DNA from: an uncultured Chitinophagaceae bacterium
Lineage (GTDB): Bacteria > Bacteroidota > Bacteroidia > Chitinophagales > Chitinophagaceae
Length of the DNA: 31,661 bases
Reading direction: 5' to 3'
Assembly (NCBI GenBank): GCA_964454275.1
Contig: CAYVXB010000001.1
Span: 1-31,661, forward strand
The notes under the pieces are model-generated. The model had not been told where the DNA came from. It did no database searches and saw nothing but the letters and a program-made list of their open reading frames with translations. The position numbers and the translations under genes were made by a program. This document shows, one piece after another, positions 1 to 31,661 of this stretch (positions within the stretch are counted from its first letter, which is position 1; the number at the start of each line of letters is the position of its first letter).

Positions 1-57
1 GTTTTTTTGATTATTAAATTTATATCAATTGTCAGATTAAATCTAAACTATTACACT

Positions 58-1074
58 TTAAGATATATTATTAAAATAATTCAATTCATCAGAAAAATTA
101 ATGGCAAGCAACTGCTGTTGCAACAATTGTGTTTGTTCTAAATAAGATTGTAGAAATGCTTGATGTTGGGGTGTTTCAGGCTGTAAGGGTTTATGCAAAT
201 ATGCTGCTCTAACTTTTTCAATCTTATGCATTAATGCCACACTTTCAGGATGTATACACATCTCCACAAATTTTTCCCAAACATATTGTGTAGCTTGATA
301 ATTAGGATGTGCTAAATCTTCTGCATAAAAACGATAATCTCTTAAATCATCTATCACCAATTCGTAAGCTGGGAAATAATGAATATGATCAAATTTTTCA
401 CATAAGGTATGTACGGTTTGTATTAGTACAGCTTTGCTTCTATTGTTATCCATTAACCCTTCACGTAAATGGCGTACAGGACTAATAGTAAGTATAATTT
501 GTACGGTAGGATTGAAATGATGTAATTGATCTATTAATGTTTGTAATGTATGTAACGTTTCGTCGGTAGATAATAATCGTTTATTAAACCAATCAGCAGG
601 CGCTTTATGGCAATTGGCTACAGCATTACCTATTTTTTTATTGCCTAAGCAATTATACTTTTCTGCTTCAGCACTAAGTTCATATACAAATGCAGAGCCT
701 AACGTAATAATAAGCCAACTAGTATTCTTTAAATATTGAAATGCTTCATATTGCGACGCATTGATTGCTTGTAAACCATCATCAATACGAACAGTAGAAA
801 AACGACTATGATAATCCCAGCTTGACCATATATCATTCCATTTAAATAGATGTTGTTTAGTATATTTTACATTTTCAATATATGAAAGCAATGAATTTGC
901 AATGCTAATAGGGTTAAATAAAATACCATGTGGATTTTGAAGTGTATTAAATTTGCGATCTGCTAAATATTTCCCCATATGCTCTGTAAAGCAAGATCCT
1001 ATCAACATTATTTTTTGGTCATACGTAATGTTTTCAGTCCAACGTTTTATAGGAAGCTCTGCTCGAAATTTCAT
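58..1074 (-). CDS. GSCFA-domain protein (SGNH/GDSL-like family, function unknown)
   Basis: 338-aa ORF with IGSCFTE (GSCFA motif variant), ITLGSAFVY, LTISPVRH and YFPAYE...DDLRDYRFY..D..HP motifs typical of the family. Confidence 0.9.
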   Translation of the reverse strand: MKFRAELPIKRWTENITYDQKIMLIGSCFTEHMGKYLADRKFNTLQNPHGILFNPISIANSLLSYIENVKYTKQHLFKWNDIWSSWDYHSRFSTVRIDDGLQAINASQYEAFQYLKNTSWLIITLGSAFVYELSAEAEKYNCLGNKKIGNAVANCHKAPADWFNKRLLSTDETLHTLQTLIDQLHHFNPTVQIILTISPVRHLREGLMDNNRSKAVLIQTVHTLCEKFDHIHYFPAYELVIDDLRDYRFYAEDLAHPNYQATQYVWEKFVEMCIHPESVALMHKIEKVRAAYLHKPLQPETPQHQAFLQSYLEQTQLLQQQLLAINFSDELNYFNNIS

Positions 1075-1124
1075 ACTATTTTAGTTTTATTATCGTTCTG
1101 AGCTGATCGAAGTATGATAATCAT

Positions 1125-1985
1125 TTATATAAAAACTTTATCCGCTTCTATAATAGCTTTCCGTAAATACGACTTATCAATATTCAATGAAATATTTTTT
1201 TCTTGTAGATAATCAATAATCCATTCAGTATTCATATTGCCCACTAATACGTCATTAGCCATGGGGCAACCACCAATGCCTTTAAGTGCTCCATCGAATC
1301 TTTTACAACCTGCATTATAGGCTGCATCTAGTTTTTCATGCCATCCTTGTGAATTGGCATGTAAGTGTACGCCAAACTGAATAGTAGGATACGCAGGTAT
1401 TAATATCGAAAGTAAACTTTTTATTTGTTGAGAATTGGCTAATCCAACGGTATCTGCTAATGAAATTATTTTAATATTTAGTGCGACTATTTTTTCTATC
1501 CATTCTAATACTAATTGTTCATTATACACATCGCCATAGGGATTGCCAAAAGCCATAGATATATACACCACTAATTCTTTGTTATACTTAATACAAAGAT
1601 TTTGTATTGCTGATACTTGTTTTAATGCCTCTTCAATAGTTTGATTGGCATTGCGTTTTTGGAAAGTGTGTGAAATGGAAAAGGGAAATCCTACATAAGA
1701 AATTTGATCAAATGCAACAGCTTGCTCCGCCCCACGGGTATTGGCTATAATAGTTAATAATTTTGTGGCTGTATTTTCTATCTTTAATTTGGATATTACT
1801 TCTGCTGTATCCGCCATTTGCGGAATGGCCTTAGGAGATACAAAACTTCCACAGTCCAATGTGTGAAAACCTACTTTAAGTAATGTATTTAAATAGTTAA
1901 CTTTTGTTGCTGTAGGTATCCATTTTTCCCAGCCCTGCATAGCATCTCTGGGGCATTCTATTAATTCAATTGTAGGCATAAGCAT
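1125..1985 (-). CDS. Hydroxymethylglutaryl-CoA lyase
   Basis: ECPRDAMQG, GSFVSPKAIPQMAD, LADTVG, GVHLH and GIGGCP motifs of the DRE-TIM HMG-CoA lyase family; start could be the second Met (1979). Confidence 0.9.
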   Translation of the reverse strand: MLMPTIELIECPRDAMQGWEKWIPTATKVNYLNTLLKVGFHTLDCGSFVSPKAIPQMADTAEVISKLKIENTATKLLTIIANTRGAEQAVAFDQISYVGFPFSISHTFQKRNANQTIEEALKQVSAIQNLCIKYNKELVVYISMAFGNPYGDVYNEQLVLEWIEKIVALNIKIISLADTVGLANSQQIKSLLSILIPAYPTIQFGVHLHANSQGWHEKLDAAYNAGCKRFDGALKGIGGCPMANDVLVGNMNTEWIIDYLQEKNISLNIDKSYLRKAIIEADKVFI

Positions 1986-1989
1986 AATA

Positions 1990-1997
1990 CAAAACTA
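1990..1997 (-). promoter_or_regulatory. Bacteroidota sigma70 -7 element (TAGTTTTG)
   Basis: Matches TAnnTTTG, 4 nt upstream of the ATG at 1985. Confidence 0.5.
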
Positions 1998-2049
1998 AGT
2001 ACGCACCGCAACAATAGCCTAATCTATTGTTGTTGAAGAGCCCTCCCCT

Positions 2050-2391
2050 CTACTCTGGCTTTTTGCAACAAGTAGGTAATTTTTTATACGAATCTTCGTT
2101 AGCTGTTACATTATCCGCATCATAGCCCACGTTAGCAATAGCTGTTTTAATATTTTCTATGTTGGTTCTGTCTGGTAAAAAAGTTACAGTAGTTTCTTTG
2201 CGCTTATAATCAACTTTTACTTTTTTAATACCATCTTCCCTCATTAAATAATTTTCGATACGTTCTTTACAGCTTTTGCATTGTACAGTAGGTGTTTTAA
2301 TTTTTATGGTTTGTGGTTTCTGTTGCGCTATAGCACTATTAAAGAAACTTAGACCAATAATAGCAACAATAAAAGTGAATATTTTTTTCAT
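2050..2391 (-). CDS. Exported heavy-metal-associated (HMA, MerP/CopZ-like) protein
   Basis: Signal peptide (MKKIFTFIVAIIG...AIAQ), metal-binding CKSC, C-terminal LPTCCK. Confidence 0.85.
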   Translation of the reverse strand: MKKIFTFIVAIIGLSFFNSAIAQQKPQTIKIKTPTVQCKSCKERIENYLMREDGIKKVKVDYKRKETTVTFLPDRTNIENIKTAIANVGYDADNVTANEDSYKKLPTCCKKPE

Positions 2392-2409
2392 ATAAAATTA
2401 AATGTTATG

Positions 2410-2417
2410 CAAAGTTA
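2410..2417 (-). promoter_or_regulatory. Bacteroidota sigma70 -7 element (TAACTTTG)
   Basis: Consensus match 18 nt upstream of the HMA gene start. Confidence 0.65.
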
Positions 2418-2459
2418 AAGCATAATTTATTGTTACTTTAACTATTCAAAAAAAATAAC

Positions 2460-3086
2460 ATGCATTTAACGATATATCATAATAACCACCCTATTTTTTT
2501 GTGTAGTGATGTAGATAATAAACACATAGAATTTTATAAAAATCATCCTAATACTGTAATTATTAACAATCCATCTGATAAAGATTTTCAATACATGCTA
2601 CAAGCGGCTGAGCAAAAAGATTTTTATGCAGGCATTTTTATCCAAAATGATTTACCCACACTGCAACATGCATACTGGAATTTTTTTACTGTTATTCTCG
2701 CAGCTGGCGCAACCGTTTTTAATGACCAAGATGAATTACTATTAATGTACAGAAGAGGTTTTTGGGATTTGCCGAAAGGAAAAGTAGATGATGGCGAAAC
2801 CCTTGAAGAATGCGCTTTGCGTGAAGTGAAGGAAGAAACGGGATTAAAAAAATTACTATTAAAAGAAAAAATCACCACTACATACCACACCTATAAAGAA
2901 AAAAGTACATACATTCTAAAAGAAACGTATTGGTTTAAAATGCTTGCTCCTGAACTTCAACCTTTAATTCCACAAACAGCAGAACAAATTGAAATACTGA
3001 AGTGGGTAAAACCAAATGAATTAGAATCATACATGAATAAAACGTATGCATCTATTAAACATACCATACAAGCAATTATTGAATAG
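2460..3086 (+). CDS. Nudix hydrolase
   Basis: Nudix box GKVDDGETLEECALREVKEETGL preceded by WDLPK. Confidence 0.9.
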   Translation: MHLTIYHNNHPIFLCSDVDNKHIEFYKNHPNTVIINNPSDKDFQYMLQAAEQKDFYAGIFIQNDLPTLQHAYWNFFTVILAAGATVFNDQDELLLMYRRGFWDLPKGKVDDGETLEECALREVKEETGLKKLLLKEKITTTYHTYKEKSTYILKETYWFKMLAPELQPLIPQTAEQIEILKWVKPNELESYMNKTYASIKHTIQAIIE

Positions 3087-3121
3087 CAGTATTTTTAATA
3101 CAATCCACAATGCAATTGCTC

Positions 3122-3129
3122 TATATTTG
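3122..3129 (+). promoter_or_regulatory. Bacteroidota sigma70 -7 element (TATATTTG)
   Basis: Consensus match 15 nt upstream of the PNP start. Confidence 0.6.
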
Positions 3130-3144
3130 TCTTAAAATTTTTGT

Positions 3145-3966
3145 ATGACAGATATTCTCACTCAATTAAATGAGGCCAAAGCATATATTCAACAACAAAC
3201 ATCAACAATACCTTTAGTAGGCATTGTATTAGGAAGTGGTCTAAGCAATCTATCTAAAGAAATAAAAGAAGAAATTAGTATTCCCTATAATCTTATTCCC
3301 CATTTTCCAGTAAGTACTGTAGAAGGCCATGATGGAAGATTAATTATAGGGTCGCTAAAAGGAAAGGCCATTGTGGCTATGGCTGGCCGTTTACATTACT
3401 ATGAAGGATACACAATCAATCAAGTAGTATTTCCTATTCGATTAATGAAATGGTTAGGCATAGAATACATTTTGATATCCAATGCTGCAGGTGGTATGAA
3501 TAAAAATTTTAAGGTGGGGGATTTAATGGTCATACAAGATCATATTAGTTTTTTTACAATTAACCCTTTAATTGGAAAAAATATAGCATCTTTTGGCCCA
3601 CGTTTTCCCGACATGAGTGAACCTTATGATACATCTCTTATAAACAAAGCTTTCAACATAGCAAAACAACATAATATACACCTACACAAGGGCGTGTACG
3701 CTGGCGTTACCGGACCCACATTTGAAACCAGATCAGAATACAAATTATTACACATTATTGGTGCAGATGCAGTAGGAATGAGTACGGTACCCGAGGTTAT
3801 TGTGGCAAGGCATATGAACATCAAAGTATTTGCAATGAGTGTGATAACAGATCTTGGTATACGAGAAGAAGATAATATTATAACCCATCAAGAAGTATTA
3901 GAAGCCGCTACCGCCGCAGAACCTAAGTTGACAACTATTTTTTCCAATTTAATTGATGTTTTATAG
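3145..3966 (+). CDS. punA: Purine-nucleoside phosphorylase (trimeric family)
   Basis: GIVLGSGL, STVEGH, GRLHYYEGY, NAAGG, GPTFET, GADAVGMSTVPEV and VLEAA motifs. Confidence 0.95.
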   Translation: MTDILTQLNEAKAYIQQQTSTIPLVGIVLGSGLSNLSKEIKEEISIPYNLIPHFPVSTVEGHDGRLIIGSLKGKAIVAMAGRLHYYEGYTINQVVFPIRLMKWLGIEYILISNAAGGMNKNFKVGDLMVIQDHISFFTINPLIGKNIASFGPRFPDMSEPYDTSLINKAFNIAKQHNIHLHKGVYAGVTGPTFETRSEYKLLHIIGADAVGMSTVPEVIVARHMNIKVFAMSVITDLGIREEDNIITHQEVLEAATAAEPKLTTIFSNLIDVL

Positions 3967-6022
3967 ATTGAAATATATTTTATCATATAACATCTTTTTA
4001 AAAAAAAAGATATTCATTACAAAATATTTGCACATAGCAATAAGTATACTTGCGTTGGCATGCCTAGAAGCAAATGCACAATTTACTCCCAATAAAAATA
4101 ATCCGTTTTCTACAAATTTTGGTCAGCAACCGTCATCGAAAAATTCAAAAGATGACTCTCTTATGCATCGAACAGGTTTAGAAGATTCTATAACAATTCG
4201 TTTTCGATATTTTGATTCTACACGTAGCCAGTTGCTAGATAATTCTATAAATAGCTTTAACAAATATCTTTCTTTACCCGAAGATTATATTTATTTGGGG
4301 GGCTTGGGTAATGCAAGTAGATCAATATTATTTTCTCCTCAAATGCTACCTGGTTGGGATGCAGGCTTTCACGCTTATGATGCATACACAACGACTATAG
4401 AAAATACTCGATTTTTCAATACTACAAGGCCCTATACACAACTAAATTATTTAATAGGATCTCGTGCAGAACAACTAATCAATGTATTACATACACAAAA
4501 TTTTACGCCTAATTGGAATATGGCATTAAATTATCACTTAGTTAGTACTCCCGGTTGGTTTAAATCTCAAAAAATAAATCATAATAATGTTACAATCAAT
4601 TCATTTTATCAAACACGTAACAAACGATATAGTATCTATTTTATTTATATATCAAACAAAATAAATGGTAGCGAAAACGGAGGTATCATTCATGATGGCT
4701 TTTTAAAAGATCTCCGATACAAGGATAGAGAGTTAATTCCGACTAGGCTTGGTGGTGATGCAGCTTATAGTACCAACTTTTTTACTAGTGCGATTACAAC
4801 TGGCAACACATACAGTGTATCTAATGTGTTATTTCGCCACCAATATGACCTAGGGCAAAAAGATTCTTTACGCATCAACGATTCAATAACGGTTAAACTA
4901 TTTTATGCTCGATTGCGATTTCAACATACTTTCCAATACAACACATATAGTTACGCATTTTTAGATACGCAAACGGACAGCGCTAATTATAAAAACTATT
5001 TTCAAATAACCATTCACCCAAATGATACTATTAGTTTTAAGGATAAGTGGAAAGAAATGATAAATACATTAAGTATCCTATCCTATCCCGACAAAAAAAA
5101 TCAAAATCAATTTTTAAATTTGGGAATTGCTATACAAAACTTAAAAGGCTTCTTTACTACACAAACCATAAATTATTATAATCTATATGCCTTGGCTGAA
5201 TACCGAAATAAAACGCGCAATCAATTGTGGGATATGGAAGCAAAAGGAAAACTATATGTAAACGGGGTAAACATGGGAGATTACCACGGCTACATAAGTT
5301 TACAGCGTTTTATTTCCCAAAAAATAGGCTCATTATCTATAGGATTTGAAAATGTAAATAGAACGCCTTCCTTTATTTTTGACCCCAAAAGTAGTTTTTT
5401 ACAAACCGGTCCCACTAGTTTAAATAAAGAAAATACAACGCATATTTTTGGAACAATCGACAACCCACATTTAAAAATTAAATTAACCGGCGACTATTAT
5501 TTAATCAATAACTATACATACTTCAACAACCTATACAATGTTGCACAAGAGAAAACATTACTCAATTTAATACACGTTAGCGCATCAAAAAAAATAGATA
5601 TAAATAAGTATTTAAAATGGTATGTTGATATTCATATACAACAAGCCAGTAATACTTCAATACTTGTTCCCCTACTTTTTACAAAAGACAAGTTGGCTTT
5701 TGAAGGAGTATTTTTTAAGAATTTAAATTTATCTACAGGTATCGAGATAAGATATCACACTCCCTATAAGGCCTATGACTACTGCCCTATAAATGGACAA
5801 TTTTATACACAACAATCGACAACAATTACCAATAGGCCAGAAGCATCAATATTTGCACACTTTGCCATTAAAAATTTTAGAGGATATGTACGATTTGAAA
5901 ATTTAAATACTTTTGATTTTAAAAATGGAGGGGCTTTTACCAGCAACAATTTAACAGCTCCATTGTATCCATCTCCTGGCTTAATATTCAGATTCGGAAT
6001 TGCTTGGAAATTTATCAACTAG
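3956..6022 (+). CDS. Putative outer-membrane beta-barrel porin (Bacteroidota putative-porin type)
   Basis: About 690 aa; hydrophobic signal ending ANAQ, YLGGLGNASRSILF, FFNTTRPYT and C-terminal FRFGIAWKFIN beta-signal-like end. The true start is uncertain (3953 is TTG, 3956 ATG; could be further downstream). Confidence 0.75.
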   Translation: MFYRLKYILSYNIFLKKKIFITKYLHIAISILALACLEANAQFTPNKNNPFSTNFGQQPSSKNSKDDSLMHRTGLEDSITIRFRYFDSTRSQLLDNSINSFNKYLSLPEDYIYLGGLGNASRSILFSPQMLPGWDAGFHAYDAYTTTIENTRFFNTTRPYTQLNYLIGSRAEQLINVLHTQNFTPNWNMALNYHLVSTPGWFKSQKINHNNVTINSFYQTRNKRYSIYFIYISNKINGSENGGIIHDGFLKDLRYKDRELIPTRLGGDAAYSTNFFTSAITTGNTYSVSNVLFRHQYDLGQKDSLRINDSITVKLFYARLRFQHTFQYNTYSYAFLDTQTDSANYKNYFQITIHPNDTISFKDKWKEMINTLSILSYPDKKNQNQFLNLGIAIQNLKGFFTTQTINYYNLYALAEYRNKTRNQLWDMEAKGKLYVNGVNMGDYHGYISLQRFISQKIGSLSIGFENVNRTPSFIFDPKSSFLQTGPTSLNKENTTHIFGTIDNPHLKIKLTGDYYLINNYTYFNNLYNVAQEKTLLNLIHVSASKKIDINKYLKWYVDIHIQQASNTSILVPLLFTKDKLAFEGVFFKNLNLSTGIEIRYHTPYKAYDYCPINGQFYTQQSTTITNRPEASIFAHFAIKNFRGYVRFENLNTFDFKNGGAFTSNNLTAPLYPSPGLIFRFGIAWKFIN

Positions 6023-6048
6023 TTTATACATACCTAAAATATAAAAAC

Positions 6049-6056
6049 TATTTTTG
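6049..6056 (+). promoter_or_regulatory. Bacteroidota sigma70 -7 element (TATTTTTG)
   Basis: Consensus match overlapping the TTG used by the ORF track, which favours ATG 6078 as the real start. Confidence 0.5.
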
Positions 6057-6077
6057 AAAGAATTAAAAAAAGAAAAT

Positions 6078-7238
6078 ATGCCCACTATCCTAGTTATTGA
6101 TGATGAAAAAGCTATACGCAGAATATTAATTGATATTTTAAAACATGAACATATTGAAACAGACGAAGCAGAAAATGGTGAGGAGGGATTGATTCAATTT
6201 AAAAAGAAACACTATGACGCAGTATTATGTGATATTAAAATGCCTAAAATAGATGGCATAAATTTCTTAGGAAAAGTGAAAGAAATAAATCCGGATATAC
6301 CCATTATTATGATATCTGGGAACAATACAATTGAAACTGCCGTAGAAGCGGTTAAAAAAGGTGCATATGACTATATCTCGAAACCACCAGACCTTAATCG
6401 CTTGCTCATTACGGTTCGAAACGCTTTAGATAAAACTACTCTAATAGCAGAAACCAAAGTATTAAAACGTAAAGTAAACCAGGTACAAGAAATGATAGGT
6501 GCATCTGAAGCTATCAAAAAAATTAAAGACACCATTGATAAAGTAGCACACACTGATGCACGTGTACTTATTACTGGAGATAATGGATCAGGAAAAGAAT
6601 TAGTAGCAAGGTGGATACACGAAAAAAGTCATCGATGCAACCAATTATTGGTAGAAGTCAATTGTGCAGCTATTCCTAGTGAATTAATTGAAAGCGAATT
6701 ATTTGGACATGAGAAAGGATCTTTTACCTCAGCCATTAAACAACGAATCGGCAAATTCGAGCAAGCAAATGGAGGAACGCTTTTTTTAGATGAAATTGGA
6801 GATATGAGCTTAAACGCACAAGCAAAAGTTTTACGAGCTCTACAAGAAGGAAAAATAACTAGAGTAGGTGGTGACAAAGAAATAACTGTAGATGTGCGAA
6901 TTATAGCTGCAACCAATAAAGATTTGTTAAAAGAGGTGGAACAAAAAAATTTTCGTTTAGATTTATACCATCGATTAAGCGTAATCCTTATTCATGTGCC
7001 AACACTTAATCAACGAAGAGAAGATATTCCTTCGTTAGTAGATAAATTATTGACAGATATTTGTGCTGATTATGGAATGGCAAAAAAAACCATTGATAAA
7101 AAAGCCATAGAAGCACTTCAACAGCATAACTGGACTGGCAATGTAAGAGAGCTACGCAATGTGGTAGAACGATTGGTTATTTTATCTGGAAAAAGCATTA
7201 CAGTTAGTGACGTAACCAGTTATGTGGAATCTGTTTAA
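6078..7238 (+). CDS. NtrC-family response regulator (REC + AAA+), sigma54-activator type
   Basis: ILVIDDE...CDIKMP receiver; Walker A GDNGSGKE, ESELFGHEKGSFTSA, Walker B LFLDEIG, WTGNVRELRN; lacks the usual C-terminal Fis-type HTH; ATG at 6078. Confidence 0.9.
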   Translation: MPTILVIDDEKAIRRILIDILKHEHIETDEAENGEEGLIQFKKKHYDAVLCDIKMPKIDGINFLGKVKEINPDIPIIMISGNNTIETAVEAVKKGAYDYISKPPDLNRLLITVRNALDKTTLIAETKVLKRKVNQVQEMIGASEAIKKIKDTIDKVAHTDARVLITGDNGSGKELVARWIHEKSHRCNQLLVEVNCAAIPSELIESELFGHEKGSFTSAIKQRIGKFEQANGGTLFLDEIGDMSLNAQAKVLRALQEGKITRVGGDKEITVDVRIIAATNKDLLKEVEQKNFRLDLYHRLSVILIHVPTLNQRREDIPSLVDKLLTDICADYGMAKKTIDKKAIEALQQHNWTGNVRELRNVVERLVILSGKSITVSDVTSYVESV

Positions 7239-7266
7239 TTTTTGATAAATATCATTATTGTTGTAT

Positions 7267-7274
7267 TACATTTG
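7267..7274 (+). promoter_or_regulatory. Bacteroidota sigma70 promoter (-7 TACATTTG; candidate -33 TTTG at 7241-7244)
   Basis: Consensus -7 element, with a TTTG 22 nt upstream, ahead of lepB. Confidence 0.55.
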
Positions 7275-7342
7275 GACATATATTTAAACTTTTAATTTGT
7301 TTATAGGTCTAACGTCACAATTTTTAATTTATACTCTTTCTT

Positions 7343-8845
7343 ATGGGCTGGATTATTTTCATTCTTTTTATACTGGGTTGGCATATTGGATTATATGGCA
7401 TGTTTAAAAAAGCGGGTATTCCTGCATGGAAAGCACTTATTCCATTTTATAACACATGGTTCATTGTTCAACTAACAAAGGTTCGTCGTATCTGGTTTTA
7501 TTTGCAATTCATACCCATTGCAGGACAATTTGTAACAATGTGGCTCAACATTATTTTTGTAATGCATTTTGGTCGTTTTAATATCTTACACCATACAGCA
7601 ACTGTATTTGTACCCTTTATATATTTTCCTTACTTAGGATTCAGTAGAGATCAACATTTTATTGGACACCAAGCATATAAGAAGTATAAAAAATCTACTC
7701 TTAGAGAATGGCTTGACGCTGGGGTATTTGCTATAGTAGCTGCCACCCTCATTCGAACATTTATTTTTGAAGCATATACCATTCCCACCGAGTCAATGGA
7801 AAAAACATTACTTGTGAATGATTTTTTATTTGTAAACAAAATGAGTTATGGTCCAAGAATTCCAACAACACCACTATCATTTCCTTTTGTACATAATACT
7901 ATGCCATTTTCACAAACAGTACCTTCTTATTTGAAATGGATTCAAATACCATACAGTAGGATTATTGGCTTTACTGAAGTTAAACGCAATGATGTAGTGG
8001 TTTTTAATTTTCCAGCAGGTGATACTATAATTAATGATCCGGAGTTTGGCAGCAAAATTCCCTACTATGATGTATTACGTTATCAATACAATGGTAATAG
8101 AGAAGCCTTAATGAATGATTACCCCATACTAGTTCACCCATATGACAAGACAGACAATTACATTAAACGATGTGTAGCCATAAGTGGCGATACCATCTCT
8201 ATAAAAGATGGACAACTATTTATTAATAACCAATTAGCCCTTATTCCAGAACAATCCCAAACAGAATATGAAGTGCAAACAAACGGTACTCCTATCTCCA
8301 ATGAATTTTTATCGGAAGAATTGGGAATTGATGCTGAAGAATCCAATAATCAAATGCAAGTTTCTAATAAACTAAATACCATCATTCTTAATATTACTGC
8401 TTCACAAAAAACCAAAGTGCAAAAATTACCGAATGTAAAATCTGTAGTACCGTTTATTATGAGCAATGACGGCGTTTTCCCATACGATTCAGCTCATTTT
8501 AAATGGAGTGCAGATAATTTTGGTCCTCTATGGATACCCAAAAAAGGTACCACCATTACATTATCTCCGCTTAACATAGCGCTTTATCATCGCATCATTA
8601 CTACATATGAAAATAATACCTTAGAAGAAAAAAATGGACAATTTATTATTAACGGAAAAGCTACCACTACTTATACCTTTAAATACAATTATTATTGGAT
8701 GATGGGCGACAATCGCCATCGAAGCCAAGATAGCCGCTTTTGGGGGTTTGTCCCTGAAACGCATGTTGTAGGTAAGGCCTCCCTTATTTGGTTTAGTTGG
8801 AATAAAGGGCCAAGGTGGAAAAGATTGTTTAAGCTTATTAATTAA
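7343..8845 (+). CDS. lepB: Signal peptidase I with N-terminal membrane extension
   Basis: Catalytic Ser in IPTESMEKTL, Lys in NYIKRC, box E MGDNRHRSQDSRFWG. Confidence 0.95.
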   Translation: MGWIIFILFILGWHIGLYGMFKKAGIPAWKALIPFYNTWFIVQLTKVRRIWFYLQFIPIAGQFVTMWLNIIFVMHFGRFNILHHTATVFVPFIYFPYLGFSRDQHFIGHQAYKKYKKSTLREWLDAGVFAIVAATLIRTFIFEAYTIPTESMEKTLLVNDFLFVNKMSYGPRIPTTPLSFPFVHNTMPFSQTVPSYLKWIQIPYSRIIGFTEVKRNDVVVFNFPAGDTIINDPEFGSKIPYYDVLRYQYNGNREALMNDYPILVHPYDKTDNYIKRCVAISGDTISIKDGQLFINNQLALIPEQSQTEYEVQTNGTPISNEFLSEELGIDAEESNNQMQVSNKLNTIILNITASQKTKVQKLPNVKSVVPFIMSNDGVFPYDSAHFKWSADNFGPLWIPKKGTTITLSPLNIALYHRIITTYENNTLEEKNGQFIINGKATTTYTFKYNYYWMMGDNRHRSQDSRFWGFVPETHVVGKASLIWFSWNKGPRWKRLFKLIN

Positions 8846-8883
8846 TGAACATTCGAAAGTCTAATAAAAAAACATTTTTGGAT

Positions 8884-8891
8884 TATTTTTG
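8884..8891 (+). promoter_or_regulatory. Bacteroidota sigma70 -7 element (TATTTTTG)
   Basis: Consensus match 17 nt upstream of apaG. Confidence 0.5.
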
Positions 8892-8908
8892 GAAAATAGC
8901 AATAAATA

Positions 8909-9295
8909 ATGGTTTCTAAAATATCACATGGTGTACGAACTAGCGTAGAGACATTTTACCAATATTCCTATAGCAACCCAATAGATGGTAATTTTGTTTT
9001 TGCCTATCGTATTACTATTGAAAACCAAAATACTTTCTCAATAAAATTATTACATAGACATTGGCGTATTTTTGATAGCATTGGATTCTATAAAGAAGTA
9101 GATGGCGAAGGTGTGGTAGGGGCAAAGCCCATTATTAATCCTAATAAGAAATATCAATACGTAAGTAGTTGTCAGCTAAATAGCGAAATGGGATGTATGT
9201 CTGGCACATATGAAATGGAAAATTTATATACCAAAGAATTATTCAAAGTCATCATTCCAACTTTTGAATTAATAGCACCTTTAAAAATGAATTAA
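8909..9295 (+). CDS. apaG: ApaG protein
   Basis: FAYRITIEN, LLHRHWRI, EVDGEGVVG, YQYVSSC and GTYEM motifs. Confidence 0.95.
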   Translation: MVSKISHGVRTSVETFYQYSYSNPIDGNFVFAYRITIENQNTFSIKLLHRHWRIFDSIGFYKEVDGEGVVGAKPIINPNKKYQYVSSCQLNSEMGCMSGTYEMENLYTKELFKVIIPTFELIAPLKMN

Positions 9296-9312
9296 TCCAT
9301 TAGATTGATACT

Positions 9313-9858
9313 ATGCCTATAACAGATGCAGAACTACTAGCTCAATTTCGTATACCTCTTACAAAAGAACAATCTTTTGGTGCTATTGTAAAAAAATATC
9401 AGGAAAAATTATACTGGCATATTCGCCGAATACTTATCCATCATGAAGACACAAATGATGTATTACAGAATTGTTTTATTAAGGTTTGGAAGGGATTAGA
9501 TAATTTCAGAGAAGATGCTCAATTATACACTTGGCTGTATCGTATAGCCACCAATGAGGCATTAACCTTTATTGAGCAACAGAAACGTAAATCATCTATT
9601 TCCTTGGATAGTATTGAATACAATAGAAGAGAAACTATAAAAGCAAGTGAACATTTTGATGCAAACAAATTAGAATGGAAATTACAATTGGCAATACAAC
9701 AACTGCCAGAAAAACAACGTATTGTTTTCAATTTACGATACTATGACGAAATGCCTTATGAGCAAATGAGTAAGGTATTGAGTACCTCTGAAGGGGCTTT
9801 AAAGGCCTCCTATCACCATGCTGTAAAAAAAGTAGAAGAATATATTTTAAACCATTAG
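9313..9858 (+). CDS. ECF-type RNA polymerase sigma-70 factor
   Basis: Region 2 (DVLQNCFIKVWK...YTWLYRIATNEA) and region 4 (LPEKQRIVFNLRYYDEMPYEQMS...ALKASYHHA). Confidence 0.95.
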   Translation: MPITDAELLAQFRIPLTKEQSFGAIVKKYQEKLYWHIRRILIHHEDTNDVLQNCFIKVWKGLDNFREDAQLYTWLYRIATNEALTFIEQQKRKSSISLDSIEYNRRETIKASEHFDANKLEWKLQLAIQQLPEKQRIVFNLRYYDEMPYEQMSKVLSTSEGALKASYHHAVKKVEEYILNH

Positions 9859-9888
9859 GTAGAATAAAAGTCATAACTCCGACTATAT

Positions 9889-10509
9889 ATGGAAACTTTT
9901 AATAACATAACATCAGAATTGGAATCCATAAGCTTTGTTGTATCAAAAATTCCTAAATATGAAGCATGGGATGTTCCAAAAGGCTACTTTGATTGCATTC
10001 TTCCAGCCGTATTAAAATCAATAAAAACTGAAAAAATGAATGCTCAGGCAATAAACAATGACGCATTCGTTGAACTAGAGGAGATTTCCCCTCTACTAGC
10101 ATCCATATCTAAAGAAAATTTATTTGCTGTTCCAACAAATTATTTTACTACTTATAAACCTAATATAGATAAAGAGGGGGCTAAAATTGTGCCTATTACA
10201 ACCAAAAAAACAATCAATTATACATGGTTAGTAGCTGCAAGCATAACATTATTGATCGGGCTCAGTTTATTTTGGGTAAACCAGCATTTCAAAAAAAATG
10301 AACCAGATGTTATGGCTATTTGGGCAGAGACCATTGACAAAATTGACGAAAAATATTTAGTAACCTATATTAATAATAATAGGACTCTAAGTGATCCTTT
10401 TGTGATAAATACAAAACTAAATTGGGATATGGATATTAGTGAACAAATAAACTCTATAGATGAAAGGGAAATAAGGCAATATATTTTAGAAAATGACTAT
10501 TTAATGTAG
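9889..10509 (+). CDS. Putative anti-sigma factor (single TM)
   Basis: Follows the ECF sigma gene; two VPxxYF repeats, then TM segment WLVAASITLLIGLSLF. Confidence 0.6.
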   Translation: METFNNITSELESISFVVSKIPKYEAWDVPKGYFDCILPAVLKSIKTEKMNAQAINNDAFVELEEISPLLASISKENLFAVPTNYFTTYKPNIDKEGAKIVPITTKKTINYTWLVAASITLLIGLSLFWVNQHFKKNEPDVMAIWAETIDKIDEKYLVTYINNNRTLSDPFVINTKLNWDMDISEQINSIDEREIRQYILENDYLM

Positions 10510-10563
10510 CAAAGTATACTTTTTATGCTTAACTTACGCCTCTGGATTAAAATTAGCTTAAAA

Positions 10564-10956
10564 ATGAAAAAGAAAATCGCTTATTTTTTTGTATTGTCCA
10601 TTTTAACTTCCTATATTTGTGTGGCACAGGATTCATTAAGGAATGAAAGTGCAGTAGAATCTTTGAAAGTTGCTTTTATAACAAAGCAAATTAACTTAAC
10701 TCCTGAAGAGGCTCAGAAATTTTGGCCTATTTATAATATGTATACTGCAGAGTTGAAAAATAGGCATGAAATTGCATCAAACAATGATGTGTTAGCTCTT
10801 GAAGAGTATGTTTTGGATATTAGAAAGAAGTATAAAGCAAAGTTTTTAACGGTGCTTACTTTAGATAGGTTGAACTTGTTTTATAAATCAGAGAGAGATT
10901 TCATAGAATTTTTACATAGGCATCTCGAAAATAAAAGAAAAAATAAAAATAACTGA
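10564..10956 (+). CDS. Exported helical protein of the ECF triad (Spy/CpxP-like, 'sensor of ECF sigma' type)
   Basis: Signal peptide from ATG 10564 (MKKKIAYFF...AQ); LKVAFITKQINLTPEEAQKFWPIYN motif. Confidence 0.65.
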   Translation: MKKKIAYFFVLSILTSYICVAQDSLRNESAVESLKVAFITKQINLTPEEAQKFWPIYNMYTAELKNRHEIASNNDVLALEEYVLDIRKKYKAKFLTVLTLDRLNLFYKSERDFIEFLHRHLENKRKNKNN

Positions 10957-11002
10957 ATTCAAACAAAGATATTTAACTCGGTGTTTTTCATAGGTTAGCA
11001 AC

Positions 11003-11036
11003 GGCCAGTTCTTTCTAGAACAGGCCTTCTTTTTTT
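11003..11036 (+). terminator. Intrinsic terminator after the apaG/ECF cluster
   Basis: GGCCAGTTCT-TTCT-AGAACAGGCC stem (one mismatch) followed by TTCTTTTTTT. Confidence 0.7.
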
Positions 11037-11078
11037 ATACAGATGCATCATCCGTCTTTTAAAGACATATTGAAGTCT

Positions 11079-11781
11079 TCAATATACCAGCATTGGAGTT
11101 TTTATATCATGATAAAATAGAAATGTCCAATGTTCTTCTTGCCCTTTTTGCCACCATTGTTGGCGTAGTTGCATAGCTAGTTTTCCATTATAATCATACT
11201 TAGCAGTGAATTTGCTCTTCATTTGCAAGTATTGTGGCGCATCATCTCCACCATAAAAAATGATATGGGCTATGAGCTGCAGTAACTTGATATCTAATAT
11301 AGTCATCAACGTATCCTTCCGTTGTGTTTAAAAGCACCACATTAGATAATGTTTTTAAACACTCTAATTTTTCAGCATTAAAGGAGGGTGATTTTTCTTT
11401 TAAGGCAATGTCTAATTCTTTTTTTTGTATATAATACTTTGCACTAGGGAAGGTTATTTGATTATTATTATGTTCATTTTTATATGTCATTCCTCCTGCA
11501 TGATCTTTATGTAAATGACTCATTAATACTTTTGTAACTTGATCTGGATTTATACCTTTTTGTTTAAGGTTATTTAGTAATTGTAATTGTCCATTTTGTG
11601 TAAATCCTAATCCTGTATCTAATAGTATTATATCAAAATCGGTTATTACTACAAAAGGCTGTATCTCTACTAATAAGCTTCCTCTTGATCTATTTTGTAT
11701 ATCATCTTGTTGATTAAAAGGTACAAAGACTTTAGTTGCGTCAACCGTGAAACTGCCTTCTGAAAGGGGAATAATCTTCAT
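11079..11781 (-). pseudogene. Metallo-beta-lactamase-fold hydrolase, frameshifted
   Basis: The 5' ORF (11242-11781) has LLDTG, SHLHKDH and AHSPYH; the 3' ORF (11079-11309, +1 frame) has IIFYGGDDAPQ and FLFYHD. The halves of one MBL fold are joined out of frame near 11260. Confidence 0.8.
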
Positions 11782-11843
11782 AAATATTTTTCAAATGTTC
11801 AAAGAAGTTGGTTTATGCATTTGTAATTCATCAATGCTTCTTC

Positions 11844-13181
11844 TTATCGCAACACCATGTGTCTATCAGCATCTAAACGAATTAAAATAAATAACAATAA
11901 GGTAAATCCAATAAGCGAGGATCCCCCATAACTTAGGAAAGGGAGGGGTATGCCAATTACTGGGGCTAAACCTATAGTCATTCCAATATTGACAATAATA
12001 TGGAAAAAGAAAATACTAGCCACACCGTATGCATAGACTCTGGAAAAAGTGCTTCGCTGCCGTTCTGCAATTACTATAATACGCAATAATAATGTAAGAT
12101 ATATTGCCAATAATGCGAGGCTTCCTAGAAGCCCAAATCCTTCACCAACAGTACAAAAAATAAAATCAGTTCGTTGCTCCGGTACAAAATCATAGCGAGT
12201 TTGTGTACCCTTTAAATAACCTTTTCCAAAAAGACCTCCTGAACCAATAGCTATTTTAGATTGTTTGACGTTATACTCACTTTGGTTTTTTGAGTGCTTA
12301 TTATTTTTTTGATTTTGCAAAGTTATTTGACCTGATTTACTTTCAGGCTCATATTCCTTACCCACTAAGTTCATAATACGATCTACTTGATAAGGCTTTA
12401 GTATATGATTAAATATATATGGAACAGCAAAGCGAGTAATACCTACACACAATAGCCAAGTCATTAATATTAAATAAAATAAAGATTTACGACGACTTGC
12501 TTGTTTCCAAAATATAAAAATAATAAGTACCGTTATACTCGAAAGTATAATAACAAGTGTATTAGGTTTTAACAAAAGTGTCATTATTACAAGTGCAGCC
12601 AAAGAAAAACCAACTATTAAAACCCATACAGGTAGGCCTTCTCGATACATTACTAAAAAGAAAGAAAAATATACCAGTGCCAACCCTGTTTCATTTTGTG
12701 CTATAGTAATAAAGACTGGCAATAGTATAATTATTGTGGCAATTAATTGTGAACGAGTACGTTGAAAATTAGTCTCAACTCTGCTAATATATTTTGCCAA
12801 CGCTAATGTTGTGAAGACCTTACATATTTCGGATGGCTGTATACGAAATGAGCCCAATACCAACCATGATTTGGAGCCTTTTATTTCAGTACCAACAATA
12901 ATAGTAATTAACAACAACAATATTCCTACACCGTACATCAAATTGGACATCGCTGTAAAGAATTTACTATCTGTCAATAAAATAAAAATGGCCAATATGC
13001 TACAAATACCTACCCATAAAAGCTGTTTAGCATAATCAGTGGATTGCTTGGATATACTTCTCAAAATATTTTCGCCTTCTTTATATTCGTTAGCAAAAAT
13101 GCATAACAATCCTATCGTTATTAAAATAATATATAACCAAATCAGGGATCGATCAATACCCTTTGATACATTACGATTCAT
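11844..13181 (-). CDS. rodA: Rod shape-determining protein RodA (SEDS)
   Basis: Multi-TM; IQPSEICK, QNETG, SKIAIGSGG, FVPEQRTDFIF, GIPLPFLSYGGSS; adjacent to PBP2. Confidence 0.95.
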   Translation of the reverse strand: MNRNVSKGIDRSLIWLYIILITIGLLCIFANEYKEGENILRSISKQSTDYAKQLLWVGICSILAIFILLTDSKFFTAMSNLMYGVGILLLLITIIVGTEIKGSKSWLVLGSFRIQPSEICKVFTTLALAKYISRVETNFQRTRSQLIATIIILLPVFITIAQNETGLALVYFSFFLVMYREGLPVWVLIVGFSLAALVIMTLLLKPNTLVIILSSITVLIIFIFWKQASRRKSLFYLILMTWLLCVGITRFAVPYIFNHILKPYQVDRIMNLVGKEYEPESKSGQITLQNQKNNKHSKNQSEYNVKQSKIAIGSGGLFGKGYLKGTQTRYDFVPEQRTDFIFCTVGEGFGLLGSLALLAIYLTLLLRIIVIAERQRSTFSRVYAYGVASIFFFHIIVNIGMTIGLAPVIGIPLPFLSYGGSSLIGFTLLLFILIRLDADRHMVLR

Positions 13182-13252
13182 ACAGTAAAATGCAAATTAA
13201 ATTGATATATATTCATTTATAAACCAATATTTTCAACGGTATACATCTTTTC

Positions 13253-15163
13253 CTACTTTTTATAATTATGTTGTACATACCATTGCTTAATTAAAGGAGA
13301 AATTAAATTCGCATTAGCAATCCGATCTATCTCCGAGAATTTTTTATTTGAAATATTACCTTTTAAATATTTTTCTATCATAAGAGAAGCAATGGGGGCA
13401 GCCCAAGTGGCTCCATAGCCTGCATTCTCAATAACAACAGCAATAGCAATTTGAGGATTTTCTCTTGGGGCAAAGCATACAAATACAGAATGATTTGCTT
13501 GCTTTACAGGCCTACCGTATATGATTGCATAGTTCTCAACTGTTCCTGTTTTGGCACAAATACGAATGCTATCAACCTTAGCTACTTTAGCTGTTCCATT
13601 TAATACAACTTGTTCCATTCCTTCCATTACGGCCTCAAAAGCAGAATCATTAATATGAACAGTTTGTATAGGCCGCCTGAATTTGCTAAGAATAGTGTCT
13701 TCTAGCGTTTCTCCTTCAATTGATTTGACGATGTGAGGGATGAAGTAAAATCCCTTATTGGCAATAATACAAGCAGTATTAGCTAGCTGCAATGGCGTTA
13801 CTTGTATATCTCCTTGGCCTATTCCTAACGAGTTAATACTGCATGAATTCCATTGATTTCTACCAAAAAATCGAGGGTTATTATATCTATTTGTGTCAGG
13901 GATATAACCACCGTATTCTCCAGTAAGGTCTATACCTAATCTATGTCCTAACCCAAAAGCATTCATATAATGTTTCCACTCCATCAATCCCTGCGTAATA
14001 CCTTTGTATTTAACATTATCAACCGCTAAACGAAATATGTGTGTAAAATAAGAATTGCAAGAATTGGCAATGGCTAGTTTTAAATTAGCAGCATGCCCAC
14101 CACCACTATGTGTACATGCTGGGCGGCCACATGGAGTATAACGACCATAACAATTATACCCAAAATTGGGGGTAATAAGCCCTTCATCCAAGGCAACTAA
14201 CGCTCCCAATGGTTTAAACGTAGAACCAGGAGGGTATACACCCTGTATAGCCCGATTGTACATAGGCCTTGCTGTATCTGTTTGTAAATAACCATAGTAA
14301 TGCCTAGAATTCGGACCTGTAAGTAAATTCGGATCGTAAGAGGGCGAGGATGCTATTGCCAATATACCACCCGTTTTAGGTTCTATAGCCACAGCACTAC
14401 CTATTTTATTTTGTAATAATTTCTCTAGCAATATTTGTAGATCAATATCTAGGTATGTTTGAAGATTACGTCCTGCCAAAGCGGGCACATCAAATTCTCC
14501 ATCCGCATAAGAGCCTTGAATTCTATTTTTATTATCTCTAATAAGATGTTGTATTCCACGTTGACCCATTAAAATACTTTCATAATATGCTTCAAGACCA
14601 GAGCGTCCAGCCCAATCCCCTATTTCATAGAAATAATTAGAACGTTTAATAATGTTAGAATCTACTTCACCAATGTAGCCTAATATGTGCGCTGCCGCTT
14701 TATAAGGATATATACGTATTGGTCTTTCTAGTAGATCAAAACCTGGTAAGCGATACAAATTTTCATCTAATTGTGCATACAGTTCTGGTGTAAGTAGTGG
14801 TTCAAATACAGAGGGTCTATACTTTGTATTTTTAACAATTGCATCAAGTATTCTTTTACGAAAAATTATAGTATCAATATGTAAAAGTTGACATAGGTAA
14901 GCTGTATCTAAATGCTTAATTTGATAGGGCGTTACCGTTAAATCATATATGATTGAATTGTTCAATACCGCTTTTCCTTTCCTATCAAAAACAATACCCC
15001 TATTAGGATATATTTTCTTTTTATAGATGGCATTTTCATCAGCTAAGCGTTGGTATTTACCTGATAAAACTTGTAAATTAAATAACTGTGCTGCTATGAT
15101 AGCTATAATAGCTATAAATATGAATTTAATAATTTTACTCCTAGACTGTGTGTATATAGGCAT
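13253..15163 (-). CDS. mrdA: Penicillin-binding protein 2
   Basis: N-terminal TM, PNRGIVFDR, SxxK (GSTFK), SxN (SCN), KTG (KTGT); ATG at 15163. Confidence 0.95.
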   Translation of the reverse strand: MPIYTQSRSKIIKFIFIAIIAIIAAQLFNLQVLSGKYQRLADENAIYKKKIYPNRGIVFDRKGKAVLNNSIIYDLTVTPYQIKHLDTAYLCQLLHIDTIIFRKRILDAIVKNTKYRPSVFEPLLTPELYAQLDENLYRLPGFDLLERPIRIYPYKAAAHILGYIGEVDSNIIKRSNYFYEIGDWAGRSGLEAYYESILMGQRGIQHLIRDNKNRIQGSYADGEFDVPALAGRNLQTYLDIDLQILLEKLLQNKIGSAVAIEPKTGGILAIASSPSYDPNLLTGPNSRHYYGYLQTDTARPMYNRAIQGVYPPGSTFKPLGALVALDEGLITPNFGYNCYGRYTPCGRPACTHSGGGHAANLKLAIANSCNSYFTHIFRLAVDNVKYKGITQGLMEWKHYMNAFGLGHRLGIDLTGEYGGYIPDTNRYNNPRFFGRNQWNSCSINSLGIGQGDIQVTPLQLANTACIIANKGFYFIPHIVKSIEGETLEDTILSKFRRPIQTVHINDSAFEAVMEGMEQVVLNGTAKVAKVDSIRICAKTGTVENYAIIYGRPVKQANHSVFVCFAPRENPQIAIAVVIENAGYGATWAAPIASLMIEKYLKGNISNKKFSEIDRIANANLISPLIKQWYVQHNYKK

Positions 15164-15234
15164 CAAAAATGCATTTGCAATAAGTGCAAGATAAGCTAGG
15201 TTAACCCAAAATTAAGAAGGTATTATTGTATATA

Positions 15235-15930
15235 TTAATCTCCAGCAACAAAAGCTTGTATTAACCACTTGCCAGCTTCTTTTCCTAAGATTAATCTATA
15301 ATCTATGGGAGAATAAATATACTTATAATATACCCATCCTTTTATTTTCTTTTTACCATTTGGCATTTGTATTTGATACCAAGTTGGTCTACCTACTTCA
15401 TTTTTCCCTTTTGTACGTAAGGCTCCAGAAGTATTAGATACAAATGAAACAATATTATAATTAAGCATTAAAAGAGTTTTTGAAGCAAGGCTGGGGCTTT
15501 GTTTTAATGCTACATCTTTTCCTGTAATTAAAGCCATACTAAATACATCTTCATTTTTTTCAGGTTGCACACAAAATACATATGGAATACTATAGTCACT
15601 AGTGTCACCTGAAAAACTATTTGTGTAACAACCTGGCATGGACAACACTCTATTCATGTAATACCAAAAAGAACTATTTGACTTTTCTAATTTCCATATT
15701 TTTTTAAATTCTTTTATACCGCCACTTCCTCCAAAATCATTTTTTATGTTTGAACTAAGCATAGCATATATAAATGCAGTGTCCTTTTTTTGCACAGCAC
15801 TTTTAAACTGCACTAAAAACATTTTTAAAGAAGAATCTTGTATTGATTCACTTGGCGGAGGAAATTTTCTTTCTTGTGCAATAGTAAAAGTTGTTATTAA
15901 TAAAAATGAAATTGAAAATAAATGTCTCAT
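15235..15930 (-). CDS. Exported protein with SH3b-like domain
   Basis: Signal peptide, FGGSGGIKEF segment, ITGKDVALKQSPS...WYQI...GWV SH3b-like pattern, C-terminal GKWLIQAFVAGD. Confidence 0.6.
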   Translation of the reverse strand: MRHLFSISFLLITTFTIAQERKFPPPSESIQDSSLKMFLVQFKSAVQKKDTAFIYAMLSSNIKNDFGGSGGIKEFKKIWKLEKSNSSFWYYMNRVLSMPGCYTNSFSGDTSDYSIPYVFCVQPEKNEDVFSMALITGKDVALKQSPSLASKTLLMLNYNIVSFVSNTSGALRTKGKNEVGRPTWYQIQMPNGKKKIKGWVYYKYIYSPIDYRLILGKEAGKWLIQAFVAGD

Positions 15931-15933
15931 CTT

Positions 15934-17868
15934 TTAGTATTTAACAATTGTTTGTTGCATAATAAGATTGATAAACTCTTCTATAGTTTTTGTGCCTAAA
16001 TCACCTTCCCCTTGTTTGCGAACAGCAAGTTTATTTTCATTGACTTCTTTTTCGCCAATAACAAGCATGTAAGGCACTTTCATGAGTTCGGTATCTCTAA
16101 TTTTTTTACCAATTTTTTCATTTCTATCATCTATTTCTACACGAATGTTTGCTGTTTTTAGTTCTTCTAAAACTTTTTCAGCATAAGGTAAAAATTTATC
16201 GCTAATAGGTAGAATCTTAACCTGTACAGGTGTTAACCAAATGGGAAATTTTCCAGCACAGTGTTCTATAAGCACGGCAACAAAACGCTCTAATGATCCA
16301 AATGGAGCACGGTGAATCATTACTGGACGGTGTTTTTGATTGTCTTCTCCAATATACGTTAAGTCAAAACGTTCGGGTAAATTATAATCTACTTGTATAG
16401 TTCCTAATTGCCATTTACGACCAATGGCATCTTTTACCATAAAATCTAATTTAGGGCCATAGAATGCGGCTTCGCCATATTCTGTTATAGTTTTTAAATT
16501 CTTTTCTGCTGCAGTTTCTATAATAGCTTGTTCTGCTAAATTCCAATTTTCTTCTGTACCAATGTATTTAGAACGATCTACTTTATCTCTTAAAGAAATT
16601 TGAGCCACATAATCTTTAAAATCTAATGCATCTAAAACGTATAATACAATATCAATTACTTTTTTAAATTCCTCTTTTACCTGATGAGGCATACAAAATA
16701 AATGCGCATCATCTTGTGTAAATCCACGAACACGAGTTAAGCCATGTAAAGCGCCATGTTTTTCATATCGATACACGGTACCAAATTCTGCAAAACGCAA
16801 AGGAAGTTCTTTATACGATCGCATTTGGGAACGATAAATTTCGCAATGATGCGGACAATTCATTGGCTTTAAAAAAAACTCTTCACCTTCTTGTGGAGTT
16901 TTAATGGGTTGAAAGCTATCTTCCCCATATTTTTCATAATGACCAGAAGTAACATATAATTCTTTTTGACCAATATGTGGTGTTACTACAGGTAAATAAC
17001 CGGCTTTAACTTGTAATTGTTGTAAAAATTTTTGTAGATTTTCACGAAGTACAGTTCCTTTAGGCAACCATAAAGGCAAACCCATACCTACTTTTTCAGA
17101 AAAAGTAAATAGCTCTAATTCTTTTCCTATTTTTCGATGGTCCCGTTTTTTAGCTTCTTCTAAAAAAACTAAATATTCATCTAATTCTTTTTGTGTTGGA
17201 AAACTAATACCATAAACACGTGTAAGCATTTTGCGTTTGATATCGCCTCGCCAATATGCACCAGCAATACTAGTAAGTTTAATGGCTTTTATAAAACCGG
17301 TATGTGGTAAATGTGGCCCACGGCACAGATCGGTGAAATTTCCTTGTGAGTAGAAAGTAATATCGCCATCTGTTAATCCATCAATCAATTCTAATTTATA
17401 TTCATCTCCTTTTTGTTTAAAATATTCAATAGCTTCTTTTTTAGAAATATTTTTTCGCTGAAAATGATTATTTTGTTTGGCAAGCTCGGCCATCTTATTT
17501 TCTATCTTTCGCAAATCTTCATCGCTAATTTGTCTATCGCCTAAATCAATGTCATAATAAAACCCATTTTCAATGGGGGGGCCAATACCTAATTTAACAC
17601 CAGGAAATGCAGCTTCTAATGCTTCTGCCATTAGATGTGCAGAAGAATGCCAAAAAGCATATTTACCTTTTTCTTCATTCCAGGTTAATAGTTTTATGGT
17701 AGCATCTTTTTCGATGGGTCGAGTAGCATCCCATATTTCGCCATTTATTTCGGCTGCTAATACTTTTTTAGCTAAGCCTTCAGAAATGGATTTAGCTATA
17801 TCTAAACTTGTTGCACCTTTTTCGTAGGATCGAATAGCGCCATCTGGAAAAGTTATGTTGATACTCAT
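15934..17868 (-). CDS. thrS: Threonine--tRNA ligase
   Basis: TGS domain, HSSAH and DLCRGPH editing motifs, [31 protein letters not shown]. Confidence 0.98.
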
Positions 17869-17936
17869 GTTTTTGAAAATAATTATCTTGTAGAGTGCTC
17901 TAAAAGGACAAAATAAAGATTTTAATGGGATTTTGA

Positions 17937-19418
17937 TTAAGAATTTCTAACACTCTGCTCATATCTGATTAAATTATTGGGATCATACTTATTTTTAATT
18001 TTCTGAAGTCTTGTATAACTATCTCCATAATAAGCGTTTTCCCAATTTTTAAAATCTATACTTGGATAATTACAATATTGTGTAGTAGCGCCATTATTAC
18101 TAAAGATTTGTTCGACTTCTTTAAATTTTTCCATCAATCTTGAACCTTGTTTTTCATTTTCCCAATACGTTTGTAATTCTGAAATAAAATTATAATCTCG
18201 ATGTGGAAAAGCTGCATGAGATTTAAAAGCAGCATTTTGAATATTGCCCCCTAGTGTATTTACCTGATACATCATTCCGGGTGTAGTAGTTACCATTTCT
18301 AATGCTGGGATAATACAATCTTTAATGTCATTAAAATTTTTATATAAACCTACAGATGCATTTTTAAAATAAGGAGGGTCTTGCGCTCCATAATAAACCT
18401 TTAATGCATGGGCTATATTTTTCGATTGATTAACAGTTGTTTTATTTACTAATATAGAAAGCGCATCACTTATTTTTTTTATTTCGCTATCATTGTTTTT
18501 GTAATCGGTTATAAGAATCGTTATATTTTGTTGATTTAATACAAAGGCAGAAAAACATGACAGCGGTAAGCTAGGTGTAAGTTGCATCCATTTTTCTAAG
18601 ATAGTTACAGCACGTGTTGCATCTACATGATACGCTTTAAAACGATAACTGTTAAATTGTTGGGGCGCATCATGCACAGTAAATTTCATTTCTGTGATGA
18701 CACCAAAATTTCCATTTCCTCCCCCCTTGCAAGCCCATAATAGTTCAGGATCATCTTTTGAATTTATGATATTTCCTTTCCCATCCACCATAGTTACTTC
18801 TATTAAGCTATCGCATGTTAATCCGTATTGACGACTAAAAAAACCATAACCACCTCCTAGAGTAAGCCCTCCAACTCCCACCGTACCACAAGACCCTGCA
18901 GGTAAAATTTTATTTTGCGGCAACAGGATACTGTATAGGTTTGCTAATGTACAAGCAGGCCCTACTTTTATAGTGTTGTCATCTACCCATGTTACTTCAT
19001 CCAAAAAAGAAAGATTAATAACCATTCCATCATTGTTAGAAGAAAAGCCTTCAAAACAATGCCCACCACTTTTTACTGAAACGGCTAAATTATTTTGTTT
19101 TGCATATTGTATGGATTCTACTACACCTTGTGTATTTTTACATACTGCAATAATGGCTGGATATTTCTGAATTCTCTTATTATATACTTGCCTTAATCGA
19201 TCATATTGCTCATCGTCTTTTTTATAAAAAGTAACGTTGTCGTTAGTTTTAGAGGTTGTCGTATTTTTAGGAGTGGTGTGTGCAGTTGTATCATTCCGAG
19301 CATTTTCTTTTTTATTATTCGATTGGCAAGAGCTAATATAAAAGCCCAATCCTGTTAACGCTGCAAGTTTTATAAATTCTCTACGTTGATATTTTTTTTG
19401 ACTGTTATTCATAGTCAT
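17937..19418 (-). CDS. Berberine-bridge-enzyme-like FAD oxidoreductase; predicted Tat lipoprotein
   Basis: QRREFIK Tat motif, ISSC lipobox, SGGHC and [22 protein letters not shown]-binding motifs, [12 protein letters not shown]-terminal YCNY...YYG...[13 protein letters not shown]. Confidence 0.9.
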
Positions 19419-19423
19419 ATTAG

Positions 19424-19738
19424 TTAATCACAGTATGCAATAATACCCATTTGTTTATTGACAGCTCTTTCTAAAATTTGGAACATTTTACTCATGGAGC
19501 TTTTATGTTTTTGGTTATCAAACTTTTTGATTACTTGGGATGATAGCTTGTGGTATTTTTCATTTACTTGTTCGTAAGTCCAGCGAAAATCTTTATAAAA
19601 ATCGAGCCAGGCCTCTATTATATTTATTTTTTGTAGATACTCAAAATCGTCATATTCTAATCCACCCACATATGTAAGAAGATTGGGGCCTCCATTGGGC
19701 TTAGTTTCTGTGTCCTGTATTAAGTAAAAGTCTAACAT
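19424..19738 (-). CDS. Hypothetical protein (104 aa)
   Basis: Clean ORF filling the gap between the GH3 and oxidase genes, with 6- and 5-nt gaps. Confidence 0.75.
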   Translation of the reverse strand: MLDFYLIQDTETKPNGGPNLLTYVGGLEYDDFEYLQKINIIEAWLDFYKDFRWTYEQVNEKYHKLSSQVIKKFDNQKHKSSMSKMFQILERAVNKQMGIIAYCD

Positions 19739-19744
19739 GAAACA

Positions 19745-21241
19745 TTAAGATACAATATATTGCTGTAATTGATCGGCAATCATTCTATCATTACTCAATC
19801 TTGGCACTTTATTTTGTCCCCCTAGTTTCCCCATTGAACGCATATAATCAATAAAAGCATTTTTCTTCAAAGGAGTTATATGTAATGGTTGCAGAATATT
19901 TCCTGTAATTAAATCATTGTAATAGATATTTTTTTCTCGCAAATATTGATTTACTTTTTGAGCAAATGCTTGTATGTTATTAGGTGCTTGTTCAAATTCA
20001 ACAAACCATTCATGATACAATTGGCCTTTACCTTGTTGAATCATAGGAGCTACCGTAAATTCAATAATATGAACATTTTCTTCTGTTGCTGCTTTCATTA
20101 AACTATATTCTACCTCTTCGGCAATAACATGTTCTCCAAAAGCAGAAATAAAATGTTTTATACGACCCGTAACTATTATTCTATAAGGATTAGTGGAAAC
20201 AAATTTTATAGTATCACCAATATTATACCCCCACAATCCAGCGTTGCTATTAATGATAAGTGCATAATTTTCTCCAATCGTAACATCTTTTAAAGAAACC
20301 CTTGTTGGTTTTTCATTAAAAATTTCATTGGCTGGAATAAATTCAAAGAAAATACCAGAACGTGTATTTAATAATAGACCTTCTGCCTGTTGCGAATCTT
20401 GAAATGCAAAAAAACCTTCTGATGCAGGAAACGTTTCAATAGTAGATATCTCACTTCCAATACTATGCAATAACTTAGCTTTGTAAGGCTCGAAATTCAC
20501 CCCGCCGTGCACTAATACAGAGAGATTCGGAAATATATCTTTAATTTTCTTACCTGTTTTTTCCATTAATCGATCAAAATACATTTGCATCCATGGCGGT
20601 ATCCCACTAATCAACGTCATATTTTGATGAATTGTTTCTTCTACAATTTTATCAAGCTTTGTTTCCCAATCCTCCATACAATTGGTTTCATAACTGGGCA
20701 ATTGATTACTACGTAAGTATTTAGGTATATGATGATTTACAATTCCACTTAACCTTCCTGTAGGTATACCACCAATACGTTCTAATTGCGGGGAGCCAGA
20801 TAAAAAAATCATTTTACCGTCTGCAAATTGTGCGTTTCCAGTTTCTGCCATATAACACAACAATGCGTTTCGAGCCGTATCAATATGATTGTGTATAGAT
20901 TGTTTGGTTATAGGAATATATTTTACTCCACTAGTTGTTCCACTGGTTTTGGCAAAATAAATTGGCTGACCTTTCCATAATATATTTTGTTTTCCTTCTT
21001 TTATTTTTTCGATATACGGTTTAATCGTTTCATAATCTCGAATAGGAATAGCCTTTTTAAAATCTTCATACGTTTGTATTTCTTTTAAATGGTGCTCCTT
21101 TCCAAATTCTGTATGCATGCCGTGTTTAACTAAGTCCTTAAAAAGGACTTCTTGGTCCTCCACGGCCGTACTCATACTTTTTCGAACCTTGCCATATATA
21201 TAGTTTGCAAAGGGTTTTGCTAAAAAAGATTTTATTTTCAT
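19745..21241 (-). CDS. GH3-family (auxin-responsive-like) acyl-acid amido synthetase homologue
   Basis: AKTSGTTSGVKYIP, FPASEGFF, YNIGDTIKF, ITGRIKHFISAFGEH and KLGGQNKVPRL motifs. Confidence 0.9.
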   Translation of the reverse strand: MKIKSFLAKPFANYIYGKVRKSMSTAVEDQEVLFKDLVKHGMHTEFGKEHHLKEIQTYEDFKKAIPIRDYETIKPYIEKIKEGKQNILWKGQPIYFAKTSGTTSGVKYIPITKQSIHNHIDTARNALLCYMAETGNAQFADGKMIFLSGSPQLERIGGIPTGRLSGIVNHHIPKYLRSNQLPSYETNCMEDWETKLDKIVEETIHQNMTLISGIPPWMQMYFDRLMEKTGKKIKDIFPNLSVLVHGGVNFEPYKAKLLHSIGSEISTIETFPASEGFFAFQDSQQAEGLLLNTRSGIFFEFIPANEIFNEKPTRVSLKDVTIGENYALIINSNAGLWGYNIGDTIKFVSTNPYRIIVTGRIKHFISAFGEHVIAEEVEYSLMKAATEENVHIIEFTVAPMIQQGKGQLYHEWFVEFEQAPNNIQAFAQKVNQYLREKNIYYNDLITGNILQPLHITPLKKNAFIDYMRSMGKLGGQNKVPRLSNDRMIADQLQQYIVS

Positions 21242-21267
21242 GCGTCTAATATGTTAAACCAATGGTG

Positions 21268-21275
21268 CAAATATA
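21268..21275 (-). promoter_or_regulatory. Bacteroidota sigma70 -7 element (TATATTTG) for the GH3 run
   Basis: Consensus match 26 nt upstream of the GH3 start. Confidence 0.6.
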
Positions 21276-21317
21276 GGCTTAAGGCTGCTAGCGGCTTTAC
21301 ATAGAAAGTATTTTTTA

Positions 21318-21347
21318 TTGTTTAAATAAGAAAAAATGCTACCTTTG
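21318..21347 (+). promoter_or_regulatory. Bacteroidota sigma70 promoter of rplU (TTG-N19-TACCTTTG)
   Basis: TTG at 21318-21320 and TACCTTTG at 21340-21347 with 19-nt spacing; places the start at ATG 21369 rather than 21336. Confidence 0.8.
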
Positions 21348-21368
21348 CCGTCCAAAATTTTATATATT

Positions 21369-21674
21369 ATGTTCGCAGTTGTAAAAATAGCCGGTCAGCA
21401 ATTTAAGGTGCAAGAAGGCCAAAGTTTATATGTTCCACATATAGAAGGCAAAAATGGAGATAAAGTTGATTTTTCTGAAGTATTACTTGTAGAAAAAGAT
21501 GGTAAGATAAATGTAACCAACAATCCAAAATCAACCGTAAAAGCACAAATTATTAGTGCTTTAGTAAAAGGCGATAAAGTAATCGCTTTCAAAATGAAAC
21601 GAAGAAAAGGATTCAGAAAAAAACATGGTCATAGAACACAATACACGCACATTAAAATTGAAGCTATTTCTTAA
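21369..21674 (+). CDS. rplU: 50S ribosomal protein L21
   Basis: MFAVVKIAGQQFKV...KGDKVIAFKMKRRKGFRKKHGHR. Confidence 0.98.
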   Translation: MFAVVKIAGQQFKVQEGQSLYVPHIEGKNGDKVDFSEVLLVEKDGKINVTNNPKSTVKAQIISALVKGDKVIAFKMKRRKGFRKKHGHRTQYTHIKIEAIS

Positions 21675-21752
21675 CAATGAGTAGTTAATCTTTGATAATA
21701 GCTGGAACAAAAAATTATCAATTAAACATTATCAACTATCAATTAAAAAAAC

Positions 21753-22019
21753 ATGGCACATAAAAAAGGTGAAGGCTCGGTAAAAAATGGACGCGACTCA
21801 CAAAGCAAAAGATTAGGTGTAAAAATATATGGTGGTCAGCCCGTTATTGCAGGCAACATTATAATTCGTCAACGTGGTACAGTTTATCATCCTGGCAAAA
21901 ATGTTGGCATAGGCAAAGACTTTACTTTGTTTGCATTAACAGATGGTATAGTAGAATTTAAAAAAGTAAAAGGAGATAAAACACAAGTTTTTGTACAAGC
22001 TGTAAAAGCTACTGCTTAA
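21753..22019 (+). CDS. rpmA: 50S ribosomal protein L27
   Basis: [24 protein letters not shown]. Confidence 0.99.
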
Positions 22020-22091
22020 AAAAAATTTTTGTAGTTGTCAAATTTGTTTTTATTTTCACACTATATTTATTAACCATTAAATTCTAAAAAC

Positions 22092-22202
22092 ATGGCAACT
22101 AAGAAAAAAGCTGCTCCTAAAAAGAAAGCCGCTGCTCCTAAAAAGAAAGCCGCTCCTAAAAAGAAAGCTGCTCCTAAAAAGAAAGCTGCTAAAAAGAAGT
22201 AA
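22092..22202 (+). CDS. Small Lys/Ala/Pro-rich histone-H1-like protein (36 aa), absent from the ORF track
   Basis: Translated by hand: MATKKKAAPKKKAAAPKKKAAPKKKAAPKKKAAKKK*; the same AAAAAC-ATGGCA start context as rpmA; terminator directly downstream. Confidence 0.85.
   Translation: MATKKKAAPKKKAAAPKKKAAPKKKAAPKKKAAKKK
22101..22199 (+). repeat. Tandem ~18-bp coding repeat (AARAAGAAAGCYGCTCCT-like units)
   Basis: Five KKKAA(A)(P) units plus a final KKK, with synonymous GCT/GCC variation. Confidence 0.85.
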
Positions 22203-22215
22203 GCATCTTTAGAAT

Positions 22216-22251
22216 AAATAAAAAGCCCCAATATATTGGGGCTTTTTATTT
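22216..22251. terminator. Bidirectional intrinsic terminator (perfect 36-bp palindrome)
   Basis: AAATAAAAAGCCCCAATA/TATTGGGGCTTTTTATTT between the convergent microprotein and MFS genes. Confidence 0.9.
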
Positions 22252-22268
22252 TCCTTCTATTGTACTTT

Positions 22269-23852
22269 TTATTGGTTTGTTTTTAAAATATTTTTAACTC
22301 GTATAGCAAAAAAAGCTAAGTAAGCAAAACATAAAACGGCTATCCAATAAGATTGATGAATACCAATGATATCAGCTATTTTACCTTGTATTGGAGGAAT
22401 AATGGCGCCACCTAATATCATCATAATTAAAAACGCAGATCCTTGAGAAGTATACTTTCCTAATCCTTCAATTGATAAGGCAAAAATGCAAGGCCACATA
22501 ATAGAACAAAATAATCCCCCACTTAAAAAAGCATATACCGATATTGTTTTATCTGCAGCAAATAAACCAATCAATACAGCAATGATGCCAAGCATGCTAA
22601 ATATCAACAATGTTTTTGCAGGTTTTTCTTGTCCATAAAAAAAACCAATAATAAGTATAGCCACACAAATGGCATATAAATAAAATGCACTCATATCATA
22701 ACCACTAATCGTATTAACAAGCAATACCAATCCGAAAGCCGCATAAGGAACTATAATAAATAAAATGTTTCTCCATTGTTTAGTTGGATTAAAAACCGTT
22801 ATAGCACCTGCCCAGCGACCAATCATCAAACTTCCCCAATACATGGATATGTATGGTGAGATTTCTGATTCTTTTAAATTTCCGAAATCCGGCGTTTTTA
22901 ATAGTGCGCCTAAATTACTTTGTATAGTTACTTCAACACCCACATACATAAATATGGCTAGCATGCCTAACAACAATTGTGGATACTGCATAGCACCCCA
23001 TCCAGTTGTGTTGCGTTGTGCAGAATAATGTGAAATAAATAATGCAAATACTACAACTAAAAACGCAAGCATTAAAAAATAAAAATCGATATGCGCTATT
23101 CTGATATTGGGTAATGATGGAATAAAATTGCTTGCCAATACTAATATTGGAGCAACACTTATACATAGTAAAACACGAATAGCTTTAGGAGATCGTTCTA
23201 AAGTATCATCACTTTTACCTTTAGGTAATTTTTTAGAAAATAAAAAAAATAAGGCTACTCCTAAAAAAAGCAATCCTACTAAAATGTATAATAAATTAAT
23301 TTTTGAAATATCACTAACAGTTGCATAGGTGATACTTCCAAATAATATAAAACTTACTACAATTGGTCCAACAGTGGTGCCAATAGAGTTTATGCCTCCG
23401 GCTAAGTTTAGTCGATGAGCGCCTTGTGCCACATCGCCCAACGCAACTACAAAAGGTTGTGCAGCCGTTTGCTGTAATGAAAAACCTAGACCTATGGTAA
23501 AAAAAGAAAATAAAATAAATGTAAACGATCCGCTGTGTACAGCAGGTATCATTAATACAGCACCTATAACAGAAATCAACAAGCCATATACAATAGCATT
23601 TTTATATCCCCATTTGTTTAAAATATCTCTTTTTTTAACAATAGAAAAAAGATACAATCCCAAAGAACCAAAAAAATAGGCCCCATAAAAAGCAAAATCT
23701 ATTAATTGCGATTGAAATTGCGATAGCGTAAAATATTTTTTACAAAAGGGAATAAATACACCATTGCTGGCTGCAATAAATCCCCAAAAAAAGAAAACAG
23801 TTATCAAGGTAGCTAAAGCACCTTTATTTGTAGAAGAAGATGGTTGACTCAT
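22269..23852 (-). CDS. MFS sugar:H+ symporter (FucP/GluP family)
   Basis: [38 protein letters not shown] and [10 protein letters not shown] motifs; ATG at 23852 preferred over the upstream TTG. Confidence 0.9.
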
Positions 23853-24008
23853 AAAATATTGTAATAAGGCTACAATATAAATAAAATAGTGAAAAAAAGC
23901 CACCTTCGTGGTTAAAATAAATTGCTTATGCAACAAAGTGTATTATTTTATTGCCAAAGAGTCTTGTCGAAGGATATTTCCCGAATAGGTCTATTAAACT
24001 ATTTTTTT

Positions 24009-24035
24009 AAAGCTGCATGTGTTTGCGGCTTTTTT
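24009..24035 (+). terminator. Terminator-like hairpin with no upstream + strand CDS
   Basis: AAAGCTGCA-TGTGTT-TGCGGCTTT (one G.U pair), T-run 24030-24035. Confidence 0.45.
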
Positions 24036-24040
24036 ATTTG

Positions 24041-24081
24041 TATATCTGTAAACCAAAAAATCTATTAGCTTTACAGATATA
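24041..24081. repeat. Perfect 12-bp inverted repeat with 17-nt spacer
   Basis: TATATCTGTAAA (24041-24052) and TTTACAGATATA (24070-24081). Confidence 0.8.
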
Positions 24082-24116
24082 TCAATTATTGGTAACACAT
24101 CAGCAACTATATATTC

Positions 24117-25199
24117 ATGTCTACACATTTTCATACCCTTACTGTAAAAGAAATTCAAAAAGAAACAACCGATTGTGTTTCTATTGTATTCGATGTCCCA
24201 ACTCATTTAAAAAATGATTTTGCTTTTACACAAGGTCAAAACATTACACTTAAAACAATTATTGGAGGCCAGGAATTAAGGCGCTCTTATTCTATTTGTA
24301 GCAGTCCGTTTGAGAATGAATTGCGCATTGCTGTTAAAAAAATAGCTAATGGCGTTTTTTCAACTTATGCTAACACTGTTTTGCAAAAAGCGGATGCCAT
24401 TGATGTACTTCCTCCTACCGGTAGATTTTTTACACCTCTCTCTCCCAGTAATAAAAAAAAGTATATTGCTTTTGCAGCAGGCAGTGGTATAACACCCATA
24501 TTATCTATTATAAAAACAACACTTATTACAGAGCCTCAAAGCACTTTTACGTTGGTGTATGGCAATCAAAATAGATCATCTATTATTTTTAAAGAAAGAT
24601 TGGAAGCAATTAAAAATAAATATATGGAACGATTTGCCGTTCATTATATATTGAGCAAGGAGCACACAGATAGCACACTTCATTATGGTCGTATAGATGC
24701 TGACAAATGCCACCAACTATATAACACTGTACTAAAAAATGATTTATTTGATGAGCATTTTATTTGCGGCCCTGCCCCTATGATTTTTTGCATTAGAGAT
24801 TTTTTATTGTCAAAAAATATTGCCACACATAACATTCATTTTGAACTGTTTAATACACCGGAAGATGTTGCACAAAAAAGCGATATTACACATCAACATA
24901 ACAACCAAGCAAGCGAAAGCAGCCAGATTACCATTAAATTGGATGGAACCGCTGTATCTTTCCCCTTATCGTATAATGGTGATAGTATTTTAGATGCAGC
25001 ACTCGAACAAAAATTAGATTTGCCTTATGCCTGCAAAGGCGGGGTTTGTTGTACCTGTCGTGCTAAATTAGTAGAAGGTGAAGTAGATATGGACACAAAT
25101 TATGCTCTGGAGCCAGATGAAGTGGCCGCCGGATTTATTTTAACATGTCAATCGCACCCAAGAAGTGCACACGTAGTTGTTGATTTTGATATTAAGTAA
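24117..25199 (+). CDS. paaE: PaaE-like FAD/NAD(P)H-[2Fe-2S] reductase (phenylacetyl-CoA epoxidase reductase family)
   Basis: RRSYSICS, AAGSGITP, ICGPAPM and C-terminal ferredoxin ACKGGVCCTC...LTCQSHP; the actual pathway is unproven as paaABCD are not in the window. Confidence 0.8.
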   Translation: MSTHFHTLTVKEIQKETTDCVSIVFDVPTHLKNDFAFTQGQNITLKTIIGGQELRRSYSICSSPFENELRIAVKKIANGVFSTYANTVLQKADAIDVLPPTGRFFTPLSPSNKKKYIAFAAGSGITPILSIIKTTLITEPQSTFTLVYGNQNRSSIIFKERLEAIKNKYMERFAVHYILSKEHTDSTLHYGRIDADKCHQLYNTVLKNDLFDEHFICGPAPMIFCIRDFLLSKNIATHNIHFELFNTPEDVAQKSDITHQHNNQASESSQITIKLDGTAVSFPLSYNGDSILDAALEQKLDLPYACKGGVCCTCRAKLVEGEVDMDTNYALEPDEVAAGFILTCQSHPRSAHVVVDFDIK

Positions 25200-25214
25200 T
25201 TAAACAGTATAAAA

Positions 25215-26231
25215 ATGCAATCCATTAGCAACCATTTATTGAAACAGCTATTTTATATAGCAGTTATAATTGTATTGGGTATTATATTGTTTTGGCAGAT
25301 GGCCATATTCATTCCTAGTTTATTGGGGGCTATTACCTTTTATGTGCTCATGCGTAGAGCAATGCTTTTTTTAACAGAGAAAAAGAAATGGAAAAAGGGG
25401 CTAACTGCAATGGTTTTAATCTCCCTATCCTTTATTCTATTTTTAGTGCCTCTTATGCTGGTTGTCAGTATGTTATCATCTAAAATTGGCTACGGCATTG
25501 AACATTCTAACGAAATAATACAAATCATAAATAACAAAATAAGTATACTAGAAAGCAAACTAGGGTACACGCTGATAACGAAAGAGCATATGAGCGGTTT
25601 ATCTAGTTGGATAGCCAATAATTTACCCGCTTTATTAGGATCTACATTTAATTTTCTTACTATTATAAGCATCATGTATTTTATTTTATACTTTATGCTT
25701 ATGGGTAATCGAACAATGGAAAAAGATATATTGAAATATGTTCCGCTTAAAAACAAAAACGTATCCTTATTAAGTAAAAAATTTTTCAATATTATTTATT
25801 CCAATGCCATTGGAATTCCGCTTACAGCTATATTTCAAGGCATAGTGGCCACAATAGGCTATTGGGCTCTTGGGGTTAGTGACTTGTTTTTTTGGTTTGT
25901 AGCAACCTGCCTAACTTCTGTTATTCCAATTGTGGGAGCAAGTTTAACCTATATATCTATTTCGCTTATATTTTTTACAAACGGTGCAACATGGAAAGGC
26001 ATAGTATTACTGGGTTATGGCTTTGGAGTGGTAAGTACGTTGGATAGCTTTTTTAGGTTTGCCTTACAAAAAAGAATGGGAAATATTCATCCTCTTATAA
26101 CCTTATTTGGAGTAATTATCGGCATTAATCTTTTCGGGTTTATTGGAGTAATTTTTGGCCCATTGCTTATTTCATTATTTATTCTACTTATCCATATTTA
26201 CTCCAACGAGTTTGAACCCCACCAAGAATAA
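25215..26231 (+). CDS. AI-2E family transporter
   Basis: Multi-TM; IPIVGA, VSTLDSFFR and IHPLITLFGVIIGINLFGFIGVIFGPLL signature. Confidence 0.9.
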   Translation: MQSISNHLLKQLFYIAVIIVLGIILFWQMAIFIPSLLGAITFYVLMRRAMLFLTEKKKWKKGLTAMVLISLSFILFLVPLMLVVSMLSSKIGYGIEHSNEIIQIINNKISILESKLGYTLITKEHMSGLSSWIANNLPALLGSTFNFLTIISIMYFILYFMLMGNRTMEKDILKYVPLKNKNVSLLSKKFFNIIYSNAIGIPLTAIFQGIVATIGYWALGVSDLFFWFVATCLTSVIPIVGASLTYISISLIFFTNGATWKGIVLLGYGFGVVSTLDSFFRFALQKRMGNIHPLITLFGVIIGINLFGFIGVIFGPLLISLFILLIHIYSNEFEPHQE

Positions 26232-26295
26232 GCCTCTAGCATAACGTTGGGGTATTCTATTTGGCATTTGTTCATTTGTTATAGATATCTTTATT

Positions 26296-26340
26296 ATGCC
26301 GACCCTTCCTTCGTCAGAGTAAACTGCGGAGGCATCTCTC
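26296..26340. repeat. Degenerate REP-like GC-rich hairpin
   Basis: ATGCC...GGCAT outer stem enclosing CCTTCCTTCGTCAG-AGTAAA-CTGCGGAGG; resembles Bacteroidota REP elements as I recall them (no search run). Confidence 0.4.
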
Positions 26341-26439
26341 AAAATAATAAAACCCTTATATAGTCGGAGATTTCTAGCTATGGTAAAGATTTAAGTGCTG
26401 CTAAAAAAGAACAACTAGCCATGGCAGAAAAAGTATAAA

Positions 26440-26624
26440 ATGGTAAAATTGCTATGTTTCATGGCAAATTTGCCATTTTTTACATCCAACTATTATGTAT
26501 AGATAGCTTTTTTGCCATTTTTTTTAACAAATTTGCTATCCAAAATAGGATTTTATACGTTTACTCATAACAAATTTGCCATCCATCATAGAAAAATTGT
26601 TATTTAAGAAAGCAAAATTGCCGC
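26440..26624. repeat. Phased array of 16-bp palindromes, 21-bp period (consensus ATRGCAAATTTGCYAT)
   Basis: Units start at 26440, 26461, 26503, 26524, 26567, 26588 and 26609; the unit at 26461 (ATGGCAAATTTGCCAT) is a perfect palindrome. Confidence 0.85.
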
Positions 26625-26793
26625 AAATAACTACTGCTGGTTTTTTGCCTCTTCGATAACATACACCACACTGCTGATTTTGCAAACTAAAATATACGAT
26701 GTGTGATGAAACAACCTGCACTACAAAGCATAACAAGTCTATACTACTAAATTAGACTGCTCCGTTCCTAGCAGTAACGTAGAATATTAAAAT

Positions 26794-27438
26794 CTAAAGG
26801 ATGTAAATACTTAGTACTTGGCTAAGCACCCCAATGAATATTCCTAACCCTATTTCAAAAAGTGTATGCTCCTTCAATAACAATCGAGCCGTACAAACCA
26901 TGCCACACAATAATACAGCAATGCTAATGGGCAGTCCTATAGCCATTCCAGACCATATGGCTAAATGAACAAAAAAACTGACTGCTCCAGCCAATCCTAT
27001 TGCATGCATACTGATTTTAACAAAGCTGTTTAATACAAGTGCCGCAGCACTTGCTATAAAGATGCCTAATAGAAATTGAGTGAATGGCACAGGGTTATCT
27101 AACTGATTGCGAGAAATATAATATGCCCAAAAAAAGAATGTATTTGTTGCCACATAAGGAATAATGCGTTCCTTCTGGGTTTTAAGTTCAATAGATTGTA
27201 TAAATTTTAAACGCCATAATAGAAAAACAGTAATGGCAGGAAATAGCATGGTATTAATGCCTATGGCAATCAGTTTTTTTATTTTATCACTATGGGATAA
27301 GCCGATAAAAAAATAAGGTTGCACATACAATAAATAACAAGTAACAAATACTGGAATAAATAAAGGATGAAAAATATAAGATAACAGTTTCGATCCTACA
27401 TATAAAGCTTTTGAATGGGTGGCTTTTAATTCATTCAT
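26794..27438 (-). CDS. Integral membrane protein (PAP2-like superfamily), downstream of rpoN
   Basis: SYIFHPLFIP, KERIIPY, KISMHAIG and ARLLLKEHT motifs; 5-nt gap after rpoN. Confidence 0.7.
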   Translation of the reverse strand: MNELKATHSKALYVGSKLLSYIFHPLFIPVFVTCYLLYVQPYFFIGLSHSDKIKKLIAIGINTMLFPAITVFLLWRLKFIQSIELKTQKERIIPYVATNTFFFWAYYISRNQLDNPVPFTQFLLGIFIASAAALVLNSFVKISMHAIGLAGAVSFFVHLAIWSGMAIGLPISIAVLLCGMVCTARLLLKEHTLFEIGLGIFIGVLSQVLSIYIL

Positions 27439-27443
27439 AATTC

Positions 27444-28934
27444 TTAAAGTTCTTTACGTAAACGTGCTACCGATATATTTAATTGCTCTCTATATTTGGC
27501 TACTGTACGGCGAGCAATATTGTATCCTTTTTCTTGCAGCAATTCCATAAGCTGCTCATCGCTTAACGGTTTATGTTTATCTTCTGCTTCAATAAAATCG
27601 CTCAATATTTTTTTCACTTCTCTGGTAGACACTTCCTCACCTGATTCTGTACTAAGGGATTCACTAAAGAAAAATTTTAGCCGATATGTGCCAAATTCTG
27701 TTTGTACAAATTTGCTACTAGCCACTCTAGATATTGTTGAAATGTCTAGCCCTGTTTTTTCTGCAATAGTTTTTAAAATCAATGGCTTCAGTGTGGTTTC
27801 ATCGCCAGTGGTGAAAAACAAGTACTGATGCTCAATAATAGCATTCATAGTAGAAAGTAAGGTGTGTTGACGTTGCTTAATAATATCAATAAACCATTTA
27901 GCCGCATCTATTTTTTGTTTAATAAAAATAACGGCCTCTTTTTGACGCTTATCTTTTTTGGTGCCTTTATCATACTCTTTCAACATAGTACGATAATTAT
28001 CGCTCACCCTTAAATCGGGAGCATTTTTTGAATTTAAGCTTAGCTCAATTACACCATTGTTATTTACAATAAAAAAATCAGGGATAATATATCCTTGTGA
28101 TTCATTGCCCTCGCCCACACTGCTACCTGGTCGAGGATTTAAATGAATGACTTGATCAATAATATCTTTTAGCGCTTGATCGCTTAAAGAAAAGTGTCGT
28201 TGTATTTTGTCGTAATGCTTTTTAGTAAATATATCGAAGTGTTCTTTTAGTATTTGCATAGCAATATGTACATCTTTCCCTTCGGCTTGTTTACGTTGAA
28301 GCTGCAACAACAAACACTCTTGTAAATTACGGGCAGCTATGCCTGGAGGGTCAAATTGTTGAATTTTTTGAATAATTGTTTGCACTTCTGCTTCTGTAGT
28401 TTGTATATTTTGTCTAAATGCTAAATCATCTACAATAGCAATCGTATCCCTTCGTAGATAGCCATCATCATCAATATTACCTATAATTTGTTCGGATATT
28501 TTTTGTTGGTGCTCACTAAGAGATAGCATGCCCACCTGCGTTAACAAATGTTCATAAAAGGATCTTTCCATTTTCAGAGGTGTACTTTTCTGTTCTTCTG
28601 CTGCGGTGTAATTATCCTCTCGTAATTTATAATCTGGAAATTCATCATCTCCTTCTGCTATATACTCACTAATATCTATTTGTTCTGTAAGCACTTCTTC
28701 ATGCACATCCTCTATTTCACTACCCTCTTCTTCTGTTGATTCAAATTCTTCTACCTCCTCTTCAACACTATTTTCATTTTCTTCTCCAAGCTCCAATGCA
28801 GGATTTTCTTCTAACTCTTCCTTAATACGTTGTTCAAGATTTGCCGTAGGAATCTGCAACAATTTCATGAGTTGAATTTGTTGTGGAGATAGCTTTTGCA
28901 ACATCTTTTGTTGTAACCCTTGATATATTGCCAT
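27444..28934 (-). CDS. rpoN: RNA polymerase sigma-54 factor
   Basis: Gln-rich region I (QKLSPQQIQLMKLLQ), DISTISR HTH and RpoN box ARRTVAKYREQL. Confidence 0.98.
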   Translation of the reverse strand: MAIYQGLQQKMLQKLSPQQIQLMKLLQIPTANLEQRIKEELEENPALELGEENENSVEEEVEEFESTEEEGSEIEDVHEEVLTEQIDISEYIAEGDDEFPDYKLREDNYTAAEEQKSTPLKMERSFYEHLLTQVGMLSLSEHQQKISEQIIGNIDDDGYLRRDTIAIVDDLAFRQNIQTTEAEVQTIIQKIQQFDPPGIAARNLQECLLLQLQRKQAEGKDVHIAMQILKEHFDIFTKKHYDKIQRHFSLSDQALKDIIDQVIHLNPRPGSSVGEGNESQGYIIPDFFIVNNNGVIELSLNSKNAPDLRVSDNYRTMLKEYDKGTKKDKRQKEAVIFIKQKIDAAKWFIDIIKQRQHTLLSTMNAIIEHQYLFFTTGDETTLKPLILKTIAEKTGLDISTISRVASSKFVQTEFGTYRLKFFFSESLSTESGEEVSTREVKKILSDFIEAEDKHKPLSDEQLMELLQEKGYNIARRTVAKYREQLNISVARLRKEL

Positions 28935-28964
28935 AGTTATTGGTGTGTTATTTATGTAAAACGC

Positions 28965-28976
28965 TGTAAATTTACA
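28965..28976. promoter_or_regulatory. 12-bp palindrome TGTAAATTTACA between divergent rpoN and receiver genes
   Basis: Perfect palindrome containing TAAATTTA, a -7-like variant, on both strands. Confidence 0.4.
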
Positions 28977-28995
28977 AACAATAATACAATATCAT

Positions 28996-29445
28996 ATGCT
29001 AACATACGTTGAGAAAAATGTTCCCTCCACATCTAAAGAAGATGATATGCAAAATAAAAAGCATACACTAAAAATATTATCTGTCGATGATGATGAAATG
29101 AATCAATTACTTTTTACTTCTTTATTGTCTAAATTGGGATACACTTGTGCAACAGCAAAAAACGGCAAACAAGCTGTTGACATGGTTTTAAAAGAAGAGT
29201 TTGATATTATTTTTATGGACATATATATGCCTATAATGGATGGCATAGAAGCTACTTTTCAAATAAGAAACGCCCTGAAAACAAAACAAAAGCCCATTAT
29301 TGTTGCCTTATCTGCTAATAATTTTGATGATGAAAAACAAAAATGTACCGTCGCTGGAATGAACGATTTTATGCAAAAACCCTATAGATTAGTAACAATG
29401 GAAGAACTACTTGATAAATGGAATAAGGAATTGCAAAAAAATTAA
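28996..29445 (+). CDS. Stand-alone response-regulator receiver (CheY-like)
   Basis: ILSVDDD, FMDIYMPIMDG (phospho-Asp), IVALSAN, MQKP; alternative start ATG 29047. Confidence 0.9.
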   Translation: MLTYVEKNVPSTSKEDDMQNKKHTLKILSVDDDEMNQLLFTSLLSKLGYTCATAKNGKQAVDMVLKEEFDIIFMDIYMPIMDGIEATFQIRNALKTKQKPIIVALSANNFDDEKQKCTVAGMNDFMQKPYRLVTMEELLDKWNKELQKN

Positions 29446-29532
29446 AACAAATGGTGCAATGTAAATCAACACGAGTTAAAAAAGAATACTGTAATCATAT
29501 ATTAACTACATCACAACCATCTTTTTAACCTA

Positions 29533-29554
29533 AGCCACAATATATGTTGTGGCT
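29533..29554 (+). terminator. Hairpin downstream of the receiver gene (weak terminator candidate)
   Basis: AGCCACAA-TATATG-TTGTGGCT, but only a short CTTT tail. Confidence 0.35.
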
Positions 29555-29633
29555 CTTTACATAGTTTTATGATGAAATTTATTTTTCCATATTTACCTTT
29601 AAATAATAATTGATACAATAACTTACAACCCTC

Positions 29634-31622
29634 ATGCATTTTCATAGAAAAAATTTAAGCACCAAACAATTAATACACTTTTATAAACAACTTCTATTAC
29701 CAAGGTTAATAGAAGAGAAAATGCTTATACTACTACGACAAGGAAAAATAAGCAAATGGTTTAGTGGTATAGGGCAAGAGGCTATTTCCGTAGGAGCAAC
29801 ACTTGCATTGCAACCCGATGAATGGATCATGCCGCTACATCGAAATTTAGGGGTGTTTACAACTCGGCAAATGCCTTTACATAAACTATTTGCGCAATGG
29901 CAGGGACATAAAGAAGGTTATAGCAAAGGCAGAGAAAGAAGTTTTCATTTTGGTAGTCGAGCACATTATATATGTGGAATGATTTCACATTTAGGACCTC
30001 AACTAGCGATAGCCGATGGTGTAGCGTTAGCACATACATTAAAACAAGAAAAAAAAATATCCTTAGCTTTTACAGGAGAAGGTGCTACCAGCGAAGGCGA
30101 TTTTCATGAAGCGTTAAACGTAGCTGCCGTATGGAATTTACCTGTAATTTTTATTATTGAAAATAATGGATATGGCTTAAGTACTCCTAGTAACGAACAA
30201 TATCGTTGTACAAACCTTATAGACAAAGCAAAAGGATATGGTATAGAAGGTATACAAATAGATGGTAATAATATACTAGAGGTATATGACACTATTTATA
30301 ATGCACGTAAACAATGTATTGTTGAACAAAGGCCTTATTTAGTTGAATGCACAACATTTAGAATGCGAGGCCATGAAGAGGCTAGTGGAACTAAATATGT
30401 ACCTCCGCATTTATTTGAAGAATGGAAACAAAAAGATCCTATACAGCATTATGAATATTATTTATTAAGTAATAACATTCTACAACAAGAAGACATTAAG
30501 CAAACTCATCAAGACATACAAAAATATATTGAAAAAGAACTACAGCAAGGCTTTTCGTATACTCCTATACAATCCTCTACAGAGGAAGAATTAAAGGATG
30601 TATATAAAAAAGATGACCATGTAGTAACCCCTACATTTTCCTCTATTGTTGAAGGTAAGGAGGATGTCCGCTTTATTGACGCTATAAAGGAAGGGCTATC
30701 ACAAAGTATGCAGCAACATCCTAATCTAATATTAATGGGTCAAGATATTGCAGCGTATGGCGGCGCTTTTAAAATAACCGAAGGGTTTGTAGCCCAATTT
30801 GGGAAAGAACGTGTACGAAATACTCCCTTATGCGAAAGCGCTATTATAGGTACCGCATTAGGGTTAAGTTTAGAAGGCTTTAAAAGCATGGTAGAAATGC
30901 AATTTTCCGATTTCGTAACCTGTGGTTTTAATCAAATTGTAAACAACCTAGCCAAAATACATTACCGTTGGGGACAAAATGCGGATGTTGTTATTCGCAT
31001 GCCAACAGGCGCTGGCGTTGGTGCAGGACCTTTTCATAGCCAAAGTACAGAAGCATGGTTTACGCATGTTCCAGGCCTAAAAGTAGTATACCCATCCACA
31101 CCCTTTGATGCTAAAGGATTATTAATCGCAGCCATCAATGATCCCAATCCTGTATTATATTTTGAACATAAGGTTTTATATAGAAGTGTCGTAGGGCAAG
31201 TACCAGATCAATATTATGAAATACCTATTGGCAAAGCAACTATTGTACACAAAGGTGACGACATGAGTATTATAACATATGGCGCAGGAGTGCATTGGGC
31301 TTTAGATTATGCAAAAGCTCACCCAGATTTATCGTTGCATATACTTGATTTGAGAACGTTGCTGCCATTAGATTACGAAGCCATAGAACAAAGTGTTAAA
31401 GCAACGGGGCGTGTGTTAATATTGCACGAAGACACTCTATTTGGGGGTATTGGTGGCGAAATTGCTGCATGGATTACAGAAAACTGTTTTGAATACTTGG
31501 ATGCGCCTATTATGCGATGTGCTTCACTAAATACACCTATCCCGTTTAATACAGAATTAGAACAGCACTTTTTAGCCAAATCTAAATTAGATGCATATGT
31601 AAAAAAACTGCTGCAATTTTAA
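29634..31622 (+). CDS. Fused 2-oxoacid dehydrogenase E1 alpha/beta (branched-chain/2-oxoisovalerate type)
   Basis: ThDP motif GEGATSEGDFHEALN...ENN, FRMRGHEEA, beta part MGQDIA, NTPLCESAIIG, GAGPFHSQS, DLRTLLPLD. Confidence 0.9.
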   Translation: MHFHRKNLSTKQLIHFYKQLLLPRLIEEKMLILLRQGKISKWFSGIGQEAISVGATLALQPDEWIMPLHRNLGVFTTRQMPLHKLFAQWQGHKEGYSKGRERSFHFGSRAHYICGMISHLGPQLAIADGVALAHTLKQEKKISLAFTGEGATSEGDFHEALNVAAVWNLPVIFIIENNGYGLSTPSNEQYRCTNLIDKAKGYGIEGIQIDGNNILEVYDTIYNARKQCIVEQRPYLVECTTFRMRGHEEASGTKYVPPHLFEEWKQKDPIQHYEYYLLSNNILQQEDIKQTHQDIQKYIEKELQQGFSYTPIQSSTEEELKDVYKKDDHVVTPTFSSIVEGKEDVRFIDAIKEGLSQSMQQHPNLILMGQDIAAYGGAFKITEGFVAQFGKERVRNTPLCESAIIGTALGLSLEGFKSMVEMQFSDFVTCGFNQIVNNLAKIHYRWGQNADVVIRMPTGAGVGAGPFHSQSTEAWFTHVPGLKVVYPSTPFDAKGLLIAAINDPNPVLYFEHKVLYRSVVGQVPDQYYEIPIGKATIVHKGDDMSIITYGAGVHWALDYAKAHPDLSLHILDLRTLLPLDYEAIEQSVKATGRVLILHEDTLFGGIGGEIAAWITENCFEYLDAPIMRCASLNTPIPFNTELEQHFLAKSKLDAYVKKLLQF

Positions 31623-31661
31623 TATTTATTGAAAACCAGACAAGAAAACTTGTTGATATTT

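Follow-up and report, generated by a model that had tools for sequence, protein, structure and literature searches.

The stretch of DNA analysed here, called the window throughout, has a length of 31,661 nucleotides and represents the initial 31.7 kb of a 45-kb contig (C1). The contig belongs to the metagenome-assembled genome of an uncultured Chitinophagaceae bacterium from wastewater and activated sludge (here G000; 2.19 Mb, 33% GC, 216 contigs, 94.6% complete). Two convergent genes in the window, encoding an AI-2E family transporter and a hypothetical protein of 214 amino acids, are separated by a gap of 562 bp (26232-26793) that contains an array of short palindromes. A previous sequence-only reading had described both genes as ending in this gap and the gap as the longest noncoding stretch of the window. 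Both statements were confirmed. The same reading had taken the 214-aa gene for PAP2-like, an identity that was not recovered, as no Pfam family matched the protein at E 0.001 or better. Its relatives were found in a congeneric genome (G001) alone and none were found beyond the genus. Annotation of the contig with Pfam, from window position 11.2 kb onwards up to its end at 45 kb, revealed housekeeping genes only, including those for ThrRS, PBP2, RodA, L21, an E1 dehydrogenase, alternative complex III and cytochrome oxidase. No rep or partition genes were detected in this range. The features of the locus are collected in Table 1.

Table 1. Features of the gap and its flanks, with further copies of two elements. 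Positions refer to the window unless a genome and contig are given.
Feature	Position	Strand	Evidence and remarks
AI-2E family transporter gene, terminates at the gap	25215-26231	+	Pfam PF01594, E 1e-36
Putative terminator-like hairpin right after the transporter gene	26234-26252	+	Consensus scan: 7-bp stem and T-rich tail
Truncated MITE-A copy	26259-26375	+	Retains the left inverted end and ~117 bp but lacks the right end; identity of 78-86% to at least nine other genome loci
Leader, ~60 bp, followed by units 1-2	26378-26439	+	Aligns to G001:C117 and metagenome contig L059, a non-orthologous locus
Long hairpin/cruciform of units 1 and 2	26433-26483	.	24-nt arms, 83% complementary, 3-nt loop
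Degenerate tandem repeat, nine slots, 21-bp period	26440-26624	.	Motif search, repeat finding, autocorrelation
Good palindromic units (starts)	26440, 26461, 26503, 26524, 26567, 26588		
Decayed units, "empty" slots (starts)	26482, 26545		
Weak unit (start)	26609		4 mismatches to ATRGCAAATTTGCYAT
Internal duplication, 43 bp	26508-26591	+	26508-26548 versus 26551-26591, 73% identical
Dispersed repeat B	26669-26784	+	3 genome copies; 10 bp between its end and the stop codon of the 214-aa gene
Gene of 214-aa hypothetical protein, terminates at the gap	26794-27438	-	ORF; 93% identical ortholog in G001
rpoN (sigma-54)	27444-28934	-	Pfam Sigma54 AID, CBD and DBD domains
Complete MITE-A copies	G000:C5:21301-21475, C10:19107-19261, C78:305-479, C2:24795-24949		
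Further copies of the G078 array	G078:C3 ~73.8 kb, C3 ~150.9 kb, C8 ~139 kb		

Seven 16-mers with start-to-start distances of 21, 42, 21, 43, 21 and 21 had been reported for the gap. All seven were present, the seventh as a weak match, and the distances were correct. When the window was searched for ATRGCAAATTTGCYAT with up to three mismatches, nine matches were obtained, six of them within 26440-26603. By chance, 2.44 matches are expected across the 31.6-kb window, and nine matches were reached by none of 100 shuffled sequences. The sites had further been described as a pair, an empty slot, a pair, a weak slot and a triplet. This spacing was upheld, but the supposedly empty slot at 26482 and the weak slot at 26545 are decayed units (site-matrix scores of -13.7 and -0.8, respectively), the latter still being similar to site 3. 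The repeating unit is composed of a 16-bp palindromic core and a 5-bp A/T spacer, arranged head to tail. Autocorrelation of the array region had maxima at lags of 21, 42, 43 and 64 (z ~3-4.3), revealing higher-order periods of 42/43 and 64 bp. Given the 21-bp register over nine slots, these longer periods and the 43-bp duplication, the array is a tandem repeat and not a set of separate sites. The 43-bp internal copy would also indicate local duplication as the mode of growth.

The units of the array were only 60-75% alike among themselves. Across units the right half-site, WTTGCYAT, was more conserved than the left one: its T-T-G was constant in 7/7 units, while the mirror positions on the left were variable. 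Since the left half is less conserved than the right, the array unit can be read equally well as a direct repeat or a palindrome. Column-wise heterogeneity over the seven sites was not significant in a hand calculation of low power. Units 1 and 2 together build an inverted repeat of 51 nt, which was likewise detected by repeat finding. Window positions 26347-26858, including the whole array, are jointly covered with 0 differences by contigs from independent wastewater studies, and a contig from a fourth study covers 26565-27100 with seven differences. No length variants of the array were seen among the four metagenomes. The array was thus recovered in independent wastewater metagenomes and is no assembly artefact.

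A position-weight scan of the whole genome (2.19 Mb) detected a cluster of palindromes at 26440-26624 only. The sequence-only reading had proposed such a scan. Outside the array, 13 matches reached a score of at least 15, compared with six for the reversed control, and 12 of the 13 lay inside coding sequence. The motif therefore occurs elsewhere at background frequency and almost exclusively in coding sequence, and a regulon motif was rejected. Likewise, REP/BIME palindromes would require tens to hundreds of intergenic copies, and this candidate was dismissed because palindrome clusters exist at one locus only. A BLAST search with array and leader gave no match elsewhere in G000.

The gap as a whole proved to be a mosaic. 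In a BLAST comparison with its own genome, the 562 bp split into separate repeat pieces, and the gap is the longest of the window because repeats piled up there. Next to the transporter gene lies a truncated copy of a miniature element, MITE-A, and the other MITE-A copies start to diverge from the window copy at 26375. Intact MITE-A measures 155-175 bp and has 23-bp inverted ends (GGCATTGTTAAATTACTATAGAT) with 8-bp AT-rich target duplications, a combination that we take to be reminiscent of the IS6 family. At least seven complete and many partial copies exist in G000 and the element is also present in G001. An autonomous parent element of MITE-A was not found in the search. A candidate parent IS on C70, defined by a pair of ends 2.6 kb apart, was discarded, as this segment contains pnuC- and nadR-like genes and no transposase.

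Repeat B occupies the other end of the gap. Its two other copies (G000:C26:18347-18464 and G000:C128:1118-1230) are like the window copy ~116 bp in length, with 77-78% identity between copies. On C1 and C128 the repeat ends 7-10 bp past the stop of a minus-strand gene in the same orientation, and on C26 it ends 118 bp past the stop. The depth of repeat B was raised in metagenome contigs, and a comparison of repeat B with Rfam gave no match. It could be a 3'-end element, a terminator or a small RNA.

We compared the locus with the sister species represented by G001. The transporter and the 214-aa protein of G001 are 95 and 93% identical to their counterparts in G000. Past both stop codons, the G001 DNA is unrelated to the G000 gap, contains zero sites and maps to other G000 contigs. 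The repeat island lies at a point of rearrangement between the two known species of the genus. The sequence-only reading had named a lack of conservation of motif and phasing in relatives as evidence against its proposal, and such conservation was largely absent, both at the orthologous gene ends of G001 and in ~200 genomes of the family. In 120-200 other Chitinophagaceae genomes, the search gave no array and no motif clusters. As a side observation, the rearrangement between G000 and G001 coincides precisely with the 3' ends of the transporter and 214-aa genes, where the G001 contigs break. The loci concerned are G001:C251 and G001:C11 versus window 26232-26793, and G000:C77:6379-6897.

A copy of the leader was found in G001 at a different place, upstream of trpS, and it is followed there by two good and two weak units in phase. 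A metagenome contig (L059) has the same arrangement. By hand count on the alignment, 43 of 45 bases are shared by G000 and G001 over ~45 bp of leader. The G001 copy abuts a truncated IS5-type element and a second IS5-family transposase. The IS5-type elements around it, some of them truncated, carry HTH_Tnp_4 or DUF4096 and DDE_Tnp_1 domains. No motif site was present in the trpS upstream region of G000. The number of array units is 7-9 in G000 versus 2-4 in G001. The hairpin of the first two units keeps 12-13 of 16 pairs in G001, with zero compensatory changes. Aligned relative to the leader, the hairpins of the two species are 87% identical when one is reversed and ~70% in direct orientation, and the palindromic two-unit segment may have been flipped between the species. 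The better fit of the reverse orientation was seen for window 26433-26483 against positions 1233-1281 of the G001 locus (L010, G001:C117), loop included.

Tandem repeat finding over the whole genome revealed a second array with a 21-bp period at G000:C38:245-455. It consists of ten direct units with the core ATGRCWATTTTG followed by a T-run, and it has super-periods of 42 and 63 bp. Its core is related over 12 nt to that of the window array. A scan of G000 for this 12-nt half-motif gave phased clusters at C1 and C38 only. The C38 array lies downstream of thymidylate synthase and adjoins a truncated MITE-A copy, a GC-rich hairpin repeat and other dispersed repeats. In G001 an array of the C38 type (on G001:C54) has three units, compared with ten in G000, and is located 22 bp outside an intact MITE-A end. 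Thus arrays of both types are longer in G000 than in G001, which indicates that copy number is labile. With respect to phased pairs of the shared core, G000 was an outlier among 151 genomes of the family, having 10 compared with at most three.

One genome of another Chitinophagaceae genus (G078) contains a 21-bp array of eight units, the core of which is (A)ACAACAWTTTT. It is located between a molybdopterin dehydrogenase and an amidohydrolase gene (L094, G078:C5:101668-101835). At least four dispersed copies are present in G078, each with the leader AAAAGCCGCCAGATTGTCCA and then ~8 units of 21 bp, amid REP/MITE-like repeats. Every one of these copies has its own spacer signature. These signatures point to concerted evolution inside the arrays. 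As the search that led to G078 had used this very pattern, the match of the cores is circular and may be chance. The informative feature of G078 is the combination of a leader and a 21-bp array amid mobile debris, not the sequence of the core.

The period and the palindromes of the window array invite comparison with known binding sites. LytTR regulators, the classic readers of 21-bp direct repeats, bind 9-bp direct repeats with a 12-bp spacer. The period fits such sites, but a PF04397 protein is missing from G000, while five of 14 named control genomes were matched, and LytTR sites were rejected. The neighbouring rpoN prompted a search for a sigma-54 promoter, the consensus of which is TGGCAC-N5-TTGC with GG and GC 12 bp apart. 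In ATGGCAAATTTGCCAT the two are 9 bp apart, and the candidate was abandoned. A Bacteroidetes sigma-A promoter, with TAnnTTTG as its -7 box, was rejected as well, since this box is absent from both strands of 26150-26850. Searches against the families of Rfam 15 gave 0 matches in the window at gathering score, and the hairpin look-alikes that appeared were all below threshold (E 0.001 or worse). The sole match to the core in the literature was the luxXc box of Xanthomonas XccR, which contains GGCAAATTTGCC (PMC10013830). The outer bases of that LuxR-type box are CTG/CAG, however, and we took the match as a coincidence.

Based on these observations, we favour the interpretation that the array is a lineage-specific, MITE-associated minisatellite that changes by slippage or unequal recombination and has no locus-specific function (probability roughly 0.6). 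The seven palindromes are then the better-preserved units of a fast-changing 21-bp tandem repeat among mobile-element debris. Such an array would have reached the gap with, or beside, mobile-element DNA. It would lengthen and shorten via slipped-strand mispairing or unequal recombination between units, and hairpins formed by the palindromic units would help unit gain and loss. A role specific to the locus, be it in replication, in segregation or in controlling the neighbouring genes, is probably lacking. Some observations count against this interpretation. The units are poorly alike, yet the array does not vary among four independent metagenomes and all seven units keep the T-T-G of their right half. 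More decay might be expected of an old neutral repeat, so that the core is possibly under constraint. The array also does not lie within a complete multi-copy MITE, and neither a tail nor a second inverted end is present. The sequence-only reading had mentioned the relic of a mobile-element end as one of its alternatives. This came closest to the present interpretation, as the array lies between mobile-element fragments and is of the MITE-associated minisatellite kind, and the reading as a whole was supported in this part. Its main proposal, a platform on which a protein for chromosome organisation, segregation or replication is loaded, was unsupported: DnaA boxes as well as par and rep genes are missing and the array is absent in G001.

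The idea of cooperative loading can also be put in a broader form, in which each palindrome would be bound by a dimer, all on one side of the helix, and the array, resembling iterons, centromeres, operators or transposase ends, would be a site, still in use or retired not long ago, that belongs to a mobile element or to a genus-specific protein. The 16-bp dyad symmetry phased at two helical turns, the constant TTG in the right half of the units and the adjacency to mobile-element ends agree with it, and being the sole palindrome cluster in the genome is what a centromere- or origin-type site is expected to be. Also in favour are the arrays on another contig and in another genus, which have a related 12-nt core and differing spacers, although the cross-genus match has the circularity noted above. 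However, not one rep, par, resolvase or regulator gene was found within 45 kb, where all neighbours are housekeeping genes, and no regulon exists, the other matches being at background level and in coding sequence. In addition, G000 is without a LytTR protein and the orthologous G001 locus is without the array. We consider this explanation fairly unlikely. The narrower candidates of a plasmid or phage origin, a centromere or an operator were rejected because no such genes are nearby and viral contigs had no clusters of the palindrome. In the viral contigs ~28 isolated perfect-palindrome matches were counted, about the number expected by chance. A chromosomal replication origin, a terminus trap or a nucleoid-organising site is very improbable, even though the gap is long and AT-rich with phased repeats and the contig skew turns a few kilobases away. 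The gap has no DnaA box at up to one mismatch, and a site of this kind should be conserved but is missing from the orthologous region of G001 and from 200 genomes of the family. Along the 45-kb contig, cumulative GC skew reaches its turning point (a minimum) at ~29-32 kb, 2-5 kb from the array. Hence an inflection at the array itself, which the sequence-only reading had considered, was not observed, and the turn coincides instead with the switch of gene orientation at the rpoN/response-regulator junction. Genes are mostly on the minus strand to the left of this junction and on the plus strand to the right. The skew turn could be an origin-like switch or simply reflect gene orientation. The junction near the skew minimum is divergent (window 28934-28996 and beyond).

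At the level of RNA, the stem-loops might act as bidirectional terminators or 3'-UTR stabilisers, or the leader and the first hairpin might constitute a small RNA. Units 1 and 2 would give a stem of ~22 bp between an A-run and a T-run, site 2 was terminator-like in the consensus scan, and the two mismatches of the stem become G-U pairs on the plus strand, the sense strand of the transporter gene. Folding was better than that of shuffled sequences on both strands (z -2.8 and -3.4), but any array of palindromes outfolds its shuffles by construction. Moreover, the stems of the array are weak and AT-rich, and the transporter gene already has its own putative hairpin upstream. The G001 hairpin is poorly kept, with uncompensated losses, and apparently flipped versus the leader. 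Neither an Rfam family nor a TAnnTTTG box was found in the gap. Taken together, an RNA-level role is quite improbable. A decayed coding sequence of heptad repeats, which had been named as an alternative, is scarcely credible. A length of 21 bp does equal seven codons, and a minus-strand ORF of 66 codons overlaps the right part of the array. Over 284 bp, however, each of the six frames contains at least four stops, tblastx against the genome matched only the region itself and the 66-codon ORF has no Pfam match. Palindromic units are also unexpected in coding repeats.

Among known systems, the minisatellites of two Porphyromonas gingivalis MITEs, BrickBuilt and PgRS, appear to be closest to the window array, sharing its kind and not its family. 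BrickBuilt is composed of a leader, 1-23 tandem units of 23 nt and a tail (Klein et al. 2015, PMC4596501). All copies are intergenic and many are partial, the number of units rises and falls, and conserved positions cluster in the first half of the unit (PMC4596501). A genome has 19 copies with a common leader and a tail with the IS5-type inverted ends GAGACCTTTGCA (PMC4596501). MITEPgRS/MITE464 of the same species contains internal tandem repeats of 41 nt (PMC4596501). The comparison between BrickBuilt and the window array concerns architecture, not unit sequence. Both occur in Bacteroidota, are intergenic and consist of spacerless head-to-tail units of about two helical turns (23 nt in BrickBuilt, 21 nt here), with one half of the unit conserved and a non-repetitive leader in front of the array. 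In both, unit number differs between close relatives and copies are often partial and beside other mobile elements. In contrast to BrickBuilt, the window array has no tail, and an end resembling GAGACCTTTGCA was not found anywhere in the window. Only two related arrays exist in G000 (C1 and C38), a count from a fragmented assembly in which repeats are possibly unassembled. The leader is common to a single G001 locus (C117/L059), and the unit is palindromic. MITEPgRS/MITE464 likewise has a tandem repeat borne by a MITE, and its period of 41 is close to the 42/43-bp super-period here. It differs in being a multi-copy element with repetitive flanks, and its unit is, as far as known, unrelated.

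Two further comparisons lead away from Porphyromonas, the first to plasmids and the second to a streptococcal repeat. The sopC centromere of plasmid F and the iterons of R6K and RK2 are arrays of short sites at ~21-22 or 43 bp. Each sopC unit has a 16-bp inverted repeat that is bound by a dimer, and such sites are unique in their replicon. These plasmid-borne arrays lie beside their own par or rep genes and have well-conserved units. The window array resembles them in its short sites, its 16-bp inverted repeat and its uniqueness in the replicon. It differs in that the units are decayed, the locus is a chromosomal one among housekeeping genes and no par or rep gene is near. BOX elements of Streptococcus pneumoniae are modular and present in high copy, with end modules on either side of a repeated internal box. 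The window array shares with VNTRs and BOX elements its non-coding nature, variable unit number and modular build. Unlike it, BOX is a high-copy element and not palindrome-phased, and the BOX model offers no explanation for the preferred 21-bp period.

The minisatellite interpretation has consequences for annotation. Taken by itself, the array would be repeat DNA of an ordinary kind, selfish or neutral, and annotating it as an origin, a centromere or an operator would be unwarranted. Repeat islands of this type mark rearrangement junctions and contig breaks in metagenome-assembled genomes of the group. Any novelty would lie less in the locus itself than in the question why such arrays of the clade keep a 21-bp register, as slippage alone does not account for a clade-wide preference for exactly this period. 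Among 23 non-coding tandem repeats of G000 with periods of 17-45, eight or nine have a period of 21 or 42, compared with an expectation of ~1.6 for evenly spread periods. We regard it as unlikely that this register is imposed across the clade by a protein or a repair process reading two helical turns. If so, for example, a nucleoid protein or a transposition-accessory protein would load side by side on 21-bp arrays, and the palindromic array would be one loading platform of the register-imposing protein. Unrelated non-coding repeats of Chitinophagaceae and other Bacteroidota would then all settle at 21 or 42 bp. A well-defined palindromic core and the difference in copy number between sister species make arrays like the one in the window suitable for testing any mechanistic cause of the period. 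As regards the remaining tandem repeats of G000, those with periods of 21 or 42 have unrelated units (e.g. C127:725-894, C11:26471-26680 and C52:8630-8696), and the neighbouring periods of 19-23 and 41 are rarer than 21 and 42.
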